This document shows positions 1-64,000 of a stretch of DNA of 64,000 nt, one piece after another; the stretch's first letter is position 1; the number at the start of each line of letters is the position of its first letter. The position numbers were made by a program, and so were the translations under genes. The notes beneath the pieces are model-generated. The model had not been told where the DNA came from. It saw only the letters and a program-made list of their open reading frames with translations, and ran no database searches. Source of the DNA: Gemmatimonadales bacterium (GTDB lineage: Bacteria; Gemmatimonadota; Gemmatimonadetes; Gemmatimonadales; GWC2-71-9). The DNA is taken from NCBI GenBank assembly GCA_033764615.1, contig JANRIU010000048.1, positions 68,058 to 132,057 of the forward strand, given 5' to 3'.

Positions 1-820
1 CGCACGACTCGAACCGCGCACCCGGCTCGGGCGCGAGCGCGCGGCTGAGCACCGTGTGCACGGCGGCGGGCAGGCCTCGCTCGGCGGGCAGTGGCGGCAC
101 CGCGCCCGTCAGCCGCGCCGCCAGTGCCGCCGCCGGCGAGCGCGCGGGCGACGCCGCGGTGGCCTCATCGAAGAGGGAGTGCCCCGCCAGCAGCTCGTAC
201 GCCACGCACGCCAGGCCGAACTGGTCCGTGCGCGCTTCCGCCGCGCCGGCCGTCAGTTGCTCCGGCGCCATGTACGCGAGCGAGCCCACCGCGGCGCCCG
301 TCCCGGTCAGACGCTCGGCCCCGTCGCCCGTGGCCGCCGCGACGATGCCCGCCACGCCGAAGTCCGCCAGCAGCGCGCGGCCGCCCGAGAGCAGGATGTT
401 CGCCGGCTTCACGTCGCGGTGCACCACACCGCGGGCGTGCGCCGCGTCGAGCGCACCGGCCACGTCGCGCAGTAGCGATACCGTCTCGGCCGCCGGCACC
501 GGCCCGCGCCCCAGCCGCTCCCCGAGCGACTCGCCCTCCACCAGCGGCATCGAATACCACGCCGTCTCCCCGACGATCCCCGCATCGAAGAGCGGCACGA
601 TGTGCGGATGCTGCAGCGTCGCGAGCAGCCGGATCTCCCGCAGGAATCGCTCCGCCGCCTCCCCGACCACGTGCGGCGCCAGCACCTTGATCGCCACGTC
701 GCGGCCAAGCTGCGTGTCGTGCGCGCGCCACACGACGCCCATCCCGCCGCGGCCCAGCTCGCCGTCGAGGCGGTAGCGCGCGCCGAGCGCCGCCGTGAGG
801 GCGGCGGAGGGGGCGGTCAT
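1..820 (-). CDS. Ser/Thr protein kinase, catalytic domain (3' end runs off the left window edge)
   Basis: Not in the ORF track because there is no in-window stop. Reverse translation from ATG 820-818 gives MTAPSAALTAALGARYRLDGELGRGGMGVVWRAHD..RDVAIKVL..HRDVKPANILL..LADFGVA..GSLAYMAPEQ. These are the Hanks glycine loop, VAIK lysine, HRDxKPxN, DFG and APE motifs. Confidence 0.85.
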   Translation of the reverse strand, partial: MTAPSAALTAALGARYRLDGELGRGGMGVVWRAHDTQLGRDVAIKVLAPHVVGEAAERFLREIRLLATLQHPHIVPLFDAGIVGETAWYSMPLVEGESLGERLGRGPVPAAETVSLLRDVAGALDAAHARGVVHRDVKPANILLSGGRALLADFGVAGIVAAATGDGAERLTGTGAAVGSLAYMAPEQLTAGAAEARTDQFGLACVAYELLAGHSLFDEATAASPARSPAAALAARLTGAVPPLPAERGLPAAVHTVLSRALAPEPGARFESC

Positions 821-877
821 GCGGGCACGAGGCGCAGGGTCATCCGTCGCGGGCCTGAGGTGAGCGAGGGGGGTGCG

Positions 878-1330
878 TCACCGGCCTCCGCCGAGGTCCT
901 TGAGGAAGTGCACGAGGCGCTCCACGCTGGCGAAGCCGAGCGCCTCATGTGCCCGCACCGAGATGGTGTTGTCGATCAGCGCGTCCGATCCAATCTCCAC
1001 GCAGCCGCGGGCCCGCCCCCACGCCTCGCCGGCGCGCACGAGTGCGGCACCGACGCCGCGCCGCCGCATGTCCGCATCGACGTACCACCCCTCGAGATAC
1101 GCCACCGGGCTGCTGCGGCAGCCGTCGGCGTACGGCCGCGTCCCCAGCTCGGCGAAGCCGGCCAGGCCGCGGCCGTCCTCGCGCTCGGCCACGAGCACGA
1201 TCGCGTCGGCACGCGCGAGCCAGGCATCGGCATCGGCATCCGGGTCACCGTCCGCGATGTCGGGCCAGAGCGCGAGGCGCATGCGCAGCCACTCGGCGCG
1301 GTCGGCGGCGTGGTACGGCCGGATCGTCAC
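878..1330 (-). CDS. GNAT acetyltransferase, AAC(6')-I-like (aminoglycoside 6'-N-acetyltransferase family homolog)
   Basis: Inner GTG start (VTIRPYH..) of track ORF 878..1582. The sequence [55 protein letters not shown] aligns motif-for-motif with my memory of AAC(6')-Iy/Iz type enzymes. Confidence 0.75.
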
Positions 1331-1356
1331 CTGACGCCGGAACCCGGACGCGCCCG

Positions 1357-1878
1357 TCACGCGGACGAACCGCCCTCGGCTTCGTCGAACGCCGGGTGGT
1401 AGCGGGCCACGCCGTGCGCCGATGCCAGTGCGCCGGGCCGGAGTTCGAGTGCCATGAAGCAGTCGTCCGGCACGTCGTACGCCGCGCGGAGTCCGAATCG
1501 CGACGCCGGGAGGAAGCCGAACCGCGGGTAGTAGGCCGCGTGGCCGAGCACGGCCACCGCGTCTGCACCGAGCGCGCGGCACGCGGCGAGGCCCGAGGCC
1601 ACCAGCGCGGAGCCGACGCCGGCGCGCTGGCGCGCGGGCAGCACCGCCATCGGCGCGAGGCCCATGAGGCGGAGCGCCGGGGCCGCGTCGAGCGTCATCG
1701 GCGAGAAGAGGATGTGGCCGACGATGTCGCCGTCCGCCTCCGCGACGAGCGACACGCGCGGCGCGGCGGCGCCCCGGAGCCGGTCGACGAGGCCGGCTTC
1801 CTCGCCGGTCTCGAACGCGGCGAGATGCACGCGGCGGATCGCGTCCGTGTCCGCGGGCCGCTCATCGCGAACGATCAT
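1357..1878 (-). CDS. GNAT family N-acetyltransferase (YhbS-like)
   Basis: [22 protein letters not shown].., acetyl-CoA motif [16 protein letters not shown]-terminal YYPRFGF. Start taken at the internal Met of track ORF 1357..1905. Confidence 0.8.
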
Positions 1879-2037
1879 CGCGCAGCGCCGCGACGCACGA
1901 CGCACCTGAGGGATGCGGGCATGGAAGGACTCCTTCTCGGGCGACTGGCCGCGCGGTGCCGCAGGTCAGGCCGCCGCATGGCGGTTCCTCGTACGGTGCC
2001 CGCACGGCGCCGCCCGCGCAAGGCGGGCAGCTGGCGA

Positions 2038-2499
2038 TCACTCCTCCAGCCGAGGTGCCTCCGGCTCGCCGGCCGCGAGGCGTGCCGCCCCGCGCCGCGC
2101 CAGCAGCAGCGTCGCCGCGGCCGATCCGCCGCCCATGCCGACGAAGAGCACGAAGTTGGTGACCAGCGCGTCGAGCGTCCACGCCGAGTGCGCGCCCGCA
2201 TACAGCAGGCCGAAGAGGGCGAGCCCGGCGCCGACCCCGAGCGCGACGAAGCGCGGCAGCGAGAGCGACTCGAGCTTGCGGCCGCGCGCGGTGAGCGCCA
2301 GCACGCCGGCGAACGCGACCCCGATGAGGAACGCCCAGACCGACCCGCCGACGACCACGATGCCGATCTCCCGGTCCACGTCGCCGCGGCGCACGACGAA
2401 GAGCACGGCGGCGAGCGACGCGAGCGCGACGCCGACACCGGCCCCGAAGGTGAGACCGGTGACGAGCATGGCACGGAGGACGCGACCCCAACGAGGCAT
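2038..2499 (-). CDS. hypothetical integral membrane protein (about 4 TM segments)
   Basis: 153-aa ORF with high GC3 and four long hydrophobic stretches. No recognisable family. Confidence 0.55.
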
Positions 2500-2508
2500 G
2501 GTCGCAAT

Positions 2509-3039
2509 CTACGTCGTGTCGCCCCCGCCTTCACGCACGGCGGCCGCCACGCGCTCCCGCAGCGCGACGAACTCCCCGGGGGAATACACGGGGCCGGTGA
2601 TCGCGCGCGGGTCGATCGGCCCGCCCTCGAACGGGTCACCCGCGTAGCGCGGAAAGAGATGCAGGTGGAGGTGCGGCAGCGTGTTCCCGTGGATCTCGTA
2701 GTTGAGCTTGACCGCGCCCGTCGCCTCCGCGACCGCGCGGCTCACGCGCCGCACGTCGCGCATGAACGCGGCGGCCTCGGCGGCGTCGAGGTCGTGCAGC
2801 TCCACGGCGTGTCGGCGGAAGACGACGCACGCGTAGCCGCGCATCGGCGCGGCCTCCTGCATCGTGAGCCATCCGGCGTCGAGCTCCAGCACCACGTCGC
2901 GCGGTGCGCCGCGCGCGCAGATCGGGCAGCCCGCACCCGCGCGGGCGGCGGCCCACGACGCGGGGTCGTGCCACCTCGCAGGCGGACGCGCGGGTGCGCC
3001 GCGGGCGGTGTCGCTGGACGGACGGGAGTGATCGGTCAT
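2509..3039 (-). CDS. HIT family hydrolase
   Basis: Histidine triad HLHLHLFPR near the C-terminus, with CPIC upstream. Start is MTDHSRP inside track ORF 2509..3516. The ATG overlaps the SDR stop by 4 nt. Confidence 0.85.
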
Positions 3040-3902
3040 CGGGGCGCCGGGGGCGCCGCCGCGCTCCCAGCGAGCAGCCCGCCATCGAGCGTGAACACGC
3101 CGCCCGTCGCGTACCCCGACTCGTCCGCCGCGAGGTACACCGCGAGCGCCGCGACCTCCTCGGGCGTGCCGAAGCGCCGGAGCGGCGTGTCGGCCACCAT
3201 CGCCGCCTCCCGCGCCCCGCGATCGGGGCCCTCGCCGAGCATGGCATCCCACATCGGCGTCAGGATGGCCGCGGGCGCGATCGCGTTGCAGCGCACGCGC
3301 AGCCCCTCCTCCGCGCAATACAGCGCCACCGTGCGCGTGTGGTTCAGCACCGCCGCCTTGCTCGCGGCATAGGCGGCGGCGCGCGGGATGCCGACCATCC
3401 CCGACCGCGACGCGATGTTCACGATGCTCCCCGCGCCGTGGCGCCGCATCGCGCCGATCGCGGCGCGGCAGCCGAGCACCACGCCCTCGAGGTTGGTGGC
3501 AAGCACCGCGCGCCATGCATCGAGCGCGAGGTGCTCGGGGTCGTGCGCGCCAGTGCCCTCCTCGAAACCGGTGATGCCGGCGTTGTTGACGAGCACGTCG
3601 AGCCGCCCGTGCGCGGCGAGGAGCGCATCGGTCACCCGGCGCCAGTCGTCCTCGCGGCGCACGTCGAGCCGCGCGTACCGCGCCGCGCCACCGAGCGACG
3701 CGGCGAGCGCCGCGCCCTCGTCGTCCCGGAGGTCGGTCACCCAGACGATCGCGCCCTCGCGGGCGAACGCGCGCGCGATCGCCGCGCCGATGCCGCGGAC
3801 CGAGCCGGTGACGAGCGTGATGCGTTGGGTCAGTCGTGTCAGGCGCGCACGCCTCCTTGCGGGAATCTCAACGGTAACGGCGTCGCCCGCCGGCCGAGGC
3901 AC
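3036..3902 (-). CDS. SDR family oxidoreductase (short-chain dehydrogenase)
   Basis: TGSVRGIG Rossmann motif, NNAG, catalytic S..YAASK. The true start is probably internal, shortly before ITLVTG. Confidence 0.85.
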
Positions 3903-3911
3903 GCCCCCGCG

Positions 3912-4664
3912 CTATGGCGCCAGCGCGTGCCCCACGGCGTCGAGCCAGCGCTCCCAGTCGCCCCCGACGGCGGGCGGGGCCGCGAACAGCGCATCGAGGC
4001 CGGCCACCCCGGTGAGCGCGAGCAGGCGCTTCTCGTTCAGCGTCCACAGGCCCCGCTCGCAGGCGCGCGCATGCGCCTCCTCCATCGCGGCGCGCGCCGC
4101 CTGGGCCACCGCGCCGACGACGTTGCCGCGCGCCGCATGCATGCGCGCGTACTCGAGGCTGAAGTCTCGGCAGAAGCGCCAGCGCGGGGGCGCCGTCTCG
4201 CGGAGAAGCGCGGGCATCGGCCCCACGACGGGCAGCGTGCCCGCGAGCACGCGCCCCGACGCGAGCTCGGCGGCGAGGCTGTAGGTCGGCAACCCGGCGG
4301 CGTAGCCCAGCAGCGCGTCGAGCTCCCACTCGCCCGCCTCGGCGCGCGCCGTCCAGTGCAGGACGACGTCGAGGTCCCGCAGCAGCACGTCGACGACGAG
4401 GTCGCCCACACGGAGCCACGCCCCGCCGTTCATGATCCGGCCCCAGGCGCCGGGCGGATGCACCTCGCCACGCGCCGCGAGCGCGTCGAGCCCGAGCGCG
4501 CCGCGGTAGTACACGGCGACGTCCCAGTCGCTGCCGGCATCGGCGCCCCCCGCCGCACGCGAGCCGCCCAGCGCCACGGCGACGGTGCCGGGAAGCGTGG
4601 CGAGCATCGCCACCACCTCGGCGACGTCGGGCGGGAGTGCGGGCGTGCCGACCGCTGCCGTCAT
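3912..4664 (-). CDS. nucleotidyltransferase-domain protein (KNTase/ANT-like fold)
   Basis: GGSRAAGGADAGSDWDVAVYY matches the minimal NTase GS..D.D signature, followed by a helical C-terminal domain. Confidence 0.65.
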   Translation of the reverse strand: MTAAVGTPALPPDVAEVVAMLATLPGTVAVALGGSRAAGGADAGSDWDVAVYYRGALGLDALAARGEVHPPGAWGRIMNGGAWLRVGDLVVDVLLRDLDVVLHWTARAEAGEWELDALLGYAAGLPTYSLAAELASGRVLAGTLPVVGPMPALLRETAPPRWRFCRDFSLEYARMHAARGNVVGAVAQAARAAMEEAHARACERGLWTLNEKRLLALTGVAGLDALFAAPPAVGGDWERWLDAVGHALAP

Positions 4665-4791
4665 GCCATCAATCTGCCACGTCGCGGCTTGCCGACCGCC
4701 ACCTGCGCGCAGGCGAGGTCATCCGCCAACAGCGCACTGTGCAGCGGGCAATCACGCGCGGCCACGCGAGCAGCGCCCGGCCGCGGACGCC

Positions 4792-5181
4792 TCACGGCTG
4801 GCACCCCATGCTCGTCCCGCCGCACGCGAGCGGCGCCTCCGCCGGCACGCCGCAGCTCGGCCAGCGCTGGAAGAGCGAGCGGCTCAGGCCCCGCAGCAGG
4901 GCCCGGCGGCCGCTCCACTCGCCCGTTTCCGTCACCTCGACGCTGTAGACGACGGCGCCACTCCGCAGCTCGTACACCTGCATCCAGAGCGCCACCTCCC
5001 GCGGGCCGCACCCCACCAGCACGCCGCACCCGCCGTCGGTCCAGGTGGTGAGGGTCGGAACGGCGAGGTGCGTGGCGGGGAGCACATCGGCGATGCGACC
5101 CAGGTACCCGGCGCCGATGATGCGTGGCGCGGGCTGTGCCGCCTGCGCGAGCAGTGCCTCCGTGCTGTCGGGCGGCAGCAT
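4792..5181 (-). CDS. hypothetical protein with Cys-rich C-terminus
   Basis: 129-aa ORF with strongly GC3-biased codons. Ends WPSCGVPAEAPLACGGTSMGCQP. No family recognised. Confidence 0.45.
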   Translation of the reverse strand: MLPPDSTEALLAQAAQPAPRIIGAGYLGRIADVLPATHLAVPTLTTWTDGGCGVLVGCGPREVALWMQVYELRSGAVVYSVEVTETGEWSGRRALLRGLSRSLFQRWPSCGVPAEAPLACGGTSMGCQP

Positions 5182-5194
5182 CCTGGTGCTCGCG

Positions 5195-5566
5195 TCAGAT
5201 CGGCCGCAGCTGCTCGTCGATGCTGCGCGTCTGCGCCGTGACCACGTCGCCGGTGTGCTGCGTCGACCGCCGCTCGATGAGCATCACGTGGCACTCCTCG
5301 TCCGCCACCGGGTGGTGCCGCACGCCCTTCGGCACGACGTACGCCTCGCCCTCCGAGAGCGTCACGCTCCCCGCCTCCATCTCCAGGCGCAGCGACCCCT
5401 TCAGGATGAAGAAGAGCTCGTCCTCGTGCTCGTGCGCGTGCCAGGCGAGCGTCCCCTGCACCTTCGCGACCTTCACGTACGCGTCATCGACTTCGGCGAT
5501 GACGCGCGGCGACCAGAGCTCGGTGAGCGATGCGGCAACGGCGCCCGGCGAGACGACCTTCGGCAT
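5195..5566 (-). CDS. cupin domain protein
   Basis: WHAHEHEDELFFILKG...VVPKGVRHHP is the two-motif cupin metal-binding signature. Start at MPKVV within track ORF 5195..5596. Confidence 0.75.
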   Translation of the reverse strand: MPKVVSPGAVAASLTELWSPRVIAEVDDAYVKVAKVQGTLAWHAHEHEDELFFILKGSLRLEMEAGSVTLSEGEAYVVPKGVRHHPVADEECHVMLIERRSTQHTGDVVTAQTRSIDEQLRPI

Positions 5567-5648
5567 GCGACCTCCCGCGCGCCACGGCGCGCTCATTCAG
5601 GCATCTTCACGGGTGCTCTCGTCCCGCCATTGGACGATAGCGCGGTCC

Positions 5649-6134
5649 TCAGCCCCGCCGCGCCGCCTCGATCGCCGCGATGTCGATCCTCCCCATCGTC
5701 ATCATCGCCTCGAACACGCGTGTCGCCGCGGCGGGGTCGGGATCGGCGAGCCCCTCCAGCAGCGCCACTGGCGTGATCTGCCACGAAATCCCCCACCGGT
5801 CCTTGCACCAGCCGCAGTCGCTGCCCTGCCCACCGTGGCCGACGATCGCGTCCCAGTAGCGGTCGGTCTCCGCCTGGTCGGCGGTCGCCACCTGGAAGGA
5901 GAACGCCTCGCAGTGCCGGAAGATGGGCCCGCCGTTGAGCCCGACACACGGGGTGCCGAGCACCGTGAACTGCACGGTGAGCACGTCACCGGCCCGGCCG
6001 CCCGGGAAGCCGGCCGGCGCACGGAACACCTCGCCGACGGCGGAGTCCGGAAAGACCGACGCATAGAACCGCGCCGCCTCCTCGGCGGCACCGTCGTACC
6101 AGAGGCAGATCGTGTTGCGGGGGATGGCGGGCAT
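5649..6134 (-). CDS. VOC/glyoxalase-superfamily protein (PhnB / 3-demethylubiquinone-9 methyltransferase-domain type)
   Basis: ICLWYDG.AEEAARFYASVFPDS...F.VLG....LNGGP.F.....FSF.V...DQAE.DRYW..I.......CGWCKDR.G.SWQI is typical of this family. Start at MPAIPRN. Confidence 0.8.
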   Translation of the reverse strand: MPAIPRNTICLWYDGAAEEAARFYASVFPDSAVGEVFRAPAGFPGGRAGDVLTVQFTVLGTPCVGLNGGPIFRHCEAFSFQVATADQAETDRYWDAIVGHGGQGSDCGWCKDRWGISWQITPVALLEGLADPDPAAATRVFEAMMTMGRIDIAAIEAARRG

Positions 6135-6291
6135 TGTATCGCTCCGGAAGGGGCCGCAGCCGAGGCTCGGCGGTCGCGCAGGAGGGGGCTGCGCCAACGC
6201 TAGCGGGCAGCGCGGGCGACCGCCCGGCCGTGGCGCGCAGCGATCGCGCGGCGGGCCGGCCTCGCGCGCTCATGTCGGCGCGCCAGCCCGT

Positions 6292-7029
6292 TCATCCCCG
6301 CGGCCCGCGTCCGGCCGCACCCGCGGCATGGGTGAACGCCACCACCTCCAGCCGGCTGCGCAGCGCGAGCTTCTCGAGCACGTTGTGCACGTGGCTCTTC
6401 ACCGTGTGGACGGCGATGCCGAGGCGCGTCGCGATCTCCTTGTTGCTGAGCCCCTCGCCGAGCAGCGCGATCACCTCGCGCTCGCGGTTGGTCAGCCGCA
6501 CCGACTCCAGCAGGAGCGCCTTGCTCGCGCCCGCGGTGTTCTGGATGACCTGCGCGAAGAGCGAGTTGGTGAGCGCCGTCGGGAGCACCTCCGCGCCTCC
6601 CGCGACGGCGCGGATGGTGGAGAAGAACTCCTCGTACGAGGCGTCCTTCATCACGAAGCCGGAGGCACCGGCGCGCACGTAGCTCGCGACGTCCGGCTGC
6701 ATCGGCTCGAGCCCCATGACGATGACCCGGGCGTCCGACACCTCGTCGCGCACCGTGGTCGTCAGGCTCAGGCTGTCACGCGTCTCGAGGCCGAAGTCGA
6801 GCAGCACGATGTCCGGCCGCGTCGCGCGCACCCGCTCCAGCGCCTCATCCACGTCGGCGGAGGCGGCGAGCACCTGGAAGCCGGGCTGCGTGCCGATCAT
6901 CGCCGCCAGCCCCTCGCGGAGCAGCCGGTTGTCGTCGATGAGCACGATGGAGATGGGCGCCGGCGCGGGCGGCGCCGGCGGGCGGGCGCGACGGGCGGAG
7001 GTCGTCTTGCGTGAGGCACGGGCAGCCAT
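6292..7029 (-). CDS. two-component response regulator, NarL/LuxR family
   Basis: REC domain (VLIDDN..DIVLLD..) plus a C-terminal LuxR HTH (LTNREREVIALLGEGLSNKEIATRLGIAVHTVKSHVHNVLEKL). No cognate kinase gene is adjacent. Confidence 0.85.
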   Translation of the reverse strand: MAARASRKTTSARRARPPAPPAPAPISIVLIDDNRLLREGLAAMIGTQPGFQVLAASADVDEALERVRATRPDIVLLDFGLETRDSLSLTTTVRDEVSDARVIVMGLEPMQPDVASYVRAGASGFVMKDASYEEFFSTIRAVAGGAEVLPTALTNSLFAQVIQNTAGASKALLLESVRLTNREREVIALLGEGLSNKEIATRLGIAVHTVKSHVHNVLEKLALRSRLEVVAFTHAAGAAGRGPRG

Positions 7030-7176
7030 GGTGCGTGCCTCCGGACGGAGCCGGCCCCCGGTCGCGCATGGCGGCGCGAGCGGGGGCGATCATGCGGACC
7101 TGACGCCGCGCGGCACGACTCCGCCGCGCAGCCGGGGAGTCCCGCGGGTGCGCGCGGGGCGGCGCCGGCCCCAATC

Positions 7177-7683
7177 CTAGGTGGCGGTACCGCCTGCCGG
7201 GCCGCCGCCGCCGGCCGCTCCCCGCGCTCGCCGCCCCGTCGACGGCGAGCGCGCCGTGCAGATGTACGGGTCACCGCAGGTGCCGGTGATGTGCACGTTG
7301 AACTCGAAGCGGTGCGTGGCGGCGACGCCGCCGAGCAGCGTGATGCGCACCGGGATGAACGGCGAGCCCGCCAGCGGGCCGATCGTCTGCCCGGCCGGGA
7401 TCGTCGCCGAGATGTGCTCGGCGCCCTGCGCCAGCGCCGTCAGCGGCACCCGGATCGCCACCGCGGGCGAGAGCTGGTACACGGACACCGACACTGCCCA
7501 GCGCGGCAGCCGCACGACATCGATCGACGTCGCCCCGACCTCCACCTCGGGCCCGACATGCACGCCCTGCACGAGGAACTGCGCCTTCCGCGGGCACTTC
7601 GGCAGGCACACGTTCACGTCCACGAACGACTGGCCCGACAGGATCACGCCGCGGGCCGACAGCGTCACCGACCGTGCTGACAT
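7177..7683 (-). CDS. hypothetical protein (beta-rich, two Cys pairs, Gly/Ala tail)
   Basis: 168-aa ORF with high GC3. GAGGAGG Shine-Dalgarno lies about 4 nt upstream of the ATG. No family recognised. Confidence 0.6.
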   Translation of the reverse strand: MSARSVTLSARGVILSGQSFVDVNVCLPKCPRKAQFLVQGVHVGPEVEVGATSIDVVRLPRWAVSVSVYQLSPAVAIRVPLTALAQGAEHISATIPAGQTIGPLAGSPFIPVRITLLGGVAATHRFEFNVHITGTCGDPYICTARSPSTGRRARGAAGGGGPAGGTAT

Positions 7684-7827
7684 GCGACCTCCTCGAAAGG
7701 GGACTGACCTCCTGCTCGCCAGGACTCCGCATGCCGGACACGCCGGCGCGACGCGACGCTGCCACCGGCAGCAGGCAGCCTCCGCGCTGCCGCGCCCGGA
7801 CGAACTCGTACCGCCGTGCGCGCGCCT

Positions 7828-8127
7828 TCACCTCCCGGATGCTGGCGAGGAGTGGGCGTTCCCGCAACGCCCGAGCAGCGCGCCGTGCCACGCGTCATCG
7901 GCGGCGAGGCGCACGCGCGGCGGACGGCCCGAGCTCTCGCGGGTGCCGGCGCGGCGCGCCTGCAGCGCCCGCAGCACCTCCATCGCGTCCGTGGCCCGGT
8001 CGGCCGGCACGAAGAGATGGTCGTGGCGCGTCCCCGCCACGACGTTGCAGCGGATGCCCGCCTCGGGGCGTAGGCCTCGTGGGCCGCGCCCGACGGCGCT
8101 GAGCGCCGACGGCGACCGTGCGGCCAC
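7828..8127 (-). pseudogene. possible 5'-truncated remnant of an ACT-domain protein
   Basis: SALSAVG...AGIRCNVVAGTRHDHLFVPADRATDAMEVLRAL resembles the conserved C-terminus (..ISaNViAGyyHDHiFVP..A..A...L) of small ACT_3/ACT_7 proteins as I recall them. The roughly 100 N-terminal residues are absent because the AKR gene stop lies 24 nt upstream. Confidence 0.3.
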
Positions 8128-8151
8128 GCGCGCGTGGCCGCCGGTGCCGCC

Positions 8152-9201
8152 TCACTCGGAATTCAAGTTGTAGCGGATGATCCCCGCGTGCGGCGACGAC
8201 GGGTCGCGCTCGGCGGCATACACGTCGCCCGCCGGCACCGGGAGGTCGGCGAGCACGGACGCGAGCTCCGCGTGGTCGGCCGGCGTGAGCCGCAGCGCGA
8301 GCGTGGCCGCCGCGCGCGCTGCGCTCGACTCCGAGCGGAAGCCCACCACCACCGCACCCACCGCCGACTGGTCGAGCACCCAGCGCTGCGCCACGTTCGC
8401 GATCCCCACGCCGTGCCGCGCCCCGATGTCGGCGAGTGCCACGAGCAGCCGCTGGAACGCCGCCCACCCGCCGCACTCCTCGATCACGAGCCGGTACTTG
8501 GTGAGCGAGCGGTTCTCGAGCGCGCCCGTCGGCGCCTCCGCCCCCCTCCACGCCTCGCCGAGGAAGCCACCGGCCACGGAGCCGTAGCAGAGCAGGTGCA
8601 CGCCGCGCCCGGCGACGAACGGCGCGAGCGCCCTGGCGGGGCGCCGGTCGAGCACCGAGTACTGCACCTGCGTCGCCACGAGCGGGATCCCCGCGTCGAG
8701 CAGCGTGCGCGTCCACGCGGTGTCGGTGTTGGTGAGGGCGAGGTGGCGGATCTTCCCTGCGCGTCGCAGGTCGTCCAGGATCCCCGCGACCTCCACCATG
8801 CCGGCCACCTCGTAGCGCCACCAGTGGAACTGCACGAGGTCGAGCGCCTCCGCGCGGAGCCGCCGGAGCGAGCGCTCGATGATGAGCGTCACGTACGCGC
8901 GGTCGACCGACGCGAGCGCATCCCGGTCGGGCACGAACTTGGTGTGCACCTGCACACGCCGTCCCGCGCGCGCGGCGCGGTAGTCGCCGATCAGCTCCTC
9001 GACGCCGGTGTAGATGTCGGCGCAGTCCAGCGTGTCGAGCCCGTGCGCCGCGAGGAGGTCCCACGTGGCCCAGAGCGCGTCGCGCGTCACTGCGCGCGCC
9101 GAGTGCCCCTCGGAGAGCTGCCACGCGCCCGCGATGATGCGCGGGATGGCGTAGCCGGGGGCGAGCGCGCACCGTTCCGCCTCCGGCGGCGCCCCGCTCA
9201 C
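8152..9201 (-). CDS. aldo/keto reductase
   Basis: 349 aa. Has D.ADIY, LDLVQFHWW and IRHLALTN motifs of the AKR family. Confidence 0.85.
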   Translation of the reverse strand: MSGAPPEAERCALAPGYAIPRIIAGAWQLSEGHSARAVTRDALWATWDLLAAHGLDTLDCADIYTGVEELIGDYRAARAGRRVQVHTKFVPDRDALASVDRAYVTLIIERSLRRLRAEALDLVQFHWWRYEVAGMVEVAGILDDLRRAGKIRHLALTNTDTAWTRTLLDAGIPLVATQVQYSVLDRRPARALAPFVAGRGVHLLCYGSVAGGFLGEAWRGAEAPTGALENRSLTKYRLVIEECGGWAAFQRLLVALADIGARHGVGIANVAQRWVLDQSAVGAVVVGFRSESSAARAAATLALRLTPADHAELASVLADLPVPAGDVYAAERDPSSPHAGIIRYNLNSE

Positions 9202-9539
9202 GCCGGCGGCAGCGGTTCACCGCTCTCGTCCGAGTGGCGGAGCGTCCGCGTCCCGGTGCGCGTGATGCGGAAGACCGCGCCGCAGTGCACGTCGGGGCAC
9301 GCGATGTCGGCGTCGGTCGTCATCCAGTCGTTCGGGTGCGTGGGCCGCTGCTTGGCGGGGAGGAGCGGCAGGAGCGCGGCCATGGCGTACAGCGGGAATC
9401 CCTGCCCGTCCGGCAGCGTGATCGTCCCCGACTTCACCTCGAAGTAGTCGCCGATGCGCTCGCGACAGAGCATCCGGCCGCGGTTGGCCACGACCTCCAC
9501 CCGGAGGTCGTACAGCGTGAACTCGTCGTGCGCGCGCAT
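9198..9539 (-). CDS. TIGR04076-like small protein
   Basis: Sequence V.V....R..C....GDYFEV.....LP.G.GF.LYAMAALLPLLPAKQR is consistent with my recollection of TIGR04076. Its stop overlaps the AKR start by 4 nt. Confidence 0.55.
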   Translation of the reverse strand: MRAHDEFTLYDLRVEVVANRGRMLCRERIGDYFEVKSGTITLPDGQGFPLYAMAALLPLLPAKQRPTHPNDWMTTDADIACPDVHCGAVFRITRTGTRTLRHSDESGEPLPPA

Positions 9540-9645
9540 GGCGTCCTCGGAGCGGAAGAGGTGGGGAGTGCGATGCTAACGCCGCCCGCGGTGGCACGGC
9601 AACGGCCGGCGGCCGACGCGCCCGGCCGGGCTGTACCTTCCCGCC

Positions 9646-10551
9646 ATGCCCGACATCCGCGTGCTGCTGCTGGCCCTGATCACGGGCCTCGCGGCGCTCT
9701 TCCTCTGGCGCTGGTGGGCCGCGGTCGACCGGCACGACGGCGCGCGCCTCCGGCCGGCGCCGCTGCACGTCGCCATCGGCTTCGTCGTCGCCTTCCTCGA
9801 CACGCTCGGCATCGGCTCGCTCGCCACGACGACGGCGGTGTTCCGGGCGCTCCGCGTGGTGCCCGACGAGCGCCTGCCCGCCACGATCATCGTCGGCCTG
9901 ACGCTCACCGTCGTCGCGCAGGCGCTCATCTTCATCGCGCGGATCGCGATCGACCCGGTGCTGCTCGCGCTGATGATCGCCATGGCGCTCGCGGGGGGCT
10001 GGGTCGGCGCGGGCATCGTGTCGCGCCTCCCGCGCCGGCCGATCCAGGCGGGGATGGGCGTCGGGCTGCTGCTCGCCGCGCTCTTCATGGCGGCCGCACA
10101 GCTGCAGCGCATGCCCGTCGGCGGCACGGCGCTCTCGCTCGCGGGCGCCCCGCTCTGGATCGCGCTCGGCGCGAACTTCGCCTTCGGCGCGCTCATCATG
10201 ATCGGCATCGGCAACTACGGGCCGACCTTCGTGCTGCTCAGCGCGCTCGGCATGGACCCGCGCGCGGCGTTCCCCATCATGATGGGCAGCGGCGCGATCG
10301 CGGCGCTGCTCGGCTGCCTCGCCTTCGTCCGCCGCCGCGCCCAGGTCGACCAGCCGGCGCTCGGCCTGGCACTCGGTGGCGTCCCCGGCGTGCTCGTGGC
10401 GGCGCTGCTCGTGACGGGACTGCCGATCGGGCTGCTGCGGTGGCTCGTGATCGGCGTCGTCACCTACTCCGCCCTCACCATGCTGCGCGCCGCCACGCAG
10501 GGCGCCGGCACCGCCGACAAGCCGGTCAGCGCCGCCCCGCCCCGCTCGTGA
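9646..10551 (+). CDS. TauE/SafE family anion exporter (sulfite exporter-like permease)
   Basis: 301 aa, about 8 TM segments, duplicated 4-TM architecture with G-rich helices. Confidence 0.75.
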   Translation: MPDIRVLLLALITGLAALFLWRWWAAVDRHDGARLRPAPLHVAIGFVVAFLDTLGIGSLATTTAVFRALRVVPDERLPATIIVGLTLTVVAQALIFIARIAIDPVLLALMIAMALAGGWVGAGIVSRLPRRPIQAGMGVGLLLAALFMAAAQLQRMPVGGTALSLAGAPLWIALGANFAFGALIMIGIGNYGPTFVLLSALGMDPRAAFPIMMGSGAIAALLGCLAFVRRRAQVDQPALGLALGGVPGVLVAALLVTGLPIGLLRWLVIGVVTYSALTMLRAATQGAGTADKPVSAAPPRS

Positions 10552-11590
10552 GGTAGACCGCGAACGTGCCGAGCCAGTGCCCGCCCTCGTAATGCTCGCC
10601 GGTCACCTGCGGCAGCGCCTCCGCCGCGTGCCGCGCCGCCGTGGCCCGGAGCGAGGCGATGCGCGCGTCGCCCGCCGGCAGGCCGCTCGCGATTCCCTCG
10701 AGCATCCAGGCCCGGCTGAGGTTCAGGCCATCGAGGTGCGCGAGCTTCGGGTCGCTCCGGTCGGTCACGATGCCGACGGGGAGCCAGCGCGTCGAGCCAT
10801 CGCGCGGGATGCCGGGCAGGAACGCCGCAAGCCAGCGCGCGTACGCCGCCGGCGGCAGCAGGCGGCGCATCAGGTCGGCCTCGCCGAGGCACGGCGAGAG
10901 GAAGTCCTCGCCACCCGGCTCGTACGCGAGCGGGCAGGCGCGGTCCCGCGCGTAGAAGGCCGTCGCCCTGGCGCGGATCAGCCGCTGCATCGCCGTGTCC
11001 CGCGCGGTCAGCGCCCAGTCCCACACGAGCCCCAGTCCGAACGCCGTCTGGCTGTGCTCGCCGATGCGGATCGGGTAGCGCAGGTTGGGCAGCCAGCGGG
11101 TGAGGCGCGTCACGGCCTCCGCCTCGAGGGGCGCGAGCGTCGCGGCCCAGCGCCGCGCCTCCGGATCGTCCCACTCGCGGAGCTCGCGGCCGAGCTGCAG
11201 GAGCCACGCGAGGCCGTACGGCCGCTCGAACGAGGCGCGGCCGGCCGTGCGCAGGTAGGCGACCTCGCCCGCGACGCGCGCCGGCGTGAAGCTCGTGTCC
11301 AGCGCCGCGCGGGCCTCGGCGGCGTACGGCGCGTCCGGGTGCAGCCGGGCGAGCCGAGCGAGCAGCCAGTGCCCGTGCACCGAGGAGTGCCAGTCGTAGC
11401 AGCCGTAGAAGCTCGGCGTCAGCTCGCGCGGGGGCCGCGCATCGGCGTCGCTCGCCAGCGTGTGCGAGAGCTTGTTCGGGTACTCCTGATGCACGCACGC
11501 GAGCGCGAGGCGCGCGAAGCGCCCGGCGCCGGAGTCGGCGGGGGTGGCGGCGAGAGCGGCGGCGACGGTGAGGTGCGTGAGGACGGGCAT
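10526..11590 (-). CDS. DUF2891 family protein
   Basis: CVHQEYPNK....FYGCYDWHSSVHGHW.L.RL...FERPYGLAWLL.L is characteristic of DUF2891. Start at MPVLTHL inside track ORF 10526..11881. Confidence 0.8.
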   Translation of the reverse strand: MPVLTHLTVAAALAATPADSGAGRFARLALACVHQEYPNKLSHTLASDADARPPRELTPSFYGCYDWHSSVHGHWLLARLARLHPDAPYAAEARAALDTSFTPARVAGEVAYLRTAGRASFERPYGLAWLLQLGRELREWDDPEARRWAATLAPLEAEAVTRLTRWLPNLRYPIRIGEHSQTAFGLGLVWDWALTARDTAMQRLIRARATAFYARDRACPLAYEPGGEDFLSPCLGEADLMRRLLPPAAYARWLAAFLPGIPRDGSTRWLPVGIVTDRSDPKLAHLDGLNLSRAWMLEGIASGLPAGDARIASLRATAARHAAEALPQVTGEHYEGGHWLGTFAVYLTSGAGRR

Positions 11591-12043
11591 CGGTGTGCTC
11601 GGGGGCGAAGGATCAGGGGGCCGCCGCGCTGAGCGCGGTGCGCGCTCGCGGCGCTGCCGTCCGCGGGAGTCAGCGGCGCTCGCGCTCCTCGGCGATGCGC
11701 TCGAAGTACACGGGCTCGCCTGCGCCGAGTCGCGGTCGAGGTCGACCCTCGAGCAGCGCTCGTCGTGGCTGGTGACGCCAACGGAGCCAGACGTCCCTGG
11801 CCTCCAGGCACGAGCAGGAACGACCACCCGGGCGGAGATCGACCGTCGCCGAGGTGGTGTGCCAATCGTCGGACGCCGCATTCCAGCGCATGATGTCCGC
11901 AGGCGTGGTGGAAGCTATCCGGGAGCACGGCCGCCTGCCCGGACGACGCCGTGGAGCGTCCCGCGTCAGACGGCGCCGCGCCCGCCGCGCTGCCTGCACC
12001 GCTCACCCTGTCGGGCGGCGCACCCGGGGCGTACCTTCCGAGG

Positions 12044-13492
12044 GTGAGCGAGCCGCTCGACCGCCTCCGAACTGCCCTCGCCGACCGATACGCCATCGAG
12101 CGGGAGCTCGGGGCCGGCGGCATGGCCACGGTCTATCTCGCCCGCGACCTCAAGCACGATCGCAACGTCGCCATCAAGGTGCTCCGCCCGGAGCTCGCGG
12201 CGACGCTCGGCCCGGACCGCTTCCCGCGCGAGATCCGCATCCTCGCGCGGCTGCAACATCCGCACATCCTCCCCCTGCTCGACTCGGGCGAGGCCGGCGG
12301 CTTCCTCTACTACACGATGCCGGTGGTGGACGGCGAGACGCTGCGCGAGCGCCTCGACCGGACGGGCGCACTCCCCATCCCCGAGGCGCTCCGCGTGATG
12401 CGCGAAGTCGCGGACGCCCTCGCCGCCGCGCACGCGGCGGGGATCCTGCACCGCGACATCAAGCCCGCCAACGTGATGCTCTCCGGACGCCACGCGCTCG
12501 TGATGGACTTCGGCGTGGCGAAGGCCGTGCACGACGCCGGCGGCGAACGCATGACCACCGTCGGCATGGCCGTGGGCACGCCGACGTACATGTCGCCCGA
12601 GCAGGCGACCGGCTCCCAGTCGATCGACGCCCGCTCCGACATCTACGCCCTCGGCATCCTCGCCTACGAGATGCTCACCGGCCATCCGCCCTTCGGCGGC
12701 AAGACGGCGCAGGCCACCCTCTCGGCCCACGTCCTGGAGCGGCCCCGTCCGGTCACCGAGGCCCGCGGCGCGGTGCCCACCGCGCTCGGCGACTTCGTGA
12801 TGAAGTGCCTCGAGAAGGCGCCGGCCGATCGCTGGCAGACCACCGACGAGCTCGTGCCGCTGCTCGAGGCGATGGCCACGCCGAGCGGCGGCGTCACGCC
12901 GACGACCACCCGTCCCGTGCGCACGGTCGCGCCCGCGGGGGCTGCCCCGGCGTCCGCCACCGCGGGGTCGCGGGCACGGGGCGCGCTGCTCGCCGCCGCC
13001 GCCGGCCTCACGCTGCTCGCCGCGGCTGCGGCCGCGTGGAAGGCGGGCGTGGGGCAGCGTGGCGGGAGCGGGAAGGTCACGCGCGTCGCGGTGATGCCGT
13101 TCCGCGACATCTCCGGCGCCGACGCCGTCTTCGCGGAGAGCATGCAGGATGCGCTGATCAACGGGATCGCGGGCCTGAACCTCGCTGGCGTCGTGCCGCG
13201 CTCGGAGATCGCGACCGGGGGGCAGAGCCGCCGCGTGCGCGACGTGGCGGCCGAGTTCGGCGTGGACGCGGTGATGGAGGGGACGCTGTTCCGCGCCGGC
13301 GACGTGATGCGCATCAACGTCCAGCTCGTGGAGCCGCAGTCCGTCCGGCACTACTGGACGGGCAGCTTCGAGATCGACGTGCGCAATGTCCTCGCGGCGC
13401 AGGATTCCGTGGTCCGCGTCATCAACCTGCAGCTCCGCGGCGTGCTCGATGGCAGCGCGCAGCGCGTGGCCGCGCTTCCGGGCTCGAAATGA
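12044..13492 (+). CDS. Ser/Thr protein kinase with TM segment and C-terminal TolB-N-like periplasmic domain
   Basis: YAIERELGAGGMATVYLARD..VAIKVL, HRDIKPANVML, DFGVAK, GTPTYMSPEQ. This is followed by a hydrophobic stretch (ALLAAAAGLTLLAAAAAAW) and VAVMPFRDISG...GVDAVMEGTLF. Start placed at GTG (VSEPLDRL); the track ORF begins at 11951. Confidence 0.85.
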   Translation: MSEPLDRLRTALADRYAIERELGAGGMATVYLARDLKHDRNVAIKVLRPELAATLGPDRFPREIRILARLQHPHILPLLDSGEAGGFLYYTMPVVDGETLRERLDRTGALPIPEALRVMREVADALAAAHAAGILHRDIKPANVMLSGRHALVMDFGVAKAVHDAGGERMTTVGMAVGTPTYMSPEQATGSQSIDARSDIYALGILAYEMLTGHPPFGGKTAQATLSAHVLERPRPVTEARGAVPTALGDFVMKCLEKAPADRWQTTDELVPLLEAMATPSGGVTPTTTRPVRTVAPAGAAPASATAGSRARGALLAAAAGLTLLAAAAAAWKAGVGQRGGSGKVTRVAVMPFRDISGADAVFAESMQDALINGIAGLNLAGVVPRSEIATGGQSRRVRDVAAEFGVDAVMEGTLFRAGDVMRINVQLVEPQSVRHYWTGSFEIDVRNVLAAQDSVVRVINLQLRGVLDGSAQRVAALPGSK

Positions 13493-15501
13493 TGCATCGG
13501 CGATTCGGCGTGATCGGCGTGGCGGGCCTCCTGCTCTGGTCGGCGCTCGGCTGCTCGCGGGAGGTGCCCGCGACGCCGGCGCCCGAGACGCTGCTGGAGG
13601 AGGACGCCTCCATCGGCGAGTTCGACGTGGCGCCGGACGGACGGCTCGCCCTGCCGATCACGGTCCGCGGGAAGTCGGCGATCTTCGTGGCGGACGCCGA
13701 CGGTCGCCGGTCCCGGCGCATCACCTTCGGCGTCTGGGATGCCTCACCGGCCTGGTCCCCGGACGGTCGCTGGATCGCCTTTCGGCGCGACATCGGTCAG
13801 CAGAACGACCTCATCATCGTGCCGGCCGACAGCGGCCCGGAGCGCGTCGCCGCCGCCACCACGGCGAACGAGTCGATCCGCGGATGGGTGGACGGCGGGA
13901 AGGCGCTGCTGTTCCTCCGTGCCGGCGATCACGGCCTCGAGCCGTGGACGTATCGCCTCGCCGATGGGGTGAGCGCGCGGCTGTTCGAGCGGGACGGCAT
14001 CCTGGACGCCTGCACGTCGCGGGTGGGGGAGTCGGTGGTGTACACGCGCACGGCCTCGGGCGGCTCGACCGTCTGGCGCTTCGTGCTCGCGACGCAGGAG
14101 CACCAGCAGCTCACCACCGAGGGATTCGAACGGGTCCGCCGCCACTGCGCGTCCCACGATGGCCGGTCGATCGTGTTCGAGTCCAGCCGCACGGGCACCG
14201 TCGACCTCTGGCGGCTCGAGATCGCCGATGGCACGAGGCGGCAGCTCACCACCGACGTGGCCGACGACACCTTCGGGCGCTTCTCCCCCGACGGCTCCGA
14301 AGTGGTGTTCCTGTCGAGCCGCGGCGGCCAGCAGGACCTATGGGTGGTCGCCGAGGGCGAGGCGGATGTCCGTCGCGTGACGGACGACGCGTTCGAGGAG
14401 TCTCGCGCGTCGTGGGCGGCGGATGGCCGGTCGCTGCTGGCGCAGGTGGCGCGCGGCCACCAGCACCTCTATCGCGTGCCGCTCGACGGCGCGGCGGCGA
14501 CGCCGCTGACCAGCGGTCCGTGGGACGTCGGCCGCTTCGACGTGATCGGGGGCGTGGTGATGCCGGTCGAGCTGTCCCGCGACCGCTCGCGACTGGCGTA
14601 CTCCGGCAGCCGGAACGGCGACCCGGACATCTGGATCGTGCCGACGACCGGAGGGAGCCCCTGGCTGGCCTCCGGCGCGCCCGGTCCCGACGTGGAGCCG
14701 GCATTGTCGCCCGACGGGAGCCACGTGGTGTTCACCTCGATGCGTTCGGGCAATCGCGACCTGTGGATCGCCCCCGCCGACGCCGGCAGCACCGAGCCGC
14801 CGCGGCAGCTCACCTCGTGGCCCGGCGATGACGGCTATCCGCGCTGGTCGCCCGACGGGCGCAGCATCGCCTTCCTGTCCAGCCGCGAGTCGGGCGGGCG
14901 CGACCTCTGGGTCGTGCCGGCGAGCGGCGGCAGCCCGAGGCGCCTCACCACGCTCGGCTCGCTGACCCCGCTCGGCATCCGTTGGCACCCGGACTCCCGC
15001 AGCATCGCCTTCTCGGCGCAGTCCGGCGCCGATGGCGGCGAGGTGGTCTTCTCCGTCCCGGCCGCGGGCGGCGCGCCGCGCGTGCTCGCGCCGCCGACCA
15101 GCCGCTTCGCGGACTGGTCCCCGGATGGACGTCGCTTCGGCAGCTACCTCTGCCGCGACGGATACTGCTCGTTGGAGATCCGCTCCGCCGACGGCGCGCT
15201 CCTGCATCGGCTCTCCACCGGGGCGGAGGTGTTCGAGGTCGGCCTGCGCTGGTCGCGTGACGGGAAGCAGGTGATGGTCTCCTCGCAGGACCTCGAGAGC
15301 CTCGCGGAGAACCGGGTGGACGTGCGCGCCGATACCGCCCGCGGACCCGGCCGCTTCCTCACCGGCGTGCCCGCGGGGATGCGCGTCCCCTCGGTACTGC
15401 CGCTGGGCTTCGGCCCGGGCGACAGCTCGGCGATCGTGCTGGCCGGACCCGGCGCGACCGCACTCCAGCGATTCCCGGCACCCCGTCGACCGCGGCCCTG
15501 A
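13489..15501 (+). CDS. TolB-like multi-repeat beta-propeller lipoprotein (WD40-like/PD40 repeats)
   Basis: MMHRRFGVIGVAGLLLWSALGC is a lipobox signal. Many PD40-type repeats follow (SPDGR.IAF.S.R.G..DLW..). The ATG overlaps the kinase TGA (ATGA). The first 545 codons of track ORF 11854..15501 are an out-of-frame shadow. Confidence 0.85.
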   Translation: MMHRRFGVIGVAGLLLWSALGCSREVPATPAPETLLEEDASIGEFDVAPDGRLALPITVRGKSAIFVADADGRRSRRITFGVWDASPAWSPDGRWIAFRRDIGQQNDLIIVPADSGPERVAAATTANESIRGWVDGGKALLFLRAGDHGLEPWTYRLADGVSARLFERDGILDACTSRVGESVVYTRTASGGSTVWRFVLATQEHQQLTTEGFERVRRHCASHDGRSIVFESSRTGTVDLWRLEIADGTRRQLTTDVADDTFGRFSPDGSEVVFLSSRGGQQDLWVVAEGEADVRRVTDDAFEESRASWAADGRSLLAQVARGHQHLYRVPLDGAAATPLTSGPWDVGRFDVIGGVVMPVELSRDRSRLAYSGSRNGDPDIWIVPTTGGSPWLASGAPGPDVEPALSPDGSHVVFTSMRSGNRDLWIAPADAGSTEPPRQLTSWPGDDGYPRWSPDGRSIAFLSSRESGGRDLWVVPASGGSPRRLTTLGSLTPLGIRWHPDSRSIAFSAQSGADGGEVVFSVPAAGGAPRVLAPPTSRFADWSPDGRRFGSYLCRDGYCSLEIRSADGALLHRLSTGAEVFEVGLRWSRDGKQVMVSSQDLESLAENRVDVRADTARGPGRFLTGVPAGMRVPSVLPLGFGPGDSSAIVLAGPGATALQRFPAPRRPRP

Positions 15502-15887
15502 GCGGTTCGCGGGAGCACGGGAGGGCGGATCGCTCGCGTCGAGCGCACGCTGTCCCGCGTCCGCTCGGCGGGTGCGCTGATCCTCGCCGAGCGTCCCGCA
15601 GGCCGGCTTCCTCGCAGCGCAAGACGCGTGACCGGACCGGCGCGGGAGCAGGGAGGGGCTTCGTCGCACAACGTCGATTGACGCCGATCAACAGACCGTC
15701 GCGGCCACGCCACAGGTCGTTGCGTTCACGTTACGGATATTGTGACGGGTGCGCCGGACTTCGTCGTCGCTGCCGAGGGAGATCGCGACCTGCACGCTTC
15801 TTGCATAACCGGCGTCTTGCCTGCCGGACTGCGCCGTTTCCCGCTTGCAGTCCTCCTTTTCCCTCTCTGCACCCCTGGAGCAAACGA

Positions 15888-16424
15888 ATGCCCTTCCTGT
15901 CCGCAAGGCTCCGCACGCTGGCTTCCGCGCTCGGCGCCGCCTCCCTGCTCCTCACGTCCGACGTCTCGGCGCAAACTCTGGCCCACTTCCAGCTGAGCTG
16001 CGTGAATTGCCGTACCGGCGGCACCTTCTCGCGGAGCTGGGTCACGCCGTTCGCGGCCACGAACGCTCCCGGGTTCGCCGAATCGGTACCGACGCTATTC
16101 TTCAGGATCGACGTGCCGGAGACCAACGGCATCTTCTTCGCGCATTCGGCGACGTATCCGGGCGGTTACAACTACTTCGATATCGGTGGGGCCGTCAACG
16201 CGGCCATGGCCGGTCCGGGCGCGAGTCTCATCTTCGATGGCCCGACCTCCGCGCCGGTCTGGAAGGTCGGCGTCTACCACGACGTGGCGAACTACTTCAT
16301 CGATGGCCTGGACGGCGGCGCGGTCACCCTTCGGATCACCGCCGTGCCGGAACCGGGCTCCCTAGCGCTGTCCACCGTCGGCCTCGTCGGTCTGGGGCTC
16401 GTCGGCCGGCGCCGGCGGGCCTGA
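15888..16424 (+). CDS. PEP-CTERM sorting-domain protein
   Basis: Signal peptide (MPFLSARLRTLASALGAASLLLTSDVSAQ). C-terminal VPEPGSLALSTVGLVGLGLVGRRRRA is a PEP motif, a TM helix and an Arg cluster. GGAG lies about 8 nt upstream of the ATG. Confidence 0.8.
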   Translation: MPFLSARLRTLASALGAASLLLTSDVSAQTLAHFQLSCVNCRTGGTFSRSWVTPFAATNAPGFAESVPTLFFRIDVPETNGIFFAHSATYPGGYNYFDIGGAVNAAMAGPGASLIFDGPTSAPVWKVGVYHDVANYFIDGLDGGAVTLRITAVPEPGSLALSTVGLVGLGLVGRRRRA

Positions 16425-16451
16425 GCAGCGGGACGGGCGCGCAACAGAGGC

Positions 16452-16475
16452 GGGGCCGGCGGCGATGCCGGCCCC
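16452..16475 (+). terminator. GC hairpin downstream of the PEP-CTERM gene
   Basis: GGGGCCGGC-ggcgat-GCCGGCCCC is a perfect 9-bp stem 28 nt after the stop. There is no T-tract. Confidence 0.35.
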
Positions 16476-16595
16476 GCGTCTGCGTATGCGCACCCCTGTC
16501 TCGGGCAGGGAATTCGAACAGGCGATCTCTCCCGTAAGCTTCCCCCTTCGTCAGGCACGCGATGATGGGCTGGGACGGCGCCACGAGGAGGAGTC

Positions 16596-16901
16596 ATGCG
16601 CCGCTCGACGTTCACGGAATCGCAGATCGTCGAGATCCTGAAGGCCGTGGAGGGGGGCCTGCCCGTCGCGGAAGTGATTCGCAAGCACGGGATCAGCCGG
16701 GCCACCTTCTTCACCTGGAAGCCGAAGTACGGCGGCGCGACGGTGGCCGAACTGAAGCGCCTGCGCGAGCTCGAGGCGGAGAACGCCAAGCTCAAGCGGA
16801 TGTACGCCGAGCTGGCGCTCGAGAACACCGCCATCAAGGACGTCCTGTCCCGCAAGCTGTGGGGTCGCCCGCGAGGCGGCAGGTCGCTGCGACCCTGGTG
16901 A
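16596..16901 (+). CDS. IS3-family transposase OrfA (HTH)
   Basis: MRRSTFTESQIVEILKAVEGGLPVAEVIRKHGISRATFFTWKPKYGG..ELKRLRELEAENAKLKRMYAELALEN is a canonical IS3/IS407-group OrfA with a leucine zipper. Confidence 0.9.
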   Translation: MRRSTFTESQIVEILKAVEGGLPVAEVIRKHGISRATFFTWKPKYGGATVAELKRLRELEAENAKLKRMYAELALENTAIKDVLSRKLWGRPRGGRSLRPW

Positions 16902-17716
16902 CGACGCATGGCCTGTCGGTCGTGCGCGCGTGCCGGGTCGCCGGCCTCTCGCGGGCGGCCTACGACACGCCGCTGCCCGATCGGACCGAGCAGGATGCGC
17001 CGGTGATCGCGGCCCTCACCGCCTTGGCGGCGGAGCGGCCGCGGTGGGGCTTCTGGAAGTGCTTCGACCGGCTGCGCCTCGACGGGCACCCGTGGAACTG
17101 GAAGCGCGTGCTGCGCGTCTATCGCGCCCTGCGCCTCCACTTGCCCCGGCGGACGAAGCGGCGGCTGCCCAAGCGGGTGCTGCAGCCGCTGGACGCCCCG
17201 GCGGCGCTCAACCGCACGTGGGCGCTCGACTTCATGCACGACATGCTGTACGACGGCCGACGCTTCCGGACGCTCAACGTGCTGGACGAGGGGAATCGGG
17301 AGGGGCTGGCCATCGAGGTGGGCACCTCGCTGCCGGGCCAGCGCGTGGTCGCCGTCCTCGACCAACTGCTGGCCATCCACGGGGCGCCGCGGGCGCTGCG
17401 CTGTGACAACGGGCCCGAGCTGCTCTCGCGCCCGCTCACGGAGTGGTGCGAGCGGCACGGCGTGCTGCTGCAGCACATCCAGCCGGGGAAGCCGAATCAG
17501 AACGCCTACATCGAGCGCTTCAACCGCACCTACCGCCGCGAAGTCCTCGATGCCTACGTCTTTGCCTCGCTCGCGCAGGTGCGCGCCGAGACCGAGACGT
17601 GGCTGACGACCTACAACACGGAGCGCCCCCACGACAGCCTCGGCGGGGTGCCTCCGCTCACCTTTCTGCCGAGGCCCACCCGACCGCCTGAGTCCAGCTA
17701 TCGACTGTCTGCTTGA
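16859..17716 (+). CDS. IS3-family transposase OrfB (DDE integrase core), expressed as an OrfAB fusion by -1 frameshift
   Basis: WALDFMHD, NVLDEGNRE, CDNGPE..., PGKPNQNAYIERFNRTYRREVLD, YNTERPHDSLGG. The frame is -1 relative to orfA. The upstream part of track ORF 16562..17716 is an open shadow frame. Confidence 0.85.
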   Translation: MGSPARRQVAATLVTTHGLSVVRACRVAGLSRAAYDTPLPDRTEQDAPVIAALTALAAERPRWGFWKCFDRLRLDGHPWNWKRVLRVYRALRLHLPRRTKRRLPKRVLQPLDAPAALNRTWALDFMHDMLYDGRRFRTLNVLDEGNREGLAIEVGTSLPGQRVVAVLDQLLAIHGAPRALRCDNGPELLSRPLTEWCERHGVLLQHIQPGKPNQNAYIERFNRTYRREVLDAYVFASLAQVRAETETWLTTYNTERPHDSLGGVPPLTFLPRPTRPPESSYRLSA

Positions 17717-17832
17717 CGGGGAAGCTTACGGCACCGCTTGACTCAAGTAAGTCGGGGTCGAGGTGCAGCACGAGGCCAGCTGAGATCTGCTTCGTGGTTA
17801 CAGCCATGCGGTTCTCCACACGAGGCGGTCTT

Positions 17833-18741
17833 TCACGGCATGAGGTCCGCTTGGCCGTCCTCTTGCTGGTGGACAACTGCCCGAACCTCGAGCAGGTGAT
17901 ACTTGGTTGCGACAAGGTGGCCTTCGAAGCCTCGATATGCCTCAGCGCGTACGAGAGCCCGTAGCGCGTCGCCTGGACGCAGCGCGATACCTCCTGACTG
18001 GAAGCGACGAAGCCATGCTTCGTCGAGTACCTTCGCCTCAATCGTGCGATCGTCGAGCCGGAACTCCCAGCGGGAGTTGCCGAGGTAGTCTGGCTTCTTG
18101 ACCAGAAGGAGCGCCTCAGTCTCGCTGACGATGACCTCCTGAGTGAGGAGCTCCTCGATTCGTTCATTGGAGAGCCCCCTTGGGGCGGAGATCAGTGTCG
18201 ACTCCTCGTCGGAGATGTATCGTGCAGAGTCTCCCGGCTGGAGCTCGACTAGCGCCTCTGACAGTGTGCGAATGTCACCGAGCAGAATCGCCGGTGGAAC
18301 GGGACTGGGGAGCAGTAGCTGGTTAGAGGGAAGTTGAGGGCGGTCGCTCATCAACTCCTGCTGGAGCTCGAGTACGTCGCCGCGAGATGATACTTCCGGG
18401 TGATCCTCCAGCCAGCGGAGCATCTTATGCTTCGCACGTACGAGATACTGACCTACCAAGGGCTTCCAGTCGAGAGTCTGAAGGGCGTCATCGTTGATCT
18501 CGCGGAGAAGGGTGATCAACCGCGCCCGGATCGAACCCGCCTCTACTCGTTCCAGCAGTAGGACCGGCTCAATCGATGCAGAGACCGAGGCGGCGAGGCT
18601 CTGATCGGTGCGCTGGAACGCATCGATGAGAAGAGCCATCGCGCGAAAGACCCGGGCCGGGTCAGTGCTCGCGGGCGGATAGTCGATCTGGATCGTAGAG
18701 ACGAGTTCGTCGCCGCGAAGTTGCGCTGTGTACGAAGTCAC
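17833..18741 (-). CDS. hypothetical protein, no recognisable family (putative integron cassette 2)
   Basis: 302-aa ORF in visibly lower-GC DNA. AGGAGG lies 9 nt upstream of a GTG start. It follows the GTTAGGC end of the attC-like site. Confidence 0.7.
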   Translation of the reverse strand: MTSYTAQLRGDELVSTIQIDYPPASTDPARVFRAMALLIDAFQRTDQSLAASVSASIEPVLLLERVEAGSIRARLITLLREINDDALQTLDWKPLVGQYLVRAKHKMLRWLEDHPEVSSRGDVLELQQELMSDRPQLPSNQLLLPSPVPPAILLGDIRTLSEALVELQPGDSARYISDEESTLISAPRGLSNERIEELLTQEVIVSETEALLLVKKPDYLGNSRWEFRLDDRTIEAKVLDEAWLRRFQSGGIALRPGDALRALVRAEAYRGFEGHLVATKYHLLEVRAVVHQQEDGQADLMP

Positions 18742-18771
18742 TCGTGCCGACCTCCTAAGCTAAGGGCATCC

Positions 18772-18906
18772 GCCTAACGTGTGCTTCTGCTGCAGCCGCT
18801 TCCAAAAAAGCAGTTGTGGGGCGGCCGCAGGGCGTCCCATAGAACAGTGCGGGCGCCCCACAACTGCATCGCTAGCTGCGGCTGTCGGCAGCAAGCGTCG
18901 TTATGG
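18772..18906 (-). other. attC-like imperfect palindrome (putative cassette recombination site) with embedded intrinsic terminator
   Basis: Minus strand reads CCATAAC-gac-GCTTGCTGCcgacAGCCGCagc..GCAGTTGTGGGGCG-N30-CGCCCCACAACTGC-TTTTTTGG..GCGGCTgcaGCAGCagAAGCac-ac-GTTAGGC. The outer arms pair with bulges, the inner stem is 14 bp perfect followed by T6, and the TAA stop of the upstream ORF lies inside the CCATAAC box. Confidence 0.45.
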
Positions 18907-19467
18907 CGCGCCCTTCTTGGCGCTCGTAGGCACGCGACTCGGAAACTCGTAGACGAACTTCAGAAGCATCTCGACGAATGTGATCAGTTCCTCGGATTCC
19001 GTTGAGCCCATTAACACCAGCTCGTGAGTGGCCTCATTCCCTTTTTGGCGGATATGGTCGACCCAAGCCTTGCCGTTCGGCGGAACAAAGCCGGCGGCAG
19101 CAAGATGCTCCACGTACTCGATGAACTTTAGGCCAGGTGCCGCGCCCTGAGCGACGGCGATGTGCATTAGCAGCTTACGAGCGAGGAGCACTGCGCCCGT
19201 GTGACAGTTGGATGCAGCGCTGGCTCTCGCCTCTTCATAGATCGCCGCAATGTCCTGCGGGAGATTCCGAACAGTTTCGCCGGTTCTAAAGCCGGGAATC
19301 TGCCCATGACCGGAGAAGTGACTCGGCGCACTGCAGTTCGGGCAGATGTAGATGCGAGAAGTACCGTGATCTGGATTGTACCAGCCTTGCCGCGATGCAA
19401 CCAACCGATCGCAATGGCCGCATGTGTACTCTCGCGGTCCGATATCTTGAAGATTGCCCCAACCCAT
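18901..19467 (-). CDS. zinc-ribbon + DUF4145 domain protein (putative integron cassette 1)
   Basis: N-terminal CGHC..(21)..CPNC. The C-terminal half (AVLLARKLLMHIA...VDHIRQKGNEATHE...EELITFVEMLLKFVYEFP) matches the DUF4145 pattern. GAGGTG lies 6 nt upstream of the ATG, 20 nt after a GTTATGG box. Confidence 0.8.
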   Translation of the reverse strand: MGWGNLQDIGPREYTCGHCDRLVASRQGWYNPDHGTSRIYICPNCSAPSHFSGHGQIPGFRTGETVRNLPQDIAAIYEEARASAASNCHTGAVLLARKLLMHIAVAQGAAPGLKFIEYVEHLAAAGFVPPNGKAWVDHIRQKGNEATHELVLMGSTESEELITFVEMLLKFVYEFPSRVPTSAKKGAP

Positions 19468-19487
19468 TTGTCACCTCGCGCGCGTCG

Positions 19488-19775
19488 CCATAACTACTCT
19501 TTGACTTCGACCACACTCACTCCCCTCTTACGAACCGAATAAACGCATAACCACCCGCCCGCTCAGCAGCTCGCAAACCACGATATCGCCAAGACTTGCA
19601 CCGCGCAACGTCCGCCCCGCGCTGCTGCTTAGGCCGCAAGACCCGCCCTTCGCAGTACGAACCGAATTAGACCGCTTAGGGGCCCTACGGTGGGGCGTAG
19701 AGCCAGACAGACGCGCCGCGGAAGCCGCTCGGGGCACCGGACACGGTGACGACGGCAAGCCAAGACGGCGGCAGA
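19488..19775 (-). repeat. conserved non-coding block, copy A (attI-like region between intI remnant and first cassette)
   Basis: Collinear with 63715..64000 at a constant offset of about 44,225 nt. Shared islands are GTTA(T/G)G, TTCGAC, CGAACCG(A/G)ATAA and ACGAACCGA(A/C)TTAGAC(C/G)GCTTAGGG. Confidence 0.7.
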
Positions 19776-19822
19776 CGCGGATCAGCGTCCCCGTCGCCGC
19801 GCCGAGCTCCGCGCCCATCGCC

Positions 19823-20041
19823 TCAGGGCGCGCTTCGCAGATCATCCCCGTCCCCGCCGCGCGCGCCGAGGCCCCCAAGCCGATCCATCGGCGACCGGAC
19901 GCCGCCGGCGCCCCGCTGCAGCACATGCGTGTACAGCATGGTGGTCGCCACGTCGCGGTGACCGAGCAGCTCCTGCACGCCCCGGATGTCGAACCCAACC
20001 TCCAGCAGGCGCGCGGCGAACGAACGCCGCCACGCGGCCAC
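19823..20041 (-). pseudogene. intI: integron integrase (IntI) C-terminal remnant
   Basis: ..[51 protein letters not shown] matches the IntI C-terminus (LRHSFATHLLE.GYDIRTVQELLGH.DV.TTMIYTHVL..GG.GVRSPLD), including the catalytic Tyr box and the IntI-typical GVRSP tail. About 270 N-terminal residues are missing, and the conserved His is Arg. Confidence 0.7.
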
Positions 20042-20425
20042 TACACCTTCCGCACGGGCGAGCCGTAGCGCGCCAACTCGGCGTCGGAGGTGAGCAGCGT
20101 GACGCCCTCCACGCGCGCCTGCGCCACGAGCATCCTGTCGAAGGGGTCGCGGTGCACCGCAGGCAGGAGCGCGACGGCCACGGCGTGCTGAGAGGTGACC
20201 GGAAGCTCGAGGTAGCCGTTGTCGAGCAACCCGCGACGGAGCACGCCGGCGTCCACCTGGAAATCATCCCGCCCGAGGGATGACTTGATGGCGACCTCCC
20301 GGATGCTGGCGGCACTGAACACGAGCTCGTGCTCCAGATCGGCCATGAGCGCCCGCCGCGCGCGAGATGCGCTCCGGCTCGCCAGCGGCCCACGAGATGT
20401 GCTGCGTCGGGAGGAGCAGCTTCAC
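20041..20425 (-). pseudogene. vapC: PIN-domain toxin VapC, frameshifted
   Basis: Track ORF 20041..20346 carries ..ELVFSAASIREVAIK...[16 protein letters not shown]...TLLTSD. The N-terminus (VKLLLPTQHISWAAGEPERISRAA) is in another frame starting at a GTG that overlaps the antitoxin TGA. The 385-nt span is not a multiple of 3. Confidence 0.7.
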
Positions 20426-20661
20426 GCCTTTACGCCGAACTGCGCGGCGATCTCGCGCTCACCCATGCGGTTGAAGTCCCGGGGAATCCGCAGCTCTCCC
20501 TGCAGGAAGCCAAGCCGGCGCGGCGCGGCAGGCGCATCGAGCGCCACGACCTTCACGAGCGGCTGCCCCGCCTTCGCGATGATGAAGCTCTCTCCCTTGG
20601 CGGCTCCGTCGACGAGCTTGGAGAGATGGATCTTGCCGAAGTGGATGTCGACCGTGCGCAT
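20422..20661 (-). CDS. Phd/YefM-family antitoxin
   Basis: MRTVDIHFGKIHLSKLVDGAAKGESFIIAKAGQPLVKVVAL....RRLGFLQGELRIPRDF. Start at the internal Met of track ORF 20422..20850. Confidence 0.75.
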   Translation of the reverse strand: MRTVDIHFGKIHLSKLVDGAAKGESFIIAKAGQPLVKVVALDAPAAPRRLGFLQGELRIPRDFNRMGEREIAAQFGVKA

Positions 20662-20778
20662 CGCGACCTCCCCAGGGGGCAGGCGGTCACCGGACCGCCA
20701 TGAACGAAGTCCCGCAAACTGTCTCCACAGCGCCGCTGGCGCCATGCGCGGTGCGCATGGACAGGCATGAAACGAAAC

Positions 20779-20805
20779 GGGCCCGGCACTCCCCGCGCCG
20801 GGCCC
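20779..20805 (-). terminator. hairpin terminator downstream of the feo operon
   Basis: GGGCCCGGC-N9-GCCGGGCCC is a perfect 9-bp stem. On the minus strand it is followed by GTTTCGTTTC. It lies 24 nt after the last feo-operon stop. Confidence 0.5.
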
Positions 20806-20828
20806 CTCCCCCACCGCTCCAGCGACGC

Positions 20829-20960
20829 TCAGTGCTCGCACCCCTGGCACCCCCCGCCAGCCCGCGCCGCCACGCGCGTCGCGCGCACCTGCCGCACCAC
20901 GCGGCGCACGAGCCAGCCGAGCGCGCCGAGCACGAGCGCCGCCACCACGAGCGTCTGCAT
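20829..20960 (-). CDS. FeoB-associated Cys-rich small membrane protein
   Basis: MQTLVVAALVLGALGWLVRRVVRQVRATRVAARAGGGCQGCEH is a single TM helix, a basic stretch and a terminal CxxC. Its ATG overlaps the feoB TGA by 1 nt. It is the last 43 codons of spurious track ORF 20829..22820. Confidence 0.6.
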   Translation of the reverse strand: MQTLVVAALVLGALGWLVRRVVRQVRATRVAARAGGGCQGCEH

Positions 20961-23131
20961 CACCCGGCTCCCGCGAAGCCGAGCGCGAGGCCGCCGCGGT
21001 ACACCAGCCACGCGGCCACCCACGCCAGCACCAGCATGTAGCCGAACTGGATCCCCGCCCAGCGCCAGCCGAGCCGCCCGCCGCCGGCCTCGCGCACGGT
21101 GATCGCCACGGTGCTGATGCACATCAGCGCATACACGTAGAACACCATCAGGCTCACCGCCACGAGCGGCGTGTACGCCGGCCGCCCGCTCACCGCCGAC
21201 CGCTCGCCCACCAGCCGCTCGCGCAGCGCGCGGTCGTCCTCGCTCCCCACGCCGTAGATCGTCCCCATCGTGCTCACGAACACCTCGCGCGCCGCGAAGC
21301 TCGCCGCGATCGAGACGCCGATCTTCCAGTCGTAGCCGAGCGGCCGCACCGCCGGCTCGATCGCCTTGCCGATGTGCCCCAGCGCCGAGTGCTCCAGCTG
21401 CCGCTCCTGGCGCGTCGCCTCCGGCAGCGACGGGTCGTCCGGCAGCCGCGGATAGGTCGCCAGCGCCCACAGCACGATGGAGATCGCGAGGATCACGGTC
21501 CCCGCGCGCTGCAGGAAGAGCCGGCACCGCTGCGCCACCGACACGCCGAGCGAGCGCATCCCCGGCCACCGGTACGGCGGCAGCTCCAGGATCATCGGCC
21601 GCGCGGGCCCGCGCAGCAGGGTGCGCTTGAACAGCGCCGCCACGCCGAACGCCGTCACCGTGCCGAGCAGGTACATGAGCAGCATCACCGCGCCCTGCAG
21701 CCCGAGCCCCGGCACCAGCGCCGTCGCGGGGACGAACGCGCCGATGAGCAGCGTGTAGACCGGCAGACGCGCCGAGCAGCTCATGAGCGGCACCACCATG
21801 ATGGTGGCCAGCCGGTCCTTCGGGTCGCTGATCGTCCGCGTCGCCATGATCCCCGGCACCGCGCACGCGTACCCCGAGAGCATCGGGATGAAGCTCTGCC
21901 CGTGCAGCCCGACGCGCCGCATGATCCGGTCGACGAGGAACGCCGCGCGCGCCATGTACCCCGACTGCTCCAGCACGCCGATGAAGGCGAACAGGATCGC
22001 GATCTGCGGCAGGAAGACGACCACCGACCCGACGCCCGCGATGACGCCGTCCACCACGAGGCTCCGCAGCTCCCCCTCCGGCATCCGCGCGCCGATCCAC
22101 TCGCCCACGCGCGCCAGCACCCCCTCGATGCCGTCCATGATCGGCGTCGCCCACGTGAACACCGACTGGAAGACGACCGCCATGAGCAGCACGAAGCAGA
22201 GCGGCCCCCACACGCGGTGCAGCGCGATCGCGTCGATCCGGTCCGTCGCCGACGGCGCCACGCGCTCGCGCCGCTGCAGCACGCGCCCCGTCACCTGGCC
22301 GATCCACGCGTAGCGCGCATCGGCCTCGAGCCGCTCGGGGTTGTAGCCGGCCGCGCGCACCGCATCGACCGCGCCGCGCACGCCCGAGTCGAGCCCGGGC
22401 ACGCGCGCGAGGTGCACCTCGTGCCGCCGCACCGAGAGGAGGCGCAGCGCCTCCATCCGCGCCGCCCCCGCGGGGATGCCGTCCGCCTCGAGCACGCCGA
22501 CGAGCGGCGCGAGCGCGGCATCGACCGTCGGCGGCAGGCTGAAGCGCCGCACCGGCGCCGGCAGCGTGGCCGACGCGAAGAGCGCGCGCTTGAGCGCGTC
22601 GAGCCCCTCGCCCGTCTTCGCCACGGTCGGCACGACGGTGACGCCGAGCTCGTGGATCAGCTCGGGGACGTCGATGCGGATCCCCTCGTCGGCCGCCATG
22701 TCGACCTGGTTCAGCGCCACCACCACCGGCACGCCCAGCTCCATCACCTGGCTCGTGAGGAAGAGGTTCCGCTCGAGGTGCACCGCATCCACCACCACGA
22801 GCACCACGTCCGGGCGCCACCGGTCGCGGTCGCGCCCGAGCAGCACCTCGAGCGCGATCTGCTCGTCGGGCGACCCCGCCGAGAGCGAGTAGCTCCCCGG
22901 CAGGTCGAGCACCGCGACGCGCCGGCCGTCGTCCAGCCGGAACGCCCCCTCCACGCGCTCGACGGTCACGCCCGCGAAGTTGCCGACGCGCTGCCGCAGC
23001 CCCGTCAGGGCGTTGAAGAGCGTCGTCTTGCCGGTGTTGGGATTGCCGATGATCGCGACGCGGAGCGCCGGGGCCGTCGCCGCGGCATCCCCGGAGGCGG
23101 CGCCGGGCGCCGGGACGGGGACGGTGGTCAT
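20960..23131 (-). CDS. feoB: ferrous iron transporter FeoB
   Basis: N-terminal G-domain (GNPNTGKTTLFNALTG, DLPG, NQVD) plus a polytopic membrane domain. Confidence 0.92.
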   Translation of the reverse strand: MTTVPVPAPGAASGDAAATAPALRVAIIGNPNTGKTTLFNALTGLRQRVGNFAGVTVERVEGAFRLDDGRRVAVLDLPGSYSLSAGSPDEQIALEVLLGRDRDRWRPDVVLVVVDAVHLERNLFLTSQVMELGVPVVVALNQVDMAADEGIRIDVPELIHELGVTVVPTVAKTGEGLDALKRALFASATLPAPVRRFSLPPTVDAALAPLVGVLEADGIPAGAARMEALRLLSVRRHEVHLARVPGLDSGVRGAVDAVRAAGYNPERLEADARYAWIGQVTGRVLQRRERVAPSATDRIDAIALHRVWGPLCFVLLMAVVFQSVFTWATPIMDGIEGVLARVGEWIGARMPEGELRSLVVDGVIAGVGSVVVFLPQIAILFAFIGVLEQSGYMARAAFLVDRIMRRVGLHGQSFIPMLSGYACAVPGIMATRTISDPKDRLATIMVVPLMSCSARLPVYTLLIGAFVPATALVPGLGLQGAVMLLMYLLGTVTAFGVAALFKRTLLRGPARPMILELPPYRWPGMRSLGVSVAQRCRLFLQRAGTVILAISIVLWALATYPRLPDDPSLPEATRQERQLEHSALGHIGKAIEPAVRPLGYDWKIGVSIAASFAAREVFVSTMGTIYGVGSEDDRALRERLVGERSAVSGRPAYTPLVAVSLMVFYVYALMCISTVAITVREAGGGRLGWRWAGIQFGYMLVLAWVAAWLVYRGGLALGFAGAG

Positions 23132-23168
23132 CGGATGTGGGAGGGACCGCGCGTCCGGAGGGACGCGG

Positions 23169-23447
23169 TCAGGCGAGCGCGAGCGGCTGGACCGTGATCG
23201 TCGCCGTGAGCGGCGAGCCGAGCGCGAGGCGGGTGCCCCGCACGTTCACCACCATCGAGTGGCGCCGGTCGATCACCTCGATCGGCGCCCCCTCGCTCAC
23301 GCCCAGCGCGCGGAGCCGGCACGCCTCCTCGGAACCGCAACAGAGCGCCACGATCCGCGCGCGGATCCCGGGCTCGCACGCCGCGAGCGCACAGGTGGTC
23401 GCCGGATCGGGCTGGAACGTCGGCTGCGGCTTCAGGACAGTGGTCAC
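23169..23447 (-). CDS. feoA: FeoA family protein
   Basis: 92 aa, SH3-like FeoA pattern (RLRALGVSEGAPIEVI......V.VRGTRLALG), immediately upstream of feoB. Confidence 0.8.
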   Translation of the reverse strand: MTTVLKPQPTFQPDPATTCALAACEPGIRARIVALCCGSEEACRLRALGVSEGAPIEVIDRRHSMVVNVRGTRLALGSPLTATITVQPLALA

Positions 23448-23537
23448 GGTGTCAGCGGCGCCTTACGGTTGAGAATGCTTCTCAAGTCGTTTGTCTTCAC
23501 GATACTGCTTCCCTGCCGCCACGTCAATCCGATACAA

Positions 23538-24125
23538 CTAGTCGGGGTACGGATACTCGATGTACCCGGCGCACTCCCGCGCCAGCGCCTCGCCGTGCAG
23601 GCGCGCGACCACGGTGAGCGCCATGTCGATCCCCGCAGCCACCCCCGCCGAGAGGATGACGCGGCCGTTGTCGACGACTCGGCGGTCGCGATGGATGACG
23701 CTCGCCGGCGCCAGCGCCTCCAGCTCCTCGAACGCGCTGCCGTGCGTCGTCGCCGCGAGGCCGTCGAGCAGCCCCGCCTTCGCGAGCACCAGGGCGCCGG
23801 TGCAGACCGAGAGGAGCAGCTCGGCCTCGCGCTGCCGCGCCGCGACCCACGCCACCGCGCGCGCGTCGAGCACCAGCTGGCGCGTCCCCCGCCCGCCCGG
23901 CACGAGCAGCAGGTCGAGCGGCGGCGCGTCGTCCATGGTGACGTGCGGCGTGAAGAGGAAGTCGTGCCGCCCGCGCACCGGCTCGCGCGACGGTCCCACG
24001 AGGAGGACGCGGAAGAGGTCGAGCTCCTGGCGCCGCCCCGCCACGCTGAACACCTCGTACGGGCCGCAGACGTCCAGCACCTCCACCTCCTCGAAGACGA
24101 GGATGCCGACCGTGCGCGGCGCCAT
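23538..24125 (-). CDS. DJ-1/PfpI family protein
   Basis: LLLVPGG.G, nucleophile elbow SVCTGALVLA, ATTH.. Confidence 0.85.
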   Translation of the reverse strand: MAPRTVGILVFEEVEVLDVCGPYEVFSVAGRRQELDLFRVLLVGPSREPVRGRHDFLFTPHVTMDDAPPLDLLLVPGGRGTRQLVLDARAVAWVAARQREAELLLSVCTGALVLAKAGLLDGLAATTHGSAFEELEALAPASVIHRDRRVVDNGRVILSAGVAAGIDMALTVVARLHGEALARECAGYIEYPYPD

Positions 24126-24126
24126 G

Positions 24127-25161
24127 TCAGTCGCGCCGCCGGAGGAGGGTCCAGTAGAGCAGCAGCGCGGTGCACGCCACGAGCGTGAGCGCGATGGTCC
24201 AGAAGCCGTTCGCGGCCTCCGCGAGCGGGATGCCGCCGACGTTCATGCCGAAGAGACCCGCGACGAGGTTGATCGGCAGCGCGCTCACCGTCACGACGGT
24301 CAGCACGAAGAGGGTGCGGTTGGTCTGCTCGTCGACGAGCGCCGTCAGCTCCTCCTGCAGCAGCTTGACGCGCTCCACGAGCGCCGCCGAGTCCGCCACG
24401 GCGGTGTTGAACTCCTCGGCGGCGGCGCGCAGGTCGTGCAGGTCCTCCCCCGCGATCCACGCCGGCGGGCGGCTCAGCAGCCGGAAGAGCGCCGCCGGCT
24501 CGGGGGCGAGCAGGCGCTGGAGCCGCACCAGCACGCGCCGGAGCGCGCCGAGCTCGCGGCGGCTCGCGGAGGCGCGGTTGGCGAGGAGGCGGTCCTCGAT
24601 GGCGTCGACGCGCGAGGTGGACTGGCGGACGATCTGCACCAGCACGTCGGCCTGCGAGCGCAGCTGGTGGGCGAGCAGGTCGACCGACGAGCGGAACCGC
24701 TCGCCGCGCTTCACCGCGGCCCGCAGCTGGTCGACCGAGCGGAGCGGGCGGATGCGCGCCGTGACGAGGAACGACGGCCCGATGCAGAGGCAGACCGTGC
24801 TCACGTCCTCGGGGTCGAACGTGAAGTCGAAGGTGACGTCGTGCAGGACGGCGACGAGGCGGTCCTCGTCGCGCTCGACGCGCGTGGCGCCGAGCGGCTC
24901 GGAGAGCGAGTCGTAGAACGCGTCGGGGAGCTCGAGCGCCCGGCGGAGCCACCGCTCCGACGCGGCGTTGGCGAGCGAGAAGTGGAGCCAGGCGAACTGG
25001 CCGCGCGCGATGGCTGCGGGATCGGTGAGCGCCTGCGCGGCGTCGCCGCACTCGGTGGGGCGCCCGGGCTCGTCGGGCTCGAAGCGGTACCCCCACACGA
25101 GCCCGTCCCGGTCCGAGCCGTAGGAGGCGTCGGTCTCGAGGCGGGTCTCCGGGGCGGCCAT
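24127..25161 (-). CDS. CorA/ZntB-family divalent cation transporter
   Basis: C-terminal two TM helices with the LFGMNVGGIP (GMN) signature. Confidence 0.85.
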   Translation of the reverse strand: MAAPETRLETDASYGSDRDGLVWGYRFEPDEPGRPTECGDAAQALTDPAAIARGQFAWLHFSLANAASERWLRRALELPDAFYDSLSEPLGATRVERDEDRLVAVLHDVTFDFTFDPEDVSTVCLCIGPSFLVTARIRPLRSVDQLRAAVKRGERFRSSVDLLAHQLRSQADVLVQIVRQSTSRVDAIEDRLLANRASASRRELGALRRVLVRLQRLLAPEPAALFRLLSRPPAWIAGEDLHDLRAAAEEFNTAVADSAALVERVKLLQEELTALVDEQTNRTLFVLTVVTVSALPINLVAGLFGMNVGGIPLAEAANGFWTIALTLVACTALLLYWTLLRRRD

Positions 25162-25198
25162 GGCGCAAAGTTCTCCTCGTCAGGCCCCGGGGGCAACG

Positions 25199-25669
25199 CT
25201 ACCGCGGCACCCTGGGCGCGGCGAGCGTGTCGGGGAAGGAGCCGGTGACGGCGATGCGCCATCCCTGCGGCGTCCGCACGAAGAAGCGCTCGGAGACGCC
25301 GGTGGCGGCCACGCCCTGGTTCACGCCGACGTAGCGGTACCGCCCGTACACGACGCCGGGCTGCAGCGGGTGCACCTCGAGCTCGTTGGCGACGAGCGTG
25401 TCGGGCCAGGCGTTGCTCGTCCGCGCGCCCCACCCCTCGAAGCCGCGCTCCACCACGCGGAGCCCCGTGCGCACGAGCTCGGTCGACTGGAGGTACGTGG
25501 CGAGGTAGCGCGCGCGGTCGCGCTTGTGGATGGCGTCGATGTTCTCGCGGAAGAGCGCGAGCGCCTCCGTCGAGTCGCGCCCGCGGTCCCAGCCCCGCCC
25601 CTGCGCCGCCAGCGCCGCCGGCGCGAGCCCCATCACCAGCACGACCATCCCTGCCGCTCGCGATGCCAT
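25199..25669 (-). CDS. secreted SnoaL-like/DUF4440 (NTF2-fold) protein
   Basis: Signal peptide MASRAAGMVVLVMGLAPAALAAQ. NTF2-like length and pattern. Lies in the tail of spurious track ORF 25199..27562. Confidence 0.55.
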   Translation of the reverse strand: MASRAAGMVVLVMGLAPAALAAQGRGWDRGRDSTEALALFRENIDAIHKRDRARYLATYLQSTELVRTGLRVVERGFEGWGARTSNAWPDTLVANELEVHPLQPGVVYGRYRYVGVNQGVAATGVSERFFVRTPQGWRIAVTGSFPDTLAAPRVPR

Positions 25670-25722
25670 CCGCCCCTCCCCCTGTCGACCGTTCCACCCT
25701 GCCCGCCGCCCCCCTGCCCGCC

Positions 25723-27270
25723 TCACTCCCACTCGATCGTCGCCGGCGGCTTCGAGCTCACGTCGTACACCACGCGGTTCACCCCCGCCACCTCGTTCGC
25801 GATCCGGTTCGAGATGCGCGCGAGCACGTCCGGCGGGAACGGGAACCAGTCGGCCGTCATGCCGTCGCGGCTCGTCACCGCGCGTAGCGCGATCACCTGG
25901 TCGTAGCTCCGCCCGTCCCCCTGCACGCCCACCGAGCGGATCGGCAGCAGCACCGCGAACGCCTGCCAGATCTGGTCGTAGAGCCCGGCGGCGCGGATCT
26001 CCTCGAGGTAGATGTGGTCCGCCTTCCGCAGCACGTCGAGCGCGCCGCGCTCCACCGCGCCGAGGATGCGGATCGCGAGCCCGGGCCCGGGGAACGGGTG
26101 GCGCCCCACCATCTCCTCGGGGAGGCCGAGGTCGCGGCCGACGGCGCGCACCTCGTCCTTGAACAGCTCGCGCAGCGGCTCGATGAGGCGGAACGGCAGC
26201 TTCTCCGGGAGCCCGCCCACGTTGTGGTGCGTCTTGATCGTCACCGACGGGCCGCCCGTCGGCGAGAACGACTCGATGACGTCCGGATACAGCGTCCCCT
26301 GCACGAGCCAGCGCACGTTCCCGCCGACACCCGCCGCCGCCTCGGCGAAGGTGTCGATGAAGAGGTGGCCGATGCGCTTCCGCTTCTCCTCGGGGTCGGT
26401 GATGCCGGCGAGCGCGTCCAGGAAGCGTGCCGACGCGTCGACCACGCGCAGGTCGATGCCGAGGTGGCGGCGGAACATCGCCTCCACCTGCTCGCGCTCG
26501 TGCAGGCGCAGGAGGCCGTGGTCGACGAAGATGCAGGTCAGGCGGTCGCCGACGGCGCGGTGCACCAGCACCGCCGCCACCGACGAGTCGACGCCGCCCG
26601 AGAGGCCGCAGATCACCCGCTCGTCCGCGCCGACCTGCTCGCGCAGATTCGCCACCTCGGTCTCGATGAAGTGGCCCGGCGTCCAGTCGGCCGGGCAGCC
26701 GCAGACGTCGAACAGGAACGCGGCGAGCAGCTCGCCGCCGCGCGGCGTGTGCGCCACCTCGGGGTGGAACTGGAGGCCGTGCAGCGGCTTCGACTCGTGC
26801 TGCATCGCCGCCACCGGCGAGTTCACGCTCGACGCCGTCACCACGTACCCCGGCGGCGCGGTGTCGACATGGTCGCCGTGGCTCATCCAGACCGGCGTCT
26901 CCTCCCCCTCGGCGAAGGCGCGGAAGAGCGTCCCCCCCGCCACGCGGAGCTGTGCGCGGCCGTACTCGCGCCGGCTCGCGCGCGTGACGCGCCCGCCCGA
27001 GAGCTGCGCGAGCAGCTGCATGCCGTAGCAGAGGCCGAGCACCGGGACGCCGAGCTCGAGCAGCCCGGGGTCGGCGGTCGGCACGTTCTCGCCGTAGACC
27101 GAGTTCGGCCCGCCCGAGAGGATGATCCCCCGCGGCTGCCACGCCCGGATCCACTCGAGCGTGCGGCTCGGCGGGTGGATCTCGCAGTACACGTGCGCCT
27201 CGCGCACCCGGCGCGCGATGAGCTGGGTGTACTGGGAGCCGAAGTCGATGATGAGGATGCCGTTGGGCAT
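25723..27270 (-). CDS. guaA: GMP synthase (glutamine-hydrolysing)
   Basis: GATase ([11 protein letters not shown]) plus ATP-PPase SGGVDSS, ending KPPATIEWE. 515 aa from [16 protein letters not shown]. Confidence 0.95.
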
Positions 27271-27323
27271 GGGGGGCTTGGGGCTGGGGGCTTGGGGCTG
27301 GGGGCGCTCGGGCGACCCGCGAC

Positions 27324-28613
27324 CTACGACTCGAGACCCTCTTCGCACTGCAGCAGCTCGTCCACCGTCTCGCGGCGCCGGATGAGCCGGTGCGCGCCAC
27401 CGTCCACCGCCACCTCGGGCGGGCGCGGGCGGGCGTTGTACGTCGACGCCATGCTGAAGCCGTAGGCGCCGGCGCACAGCACGGCGAGCAGGTCGCCGCG
27501 GGCGACGGGGGGCGTGTCGCGATCCAGCGCGAGGAAGTCGCCCGTCTCGCAGACTGGGCCAACGACGCTCGCCGGCGTCTCCGCCGCGCCCTCGACGGCC
27601 GCCCGCACCGGGACGATCTCGTGCCAGGCGCGGTAGTAGCTCGGGCGCACGAGGTCGTTCTTCCCCGCGTCGACGATGACGTAGCGCGTGCCGCCGCTCT
27701 GCTTCAGGTATTCCACCCGCGTGAGCAGCACGCCGGCCGGCCCCGCGATGAAGCGCCCCGGCTCCAGCAGCACGAAGCAGCCGGACGCGCGGAGCAGCGG
27801 CACCACCGCGGCGCGCCACGCCGCGAGGTCGGCCGGCGCCTCGTCGCGGTAGCGGATGCCGAGCCCGCCGCCGATGTCGAGCGCGCGCGTCGTCTCGCGC
27901 GCGCGGCCCGGCAACGCATCCCGCAGCGCGATCACCCGCTCCACCGCCGCCGCGAACGGCGCCACGTCCACGATCTGGCTGCCGATGTGCATCGCGAGCG
28001 CGCCGAGCGTGAGCTGCGGCGCGCGGTTCACCAGCTCGGCGGCCTCGCCCACCACGTCGAGCGGGACGCCGAACTTGTCGCCCCGCTTGCCGGTGGATAT
28101 GTACGGGTGCGTCTCCGCCTGCACCTCGGGGTTCACGCGGATCCCCACCGTCGCGGGCCGGCCGAGCCGCGCGGCGACGTCGGCGAGCAGCTCCAGCTCG
28201 GCGACCGACTCCACGTTGATGAAGCCGACGCCGGCCTCCACGGCGCGCACCAGCTCCGCCTCGCGCTTGCCCACGCCGCTGAACACCACGTGCGCCGCGG
28301 GCATCCCCGCGCGCAGCGCGCGCGCGAGCTCGCCGCCGCTCACGATGTCGGCGCCCGCACCGAGCTCGTGCAGGAGGCGCAGCACCGCGAGGTTGCCGTT
28401 GCACTTCACCGAGAAGCAGATGCGGTGCGGCACGCCGTCGAGCGCGGCGGTGAGCAGCCCGAAGCGGCGGCGGAGCGTGGGGAACGAGTACACGTACGCC
28501 GGCGTCCCGTGCGCCGCCGCCACCTCCGAGAGCCGCACGCCGCCGAACACGAGCTCCCCGCCGACGCGCTCGAGCCCCGCGTCCTCGAACAGCGCGTCGC
28601 GATACGCGGGCAT
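27324..28613 (-). CDS. lysA: diaminopimelate decarboxylase
   Basis: [13 protein letters not shown] (PLP lysine), HIGSQ, DIGGGLG, EPGR, CETGD, GAY. Confidence 0.9.
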
Positions 28614-28645
28614 GGCCACCGGCCCGCCGGCCCGCCGGCCCTCCG

Positions 28646-30094
28646 TCAGTACGCCTTCGCCCACACCGCCTCCGCCACCGCCGGCCGCCCGGTCCAGATG
28701 CAGGTCGCCGGCGCCTCGGGCGAGCGGAACTCCGCGTCGGGGAGGACGCGGATCGTCGCCTTGGTCTGCTCCTTGATCTCCGCCTCCACCGCGGGGTCGC
28801 CGCAGAAGCCGGCGTAGACGAAGCCGCCGTCGCCCTGGAGGAAGTCGATGAACTCCTGCTTCGAGCGCGGGCCGCGGAGCGTCGCCGCCTCGCGCCGCGC
28901 CTTCGCGGCGTCGAACAGTGCCTGCTGCATCGCGTCGGCCTCGGCGAGCATCCGCTCGGCGAGCCCCGCCTGCGGCACCGGCTCCTTCTTCCCGCCGGTG
29001 CGGCGCGCAAGCATGACGGTGTCGGCCGCCACGTCCCGCGGGCCGACCTCCAGGCGGAACGGCACGCCGCGCGCCTCCCACTCGTAGTACTTGGCGCCGG
29101 GCTTGAGGCCGTCCCGCGCGTCGACGTGCGTGCGCACGTTGGCGGCCCAGAGCTGCTTGCGCAGCCGCTCGGCGGCGTCGAGCACGGTGGCGCGCTCCTC
29201 GTCGCTCTTCCAGATCGGGACGATCACCACCTGGTACTGCGCGAGGCGCGGCGGGCAGACGAGGCCGGCGTCGTCGCCGTGCGTCATGATCAGGCCGCCG
29301 ATCATGCGCGTCGACACGCCCCACGACGTGTTCCACACGTAGTCCAGGCCGCCCTCGGGCGTCTGGAACTTCACGTCGAACGCCTTGGCGAAGTTCTGGC
29401 CGAGGTTGTGGCTCGTGCCGGCCTGCAGCGCCTTGCGGTCCTGCATCATCGCCTCGCACGCGTAGGTGCGGAGCGCGCCGGCGAACTTCTCGCTCTCGGT
29501 CTTGCGGCCGGTGATCACCGGCATCGCCATCCACTCCTCCATGAAGCGCCGGTAGACGCCGAGCATCAGCAGCGTCTCCTCCTCGGCCTCCGCCTCCGTG
29601 GCATGGGCGGTGTGCCCCTCCTGCCAGAGGAACTCGGTGGTGCGGAGGAACATGCGCGTGCGCAGCTCCCAGCGGACGACGTTCGCCCACTGGTTGAGCT
29701 TGAGCGGGAGGTCGCGCCAGGACTGGATCCACTTGGCGTACATCGAGTAGATGATCGTCTCGGAGGTCGGGCGCACGACGAGCGGCTCGTCGAGCTGCTT
29801 GCCGCCGCCGTGCGTGACGACCGCCGTCTCGGGCGCGAACCCCTCGACGTGCTGCGCCTCCTTCGAGAGGAACGACTGCGGGATGAAGAGCGGGAAGTAC
29901 GCGTTCTGGTGGCCGGTCTCCTTGAACATCCGGTCCAGCGCGCGCTGCATCTCCTCCCAGATGGCGTAGCCGTTGGGCCGGATCACCATGCAGCCGCGCA
30001 CCGGGCTGTAGTCGGCGAGCTCGGCCTTCATGATGAGCTGGTTGTACCACTCGCTGAAGTCGGTGGCGCGGGGCGTGAGGGCCTTGTCGGTCAC
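28646..30094 (-). CDS. proS: proline--tRNA ligase (archaeal/eukaryote-like type)
   Basis: [32 protein letters not shown], class II motifs, C-terminal ..WAKAY. GTG start. Confidence 0.93.
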
Positions 30095-30137
30095 GAGGGC
30101 GTCGCGGGTCGGAGGTCGGGGGTCGCGGGTCGGGGGC

Positions 30138-31463
30138 TCAGGCCTGCGGCCCGCGACCCGCGACCGTCGTCCCGCCCAGCGCCGCCGCGATCTCGGCGGC
30201 GGCGGTGGCGGCGGGGAGGGCGCGCTGCTGCTTGGCGGCGAGGTCCTTGAGCATCACGGTGCCCGCCGCACGGTCGTCCGGGCCGATGACGACGGCGAGC
30301 CTGGCGCCGCGCGCGTCGGCGAGCTTCAGCTGCTTCGGCAGCGACTGCCCGCCGAGCGCGTACTCGGTGCGGCAGCCGTGGTCGCGGAGCGCGCGCGCGA
30401 GCGCGAGCACGTGCGGCTCGTCCTCCGGCGTCACGGCCGCCACGAACACGTCCACCACGCGGCTCCCGGCCGGCGCGAGGCCGCGCTCCTTGAGCAGCTC
30501 GCCGAGCACCACGTCGCCCATGCCGAAGCCGACGCACGGCAGGTCCACGCCGCCGAGCGCGAGGACGAGCCCGTCATAGCGGCCGCCGCCGCAGATGGCG
30601 CGGAGCGAGCGGCCGGCGTCGAACAGCTCGAAGACGGTGCCGGTGTAGTAGGCGAGGCCGCGGACGATCGTCACGTCCACGTCGACGAACGCGCCGAGGC
30701 CCATCGCCTCCAGCGCGCCGATCACGCGGGCGAGCGGGACGTCGGTGGAGGGCGCGAGGCCGAGCGCCGCGCGCACCTCGGGGAGCGTGCGCACGCGACC
30801 CGCCGCCTGCAGCCGCTCGAGCACCGCGACGTCGCCGCCCGCGGCCACGAACTGGGCCTGCGCGCCGCCGAACTCCGCGCGGCCGAGCTTGTCGATCGCC
30901 TGGTAGGCGTGCGGGCGCGCCGCCTCGGGGACGGCCGCGGCGTCGAGCGCCTCGTTGAGCAGCCGCCGGTCCGACAGCCGCACCCGGATGTCGCCGGGCC
31001 CGAGCCCGAGCTCGCGCATGATGTCCACCGCGAGCGCGATCACCTCGGCGTCGGCCAGCGGGCCCGGCTCGCCGATGAGGTCGCAGTTGAGCTGGAAGTG
31101 CTCACGCAGGCGGCCGCGCTGCTGCCGCTCGTAGCGGAAGAGCTGCGGGATGGCGAACCAGCGGATCGGCTTCTTGAGCCCGTTCGCGCGCGCCGCGACC
31201 ATGCGGGCGAGCGTGGGCGTGAGCTCGGGACGCAGCGCCACTTCGCGCCCGCCCTTGTCGGTGAACGCGTAGAGCTGGCCGACGATCTCGTCGCCGCTCT
31301 TCTTCGTGTAGAGGTCGAGCGGTTCCAGCGGGGGGCCGTCCCACTCCTCGAAGCCGTAGCGCGCGGCCACCGCGCGGAACGCCCGGAAGAGGTGGGCGCG
31401 CAGGGCGAAGTCGTCGGGGTAGAAGTCCCGAAACCCCGGCAGGGCTTGCACTTGCATCGGCAC
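30138..31463 (-). CDS. hisS: histidine--tRNA ligase
   Basis: [22 protein letters not shown]-like ([16 protein letters not shown]), GGGRYD. Confidence 0.9.
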
Positions 31464-31767
31464 AAGATAACGGGAACGCCGCCCCCCGCCCCCGGCCGGG
31501 GGCCTCCCGGTTCAACTCACCGCCACGCGCCGCCGATAGGCCGGCAGGGACGCGGGCCGGCCCTCTCGCCGGAGCGCTGCCCGTGCGGTGCGCTCCCGGG
31601 CCTCGTGGAGGCCGCACTCGACGCCGCGAACCGGCAGCCGGGAACGCTCGCCACCGACTCCGGCTGCACGCGCGGGGGCCGTTGGGCGTTCGCGCGGAGC
31701 CCGATGCTCATCCAGATCCGTCCGCGGGAGTTCAAGGCACCGCGTCCCGGGGCCGATACCCGGCTTC

Positions 31768-33186
31768 ATGTCGTGCCGCCGAGCGTCGCTCGCCATCGCC
31801 ATCGCGATCGCCACCCGCTCCGGGGCCGGCGCCGCGCGCCTCGACGCACAGCAGGCGACCGCGTACCTGCCGCTCCGCTTTGACGAGCAGTGGACGGGGC
31901 GCGAGCGGCGCGACGTCACCGACGCGCTCAAGGACATCCCGCTCGGCCCGGGCGGGGTGCTGCGGCTCAATGTCGGCGGCCAGCTGCGCGCCCGCCGCGA
32001 GGGGTTCCGGAACTTCCTCGCGGGGATCGACGCCTCGCGCGGCACCACCGACGACGGCGTCACGCTCCTGCGCGCCCTGCTGCACGCCGACCTCACCGCG
32101 GGCCGCGTCGCGCGCGCGTTCGTCGAGGCCCGGCACGCCACCGCGAGCGCCAACGGCCTCCCCGCCTTCCGGCGCCCGTTCGACCGCGACGCGCTCGACC
32201 TGCAGAACGCCTTCCTCGAACTGCGGACGCCGTGGGAGGGGGCGACGCGCCTCGCGGTGCGCGCAGGCCGCCAGGAGCTCTCGCTCGGCAGCGAACGGAT
32301 CATCTCCACGCTCGACTGGGCCAATGCGCGCCGCGGCTGGGACGGCGTCACCGCCCGCGCCGCCCGGGGCGACCTGCAGCTGACCGCGTTCCGCGTGCGC
32401 CCCGTCTCCATCGGCGCCGCGACGGGCAACGCGACGATGGACTTCGACCTGCTGCAGGGGGCGTTCCTCACGATCGGCGCCGCGGGCGAGGCGCGCCGCT
32501 ACGAGGCGCACGCGATCCGCTACGAGCAGGTCATCGCCCCCGGGGCACCCGCCCGCTCGGCGGCGCACACCTTCTGGCACGTCGGCAGCCGCGTGGTGCA
32601 GCCGCTGCCGCTCCGGGCGATCCTCGAGGTGGAGGGTGCGCTGCAGCGCGGCCGCATCGACGGCTCGTACCCGCACCGCGCGTGGTTCGTCGCCAGCGAG
32701 CTCACGGCGCCGCTCCCCGCGCTGCCGTGGTCCCAGCGCCTCACCGCCGGCTTCGACATCGCCTCGGGCGACACGCTCGCCGGCGACGGCGTGCGCGGCA
32801 CCTACCGCCAGCTCTTCCCCGCCGTGCACACCTACCACGGCTACGGCGACCTGCTCGGCCGCGGCAACCTCATCGACGCGCGGCTCGTGTGGCGCGCCAG
32901 CCCCTCGCGCGCCGTGGAGCTTCGCGCCGCCGCCCACCACTTCCTGCGCGCGCAGGCGACCGACGGCGTGTTCGGCATCAACGCCGAGGTGCTCGTGCCG
33001 CGCGGCGTGCTCGGCCGCCAGCGCCACCTCGGCGACGAGCTGGACCTCACCGCCGCCTGGCGCGTCGGCCGCCACCTGCGCGTGGATGGTGGAATCGCCT
33101 GGTTCCGGCCCGGTGCCGCCCCGCGCGCCGCCGGCGTCACGCGCGACGTCGCGTGGGCCTTCTCGTCCGTCGCCGTCACCTTCTGA
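31768..33186 (+). CDS. alginate-export-family outer-membrane beta-barrel
   Basis: Signal peptide, GRQELSLGSERIISTLDWANARRGWDG core motif, terminal aromatic residue (..VAVTF). Start at MSCRRASLAIA within track ORF 31588..33186. Confidence 0.65.
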   Translation: MSCRRASLAIAIAIATRSGAGAARLDAQQATAYLPLRFDEQWTGRERRDVTDALKDIPLGPGGVLRLNVGGQLRARREGFRNFLAGIDASRGTTDDGVTLLRALLHADLTAGRVARAFVEARHATASANGLPAFRRPFDRDALDLQNAFLELRTPWEGATRLAVRAGRQELSLGSERIISTLDWANARRGWDGVTARAARGDLQLTAFRVRPVSIGAATGNATMDFDLLQGAFLTIGAAGEARRYEAHAIRYEQVIAPGAPARSAAHTFWHVGSRVVQPLPLRAILEVEGALQRGRIDGSYPHRAWFVASELTAPLPALPWSQRLTAGFDIASGDTLAGDGVRGTYRQLFPAVHTYHGYGDLLGRGNLIDARLVWRASPSRAVELRAAAHHFLRAQATDGVFGINAEVLVPRGVLGRQRHLGDELDLTAAWRVGRHLRVDGGIAWFRPGAAPRAAGVTRDVAWAFSSVAVTF

Positions 33187-33236
33187 TCCCGGCGACGCCG
33201 CGCCCGCGGCACCGGCGGGGGCGCACGCCGGCCGAG

Positions 33237-34478
33237 CTAGACCGGCTGGAGGCCGAGCGCCTCCATCACGTCGCCGACGGTGTGGAAGGAGCCGGTCACG
33301 AGCATCGTGCCGGCACCCTGCTGGACGCGGGCGAGCGCCTCCCGGAAGTCGGGCACCAGGTGCCACTCGGCGCGCGCCGGCGGCCGCTCCGATGCGAGCC
33401 AGCGGCGCAGCCAGTCGATGTCCCAGCCGCGCGCGGCCGCCGTCGGCGCCAGCGTGAGCACGCCGACGTCGATCCCCTGGTCGAGCGCCACCAGCATCTC
33501 CGGCCACTCCTTGTCCCCCAGGATCGAGACGAGCGCATGCACCGGCCCCGGCGGCCGCAGGTCGGCGAGCGCCCCCACCAGGGTCCGCATGCCGTCGGGG
33601 TTGTGCGCGACGTCGAAGAGCCAGCGCCCCCGCCGGTCGAGCCGGCCGGGGATCCGCGCCCGCGCGAAGCCGGCCGCGATCGCCGCGTCGTCCGGGCGCC
33701 AGGGCGCGGGCAGCGCGGCGAGCAGCGCATGCGCCACCGCGGCGTTCCGCCGCTGGTGCGGGCCGAGCAGCGCGAGCGAACCCTCCCACCGCGCCTCCTG
33801 CGGCACCACCCGCGCGTCGAGCGCGGCGCCGGGCGCCGCCGCCGTCACCGCCTCCTGCCCCACCCGCCGCAGCACGTCCACGATGCCCGGCCGCGTCTCG
33901 CCGATGACGAACGGCGCGCCCGGCTTCGCGATCCACGCCTTCTCGGTGGCGATGAGCTCGAGCGTGTCGCCCAGGTACTTGAGGTGGTCGAGCTCCACCT
34001 TCGTCACGCAGCTCGCGAGCGGCTGCACGACGTTCGTGCTGTCGAGGCGGCCCCCCATCCCCACCTCCACCACCGCGATGTCGGCGCGGCGCGCGGCGAA
34101 GTCGGCGAAGGCGATCGCGGTCGTCGCCTCGAAGAAGGTGGCCTGCCGCGCCTCCATGAGCGGCCGCAGCCGCTCCGTCCACGCGGCGACCGCGTCCTCG
34201 GTGATCGGCACGCCGTCCACCAGGATGCGCTCGCGGAAGCTGACGAGGTGCGGCGAGGTGTAGAGCCCCACGCGCCAGCCCGCGGCGCGGAGCGCCTCCG
34301 CGACGAGCGTGGAGACGGAGCCCTTGCCGTTGGTGCCGCCGACGTGGACGCACGGCAGCGCGCGATGCGGCTCGCCCAGCTCGGCGAGCAGCGCGCGCGT
34401 CGTGTCCAGCCCGAACTTGATGGTGGTGGTGCGGGGGAACAGGTACTCCAGCGCCGCGGCATACCCGGCGGCCGACAT
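33237..34478 (-). CDS. folC: bifunctional folylpolyglutamate synthase/dihydrofolate synthase
   Basis: VHVGGTNGKGS P-loop, YTSPHL, Mur-ligase architecture. Lies downstream of accD, as in many bacteria. Confidence 0.9.
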   Translation of the reverse strand: MSAAGYAAALEYLFPRTTTIKFGLDTTRALLAELGEPHRALPCVHVGGTNGKGSVSTLVAEALRAAGWRVGLYTSPHLVSFRERILVDGVPITEDAVAAWTERLRPLMEARQATFFEATTAIAFADFAARRADIAVVEVGMGGRLDSTNVVQPLASCVTKVELDHLKYLGDTLELIATEKAWIAKPGAPFVIGETRPGIVDVLRRVGQEAVTAAAPGAALDARVVPQEARWEGSLALLGPHQRRNAAVAHALLAALPAPWRPDDAAIAAGFARARIPGRLDRRGRWLFDVAHNPDGMRTLVGALADLRPPGPVHALVSILGDKEWPEMLVALDQGIDVGVLTLAPTAAARGWDIDWLRRWLASERPPARAEWHLVPDFREALARVQQGAGTMLVTGSFHTVGDVMEALGLQPV

Positions 34479-34482
34479 CGCC

Positions 34483-35367
34483 TCAGGCGAGGTCGGCCGC
34501 GGGCTCCGGACGGGCGAGCTTCTTCTGCCCGCCCATGTGCCGCAGGAGGCGCGACGTCGTCTCCTTCATCGCGCCACGCGGCACCACGTCATCGATCTGG
34601 CCCTTCTCCAGCAGGAACTCGGCGGTCTGGAAGCCGTCCGGCAGGTCCTGGCCGATCGTCTGCTTGATCACGCGCTGACCCGCGAAGCCGATCACGGCAC
34701 CCGGCTCGGCGAGGATCACGTCGCCCTGCATCGCGAAGCTCGCGGAGACGCCACCCGTGGTCGGATCGGTGAGGATGCTGATGTACGGCACCGCCGCCCG
34801 GTGCAGCTGGGCGATGGCGGCCGACGTCTTGGCCATCTGCATGAGGGAGACGAGCCCCTCGTGCATCCGCGCGCCGCCCGAGGCGCACACGAGCACGAGC
34901 GGCAGCTTCTTCTCGAGCGAGCGGCGGGCCAGCCGCGCGATCTTCTCGCCGACGACGGCGCCCATCGACCCGCCGAGGAACGCGAAGTTCATCACGCCGA
35001 GATGGAACGGCAGGCCGTCCATCTTGGCGAGGCCGGTGAACATCGCGTCCTGGGTGCCGGTCCGCTGCCGGGTGGCGTCCAGCCGCTGCTGGTACTGGGG
35101 GAAGTGCAGCGCGTCGACGGCGCGCAGGTCGGGCCAGAGCTCCTTCCAGGAGCCCGCGTCGGTCAGCAACGCGATGTACTCCTCCGCGCCGATCCGGCGA
35201 TGCCGCCCGCACTCCGGACAGACATTCCAGTTCCGCTCGAACTTCTCGCGGATGTCGAGGTGACCGCAGCCGTCACACTTCTCCCACGCATCCGCCGGAA
35301 TCTCGAGGCGGGTACGATCGGCGGTCCGAGGCTTCCGTTCCTTCTTGAACCAGGCCATCACGGCCAT
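34483..35367 (-). CDS. accD: acetyl-CoA carboxylase carboxyltransferase beta subunit
   Basis: Zinc ribbon CDGCGH...CPECG, then GGSMG and carboxyltransferase motifs. Start Met ambiguous (35367 or 35358). Confidence 0.9.
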   Translation of the reverse strand: MAVMAWFKKERKPRTADRTRLEIPADAWEKCDGCGHLDIREKFERNWNVCPECGRHRRIGAEEYIALLTDAGSWKELWPDLRAVDALHFPQYQQRLDATRQRTGTQDAMFTGLAKMDGLPFHLGVMNFAFLGGSMGAVVGEKIARLARRSLEKKLPLVLVCASGGARMHEGLVSLMQMAKTSAAIAQLHRAAVPYISILTDPTTGGVSASFAMQGDVILAEPGAVIGFAGQRVIKQTIGQDLPDGFQTAEFLLEKGQIDDVVPRGAMKETTSRLLRHMGGQKKLARPEPAADLA

Positions 35368-35541
35368 AGGGTCGTCACCTGGGGGAAGAGAGCGGTGGAC
35401 TATCGTCCACAAGGATGTGACAATCTGGTGCCGAACCCGGAACCGCGCCAGTCCTTGACACGCAAGATGTTACAGGACAATCACTTGCGGCGTCGCCGGA
35501 GGCTGACTGTGGCACCCCGCCCCACCTGTTGCGGCCTCGCG

Positions 35542-36786
35542 TCAGATGTCTGCCGCACCCGTCGCCCGGCTGTCCGCCGCCACCCGGAGGACGAGCCCAA
35601 GGCACCCCGCGACCACCACGAAGAATGACCCGCCGAACGAGAAGAACGGCAGCGGGATGCCCGTGATCGGCATCAGGTTCACGGTCATCCCCACGTTCTC
35701 GAAGACGTGGGTGAACAGGAGGCCGAGCACGCCGAAGGCCACCAGCGAGGCGAAGGGGTCGGACGCCCGCCGCGCGATGCGGAGCAGCTGCGTGAAGAGG
35801 TAGAGGAAGAGCGCCAGGGCGATCGCGACACCCAGGAAGCCGAGCTCCTCGCCCACGACCGAGAAGATGAAATCGGTATGCTGCTCGGGCAGGAAGGCGA
35901 GGCGCTTCTGCGGTCCCTGCGTCAGCCCCTTGCCGAAGAGCCCCGCGGAGCCGATCGCCACCTTCGACTGGATGGCGTGGTATCCCGCCCGCTGCGGATC
36001 CACCTCGGGGTTCAGGAAGGTGAGCAGCCGGTTCTGCTGGTACGGTGCAAGCTTCTCCCAGAGCGGGATGGCGATGATCCCCATCGCCACGTTGGCGAGG
36101 TAGACGATCACCGCGTCCAGCACGAACGGCCGCCACAGCACGATGAGCCCGAAGAGCAGCACCATCCAGCTTCCCCACCAGAGGGTGCTGAACGCGAGCA
36201 GCAGGCTCACCGCCGGCGAGGCGATGAACGCCAGCATCCGGGCGGGGACGCCGGCCCAGAACAGCATGGCGAAGAAGATGCCCACGAAGACGAGCGCCGA
36301 GCCGAGGTCGGGCTGCTTCATGACGAGCAGGAACGGCACGCCGATGATGAGGCACGGCTTCAGGAGGTCGCGCAGGGTGCGGGGCGGCTCGCGCAGGCCG
36401 CTCAGGTGCCGCGCCAGCAGCAGGATGCAGGCGACCTTCGCGAGCTCGGCGGGCTGGCCGAGCTTGACGCCCCCGACCGCGATCCACGACTTGCTGCTCG
36501 CCGCCGTGCCCGACCCGGTGCCGACCGCGAGCACGACGACGAGGAGCAGCGTGGCGATGCCGTAGAGGAGCGGCGCCGCCCATTCCAGCAGGCGCGGGGG
36601 CACGCGGCTCGCCGTGAGCATCGCGAGCACGCCGAGGCCGACCCAGAAGAACTGGCGGTACCAGACGCCGGCGGCGCGGGTCGGTACGTCGGTCTGGCCC
36701 GCCGAGTAGAGGGCGAGCAGCCCGAAGACGGTGAGCAGGCCGCTCGCGACGAGCAGCGGGCGGTCGGCCTCGCCCTGGCGCATCAT
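35542..36786 (-). CDS. rodA: rod shape-determining SEDS protein RodA
   Basis: 10-TM FtsW/RodA/SpoVE pattern (PEQHTDFIFSVVGEELGF, LPFFSFGGS). Overlaps the mrdA stop by 4 nt. Confidence 0.9.
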   Translation of the reverse strand: MMRQGEADRPLLVASGLLTVFGLLALYSAGQTDVPTRAAGVWYRQFFWVGLGVLAMLTASRVPPRLLEWAAPLLYGIATLLLVVVLAVGTGSGTAASSKSWIAVGGVKLGQPAELAKVACILLLARHLSGLREPPRTLRDLLKPCLIIGVPFLLVMKQPDLGSALVFVGIFFAMLFWAGVPARMLAFIASPAVSLLLAFSTLWWGSWMVLLFGLIVLWRPFVLDAVIVYLANVAMGIIAIPLWEKLAPYQQNRLLTFLNPEVDPQRAGYHAIQSKVAIGSAGLFGKGLTQGPQKRLAFLPEQHTDFIFSVVGEELGFLGVAIALALFLYLFTQLLRIARRASDPFASLVAFGVLGLLFTHVFENVGMTVNLMPITGIPLPFFSFGGSFFVVVAGCLGLVLRVAADSRATGAADI

Positions 36787-38651
36787 CGGCGGAGGCGGCC
36801 GCGGACGGCGGCCATGATCGAGTCGCCCTTGAGCGTGTCGCCCATCAGCTCCTCCACCCGGGGCGACGAGTCGACCGGTATCCGGCCCTCGAGCTCGGTG
36901 CGTTCGGGCCCGCGCACGTAGCGCGCGAGCACCTGCACCACGTACGGCGCCACGGTGCTGCCGTGCCCGGCGAACTCCATGATCGCGCCGACGACGAGCG
37001 CCGGCTTGTCGGCCGGGGCGAAGCCGATGAACCAGCCGTGGTCCTCGCCGTGCGGGTTCTGCGCCGTGCCGGTCTTCCCCGCCACCGCGAGGTCCGCGAG
37101 GCGGCTGCGCGACGCGGTGCCGCGCGCGACGACGGCCACCAGCGCCTCGCGGAGCCCGGCGAGGTCCTCGGCCTTGAGGCCGAGGTTCGTGGCGCGGCCG
37201 GCCTGCGGCGCCTGCGGCCGCACGAGGTAGGGCGTCACCAGCGTGCCGTCGCCGGCGAGCGCCTGGTAGAAGCGCACCATGTTCACCAGCGTCTGCGTGT
37301 TCTCCCCCTGCCCGATCGCGAAGTTGAGCGTCGTGGCGGGCGGGCTCCAGTTGCGCGGGCCGTAGCGCTGGTCGAAGTACGCGGTGGTGCTCGGGAAGAT
37401 CGGCACCTGCTCGCTCGGCAGGTCGATGCCGCTCCGGTCGCGGAAGCCCATGAGCACGCCGTCGGCGATGATCGCCTCGAGGCCGAGGCGGAGGCCGAGC
37501 TGGTAGAAGTAGACGTCGCAGCTCTTGGCGACGGCGCCCACGAGGTCGAGCGAGCCGTGCCCCTTCTTCTCCCAGCACTTGAAGACGCGGTTGCCGAGGC
37601 GGAAGCCGCCGGAGCACGAGATCGGCATGTGCGTGTCGAGCCGGATCAGCCCGCGCCTGAGCGCCATCGCCGCCGTGGCCAGCTTGAACGGCGAGGCGGG
37701 CGGGTAGCGGCCGATGATGGCGCGATTCAGCAGGGGCGTCGCCGAGTCGGTGTTGAGACGGCGCCACTCGTCGGCCTTGATGCCGCCGACGAAGGCGTTC
37801 GGGTCGTACGCCGGCGACGAGTACAGCGCCCGCACCTCGCCCGCGGGCGTGAGGGCGACGAGCGCGCCGCGCACCCCCGCGGGCCAGATCGAGTCGACGA
37901 AGCGCTGGAGGTCGAGGTCGATCGTCGTCGTGATCGGGATGCCGGCGGTGGGCGGGAGCGCGGGGACGCCCGCCTCGTCGCGCACGAGGCCGCCGCGCGC
38001 GTTCACCTCGATGTAGCGCATCCCCTCGCGGCCGCGGAGCGAGTCGTCGTACGACCGCTCGAGCCCCGCCTTCCCCACGATGGAACCGACCTGCGCGCCG
38101 CGGTACCGGCCGTTGTCGAGGTCGTCCTGCGTCACCTCGCCGACGTAGCCCACCAGGTGCGCCACCGCCGCCCCCGCCGGGTAGAAGCGCCGCGGCTCCG
38201 ACTGGATGACGAGCCCCGGCAGCCGCGCGCGGTGCTCCTCCAGCTTCGACACCGTGGCGAACGAGGCGTCGTTGAAGACGATCGCGGGCGCGTAGCGCGC
38301 GGTGCGGTACCGCTCCACCGTGGCGTTGACCACCGACGGGTCGAGGGTGATCACCTCGCCCATGCGGCGGAGCACGGCGCGCAGCGAGTCGAGCGACGGG
38401 GCGAGCAGCTTCACGCTGTAGCCGGCCGCGCTCTCGGCGATCACCTCGCCGCGGCGGTCGAAGATGGTGCCGCGCGGCGGCGGCAGCGGCACGGGGCGGA
38501 GGCGGTTCGTCTCGGCGCGCAGCTGGTACCGCTCGTGCTCCACGATCTGCACGCGGAAGAACGTCACCGCCAGCACGCCGAAGGCGAGCAGCAGGATCCG
38601 TCGCGCGACGACGGCGCGCTCGCGCAGGGCGACCGGGTCGAAGGTGCTCAC
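36783..38651 (-). CDS. mrdA: penicillin-binding protein 2 (elongasome transpeptidase)
   Basis: PASPFK (SxxK), SCD-like, KTGTA motifs. The GTG start overlaps the mreD TGA (GTGA). Confidence 0.9.
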   Translation of the reverse strand: MSTFDPVALRERAVVARRILLLAFGVLAVTFFRVQIVEHERYQLRAETNRLRPVPLPPPRGTIFDRRGEVIAESAAGYSVKLLAPSLDSLRAVLRRMGEVITLDPSVVNATVERYRTARYAPAIVFNDASFATVSKLEEHRARLPGLVIQSEPRRFYPAGAAVAHLVGYVGEVTQDDLDNGRYRGAQVGSIVGKAGLERSYDDSLRGREGMRYIEVNARGGLVRDEAGVPALPPTAGIPITTTIDLDLQRFVDSIWPAGVRGALVALTPAGEVRALYSSPAYDPNAFVGGIKADEWRRLNTDSATPLLNRAIIGRYPPASPFKLATAAMALRRGLIRLDTHMPISCSGGFRLGNRVFKCWEKKGHGSLDLVGAVAKSCDVYFYQLGLRLGLEAIIADGVLMGFRDRSGIDLPSEQVPIFPSTTAYFDQRYGPRNWSPPATTLNFAIGQGENTQTLVNMVRFYQALAGDGTLVTPYLVRPQAPQAGRATNLGLKAEDLAGLREALVAVVARGTASRSRLADLAVAGKTGTAQNPHGEDHGWFIGFAPADKPALVVGAIMEFAGHGSTVAPYVVQVLARYVRGPERTELEGRIPVDSSPRVEELMGDTLKGDSIMAAVRGRLRR

Positions 38652-39145
38652 AGGTCGAGCCGCACGGAGAACCACTGCCGGAAGAGGAGCACCAGCAGCG
38701 TCCCGGTGAGCGCGGTCACGAGCGCGTGCGGCGCGCCCGCGGTCAGCAGCGGCCCCAGGACGTCGCCGCCGCCGCTCGCGAGCAGCACGATGAGGTCGCG
38801 CAGCCAGAGCCCGGCGCCGAGGAAGAGCGCGGTGACGAGCAGGTTGTCGGTGAAGAAGACCGACCGTCCCCACGCCGCCACGGTGCCGACGAGCGTATGC
38901 GCGAGGAGCCCCGCGCCGAAGCGCGCGGGCACGAGCGCGTCCTCCGCGAGGCCCACGAGGAAGCCCGCCAGCGCCCCGGCCCCCGGCCCCGAGTGCATCG
39001 CGAACAGCAGGAACGCGAGCAGCAGGAAGTCGGGCGCCCACTGGCTGTCGGTGCCGAAGAGTCGCGGCCGCACCCAGAAGTGCAGCAGCAGCAGCAGCAC
39101 CGAGGCGAGCACCATCTGCCCCGTGCTCGCGCGCTCGACGCGCAT
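38648..39145 (-). CDS. mreD: rod shape-determining protein MreD
   Basis: 165-aa polytopic membrane protein between mreC and mrdA. Confidence 0.75.
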   Translation of the reverse strand: MRVERASTGQMVLASVLLLLLHFWVRPRLFGTDSQWAPDFLLLAFLLFAMHSGPGAGALAGFLVGLAEDALVPARFGAGLLAHTLVGTVAAWGRSVFFTDNLLVTALFLGAGLWLRDLIVLLASGGGDVLGPLLTAGAPHALVTALTGTLLVLLFRQWFSVRLDL

Positions 39146-39147
39146 CC

Positions 39148-40035
39148 TCACGGCTCGTCGTCCTCCTCGCGCACCTGCTCCTCCTGGCGGCGGCGGAACG
39201 CCGAGTCGGCGATGGCGGCCGGGACCGCCGCCGAGTCGCGCTGGAGCAGGAGCAGGTGGTCGACCGTGCCGAGGTTGGCGGTGGGCACGAGCCGGTAGAC
39301 GCGCTCCCACGTCTTCTGCTCGCGCGCGAGCCCCGCGACGCGGCCGACCGGCACGCCGGACGGGAAGACGCCGCCGAGCCCCGAGGTGAGGATCAGCGCG
39401 CCCTGCGGGATCGTGTCGCGGTAGCTCGCGGTGCGGAAGACCATCTCGGGGAGCGTGCCGTCGCGGCCGCCGGAGGCGGCGACGATGCCGAAGAGCCGCC
39501 CGTCCTCGGTGACGGCACTCGCGCGGAACTCGGGGTGCGCCCACGTCATGACCACGGCGGAGCCCGGCGCGATGGTGCGCACCATGCCGACCATCCCCTC
39601 CGGGGCGAGCGCGGGCTGGAAGATGCGCACGCCGCGCTCGCCGCCGGCGCTCACGAGCAGCGTGCGGCCGTCGGTCGGGAGCTCCTGGCGCAGCACCTCG
39701 GCGGTGACGAACGGCGTGGCGAGGCGGTCGCCGAGGCCGAGGAGCAGGCGGAGGCGGCGGTTCTCGCTGTCGAGCTGGTCGGCGCGGCGGGCGGCGAGGA
39801 TGGCGGAGTCGCGCTGGGCGGTGACGACGGCGAAGCGGCCGGCGCTGGTGCGGCCGAGCACGGCCTGCTCCTGGAGCCAGATGAGGGCGCGCAGCGGCGA
39901 CCAGGCGCGGAGCGCGGCCGCGACGTCGTAGCCGATGCGGGCCGGGAGGAAGAGCGCGGCGACCGCGAGGCCGATGCAGACGAGCGGGAGCCACGCGTCC
40001 CGCCGCGCCTCCGGGCGGTCCACCCCGATCGGCAT
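39148..40035 (-). CDS. mreC: rod shape-determining protein MreC
   Basis: N-terminal TM segment, coiled-coil (ENRRLRLLL), beta-barrel domains, acidic tail. Confidence 0.85.
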   Translation of the reverse strand: MPIGVDRPEARRDAWLPLVCIGLAVAALFLPARIGYDVAAALRAWSPLRALIWLQEQAVLGRTSAGRFAVVTAQRDSAILAARRADQLDSENRRLRLLLGLGDRLATPFVTAEVLRQELPTDGRTLLVSAGGERGVRIFQPALAPEGMVGMVRTIAPGSAVVMTWAHPEFRASAVTEDGRLFGIVAASGGRDGTLPEMVFRTASYRDTIPQGALILTSGLGGVFPSGVPVGRVAGLAREQKTWERVYRLVPTANLGTVDHLLLLQRDSAAVPAAIADSAFRRRQEEQVREEDDEP

Positions 40036-40039
40036 CGGG

Positions 40040-41080
40040 TCAGGCCGTCAGGACGTTCCGGTACTTCTCGTACTCGTCGAGGATGCGCCCGCTGCCGCGC
40101 ACCACGCAGGTGAGCGGGTCCTCGTCGACGTGGATGGGCAGGCCCGTCTCCTGCTGGAGCAGCACGTCGAGGCCGCGGATGAGGGCGCCGCCGCCCGTCA
40201 TGACGATCCCGCGGTCCACGATGTCGGCCGCCAGCTCGGGCGGGGTGATCTCGAGCGCGCGGCGCACCGCCTCCACGATCTGCTGGATCGGCTCCTGCAC
40301 CGCCTCGCGGATCTCGCTCGAGTGCACGCGCACCGTCTTCGGGATCCCCGAGACGAGGTCGCGGCCCTTCACCTCCATCTCCCGCTCGTCGCCGACCGAC
40401 GCCGCCGAGCCGATCTGGATCTTGATCGCCTCGGCCGTCGCCTCGCCCACGAGCAGGTTGTAGTTCTTGCGCATGAACTGGACGATCGCCTGGTCGAGCT
40501 CGTCGCCGCCGGTGCGGATCGACGTGTCGCAGACGATGCCCGAGAGCGCGATGACGGCGATCTCCGTCGTGCCGCCGCCGATGTCGATCACCATGTTGCC
40601 CGTCGGCGTCTCGACCGGCAGCCCCACGCCGATCGCCGCCGCCATCGGCTCCGCGACCATCAGCACCTGCTTCGCGCCCGCCGTCTCGGCGGAGTCGCGC
40701 ACGGCGCGGCGCTCCACCTCGGTGATGCCCGACGGCACGCAGACGATCACCTTCGGCTTCACGCGGAAGACGTGCTTGTCGATGATCGTCTTGAGGAAGT
40801 AGCGGAGCATCTTCTCGGTCACGTCGAAGTCGGCGATGACGCCGTCCTTCAGCGGCCGCACGGCGATGATGCCGTCGGGCGTGCGCCCGAGCATCCGCTT
40901 CGCCTCGAGGCCGATCCCCTTGATGCGGCCCGTCGCCTTCTCGAGCGCCACGACGGAGGGCTCGTTGAGGACGATCCCCTCGCCCTTCACGTAGACGAGC
41001 GTGTTGGCCGTGCCGAGATCGACGGCGATCTCGCTGGCGGGAACGAACTGGGAAAGATTGAACTTGCCGAAGTTGAGCAC
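40040..41080 (-). CDS. mreB: rod shape-determining actin homolog MreB
   Basis: DLGTANTLVY, IDIGGGTTE, TGGGALIRGLD. Confidence 0.95.
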   Translation of the reverse strand: MLNFGKFNLSQFVPASEIAVDLGTANTLVYVKGEGIVLNEPSVVALEKATGRIKGIGLEAKRMLGRTPDGIIAVRPLKDGVIADFDVTEKMLRYFLKTIIDKHVFRVKPKVIVCVPSGITEVERRAVRDSAETAGAKQVLMVAEPMAAAIGVGLPVETPTGNMVIDIGGGTTEIAVIALSGIVCDTSIRTGGDELDQAIVQFMRKNYNLLVGEATAEAIKIQIGSAASVGDEREMEVKGRDLVSGIPKTVRVHSSEIREAVQEPIQQIVEAVRRALEITPPELAADIVDRGIVMTGGGALIRGLDVLLQQETGLPIHVDEDPLTCVVRGSGRILDEYEKYRNVLTA

Positions 41081-41171
41081 CGGCTGCCTGGGGCCCGGGT
41101 GGAGAGCGCGTGTTGGGGGCGGAACCTACCCATCCCGGAGGGCGCCTACAACCGCTCGGGCGCCCCGCCGG

Positions 41172-41600
41172 TCAGTGTCCCGTCGACCCGAACCCGCCGA
41201 GGCCCCGCGCGGTCTCCGGGAGCGCGTCCACGGGCCGGAAGACGACCGGCTCGACCCGGGCGAAGACCATCTGGGCGATGCGCATCCCGCGGGTCACGCG
41301 GAACGGCTGGTCCCCGAGGTTCACCAGCGCCACCTGCAGCTCGCCCCGGTAGTCGGCGTCGATGGTGGCGGGGCTGTTCGGCAGGGTGATGCCGTGCCGC
41401 AGCGCCAGCCCCGACCGGGGCCGGAGCTGGCACTCGTAGCCGTGGGGGATGGCGATGGCGAAGCCGGTGCGGACGAGCGCCCGGGCCCCGGGCGCGAGCT
41501 CCAGCTCGTCGGCGCTGGCGAGGTCGTAGCCGGCGGCGCCGGCGGTCTGCGCCGCCGGCACCGGCAGCCCCTCCCCGTGCGGCAGCCGGGTGAGGAGCAC
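41172..41600 (-). CDS. dut: dUTP diphosphatase
   Basis: [29 protein letters not shown] motifs. GTG start chosen inside track ORF 41172..42485. Confidence 0.88.
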
Positions 41601-41614
41601 GTCGAGCGGCTGGC

Positions 41615-42727
<1,113 letters not shown>

Positions 42728-42771
42728 GGGAACCTCGGGGTGCGTCGGGGGACGGCGGCTGGGGGGCGGGG

Positions 42772-44037
42772 TCAGGTCGGCCCGAGGCGCACGCTCGTCA
42801 GGCGCGCCGGGTCGAGGAACTCGGCCGCGACGGCGGCGATGTCGTCGCGGGTGATGCCATCGATCTCGGCCAGCACCGCGTCGAGCGGGCGGTACCGGTC
42901 GCCGGAGAGGGTGACGCTCGCGAGGCGGCCCATCCGGGCCCCGCTGCTCTCGAGCCCCAGCATCAGCTGGCCCTGCAGCTGCCGCTTCCCCTCGGCGAGC
43001 TCGTCGGCCGGCAGCCCCTCGCGCGCGAGCCGCCCGAACTCCGCGCGGATCGCCTCCTCCGCGCGCTCGGCGGTGGCCGGCTGCGTCGAGCAGTACGCGC
43101 CGACGATCCCCGCGCCATGGTACGACTGGCGCCAGGCGTAGACGGCGTAGCAGAGCCCCTGCTCCTCCCGGACGCTCTGGAAGAGCCGGCTCGACATCCC
43201 GCCGCCCAGGATGTTGGTGCAGATCGCCAGCGCGTAGCGCCGCGGGTCGGTGGCGCCGAAGGTGTCGGTGCCGAGCACCAGCTGCACCTGCTGCAGCTCC
43301 CGCTCCTCCACGCGGCGCACGCCGCGCTCGGCGGGCGCCGGGATGACGCGCGCAGGGGCGGCGGGCGGCGTGTCGCCCGCCAGCCACCCCTCCGTGCCGA
43401 GCGCGGCGAGGAGCGCCTCGTGCTCCACGTGGCCCGCCGCCGCGATCACGCAGTGGCCGGGACCGTAGCGGCCCGCGTGGAGCGCGCGCAGGTCGGTCGC
43501 CTGCAGGTCGGCGACGGTCTCGGGGGTGCCGAGGATCGAGTAGCCGTAGGGGTGCCGGGGCCACAGCGTCTCGGCGAAGAGCTCGAAGACGAGGTCGTCC
43601 GGCTGGTCCTGCACGCCGGCGATCTCCTCGAGGACGACGTTGCGCTCGAGCTGGAGGTCGGCGTCGCGCAGGAGGGGACGGCGCACGAGGTCGGTGAGGA
43701 CGTCGCACGCGAGCGGGAGGTCGGCGCCGAGCACCTGCGCCTGGTAGCTGGTGGTGTCGCGGCCGGTGAAGGCGTCGAGCGAGCCGCCGCGCACCTCGAG
43801 CGCGAGCGCCACCTCCCGTGCGGAGCGGCGCTCGGTGCCCTTGAAGACCATGTGCTCAAGCAGGTGCGAGACGCCCATCTTGCCGCGCGGCTCGTGCGCG
43901 CTGGCGGTCCGCACCCAGATGCCGACGGCCGCCGAGCGCACGCCCGGCAGCCGTTCGGAGAGGATCACGCAGCCGTTCGGCGCCGTCGTGCGGTGCAGGC
44001 CGTCGTCGAGGCGCTCGGTGACCACGGTGGCGTTCAC
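42772..44037 (-). CDS. M16 (pitrilysin) family zinc peptidase
   Basis: [11 protein letters not shown] (HxxEH inverted zincin). The GTG start overlaps the pnp TGA (GTGA). Confidence 0.85.
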
Positions 44038-46121
44038 TCCTTCGGGATGAGCGCCTTCCGCGACAGCTTCATGCGGCCGCGATCGTCCACCTCGAGGAGC
44101 TTCACCTTCACCACGTCGCCCTTCTTGACGACGTCCTCGGTCTTCTCCACGCGGCCGTGCTGCAGCTCGCTGATGTGGAGCAGCCCCTCGACGCCGGGCA
44201 TGATCTCGACGAAGGCGCCGAAGGCGGTGGTGCTCTTGACCGGCCCCTCGTACACGCGGCCGACCTCGGGCTCGGCGACGATCGCGGTGATCATCTCCTT
44301 CGCCCGCTGGCCCGCCTCGCCGCCGACGGCGGCGATGGTGATGATGCCGGTGTCCTCGATCGAGATCTTGGCGCCGGTCGCCTCCTGGATGCCGCGGACC
44401 GTCTTCCCCTTCGGCCCGATCACGTCGCCGATCTTCTCCGGCTTGATCTGCATCGTGAAGATGCGCGGCGCGTGCGGCGAGAGGTCGGCGCGCGGCTCGG
44501 CGAGGACCTTCGCCATCTCGGCGAGGATGTGGAGGCGGCCCTTCCGCGCCTTCTCCAGCGCCTCCTTCATGATGTCGAGGTCGAGGCCGGCGATCTTGAT
44601 GTCCATCTGGATCGCGGTGATCCCCGCCTCGGTGCCCGCCACCTTGAAGTCCATGTCGCCGAGGTGGTCCTCGGTGCCCAGGATGTCGGTGAGGACGGCG
44701 ACGCGGTCGCCCTCCTTGATCAGGCCCATCGCCACGCCCGCGCAGGCGGCCTGCATAGGCACGCCGGCGTCCATCAGCGCGAGCGAGCCGCCGCACACCG
44801 ACGCCATCGACGACGAGCCGTTCGACTCCAGGATCTCGGAGACGACGCGCAGCGTGTACGGGAACGTCTCGTGCGCCGGCAGCAGCGCCTGCAGCGCGCG
44901 CTCCGCCAGCGCGCCGTGGCCGATCTCGCGGCGGCTCGTGCCGCGCACCGGCTTCACCTCGCCCGTGGAGTAGGGCGGGAAGTTGTAGTGCAGCATGAAC
45001 GACTTGGTCGTCTCGCCGGCGGCGTCGATCGAGTCGATGCGCTGCTCGTCGTCGGCGGTGCCGAGCGTCACGGCCACGAGCGCCTGCGTCTCGCCGCGCT
45101 GGAAGAGCGCCGAGCCGTGCGGGCGCGGGAGCAGGCCCGCCTCGATCTCGATCGGGCGGATCGTGTCGGTGTCGCGGCCGTCCACGCGCTCGCCGCGGTC
45201 GAGGATCTGCGCGCGCATGACGTGGTACTCCACGTCCTCGATCGCCGCGGCGATCGCCTTGCCGGCGTCGGGGAACTCGGCCGCGATCGCCGCGACGGTC
45301 TCCTCCTTCACCGCCTGCACGCCGCCCGCGCGCGCCGCCTTGTCCTTCGCGTTGATCGCCTGCGCCATCCGCGGCGCGGCGAACGCCTTCACCTTCTCGA
45401 CCAGCGTCGCGTCGAGCTCGGCCTTCGTCCACGCCATCGCCGGCTGGCCGGCCTTCTGCACCAGCCCCTGCTGGTGCTTCACCAGCTCGCGGATCCCCTT
45501 CTGGGCGATCTTGAGCGCGTCGAGGATCTCCTGCTCGCCCACCTGCAGCGCGCCGCCCTCCACCATGTACACCGCGTCGAGCGAGCCCGAGACGACGAGG
45601 TCGATCGTGCTGTGCTCGAGCTGCGAGAAGGTCGGGTTCAGCACCCACTGCCCCGCCACCTTGCCCACGCGCACCGTGGCGAGCGGGCCGTTCCACGGCA
45701 CCGGCGAGAGCGAGAGCGCCGTCGCCGCCGCGAAGCAGCCCATCACGTCCGCGTCGTTCTCCTGGTCGGCCGAGAGCACGGTCACGAAGACCTGCACCTC
45801 GTTGCGGAACCCCTCGGGGAAGAGCGGGCGGATCGAGCGGTCGATCAGGCGGGCCTTCAGGATCTCGCCGTCCGACGGGCGCCCCTCGCGCTTCAGGAAG
45901 CCGCCGGGGATCTTGCCCGCCGCGTACGTCTTCTCGCGGTACTCCACGGTGAGCGGGAAGAACGGCAGCGTCGACTGGTTCGGCGACACGGTCACGGCAG
46001 CGAGCACGACGGTCTCGCCGTAGCGCACCAGCACGGAGCCGGCGGCCTGCTTGGCGAGGCGGCCGGTCTCGATGTGGAGGGGGCGGCCGGCGAAATCGAG
46101 TTCAAGGCGGGTGGCAGGCAT
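44034..46121 (-). CDS. pnp: polyribonucleotide nucleotidyltransferase (PNPase)
   Basis: Two RNase PH domains, KH and S1 (GAFVEI.PG.EGLLHISEL). Confidence 0.95.
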   Translation of the reverse strand: MPATRLELDFAGRPLHIETGRLAKQAAGSVLVRYGETVVLAAVTVSPNQSTLPFFPLTVEYREKTYAAGKIPGGFLKREGRPSDGEILKARLIDRSIRPLFPEGFRNEVQVFVTVLSADQENDADVMGCFAAATALSLSPVPWNGPLATVRVGKVAGQWVLNPTFSQLEHSTIDLVVSGSLDAVYMVEGGALQVGEQEILDALKIAQKGIRELVKHQQGLVQKAGQPAMAWTKAELDATLVEKVKAFAAPRMAQAINAKDKAARAGGVQAVKEETVAAIAAEFPDAGKAIAAAIEDVEYHVMRAQILDRGERVDGRDTDTIRPIEIEAGLLPRPHGSALFQRGETQALVAVTLGTADDEQRIDSIDAAGETTKSFMLHYNFPPYSTGEVKPVRGTSRREIGHGALAERALQALLPAHETFPYTLRVVSEILESNGSSSMASVCGGSLALMDAGVPMQAACAGVAMGLIKEGDRVAVLTDILGTEDHLGDMDFKVAGTEAGITAIQMDIKIAGLDLDIMKEALEKARKGRLHILAEMAKVLAEPRADLSPHAPRIFTMQIKPEKIGDVIGPKGKTVRGIQEATGAKISIEDTGIITIAAVGGEAGQRAKEMITAIVAEPEVGRVYEGPVKSTTAFGAFVEIMPGVEGLLHISELQHGRVEKTEDVVKKGDVVKVKLLEVDDRGRMKLSRKALIPKE

Positions 46122-46242
46122 CTCGGCGTCTTCTTCTCTTCGGTGTGGTGGTGCCGTCCCGAGGCTGGGCGGCGCGTCAGCGGATCAGCGGATCTGGTGT
46201 TCGCATGGGGGCCTCGCGGGGCGGATGCACCGCCACAAACGG

Positions 46243-46279
46243 CAAGGCGCCCCACCGGTGCATCGGTCGGGACGCCTTG
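46243..46279 (-). terminator. rpsO terminator / pnp leader hairpin
   Basis: Minus strand: CAAGGCGTCCC-N15-GGGGCGCCTTG, then CCGTTTGTGG. It lies 19 nt after the rpsO stop. Confidence 0.4.
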
Positions 46280-46297
46280 GGCTGCATGGGACGCGGA

Positions 46298-46558
46298 CTA
46301 ATGACGGAGCCCGAGCTCTTCGATGAGCGCGCGGTAGCCGGTGAGGTCCGTCCGCTTCAGGTACGTCAGCAGGCGGCGACGCGTGCCCACCATCTTGAGC
46401 AGCCCCCGGCGCCCGTGATGATCCTTCTTGTGCGCGCGGAAGTGGTCGGTGAGCTCGTTGATCCGCTCGGTGAGGAGCACGACCTGCACCTTCGTGGACC
46501 CGGTGTCCTCTGCGTGGATCTGGTGCTTGGCCGCGGTGGCCGACAGCGTCGCCGTCAT
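46298..46558 (-). CDS. rpsO: 30S ribosomal protein S15
   Basis: [48 protein letters not shown]. Confidence 0.92.
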
Positions 46559-46726
46559 TCTGCCTTCTCTGTTCCGTGGTGCGTCGTCGGTGGCACAGGT
46601 GCTCTGGAAACCCTTGAAGCTAGCGGAGATACCCACGTGACGCAAGGCGGGTTACCGTAGGATGGCAGGCCCGCACGGGGTGCGGCACTCCTCGCCCCCA
46701 GCGCCCGGCCCCCTGCCCCAGGCCCC

Positions 46727-48424
46727 ATGCCCAACCGACTGCTCGCCCTGCTCTCCCTCGCCGCCGGCGCCTCCTGTACGGAGCCGCGCCCGGCCCCCAC
46801 GGCCACGGCCCCCGCGCCAATCCCGCCGGAGGCGATCGCCGCGCTCGACACGGCCGGGCTCGCGGCCCCGCTCCGCGTCCTCGCCGGCGACTCGCTCGAG
46901 GGGCGCCTCCCCGGCTCCCGCGGTGAGGCGCGCACCATCGCCTACCTCGAAGCGCGCTTCCGCGCCCTCGGCCTCCAGCCCGGCAGCCCCGACGGCTCGT
47001 ACCTGCAGGCGGTGCCGCTGGTCGGCATCACGGTGCAGGGCGCCCCGGCCCTCACGCTCACGCGCGGCGGCACGACGCGCACACTCCGCTGGCGCGACGA
47101 CTACGTCGCCTGGACGAAGCATGTCGCGCCGTCGGCCGAGCTGCGCGCCTCCGACCTCGTCTTCGTCGGCTACGGCATCGAGGCACCCGAGTTCGGCTGG
47201 GACGACTTCAAGGGGCTCGACGTTGCGGGGAAGACGCTCGTCATGCTCGTCAACGACCCGCCGCTCGCCGACACGACGCAGTTCGGCGGCCGGGCGATGA
47301 CGTACTACGGCCGCTGGACGTACAAGTACGAGCAGGGGATGCGGCACCGCGCGGCGGGCGTGCTGCTCGTCCACGAGACCGGACCCGCGGGGTACCCGTT
47401 CACCGTGGTGCAGGGGAAGACCGCCGAGCAGTTCGACCTCGTCACGCCCGACCGCAACCTGGCGCGTCCCGCCGTGGAGGGGTGGCTGTCGCTCGAGGCG
47501 GCCCAGGCGCTGTTCACGATGGGCGGGCAGTCGTTCGACGAGCTGAAGGCGCGCGCCACCACGCGCGAGTTCCGGCCGGTGCCGCTCGGCGTCACCGCCT
47601 CGGTGGCGCTCCGCACGTCGCTCCGCGAGGTGCGCTCGCACAACGTGCTGGCGCGCCTCGAGGGGAGCGACCCGTGGCGGCGCGACCAGTTCGTCGTGTA
47701 CACCGCGCACTGGGACCACTTCGGGATCGGCAAGCCGGTGGACGGCGACTCGATCTACAACGGCGCGGTGGACAACGCGACCGGCGTCGCCGGCCTGCTC
47801 GCGCTCGCGGCCGCGTTCCGCGCCGCGCCGACGCCGCCGGCGCGGTCGGTGCTGTTCCTCGCCGTCACCGCCGAGGAGCAGGGGCTGCTCGGCTCCGCGT
47901 ACTACGCGCTCAGGCCGGCGTGGCCGCTCGCGAAGACGCTCGCCGTGATCAACATGGACGGGCTCAACGTCTGGGGCCCCACGCGCGACCTCACGGTGAT
48001 CGGCCTCGGCGCGTCCGAGCTGGACGACTACGCCACCGAGGCCGCCGACGAGCAGGGCCGCACGCTCCGCCCCGACCCGGAGCCCGAGAAGGGCTTCTAC
48101 TACCGCTCCGACCACTTCAACTTCGCGAAGGCGGGGGTGCCGGCGTTCGACCCCGGCGAGGGGACGGACTTCATCGGCCGGCCGAAGGGATACGGGATGG
48201 AGCGGCGGGAGGCCTACACCGCGCGGCTGTACCACGCGCCGCAGGACGAGGTCGACGCGGCGTGGGACCTGCGCGGCGCCGTGCAGGACCTGCGGCTCTT
48301 CCTGGCGATGGGCTGGCGCGTGGCGAACGCGGCGCGCTTCCCCGACTGGCGCCCGGGGAACGAGTTCCGCGCCGCGCGCGAGGCGTCGCTCCGGGCGGCG
48401 CGCGACAGCGCCGCGCCGCGCTGA
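46727..48424 (+). CDS. M28 family aminopeptidase lipoprotein with PA domain
   Basis: Lipobox LAAGASC. HWDH.G..DGD.IYNGA.DNA.G, EEQGLLGS, NMD, YH...D motifs. Confidence 0.85.
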   Translation: MPNRLLALLSLAAGASCTEPRPAPTATAPAPIPPEAIAALDTAGLAAPLRVLAGDSLEGRLPGSRGEARTIAYLEARFRALGLQPGSPDGSYLQAVPLVGITVQGAPALTLTRGGTTRTLRWRDDYVAWTKHVAPSAELRASDLVFVGYGIEAPEFGWDDFKGLDVAGKTLVMLVNDPPLADTTQFGGRAMTYYGRWTYKYEQGMRHRAAGVLLVHETGPAGYPFTVVQGKTAEQFDLVTPDRNLARPAVEGWLSLEAAQALFTMGGQSFDELKARATTREFRPVPLGVTASVALRTSLREVRSHNVLARLEGSDPWRRDQFVVYTAHWDHFGIGKPVDGDSIYNGAVDNATGVAGLLALAAAFRAAPTPPARSVLFLAVTAEEQGLLGSAYYALRPAWPLAKTLAVINMDGLNVWGPTRDLTVIGLGASELDDYATEAADEQGRTLRPDPEPEKGFYYRSDHFNFAKAGVPAFDPGEGTDFIGRPKGYGMERREAYTARLYHAPQDEVDAAWDLRGAVQDLRLFLAMGWRVANAARFPDWRPGNEFRAAREASLRAARDSAAPR

Positions 48425-48443
48425 CGCGCGCGGCGCCGCCCGG

Positions 48444-49802
48444 CTACCGGCCGAGCAGCCGCATGATGTCGTTGGAGAGCGCGACGAGCATCAGCGTCCC
48501 CACCGCGGCGAGGCCGACCAGCGTGAGCCGGTTGCGGAGCTCCACCGAGAGCGGCCGCCGGATCACCGCCTCGGCGAGCAGGAAGAGCAGGTGCCCGCCG
48601 TCCAGCACGGGGATCGGCAGCAGGTTGAGCACCGCGAGGTTCACCGAGATGAGCGCCATGAAGGCGAGGAAGTAGTCGAGTCCCACCCGGCTCGCCTGCC
48701 CCGCCATCTGCGCGATGGCGACGGGGCCGCCGAGCTCGCGGCGGGACACCTGCCCCCCGATGAGCCCGCGCACGGTGCGCACGATCTGCCCCGTCGCACG
48801 CCCGGTGGCGACCGTGCCCGCCCACACCGCCGCTCCCGTCGAGGGGAACGGCTCGCTCCGCACCGGCGTCGCCACCTGCACGCCGATCCGCCCGACGGTG
48901 CGCACGGAGTCGCCGCGCGTCACCCGCTCCTCCGCCGGCGTCACCGTCACGTCGCGGCGCCCGGTCCGGCTGCCGATCGTGAGCGCGAGCGGCTGGCCCG
49001 CGCTCCGCTCGACCCGCTCCACGAACGCGTACCACTCGCGCACCGGCTCGCCGGCGAGCGCCAGCACGGTGTCGCCCGGCATGAGGCCCGCGCGCTCCGC
49101 GGCCCGGCCCGGCGAGACCAGCTCGACGATCGGCGGCCGCGACGGCAGCAGCGCCTGCGCGGCACGCACCCGGTCGCCGATCGCGTCGACGTGCACCTCC
49201 ACGCGCACCGTGCGCCCATCGGACAGCGTGAGCGCCACGTAGTTGCCATCGGCGTCCACGATGCCGTCGAGGATCTCGTCCCACGCGTCGACCGGGCGGC
49301 CGTCCACGGCGGTGATGCGGTCGCCGGGCTGCAGCTGCGCGAGTCCCTCGGCGCCCTTCGGCAGGTCGGCCACGACGACGCGGCCGACGGTGGTCGTCGG
49401 GTCGACCTGGCGCCCCTTCACGAGCGCGAGGCCGACGTACACGGCCCACGCGAAGAGCAGGTTCATCGTGACGCCGGCGCTGATCACGATCACGCGCTTC
49501 CAGACCGGCTTCGCCTCGAACCACCGGTCCGGCGGCACGACGACGTCGGTGCCGCCGCCCTCGAGCTCGCCCTCGGCGCCCTCCTCCTGCGTCGCCATCT
49601 TCACGTAGCCGCCGAGCGGCAGCCAGCAGAGCGCGTACTCGGTCTCGCCGCGGCGGACGGAGAGGCCGGGGATCGGCTTCCCCATGCCGATGGCGAAGCG
49701 GTGCACGTAGATCCCCGCCCACTTCGCGGCGGCGAAGTGGCCGAGCTCGTGGACGAACACGAGCACGCCGAGGACGACGATGAACGCGAGCAGCGTGGTC
49801 AT
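48444..49802 (-). CDS. rseP: RIP metalloprotease RseP (M50)
   Basis: HELGHF, PDZ domain, NLLPIPVLDGG. Confidence 0.9.
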   Translation of the reverse strand: MTTLLAFIVVLGVLVFVHELGHFAAAKWAGIYVHRFAIGMGKPIPGLSVRRGETEYALCWLPLGGYVKMATQEEGAEGELEGGGTDVVVPPDRWFEAKPVWKRVIVISAGVTMNLLFAWAVYVGLALVKGRQVDPTTTVGRVVVADLPKGAEGLAQLQPGDRITAVDGRPVDAWDEILDGIVDADGNYVALTLSDGRTVRVEVHVDAIGDRVRAAQALLPSRPPIVELVSPGRAAERAGLMPGDTVLALAGEPVREWYAFVERVERSAGQPLALTIGSRTGRRDVTVTPAEERVTRGDSVRTVGRIGVQVATPVRSEPFPSTGAAVWAGTVATGRATGQIVRTVRGLIGGQVSRRELGGPVAIAQMAGQASRVGLDYFLAFMALISVNLAVLNLLPIPVLDGGHLLFLLAEAVIRRPLSVELRNRLTLVGLAAVGTLMLVALSNDIMRLLGR

Positions 49803-50950
49803 GCGGTGACTCCGGCGGTGCGGGCGACGGCCTCGGCGGCGGTGCGGCGGGCCCACTGGTCGGCGTCCTGCACCGTCGGGACGTCGGCGGCGGGGCCGGG
49901 CCGGTGGAGGTCGAGCGCGCGGGCGATGACGTCGGCGATGCCGCCGAAGCCGATGCGCCCCTCGAGGAACGCCGCGACCGCGACCTCGTTGGCGGCATTG
50001 AAGACGCACGGCGCCGTTCCCCCGGCGCGCCCGGCGTCGAGCCCGAGGGCGAACGCGCGGAAGACGTCGCGCCGCACGGGCTCGAAGGTGAGCGGGCTCG
50101 CCTGCACCGGGTCGAAGGCGGGGACGCCGTCGTCCGGGAGGCGGTCGGGATGGGTGAGCGCGTAGAGGATCGGCAGCTCCATCGTGGGGAAGCCGACCTG
50201 CGCGAGCACCGAGCGGTCGGCGAACTCGACGAGCGCGTGCACGATCGACTGCGGATGCACCACGGCGTCCAGCTGGTCGTACCCCAGGCCGAAGAGGAAG
50301 TGCGCCTCGATGAGCTCCAGCGCCTTGTTGGCGAGCGTGGCGCTGTCGATCGTGATCTTGGCGCCCATCGACCACGTCGGGTGCCGGAGCGCCTCCTGCA
50401 CGGTCGCCGCCTGCACGCGCTCGGCGGGCCAGGTGCGGAACGGGCCGCCCGACGCGGTGAGGACCAGCCGCCGCGCGGGCGCCGCGCGCCCGCCGAGGCA
50501 CTGGAGCACCGCGCTGTGCTCGGAGTCGACCGGCACGATCTCGCCGCCGCCCGCGCGCGCCGCCTCGAGCACCAGCGCGCCGCCGGTGACGAGGCTCTCC
50601 TTGTTGGCGAGCGCCACGCGCTTCCCCGCCCGGAGCGCGGCGAGCGTCGCCTGCAGGCCGGCCGCGCCGACCACCGCGTTGAGCACGACGCGCACGTCCG
50701 GGTGCGTCGCCGCCTCGACGAGCGCCTCCGGGCCGGCCGAGCCGATGCCTGGCGCGCAGGTGACGCCGCCGCCGTTCACCAGCCGCGCGAACGCCGGGCG
50801 GAACTCCCCCACCTGCGCCGCGAACAGCTCCGCCTGCTTGCCGCCGGTCATCGCGACGAGGCGGAACCGGTCGCGGTGGCGCCGCAGCACCTGCAGCGTG
50901 CTCTGGCCGATGGAGCCGGTGGAGCCGAGGAGGGCGATGCCGGTGGTCAT
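49799..50950 (-). CDS. dxr: 1-deoxy-D-xylulose-5-phosphate reductoisomerase
   Basis: LGSTGSIG, ANKESLV, PVDSEHSA, HP.WSMG.KITIDSAT..NK.LE.IEA. Confidence 0.95.
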   Translation of the reverse strand: MTTGIALLGSTGSIGQSTLQVLRRHRDRFRLVAMTGGKQAELFAAQVGEFRPAFARLVNGGGVTCAPGIGSAGPEALVEAATHPDVRVVLNAVVGAAGLQATLAALRAGKRVALANKESLVTGGALVLEAARAGGGEIVPVDSEHSAVLQCLGGRAAPARRLVLTASGGPFRTWPAERVQAATVQEALRHPTWSMGAKITIDSATLANKALELIEAHFLFGLGYDQLDAVVHPQSIVHALVEFADRSVLAQVGFPTMELPILYALTHPDRLPDDGVPAFDPVQASPLTFEPVRRDVFRAFALGLDAGRAGGTAPCVFNAANEVAVAAFLEGRIGFGGIADVIARALDLHRPGPAADVPTVQDADQWARRTAAEAVARTAGVTA

Positions 50951-51807
50951 GCGGACGGGAGCACGAAGCGGTAGAACGCCGCGGCGACGGGGAGCGCGAA
51001 GTAGAGCGCATCGAACCGGTCGAGCACGCCGCCGTGCCCCGGGATGAGCGCGCTCGAGTCCTTCACGCCGACCTCGCGCTTGAACAGCGACTCGGCCAGG
51101 TCGCCCACCTGGGCGACGACACCGAGGGCCAGCGCGAGCGCGAGGCCGCGGCCGAGCGGCCAGCCGACGCCGGTGCGCTCGAGCGGGATGTTCACGAGCG
51201 GCACCACGGCGAGGCAGGCGATGATCTCGCTGATGGCGCCGGCCCACGTCTTCCCCGGGCTCACGACCGGCGCGAGCTTCGGCCCGCCGATCAGCTTGCC
51301 GCCGAGCATCGCCGCCGTGTCGCCGACCCAGACGATCACCATCGGCGCGAAGACGAGCCACGTGCCGGCCCAGTCGCGCGTCCCGTGGCCGGCATGGCGG
51401 ATGGTGAGGAGGAACGCCGGGAGGCCGGCCGCGTACAGCACGCCGAACGCGGTGATCGCGGCCGCGGCGAGTGGCCGGTCGTTCGGCGGGCGGCGGAGCA
51501 GCGCCGTGACGAGGATGAGCAGCATCCACGCCGCGCCGAGGTACCAGCCCGTCTCGCCGAGGCCGGGGCGCTGGTCGTGCGCGGCGTAGACGAGGAGCGG
51601 GATGGCGGCGGCGCTGATGTAGCCGGTGCGGAGCAGCGGGTACACCTGCTGGCGCACGGCGAAGGCGTACAGCTCCTTCACGCCGAGCACGCCCCCCGCG
51701 GCGACGAGCAGCGCCAGCGGCCAGCCGCCCAGCCAGACGATGCCCAGCGCGAGGGGGATCGCCACCGCGGCGAACGCGATGCGCCGCGTCAGCTCCCCGG
51801 GCTTCAT
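50947..51807 (-). CDS. cdsA: phosphatidate cytidylyltransferase
   Basis: Polytopic protein. C-terminal S..KR..GVKD.S..IPGHGG.LDR.D signature. Confidence 0.88.
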   Translation of the reverse strand: MKPGELTRRIAFAAVAIPLALGIVWLGGWPLALLVAAGGVLGVKELYAFAVRQQVYPLLRTGYISAAAIPLLVYAAHDQRPGLGETGWYLGAAWMLLILVTALLRRPPNDRPLAAAAITAFGVLYAAGLPAFLLTIRHAGHGTRDWAGTWLVFAPMVIVWVGDTAAMLGGKLIGGPKLAPVVSPGKTWAGAISEIIACLAVVPLVNIPLERTGVGWPLGRGLALALALGVVAQVGDLAESLFKREVGVKDSSALIPGHGGVLDRFDALYFALPVAAAFYRFVLPSA

Positions 51808-51808
51808 C

Positions 51809-52549
51809 TCAGGCCGTGACGCGCCCGAAGCGCCGGTCGCGCCCCTGGAAGTCGAGGATCGCCTCGAAGAGGTGCCCGCGCGTGAAGTCGGGCCAGAGCA
51901 CCGGCGTCACGTAGAACTCGGCGTACGCCAGCTGCCAGAGCAGGAAGTTGGAGAGCCGCTGCTCGCCCGAGGTGCGGATGAGCAGGTCGGGGTCGGGCCA
52001 GGCCGCGGTGTAGAGGTGCTGCTGGATGGCGGCTTCGTCGATGTCGGCGGGGTCGAGGTCGCCCTGCTTGACGCGCTCGGCGAGGCGGCGCGCGGCGCGC
52101 GCGATCTCGGCGCGCGAGCCGTAGGAGATGCAGATGTTCAGGGCGAGCGCGGTGCCGTCGGCGGTCTCGCGGACGATGCGGTCGACCGCCTTCCGCGCGC
52201 TCGGCGCGAGGCGGCCGAGGTCGCCGAGGACGTGCACGGCGACGCGCTTCTCGCGGAGGTTGGCGATCTCCTTCGCGATGTACTCCTCGAGGAGCGCCAT
52301 GAGCGCGCCGATCTCCTCGGCGGGGCGCTGCCAGTTCTCCTGGGAGAACGCGAAGAGCGTGAGCACCTCGAGGCCGGCGTCGAGCGCGCCCTCGACGGCG
52401 GCGCGGACGGCCTGCATCCCGGCGTGGTGCCCGAGCGGCCGCGGGAGGGCGCGCTCGCGCGCCCAGCGACCGTTGCCATCCATGATGATGGCGACGTGCT
52501 GCGGCGGCGCGCCGCCGGCGCGGATGCGGGCGAGGAGTTCGTCGGGCAC
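51809..52549 (-). CDS. uppS: isoprenyl transferase (undecaprenyl diphosphate synthase)
   Basis: HVAIIMDGNGRWA, FAFS.ENW.RP, RTSGE.R.SNFLLWQ.AY.E. Confidence 0.92.
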   Translation of the reverse strand: MPDELLARIRAGGAPPQHVAIIMDGNGRWARERALPRPLGHHAGMQAVRAAVEGALDAGLEVLTLFAFSQENWQRPAEEIGALMALLEEYIAKEIANLREKRVAVHVLGDLGRLAPSARKAVDRIVRETADGTALALNICISYGSRAEIARAARRLAERVKQGDLDPADIDEAAIQQHLYTAAWPDPDLLIRTSGEQRLSNFLLWQLAYAEFYVTPVLWPDFTRGHLFEAILDFQGRDRRFGRVTA

Positions 52550-52556
52550 CGCCCGC

Positions 52557-53111
52557 TCAGACCTCCATCAGCTCGGCTTCCTTGCCGTGCACGAGCGTCT
52601 CGATCGCCTTGATGAACTCGTCGTGGTGCTTCTGGATCTCCTTGTCCGACCGCTTCTGGTCGTCCTCGGAGACGCCGGTCGTCTTCTTCACCTTGCCGAT
52701 CGCGTCGGTGCGGGCGTGGCGGACGGCGATGCGGCCCTCCTCCGCGAGCTTGTGCACCACCTTCACCAGCTCGCGGCGGCGCTCCTCGGAGAGCGGCGGC
52801 AGCGGCACGCGGATGAGCGTCCCCGCCGACTGCGGGTTGAGCCCGATGTCGGACTCGCGCAGCGCCTTCTCGATCGCCTGCATCATCCCCTTGTCGTACG
52901 CCTGCACGGTGAGGAGCCGCGGCTCGGGCGCGCTCACCATCGCCACCTGGTTCAGCGGCACGTGCGAGCCGTACGCCTCCACGCGGATCGTGTCGAGCAG
53001 CTGCGGCGACGCCTTGCCGCTGCGGATGCCCGACAGCTCCCGCTTCGTGTTGTCCACGGCCTTCGACATGCCCTCGCGGGCGTGCTTGACGATCTCGGCG
53101 AGCGTGCTCAT
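52557..53111 (-). CDS. frr: ribosome recycling factor
   Basis: 184 aa, RTGKA-like ([13 protein letters not shown]), PLPPL.EERR. Confidence 0.95.
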
Positions 53112-53818
53112 GAGACGAGGGTCCCCACCCGCTCCCCGTGCAGCACGCGCTGGAGGGCGCCGGGCGTGTTGACGTTGAACACCACGATCGGGAGGCGGTT
53201 GGCCTGGCAGAGGCCGAACGCGTTCGCGTCCATGACCTCGTACCCCTTCACGATCGCATCCTGGTAGGTCAGCTGCGGCAGGAACTGCGCCGACGGGTCC
53301 TTGCGCGGGTCCGCCGTGTAGATGCCGTCCACCGACGTCGCCTTGAGGATCACCTGCGCCTCCATCTCGAGGGCGCGGAGGACGCCGGCGGTGTCGGTGG
53401 AGAAGAACGGGTTGCCGGTGCCGGCGGCGAAGATCACGAGCCGGCCCTTCTCGAGGTGCCGGATGGCGCGGCGGCGGATGTACGGCTCCGCCACCGACTC
53501 CATCCGGATCGCGGTCATGACCCGCGTCTGCACGCCGAGCTTCTCGAGCACGTCCTGCAGCGCGAGCGCGTTGATCACGGTCGCGAGCATCCCCATGTGG
53601 TCGGCGGCCACGCGGTCGAGCCCCTCGCGGCTCGCCCGGGCGCCGCGGACGATGTTGCCACCGCCCACGACGAGCCCGAGCGACACGCCGAGGGCGTGCA
53701 CCTGCTTGATCTGCTCGGCGAACGCCTCGACGACGTGGAAGTCGAGGCCGATCCCCTTCTCGCCGGCGAGCGCCTCGCCGGACAGCTTGAGCAGCGCCCG
53801 GGCGTAGGCGACCGGCAT
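53108..53818 (-). CDS. pyrH: UMP kinase
   Basis: [35 protein letters not shown]. Confidence 0.95.
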
Positions 53819-54684
53819 CAGCCCTCGCCGACCTTGAAGCGGGCGAAGCGGACGACCGAGGCGCCCTTGAGCGCCGCGACGAGCTGGCCGACGGTCTTGG
53901 ACTCGTCCTTGACGAACGGCTGCTCGAGGAGCGCGCGCTCGGCGGCGAACTTCCTCACCTTGCCGTCGACGATCTTCGCCCGGATGTTCTCGGGCTTCCC
54001 CTCCGCGGCGACCTGCTCCTCGGCGATGCGGCGCTCGCGCTCGAGCAGCTCGGCCGGGATGTCGGCGGTGGTGACGCCGATCGGGTCGGCGGAGGCGATG
54101 TGGAGCGCGACCTCGTTGCCGAGGGCGACCGCGTCGGCGCCGCTCGCGCCCGCGACCTCCACGATCACGCCGACCTGCCGGTTGAAGTGCAGGTACGCGC
54201 CGACCGCGCCGCCCGCCGGCGCGAAGTGCGCCGCGCGGCGGATGGAGACGGCCTCGCCGGTCTTGGCGGAGAGCTGCTGGACCGCCTCGCCGATGGTGCT
54301 CCCCTCGAACGCAACGCCGAGGACGTCGGCGTCGGAGGCGCTCGCCCAGTGGCCCGGGGCGAGGGCGGCGCGGACGCGGGCGACGAGCTTCGTGCCCATG
54401 GCGCCGAAGTCGTCGGTGCGGGCGACGAAGTCGGTCTCGCAGTCGAGCTCGAGGAGCGCGGCGGCGGAGCCGTCGGCCGCGGCGTCCAGGAGGACGAGGC
54501 CCTGCGAGGCGGTGCGCCCGGCGCGCTTCTCGGCCTTGGCGATCCCCTTCTTGCGGAGGAGCTCGCCGGCCTTCTCCATGTCGCCGCCGGCCTCCTCGAG
54601 CGCCTTCTTGCAGTCGCCGATGCCGGCGCCCGTGCGGGCGCGGAGCTCGCTGATGTCCTTCGTGCTGACCGTCATGCTCGTCAC
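53818..54684 (-). CDS. tsf: translation elongation factor Ts
   Basis: [24 protein letters not shown]...LR.KG. Confidence 0.95.
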
Positions 54685-54777
54685 GTCACTTCCACCTGCT
54701 GGGGTTCATGGAAAACCGCCGCCCGGGGACCGGCAGGGCCCGGGGCGGCGGCGGCTCGCATCACGCGACGGGCGACC

Positions 54778-55644
54778 TTACTCGGCGTCGCCCGCCGGTG
54801 CCACCGGGGTGCCGTCCTTCAGCCGGGCGGCGATCGCCTCCGGCTTCGGCCGCCGCTTGCGGCGGGGCCGGCGGCGGCGACGGTCGTCGCCCTCGCCCTC
54901 GCCCCCCTGCTCGCTGCTGTACGTCGTCTCCTCGACCTCCTCGTCGCCCGAGCGGACGGGCGACTGGGCCCGCGCCTCGGCGATGACGTCGGCGAGGGCG
55001 CCGCTGATGAGCGAGACCGCGCGGATCGCGTCGTCGTTGCCGGGGATCGGCACCGTGATCACGTCCGGGTCGGCGTTCGTGTCGACGATCGCGACGACCG
55101 GGATGCCGAGCTTGTTGGCCTCCTGGACCGCGATCTTCTCCTTCTTCGCGTCGACCACGAAGAGCGCGCCGGGCAGGCGGCTCATCGACTTGATGCCCTC
55201 GAGGTTGCGCATGAGCTTCTCGCGCTCGCGCTCGAGGAGCAGGCGCTCCTTCTTCGTGTAGCTCTCGAAGTCGCCGTCGGCCGCGCCCTGCTCCAGCTCG
55301 CGCAGGCGGCGCAGCTGCTTCTTGATCGTCTGGAAGTTGGTGAGCATGCCGCCCAGCCAGCGCTCCGTGACCGAGAAGGCGTTGCAGCGCTGCGCCTCGG
55401 CGGCGACGATCCCCTTCAGCTGCTTCTTGGTGCAGACGAACAGCACGCCCTCGCCGCGCATCACGATCCCGCGGAGCAGCTCCTGCGCCTTGCCGATCTG
55501 GGCGAGCGTCTTCTGCAGGTCGATGATGTAGATGCCCGAGCGCTCGGCGAAGATGAACCGGCGCATCTTGGGGTTCCAGCGGCGGGTCTGGTGCCCGAAG
55601 TGCACGCCCGCGTCGAGGAGTTCCTGCAGCTGCGGAGTGGCCAT
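54778..55644 (-). CDS. rpsB: 30S ribosomal protein S2 (with basic/acidic C-terminal extension)
   Basis: LL.AGVHFGHQTRRWNPKM..FIF..R.GI.IIDL.KT. Confidence 0.95.
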   Translation of the reverse strand: MATPQLQELLDAGVHFGHQTRRWNPKMRRFIFAERSGIYIIDLQKTLAQIGKAQELLRGIVMRGEGVLFVCTKKQLKGIVAAEAQRCNAFSVTERWLGGMLTNFQTIKKQLRRLRELEQGAADGDFESYTKKERLLLEREREKLMRNLEGIKSMSRLPGALFVVDAKKEKIAVQEANKLGIPVVAIVDTNADPDVITVPIPGNDDAIRAVSLISGALADVIAEARAQSPVRSGDEEVEETTYSSEQGGEGEGDDRRRRRPRRKRRPKPEAIAARLKDGTPVAPAGDAE

Positions 55645-55764
55645 GCGGTGATGCGTTCCCTCTGGAAGAGTGTGGGTTGGGCCTCCGCCACCTTCACCTG
55701 CCGCTCCGACCCCCGCAGGGGACCCCGGAGCGGCATCCGGCGGCGTGTGGATTGCCTCGAGCGC

Positions 55765-56163
55765 CTAGCGCTTCGAGAACTGGAACCGCTTGCGGGCGCC
55801 CGCGCGGCCCGGCTTCTTGCGCTCGACCATGCGGGGGTCGCGCGTCAGGAGGCCGTGCTGGCGGAGCTTCCCGCGGTGCTGCTCGTCGGCGGTGACGAGC
55901 GCGCGGGCGATCGCGAGGCGCAGCGCGCCCGCCTGGCCCGTCATCCCCCCGCCGTCGACGTGCGCCTTGACGTCGAACGCGCCGAGGGTGTCCGTCGCCG
56001 TGAACGACTGCTGGATGTGCTGCACCAGCGAAGGACGCGGGAAGTAGTCGCCAAGCGTGCGGCCGTTCACGTCCCACTTGCCCGTGCCGGGCACGAGGTA
56101 GACCCGCGCCGTGCTCGTCTTGCGGCGGCCGGTCGCCTGCCAGCGGAACTCCGGTGCGCTCAT
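55765..56163 (-). CDS. rpsI: 30S ribosomal protein S9
   Basis: GRRK...ARV....G.G...VNG; GGG..GQA.A.R..IARAL; ...KKPG...ARK..QFSKR. Confidence 0.95.
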   Translation of the reverse strand: MSAPEFRWQATGRRKTSTARVYLVPGTGKWDVNGRTLGDYFPRPSLVQHIQQSFTATDTLGAFDVKAHVDGGGMTGQAGALRLAIARALVTADEQHRGKLRQHGLLTRDPRMVERKKPGRAGARKRFQFSKR

Positions 56164-56606
56164 CAGACCTTCTCCCCGATCGGGTACGCCTTCGGCTGCT
56201 GCGCCGCGTGCGGGTGCTCCGCCCCGCCGTACACCTTCAGCTTCGTGCGCAGCTTCTGCTTCGCCAGCGAGTTCTTCGGCAGCATGCCGAAGACCGCCTT
56301 CTCGATCACGCGGTCGGGATACTTCGCCAGCAGCTCCTTCACGGGCGTGTACTTCTCGTGGCCCATGTAGCCGGTGTGGCGGAAGTACTCCTTCTGGTCC
56401 ATCTTGGCGCCCGTCAGCCGCACCTTCGACGCATTGATCACGATGACGAAGTCACCCGTGTCCATGTGCGGGGTGAAGCTGGGCTTGTGCTTGCCCCGGA
56501 TGAGCTGCGCGACGACGGACGCGAGGCGCCCGAGGGACACGCCCTCGGCGTCCACGACGTGCCAGTCGTGCTGCAGGTCGGAGTGGGTGGCGGAGAAGGT
56601 CTGCAT
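56163..56606 (-). CDS. rplM: 50S ribosomal protein L13
   Basis: W.VVDAEG..LGRLAS.VA..IRGKHKP.FTPH.D.GD.VIVINA. Start at MQTF inside track ORF 56163..56633. Confidence 0.9.
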   Translation of the reverse strand: MQTFSATHSDLQHDWHVVDAEGVSLGRLASVVAQLIRGKHKPSFTPHMDTGDFVIVINASKVRLTGAKMDQKEYFRHTGYMGHEKYTPVKELLAKYPDRVIEKAVFGMLPKNSLAKQKLRTKLKVYGGAEHPHAAQQPKAYPIGEKV

Positions 56607-56806
56607 CTCAGTTCCGGCTGTGGTCCTGCGCAAAGACGCGTAAATCGAGACAGACCCGCAGGATAGCCTGCTGTCACGTCCCGGTCAAGCTGGACGGGGG
56701 GTGCTGGAGGGGGCCCCCACCCCCCCGTTACGCATTCGCCGCCGGCCCCCCGGGCCGGCCTGCCGCGGCCGCCAGCCGGCCGCCCCGTCCGCCCCCGAGG
56801 AGCGTC

Positions 56807-57694
56807 ATGACCACCCCCAGCCCCGCCGATGCCGCCGCCCTCGTGACCGTCGCCGTCATGGCCGCCCTCGCCGACGGCCGCCTGGATGACGCCGAGCGGC
56901 GCGAGGTGCTCGCCGCCGCCGACCGACTCGGCGTCCCCGACGCCGACGGGCTCCTCCGCCGCGCGGCCGCCGGCCAGCTCCGGGTGAGCGACGTGCCGAA
57001 GATCGCCGACCCGGCCGCGCGCCAGCTCGCCCTCGAGATGGCCGAGGCGATCGTGCGGGCCGACGGCGACGTGTCGCCCGCGGAGCAGGCGTTCCTCGAC
57101 GAGCTCCGCGCCGAGCTGCTCGGCGCCGGCGCGCCGCCGGGCCCGCGCGCCTCGGCGACGCTGGAGGGGGAGGGCGCGGTGCTCGAGGTGCCGGCGCTGG
57201 ACGCGTTCATCCTCGACCAGGCGCTGCTCTGCGCCGCGGTGGAGCTCCTGCCCGACCGCCTCGCCAACACGGCGATCCTGCCGCTGCAGCTCAGGCTCGT
57301 CTACCGCATCGGCCGCGCGCATGGCCAGTCGATGTCGCTCGCGCAGGCGAAGGACCTCGCGGCGACGCTGGGCCTCGGCGCCGTGGCGCAGGTGCTCGAG
57401 TCGAGCGTGCGGAAGGTGCTCGGAGGCTTCGCCGGCGGGCTCCTCGGCGACCTGCTCGGCGGGGCGACGGGCGTCGCCGCCGGCGCGACGGTGACCTTCA
57501 CCGCGACCTACGCCCTCGGCCACGCGGCCGACCGGTACTACGCGCAGGGGCGGCAGCTCGCCGTGGCCGACCTCAAGGCGCTGTACGCGCAGTTCCGCGG
57601 CGAGGCCGACGGGATGTGGCCGCGGGTGGAGGGGCGGGTGCGGGAGGTGGCCTCGGGGACCAGCCTCTCGCGGGTGCTCGCCTCGCTCGGCTGA
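56807..57694 (+). CDS. TerB-like domain protein with Gly-rich hydrophobic C-terminal half
   Basis: Repeated ADG..D..E pattern (AALADGRLDDAERREVL; VRADGDVSPAEQAFLDEL) typical of the TerB/DjlA-N fold. The C-terminal half resembles DUF697/YcjF-type regions; that assignment is from recollection. Confidence 0.5.
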   Translation: MTTPSPADAAALVTVAVMAALADGRLDDAERREVLAAADRLGVPDADGLLRRAAAGQLRVSDVPKIADPAARQLALEMAEAIVRADGDVSPAEQAFLDELRAELLGAGAPPGPRASATLEGEGAVLEVPALDAFILDQALLCAAVELLPDRLANTAILPLQLRLVYRIGRAHGQSMSLAQAKDLAATLGLGAVAQVLESSVRKVLGGFAGGLLGDLLGGATGVAAGATVTFTATYALGHAADRYYAQGRQLAVADLKALYAQFRGEADGMWPRVEGRVREVASGTSLSRVLASLG

Positions 57695-57859
57695 CACACG
57701 CCGCCCGGCCCTGCCATTTCCGCGCGGCCGGTGTAGCATCCCGCCGCGCGTCGCCGGCATCTCCCACTCCGGGGCCGCGCTCGCGCCACGTCCGCCCCCC
57801 GCCGACGCCTCATCGCGGGGGGTTTGCCGTGCGACCGCGAACCCCCCGACGCCCGCATC

Positions 57860-58621
57860 ATGGCTCCGTCGCTTTCTCGTCGTCCCGTCGTCCTCCTGCT
57901 GGTGCTCGCCGGGCTCGCGCTCGCGCCGGCGGCGCTGCGCGCGCAGCAGACGATCATCAACGTCCCCTCCGTCGACCAGACGAAGAAGGGGCACGTCTTC
58001 TTCCTGCACGAGACGCAGGCCCGCTCGTGGGGGGGCCAGAGCTTCTGGCAGACGACGCACTTCCTCACCTACGGCGTCACCGACCGCTTCGAGATCGCGA
58101 CGACGCTCTACAACTTCGGCACGCCGCTCAAGCAGCAGGTGGCGCTCGGCATCGGCTGGAAGACGGCGCAGCCGCTCGACTTCCTCGGCGCCGGGGCCAA
58201 GCGGTGGGAGGCGACGTTCGGCGCGGGGCAGATGGTGCCGATCTCGCTGCGCGGCGACGGCGTGGGGCTGTGGAGCTACGCGCAGGTGGCGGCGCGGATC
58301 CCGGGCATCGACCTGCGGGTGATGGGCGGCATCAGCAACGGCCCGCGGAACCTGTTCGGCTTCAACACGACGCACTTCATCGGCTCATACGAGCTGCCGC
58401 TCGAGAAGCTCGGCCACGCCATCGGCGGCGGCTTCGGCGACTTCGTCGGCCACATGGCGCTGCTCGGCGAGTGGTGGAGCGGCCAGCACGAGTTCGCGGA
58501 CTTCGTGCCCGGCGTGAACTGGCACAGCGGCCCGCTGGTGGTGATCCTCGGCTACAAGTTCGGGAACCAGCCGGGGACGGCGAGCGACGGGGTGATCTTC
58601 GAGGTCGGGACGACGTTCTGA
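57860..58621 (+). CDS. putative outer-membrane beta-barrel protein
   Basis: Signal peptide (MAPSLSRRPVVLLLVLAGLALAPAALRAQ), alternating amphipathic strands, terminal ..FEVGTTF. Confidence 0.55.
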   Translation: MAPSLSRRPVVLLLVLAGLALAPAALRAQQTIINVPSVDQTKKGHVFFLHETQARSWGGQSFWQTTHFLTYGVTDRFEIATTLYNFGTPLKQQVALGIGWKTAQPLDFLGAGAKRWEATFGAGQMVPISLRGDGVGLWSYAQVAARIPGIDLRVMGGISNGPRNLFGFNTTHFIGSYELPLEKLGHAIGGGFGDFVGHMALLGEWWSGQHEFADFVPGVNWHSGPLVVILGYKFGNQPGTASDGVIFEVGTTF

Positions 58622-58655
58622 GGTGAGGGCCAGGGGGCAGGCGGGCCGGGTAGGG

Positions 58656-59975
58656 TCAGTTCCCGGCTCCGGCCCCCGAGCCACGGGCCCCCTTCACCAC
58701 CTCGCCGCCCTTCATCACGAACACCGGGCGCTCGAGCCGGGCCACATCCTGCAGCGGGTCCCCCTCCACCGCCACCAGGTCGGCCCACTTCCCCGCCTCC
58801 ACCGTGCCCGCGTCGGCAGCGATGCCGAGGAGCGTCGCGGCGTCGAGGGTGGCGGAGCGGATCGCCTGCATCGGCGTGGCGCCGAGGATCCGGACCATGT
58901 AGCCGAACTCCTCGCCGTTGCGGCCGTGGATGGTGCCGGTGGCGTCGGTGCCGAACGCGAACGGGACGCCGGCCTGGAACGCGGCGCGGAGCCGTTCACG
59001 GCGGAGCGCGGCGATCGCCTTCGCCTTGGCGATGGCATAGGCGGGGGTGCCGTTCTTCTCGCCGTCGCGGACGATCTCCTCGAGGATGATGAGCGTCGGC
59101 ACGAGGTAGGTGCCCTTCGCCTTCATGAGGGCCCCCTGCTCCGCGTCCACGAGCGAGCCGTGCTCGATGCTCGCGACGCCCGCCTGCACCGCGGCGGTGA
59201 GCCCGGCGCCGCCGTGCGCGTGCGCCATCACCTTGCGGCCGAGGCGCCGCGCCTCGTTCACGACCTCGCGCAGCTCGTCGTCCGAGAACTGCGACGCGGT
59301 CACCGCATCCCCTTGCGACAGGATGCCGCCCGTGGCGACGACCTTGACCTGGTCGGCGCCGTACTTGGCGTTGAGCCGCACCTGGCGGCGCACGGCGTCG
59401 ACGCCGTCGACGATGACGCCGGTGCCGGGGATGTGCAGCTCGGGGGACCAGCCGTTCACGTCGGCGTGGCCGCCGGTGATGCCGAGCGCGGGGCCGGAGG
59501 CGTGGATGCGCGGGCCGGGGATGATGCCGCGCGTGATCGCGTCGCGGAGGGCGACGTCGACGAAGCCGGCGTTCCCCGCCTCGCGCACGGTGGTGAAGCC
59601 GGCCTCGAGCGTCTTCCGCGCGTTCACGGTGCCGTAGATGCCGCCATGCGCGCCGGTCTCCTTGAGCACGGCGAGGTCGCCGCCATCGTTGTCGATGGAA
59701 GTGAGGTGCGTGTGGCAGTCGATGAAGCCGGGGAGCAGCGTGTGGCGCGGCAGCTCGATGACCGTCGCACCCTTCGGCACCTGCAGGCGGCCCTGCACGC
59801 CGACCTCCACGATGCGGTCGCCGCGAATGACGATCGCGGGCTTCTCGACCACGCGGCCGTCGCCCACGATGAGGCGGTCGGCGCGGAGGACGGTGGTGGC
59901 GGGGGCCTGGGCGGGGAGCGGCCGAGCGGCGAGCGCCCCGAGGCCGAGCACGGCGAGCGAGGACCAGCGGATCAT
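58656..59975 (-). CDS. secreted amidohydrolase-family metallohydrolase
   Basis: Signal peptide. PGFIDCHTHL (HxH), later HAHG, ..IEH.., GTD metal ligands. Confidence 0.85.
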   Translation of the reverse strand: MIRWSSLAVLGLGALAARPLPAQAPATTVLRADRLIVGDGRVVEKPAIVIRGDRIVEVGVQGRLQVPKGATVIELPRHTLLPGFIDCHTHLTSIDNDGGDLAVLKETGAHGGIYGTVNARKTLEAGFTTVREAGNAGFVDVALRDAITRGIIPGPRIHASGPALGITGGHADVNGWSPELHIPGTGVIVDGVDAVRRQVRLNAKYGADQVKVVATGGILSQGDAVTASQFSDDELREVVNEARRLGRKVMAHAHGGAGLTAAVQAGVASIEHGSLVDAEQGALMKAKGTYLVPTLIILEEIVRDGEKNGTPAYAIAKAKAIAALRRERLRAAFQAGVPFAFGTDATGTIHGRNGEEFGYMVRILGATPMQAIRSATLDAATLLGIAADAGTVEAGKWADLVAVEGDPLQDVARLERPVFVMKGGEVVKGARGSGAGAGN

Positions 59976-60002
59976 GGGAGGGCCGGGGGTGGGGGGATCA
60001 GT

Positions 60003-60380
60003 TCATGCTCGCTTGGGCACATACCGGACGTTCGCCAACGCGGCGAAGTGGGCATCCATCGTCCAGAGCGTCGCCTGATGCTGCTTCGCCGTCGCGTAGA
60101 TGATGCTGTCGGCCAGCGGCAGCTGGTGCGCCACCCCGAGCTGGGCCGCGCTCAGGGCGATGCCCGCGTCGAGCGGCACGACCTGCCCCTGATGCAGCAT
60201 GGCGGCGACCTGCAGCGCGGCATCCTCGTCGCGCTGCTGCAGCACGCGCCGCGTCACCTCGACCAGCACGATCGTCGGCACGAGCAGCGCGTCGACCTGC
60301 TCGATCACCTCGGCAAACCTCCCTGCCTGCGGGCCCGCCGCGAAGTACTCCAGCCACGCCGACGAATCGACGAGGTTCAC
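60003..60380 (-). CDS. vapC: type II toxin VapC (PIN domain), intact
   Basis: MNLVDSSAWLEYF (first Asp), ..VLVEV.. , LPLADSIIYATA.., TLWTMDAHF are the four acidic PIN positions. Overlaps the antitoxin stop by 4 nt. Confidence 0.85.
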   Translation of the reverse strand: MNLVDSSAWLEYFAAGPQAGRFAEVIEQVDALLVPTIVLVEVTRRVLQQRDEDAALQVAAMLHQGQVVPLDAGIALSAAQLGVAHQLPLADSIIYATAKQHQATLWTMDAHFAALANVRYVPKRA

Positions 60381-60583
60381 ACGCGGTCCGGCTCCCGGTC
60401 GACGGTGGTGTCGATCCCCTTGAGGAATCCGCGCATCTTCCGCATCGGCTGCACCGGAATGAACTCGATCCGGTTCTGGTACTGCAGCGCCTGCACCTTC
60501 TGCCCCGGCTCCAGCCGGAGCGCTTCGCGGATCTCGCGAGGAATGACGACCTGGAATTTCGGCGAGACGGTGACGACGGCCAT
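60377..60583 (-). CDS. vapB: AbrB/MazE/SpoVT-family antitoxin VapB
   Basis: VSPKFQVVIPREIREALRLEPGQKV is a swapped-hairpin motif. Start at MAVVTV within track ORF 60377..60613. Confidence 0.8.
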   Translation of the reverse strand: MAVVTVSPKFQVVIPREIREALRLEPGQKVQALQYQNRIEFIPVQPMRKMRGFLKGIDTTVDREPDRV

Positions 60584-60655
60584 GTGACCCTCATCGATTG
60601 GCTTGTCGTACAACGATATCGTTTTCGATGAGCCCCGGCAAGGGCTTCGACCGGG

Positions 60656-61983
<1,328 letters not shown>

Positions 61984-61987
<4 letters not shown>

Positions 61988-63180
61988 GGATCGTCGTCCC
62001 CATCGGTCCAGGTCAGCTGGTCGATCTCGCGCCACGGCAGCAGCTGCGTGCGGCCACGGGTCTGGCGCATCGTGCCGCCGTGGATGACGCGCGTCGCGAT
62101 CGTGCGGTCGGCGCCGCGGCTGCCAACGCCGCGCGCGAGCCGTTCGACGCCCTCGGCCCAGTCGCTCGCGATGGTCGCCCCCGACTTCGCCTCGACGAGC
62201 GTCACGCTCGCCGAGTCGGTGGAAACCAGGTCCACTTCGAGGCCGGCGGCGTCGCGATAGTGGAACAGCTCGCGGCGCAGCCCCTGATGCGCCCCGCGCT
62301 TCACGAGTTCCGCCGCCACCCAGCTCTCGAACAGGGCGCCGCGGAGCGGATGCGTCCGGAGCTGCTCCGGCTCCTTGATGCCAAGCAGGTATGACGCCAC
62401 CCCGGAATCGACGAAATGCAGCTTGGCCGACTTGACGACCTGCTTGCGGAAGGTGGGATGCCAGCCCGGCACCCGCACCACGAGGTACGTCGCCTCCAGG
62501 ATGGAGAGCCACGCCTTCGCGGTGTTGTGCGCAATGCCGGCGTCGGCACCGAGGCGGGAGAGGTGGACTTCCCCGGCCGTGCTGCCGGCGCACAACTGCA
62601 GGAAGGTGGTGAACGTGCGCAGGTCGCCCACGTTCAGCACCTGCCGCACGTCGCGCTGCACATAGGTGGCGACGTAATCCGCCAGCCACTGGTGCGGCGG
62701 GATCCCGCGATCGAAGATGCGCGGATAGGCACCGGTCCACAGGGCCTCGAACAGGTCGGTCGGGGCCGTGGGGAATCGCTTCAGCTCGGCCCAGCTCGGC
62801 GGATACAGCTCGATCAGCCCCGTGCGGCCGGCGAGCGACTGGGTGACCGACGCCAGCAGCCCGAGCTGTTGCGAGCCGGTCAGGATGAAGCGGCCCGATG
62901 CGGGGTTCGCGTCCACCTCGGCCTGCAGGTAGCTGAACAGGTCGGGGGCGCGCTGCACCTCGTCGATGATCGCGCCCGAGGGGAGCGAGGCGAGGAAGCC
63001 GCGGGGATCGCTGGTCGCGAACTCCCGCACGTCGAGCGGCTCGAGGCTGACGTACGGGAGGTCCGGGAAGGTGGCGCGGCAGAGCGTGGTCTTGCCCGAC
63101 TGTCTCGGACCCGTGACGGAGACGACCGGATAGTGGCGGGCGAGGTCGGCGAGCCGAGGGGCGGCATCTCGGGTGATCAC
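61984..63180 (-). CDS. AAA+ ATPase with DUF4143 domain (PF13173-type)
   Basis: VSVTGPRQSGKTTL Walker A, IIDEVQ Walker B, C-terminal KLHFVDSG... DUF4143 pattern. Start placed at GTG (VITRD) by family N-terminus; the track ATG is at 63240. Confidence 0.85.
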
Positions 63181-63186
63181 TCGATC

Positions 63187-63228
63187 AGGATAGCCGCAGC
63201 TCAATAAATTGGCAATTCGATTGCCAAT
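63187..63228 (-). promoter_or_regulatory. putative sigma70-type promoter overlapped by a perfect 9-3-9 palindrome (operator?)
   Basis: Minus strand: ATTGGCAAT-cga-ATTGCCAAT palindrome (63208-63228). TTGCCA is followed by 17 nt, then TATCCT, then 6 nt, then the GTG at 63180, which would imply a leaderless transcript. Confidence 0.3.
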
Positions 63229-63317
63229 CCGTGTTGACACGATACACGACGTTGTTTTTCAATCACTTGCGCGGCGTCGGGAAGCGGCGATTGGCGTGTC
63301 CTCCCCCCCCCGAAAAC

Positions 63318-63417
63318 TGACCTTGGTCCCGTTCTGAGACAACGCTCAGTCAGAGCGGCGCGCCTTCTGACCTTGGTCCCGTTTTGAGACAGCGCTCAGT
63401 CAGAGCGGCGCGCCTTC
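63318..63417. repeat. 50-bp tandem duplication (2 copies, 2 mismatches) of an IS end plus the last 6 codons of its transposase
   Basis: TGACCTTGGTCCCGTT(C/T)TGAGACA(A/G)CGCTCAGTCAGAGCGGCGCGCCTTC occurs at 63318-63367 and 63368-63417. Confidence 0.85.
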
Positions 63418-63705
63418 AGCGACCAGTTTGCCCTGACGGATTTCGGCGAAATCCTTGGGCGTCGGGTGGCCCAAGGCGCCGTGCGGGTGTGCCTCATTGT
63501 CGTCGCGCCGCCACGCTTCGATCCCGTGGCGGGCGTCATCCAGATCCACGAACTGATGCACGTTCAGGCGCTCGTCGCGCAGCTTCCTATTGACCGACTC
63601 GATGTGCCCGTTGTTCGTCGCGTCATCGGGCCCATCTTCCTCGGAGGTGCCCGCATCCTGCCGGCTCTGGTCCGCAGCTCCCGTCGTCTTCGGGGAGGAG
63701 GTCAA
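63400..63705 (-). pseudogene. IS3-family transposase OrfB C-terminal remnant
   Basis: ..NNGHIESVNRKLRDERLNVHQFVDLDDARHGIEAWRRDDNEAHPHGALGHPTPKDFAE corresponds to the ..NGyiESFNgkLRDE.LN...F..l.dAr..ie.Wr.dYN..RPHsaLG..tP.eF tail of the rve domain. The catalytic core is absent. Confidence 0.7.
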
Positions 63706-63714
63706 CCGCCTCGC

Positions 63715-64000
63715 GGCCTAACAAGTCTTCTATTTCGACGACACCCGCCCTCGCCCGCGAACCGGATAACGGCGGCGGAGGCGCCTAGGAGGGACAACTC
63801 ACGGTACGCCAGCCAGTTACCGCCCACAAGGGACGCCGCCAGCCGCCGGTTCGCATGCCAGGCCCGCCTCACCACACGAACCGACTTAGACGGCTTAGGG
63901 CCCCTGCGGGCGTCCGGCCAGAAAAGACCGTGTAGCGCCGACGCCCAGGACGCGCAGCGTCTAGCGCCCCGAGCGCGACAGCCGCTCAGCCCCATGCACC
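63715..64000 (-). repeat. conserved non-coding block, copy B (attI-like), running to the window edge
   Basis: Begins with a perfect GTTAGGC (minus strand). Collinear conserved islands with 19488..19775. Confidence 0.7.

Follow-up and report, generated by a model that had tools for sequence, protein, structure and literature searches.

The imperfect palindrome of 135 nt that follows a DUF4145 gene in the 64-kb stretch of Gemmatimonadales DNA analyzed here (the window) is very probably the attC site of an integron cassette, carried by a decayed same-direction chromosomal integron of a Gemmatimonadales bacterium. The attC site is a well-known kind of element; the first-pass annotation of this DNA, which had read the palindrome as attC-like, was correct in its call and did not describe a new kind. 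That reading is supported by a covariance model built from the attC sites of related integrons, by a remnant of an integron integrase gene (intI), by an attI-like core, and by the homologues of the flanking genes in other cassette arrays. The truncated intI and the attI-like site just upstream, as well as the membership of both flanking genes in cassette families, had not been part of the first-pass annotation. The features of the locus are listed in Table 1.

Table 1. Coordinates of the attC site, the cassettes, and the neighboring integron features in the window.
Feature	Position	Strand	Description and basis
attC of cassette 1	18772–18906/18907	minus	R''–spacer–L''–variable terminal structure–L'–spacer–R'; 135–136 nt; full-model match of covariance model R2 and fold z-scores
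R'' (inverse core) CCATAAC	18906–18900	minus	sequence and covariance-model alignment; start at 18907 if read GCC(A)TAAC
L'' arm GCTT-G-CTGCCG-A-CAGCCGC	18878–18896	minus	extrahelical G18892 and A18885, 7 nt apart; covariance-model alignment
Variable terminal structure	18810–18867	minus	perfect 14-bp stem 18867–18854 / 18823–18810 closing a partly paired 30-nt top
T6 run	18804–18809	minus	immediately 3' of the inner stem-loop, read on the gene strand; could be the U-tract of an intrinsic terminator
L' arm GCGGCTG-CAGCAG-AAGC	18783–18799	minus	covariance-model alignment
R' (core) GTTAGGC	18772–18778	minus	sequence and covariance-model alignment; predicted crossover G↓TT between 18778/18777 = cassette 1/cassette 2 junction
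Cassette 1 (716 bp)	18778–19493	minus	TTATGG ... DUF4145/HEPN gene 18901–19467 ... attC through G of R'; boundary rule
Cassette 2 (5' part and gene)	17833–18777	minus	starts TTAGGC; 302-aa gene 17833–18741; NCBIfam LAPAL_fam, 69 bits
attI-side core GTTATGG	19494–19488	minus	in the context GAGTAGTTATGG; left boundary of cassette 1
intI remnant	19823–20071	minus	last ~50–65 codons; TIGR02249, IntI4 and tblastn matches
IS3-family insertion sequence	16530–17733	plus	rve/rve_3 domains; terminal inverted repeats 16532–16563 / 17700–17731

Sequence and Fold of the Element

Read on the gene strand, the element begins with CCATAAC, whose TAA (18903–18901) is the stop codon of the DUF4145 gene, and ends with GTTAGGC, and 31 nt farther on the following 302-aa gene starts with a GTG (18741) preceded by AGGAGG; both ends are as first annotated. 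The R' box agrees perfectly with the consensus GTTRRRY, and CCATAAC fits the R'' consensus RYYYAAC at five of seven positions with the invariant AAC kept. The annotation had noted this deviation together with a pairing of R'' and R' at five of seven positions, which holds for CCATAAC; read as GCC(A)TAAC (18907–18900), however, the box pairs with GTTAGGC at all seven positions with one bulged A. The bulged pairing of the outer arms was likewise borne out, although its register had to be refined to GCTT-[G]-CTGCCG-[A]-CAGCCGC against GCGGCTG-CAGCAG-AAGC, which is the register found in relatives. One C.A mismatch in the arms on the top strand becomes a G.T wobble on the bottom strand. The two extrahelical bases of the R''–L'' arm are 7 nt apart, in keeping with the attC architecture of two or three such bases spaced by 6–8 nt (PMC2727003); in the model, they fall on a pair of unpaired columns conserved across 57 attCs from relatives. 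The length of 135 nt falls inside the attC range of 57–141 nt.

Between the arms, the minus strand runs ...GCGCCATAACGACGCTTGCTGCCGACAGCCGCAGCTAGCGAT-GCAGTTGTGGGGCG-(30 nt)-CGCCCCACAACTGC-TTTTTTGGAAGCGGCTGCAGCAGAAGCACACGTTAGGC..., where GCAGTTGTGGGGCG and CGCCCCACAACTGC form the perfect 14-bp inner stem followed by TTTTTT that the annotation had described. Folded as DNA, the gene (top) strand reached −41.7 kcal/mol (z = −5.3) and the complementary (bottom) strand −48.4 kcal/mol (z = −7.9), and the element folded as RNA reached −95.2 kcal/mol (z = −8.7); none of 200 shuffles was as good in any of the three folds. The bottom strand, which the annotation had singled out for folding, is therefore the stabler of the two DNA strands, and its fold has four single-base bulges, all on the 3' half, which is the R''–L'' arm. 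In the sequencing run DRR729081, the assembly is interrupted within the attC, in its right arm and R' core (L003 ends at 18775 and L004 starts at 18804), and two sister runs assemble through the site. Such a break might come from a population that is heterogeneous at the cassette junction, or simply from an artefact of the hairpin or of coverage.

Covariance Model Analysis and attC Sites of Related Integrons

Loci and proteins related to the IntI fragment were collected from Gemmatimonadales, Vicinamibacterales, Planctomycetota, Chloroflexota, and other groups. The closest IntI matches among the GTDB representatives scanned were those of Gemmatimonadales MAGs (77%). Many of the related loci hold arrays of small genes split by palindromes of 60–145 nt with RYYYAAC...GTTRRRY ends, and they show two geometries: a classical one, with the attCs upstream of intI on the opposite strand, and a same-direction one, with the attCs downstream on the same strand.

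The arms of the window element closely resemble those of the relatives. They read TAAC-GAC-GCTT-G-CTGCCG-A-CAGCCGC ... GCGGCTG-CAGCAG-AAGC-ACAC-GTTAGGC in the window, TAAC-ACGC-GCTT-G-CAGCCG-A-C-GCAGCCCGC ... GCGGGCTGC-G-CGGCTG-AAGC-...-GTTAGGC in the related locus L005, and TAAC-AAGC-GCAT-G-CAGCCG-A-CAGGCC ... GGCCTG-CAGCTG-ATGC-...-GTTAGGC in the Gemmatimonadales locus L016. The likeness is also seen when GCTTGCAGCCGAC...GCGGCTGAAGC (L005/L006) and GCATGCAGCCGAC...CAGCTGATGC (Gemmatimonadales) are set against GCTTGCTGCCGAC...CAGCAGAAGC of the window. An unpaired G, an unpaired A 7 nt on, and the position of the C.A mismatch are common to the window attC and the attCs of relatives. The length of the window attC is close to that of the Gemmatimonadales sites (135–143 nt), and the spacers flanking its L box are shorter than in most relatives. 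Across 57 attCs of relatives, 90% of the cells of the pairing model form pairs, a share that drops to 25–38% with shifted partner columns, and 14 pairs covary, with both of their positions changed.

The window sequence was left out of every covariance model. A strict regular expression (RYYYAAC...GTTRRRY with a hairpin filter) gave 182 strand-hits in relatives and none in the window, which it missed because R'' is off-consensus; it was too strict to serve as a test. A first model (R1), made from attCs trimmed to 60 nt, also missed the element and returned only noise with E > 0.9 in the window, owing to the maximum hit length of the model and not to absent similarity. A full-length alignment (A2), in which some right arms were misaligned, was not used for a model. 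The final model (R2) combined 57 trimmed attCs with 20 full-length ones (ten loci), whereby the center of the site became an insertion.

Searched against the 64-kb window with filters off, R2 gave one significant match, exactly at 18772–18907 on the gene (minus) strand, covering model positions 1–61 of 61 with 28.8 bits (E = 4.7e-5); the runner-up scored 13.9 bits (E = 0.33). The annotation had proposed such a check with the attC covariance model of IntegronFinder; its counterpart with the home-built R2 came out in favor of the attC reading. In 72 loci outside the training set (808 kb), R2 found 90 attCs whose strand and position fit the intI geometry in all but about two cases. Positive controls were recovered as well: the class 1 attC of dfrA14, placed immediately behind that gene with the strand correct (30.1 bits), and 21 sites on Gemmatirosa kalamazoonensis plasmid 1, downstream of its IntI match. 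The score of the window attC lies at the low end of the 24–68 bits of attCs in related integrons, yet it is on par with that of the dfrA14 control. The annotation had also proposed to judge the reading by similar sites elsewhere in the genome; such sites are abundant in related integrons (175 hits), and no second copy of the arms or of the inner stem was found within the 64-kb window.

The alternative that survives best, and which we still consider very unlikely, is that the element is a Rho-independent terminator of this DUF4145 gene and nothing else, with the outer arms and the GTTAGGC and TAAC ends arising by chance. A perfect, GC-rich 14-bp stem followed by T6 on the gene strand, with the T-run on the sense strand only, is consistent with this explanation. 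A terminator, however, has no need of 39-nt outer arms, and these agree at every base with the L-box consensus of attCs in related arrays, down to the two bulges and the position of the C.A mismatch. The family-specific L box and the two extrahelical bases thus speak against the terminator-alone explanation, which the annotation had regarded as fatal to the attC reading. The E value of the covariance model match, the intI remnant and attI motif upstream, and the different attCs found at the equivalent place after homologous genes elsewhere argue in the same direction. Moreover, the inner hairpin was not called by a simple terminator scan, since its loop (the 30-nt top) is longer than 8 nt.

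Integrase Remnant and attI-Like Site

The intI remnant lies approximately 920 bp upstream of the attC on the same strand and is truncated at its 5' end. Its 72-aa ORF (19823–20041, minus) matched positions 264–315 of 315 of the NCBIfam model TIGR02249 "integron integrase" (80.7 bits, E = 1e-22), XerC/XerD scoring about 48 bits on the same ORF, and it aligned to residues 270–320 of Vibrio cholerae IntI4 (2a3v), through the last residue. When the full-length IntI proteins of relatives were searched with tblastn, the sole match in the window was at 19883–20071, and the N-terminal part of intI was not found within the 64 kb. A complete integron in the sense of IntegronFinder has an intact intI, with the IntI-specific domain, beside one attC or more. 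The locus is not one, as its intI covers only the end of TIGR02249 and scores below the cutoff of 265 bits.

The attI-side core GTTATGG stands 20 nt before the ATG of the DUF4145 gene and is the exact reverse complement of the R'' box CCATAAC. A conserved motif, TA(C)TAGTTRRRY, occurs at the equivalent place in nine related loci (L005, L007, L008, L016, L024, L027, L053, L056, and L084), with TTACTAGTTAGGC, ATACTAGTTAGCG, and ACTAATAGTTATGC as examples. Of 14 same-direction relatives, nine have at the attI junction, 79–210 nt past the intI stop, a 7-mer that exactly reverse-complements the R'' of their first attC. The window obeys this rule, and the expectation for such a complement by chance in 330 nt is about 2%. 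The pair GCATAAC/GTTATGC in L008 is a natural example of the ATAAC variant of R''.

In cassette arrays, the last six bases of R' belong to the following cassette. An R'' should therefore complement the core at the 5' end of its own cassette, and the exact complementarity of CCATAAC and GTTATGG accordingly defines a cassette of 716 bp (19493–18778) and explains why R'' and R' of the element pair at only five of seven positions. The element thus stands at the 3' end of a compact single-gene cassette, with an R'' complementary to the core at the 5' boundary.

The minus strand carries the intI remnant, the attI-like motif, the attC, and both genes, and intI has its 3' end toward attI. This is the same-direction geometry, which also occurs in L007, L016, L027, L053, L062, L108, and L112. 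Along the minus strand, a Phd/PIN toxin–antitoxin pair, made up of a PIN-domain gene and a Phd-like antitoxin gene upstream of the intI remnant, is followed by the intI remnant, the attI-like G↓TTATGG, cassette 1, G↓TTAGGC, cassette 2, and the IS3-family element. No sigma-70 promoter was found around attI or the cassettes by a promoter scan, which is uninformative for this phylum.

Several observations were made on the genes around these sites. The PIN toxin gene (20041–20425, minus) appears frameshifted, with a typical N-terminus (MKLLLPTQHISWAAGEPERIS) in the ORF 20264–20425 and the remainder in another frame (20041–20346); its 3' end overlaps the intI remnant, and the partner Phd-like antitoxin is at approximately 20422–20661. 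Among relatives, intI genes that are broken by internal deletion, frameshift, or truncation while attC arrays are kept were seen in L008 (9876–10159), L032 (9600–10156), L016 (9860–10165), and L052 (9722–10177). The first cassettes of L008 (MNT/HEPN-like) and L032 (AbrB/PemK-like) resemble toxin–antitoxin pairs. L112 is plasmid 1 of Gemmatirosa kalamazoonensis KBS708 (NZ_CP007129.1, 844839–868985), where at least 21 attCs follow the IntI match and continue to the end of this interval; it is a large same-direction integron on an unannotated 1.1-Mb replicon of a cultured member of the Gemmatimonadota.

Cassette Genes and Their Homologues

The G + C content falls from about 74% in the window to 58–62% at 17600–19650, and this island consists of exactly the two genes and the palindrome. 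The gene of cassette 1 encodes a 188-aa protein with a zinc ribbon and a DUF4145/HEPN domain (Pfam DUF4145, E = 2.4e-8). Homologues of this protein with 49–58% identity were found in twenty metagenomic loci, in five of which an attC follows the gene at 10–25 nt on the same strand; one of the loci (L088) carries an array of at least ten attCs. The family of the 302-aa protein of cassette 2 (LAPAL_fam) has 426 relatives. In L108, a homologue occupies the third cassette position behind a full-length IntI and has attCs on both sides, and the homologue in L110 is also bounded by attCs on both sides. The locus was unchanged in three sequencing runs, and a 268-aa annotated protein of a Gemmatimonadales MAG is 100% identical to the 302-aa gene product over the shorter call.

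These homologues bear on a second alternative, still less probable than a terminator alone, that the palindrome is an intercistronic RNA structure of a two-gene operon and serves in mRNA processing, stabilisation, or translational coupling of the DUF4145 and 302-aa genes instead of DNA recombination. Both genes are on the same strand with a gap of 159 nt, the RNA fold is very strong, and the products of both have weak matches to candidate defence families, all of which would suit an operon. The genes are not conserved neighbors, however: no 302-aa homologue was found in the 20 loci with a DUF4145 homologue, and no locus among these or the integron loci encodes both families. Since each gene is found alone as a cassette with its own attC and the two co-occur in none of these other loci, they are independent cassettes and not an operon.

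In NCBIfam, the family of the 302-aa protein is called "LAPAL motif-containing putative phage structural protein," yet its homologues are found in integron cassette arrays. In L107 (1–8734), the neighbors of the 302-aa homologue are HEPN_Swt1, TIR (CAP12-PCTIR), and DUF4062 genes, and there is a weak match to PADLOC PDC-S42. For this family, a role in defence would seem at least as likely as a structural one, as judged from its sequence matches and gene neighbors. Both cassettes, the zinc-ribbon–HEPN one and the LAPAL-family one, are candidate single-gene anti-phage defences.

Decay of the Cassette Array

The decay of this chromosomal integron shows in the truncated intI, the lack of a detectable second attC, and the insertion sequence that adjoins the array. 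Downstream of the 302-aa gene, a second attC was found neither by R2 nor by a truncation-aware search of the 127 nt up to the IS junction. A candidate picked by eye after this gene (CTGTAAC-CAC-GAAGCAG-A-TCTCAGC) bears a weak resemblance to an attC and has no covariance model match. With one significant attC in the window, the locus falls short of a CALIN, which comprises at least two attCs within about 4 kb. It is thus neither a complete integron nor a CALIN because intI is a stub and the attC is single. The rules of IntegronFinder discard isolated attCs, and intI pseudogenes and insertion sequences near cassette clusters have been documented (PMC4889954).

The IS3-family element begins 100 nt after the stop codon of the 302-aa gene and abuts the array. 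An attC split by this insertion was considered and rejected; the joined flanks of the element do not rebuild an attC. Deletion or truncation of the distal array mediated by the element is plausible but unproven. Its terminal repeats are 32 nt long and imperfect, and no clear target-site duplication was found at its flanks. The element lies between the cassette array and a convergent gene for a PEP-CTERM-anchored protein (15678–16424, plus), which has a G + C content of about 65%, below that of the host, and is followed by a 16-bp near-perfect GC hairpin (16445–16482). This gene may be foreign DNA.

A dispersed repetitive palindrome (REP/BIME- or MITE-like) that came to lie between two genes by chance is the least probable explanation of all, since, for all that the element is a long imperfect intergenic palindrome near an insertion sequence, its arms and inner stem are single-copy in 64 kb, R2 has no other significant match in the window, and the similar sequences found elsewhere are all in cassette arrays beside integron integrases. 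Other repeats were noted in the window. Two tandem copies of a 50-nt unit, 96% identical, lie near its end (63317–63416), and long imperfect inverted repeats with 75–78% complementarity (350–654 and 12213–12520) probably mark paralogous protein-kinase-type genes on opposite strands.

Proposed Recombination Mechanism

The way in which the attC would act can be outlined from established integron biology and the structural model of attC sites (PMC2727003). The bottom strand, which is the plus strand of the window, would fold into the bulged hairpin, and an integron integrase would recognize the R box, the unpaired spacer, the L box, and the two extrahelical bases on the R''–L'' arm. Cleavage at the R box (top-strand G↓TT) would release the 716-bp cassette as a circle, in which R'' CCATAAC would face a perfectly complementary R', GTTATGG, with the junction ...ACACG↓TTATGGCGAC. 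This circle could then be reinserted at an attI. Because intI is truncated here, the attC can act only with an integrase supplied in trans and is otherwise a relic. Present-day recombination activity is unproven, and the 64 kb contain no intact integrase.

Possible Role in Transcription Termination

Apart from recombination, the inner GC-rich 14-bp hairpin and its U6 tract may also terminate or attenuate transcription after cassette 1, to judge from their resemblance to an intrinsic terminator. It has been held that attCs do not terminate transcription, since the ones studied lack T-runs (PMC8876359); the window attC, unlike the studied class 1 attCs, has one. Among 93 long attCs of relatives, the variable region contains a T-run on the sense strand in ten and an A-run in two. 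This excess of T-runs is a hint that "terminator attCs" may form a selected sub-class within environmental same-direction integrons. In a sub-class of attCs of about 100 nt (L108, 3055–5428; L007, 5533–5633; L110, 2194–2293), the variable region consists of ATTGAA, a GC hairpin, and TCTTATTTGA, which is terminator-like. A more far-reaching proposal, that the attC doubles as an efficient Rho-independent terminator insulating cassette 1 from cassette 2 and that both cassettes are single-gene anti-phage defences, is tentative, and we regard it as rather doubtful.

Comparison With Known Integrons

The element shares with classical attCs, or 59-base elements (Bouvier et al., 2009, PMC2727003; IntegronFinder, PMC4889954), an R'' ending in AAC, an R' beginning with GTT, an imperfect palindrome (here of 135 nt), an unpaired spacer separating the R box from the L box, a pair of extrahelical bases at a distance of 7 nt on the R''–L'' arm, and a variable terminal structure. 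As in these sites, the bottom strand is the stabler one, and the site directly follows the cassette ORF, whose stop codon lies in R'', with the next ORF 31 nt past R'. In contrast to classical attCs, R'' is CCATAAC (or GCC-A-TAAC) instead of RYYYAAC, the variable region contains a terminator-like hairpin with T6, and the site is solitary beside a truncated integrase. The first extrahelical base is a G on the bottom strand in the best-studied attCs, whereas it is a C on the bottom strand (a G on the top strand) in the window; this is a lineage trait common to related arrays of Gemmatimonadales, Acidobacteriota, and others.

Same-direction, "atypical," or inverted chromosomal integrons were first described in Treponema denticola (PMC3607928). 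The window shares with them the placement of intI, an attI-like site, and cassettes on a single strand and an intI that runs toward attI, a layout also found in plasmid 1 of Gemmatirosa kalamazoonensis and in many MAGs. It differs in that only the last ~50–65 codons of the integrase, two cassettes, and one attC are left. Similar to CALINs and integrons with intI pseudogenes (Cury et al., 2016, PMC4889954), the locus has kept cassettes after the loss of the integrase, with an insertion sequence adjoining as in scenarios of IS-mediated decay. A CALIN, however, requires at least two attCs and only one is detectable here, so that an automatic pipeline would report nothing. With intrinsic terminators, the element has in common a GC-rich hairpin followed by six T on the sense strand, but this hairpin measures 58 nt, of which 30 nt make up the top, and is embedded in the larger palindrome of a recombination site.

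Implications

A reading of the sequence alone can recover a true cryptic attC that standard pipelines drop, as they would drop this one because the attC is isolated and the integrase fragment is too short to score. If functional, the terminator-like core of the attC would bear on the expression of cassettes in such integrons. Integrons have recently been pictured as stores of anti-phage genes (bioRxiv 10.1101/2024.07.02.601686, 10.1101/2024.07.02.601719), and the candidate defence cassettes (HEPN/DUF4145 and LAPAL-family) of this locus agree with that picture. The locus shows a stage in the decay of an integron within a Gemmatimonadales genome of high G + C content, at which the integrase has been truncated beside a toxin–antitoxin pair, the array appears to have been cut by an insertion sequence, and two low-GC foreign cassettes are becoming fixed.
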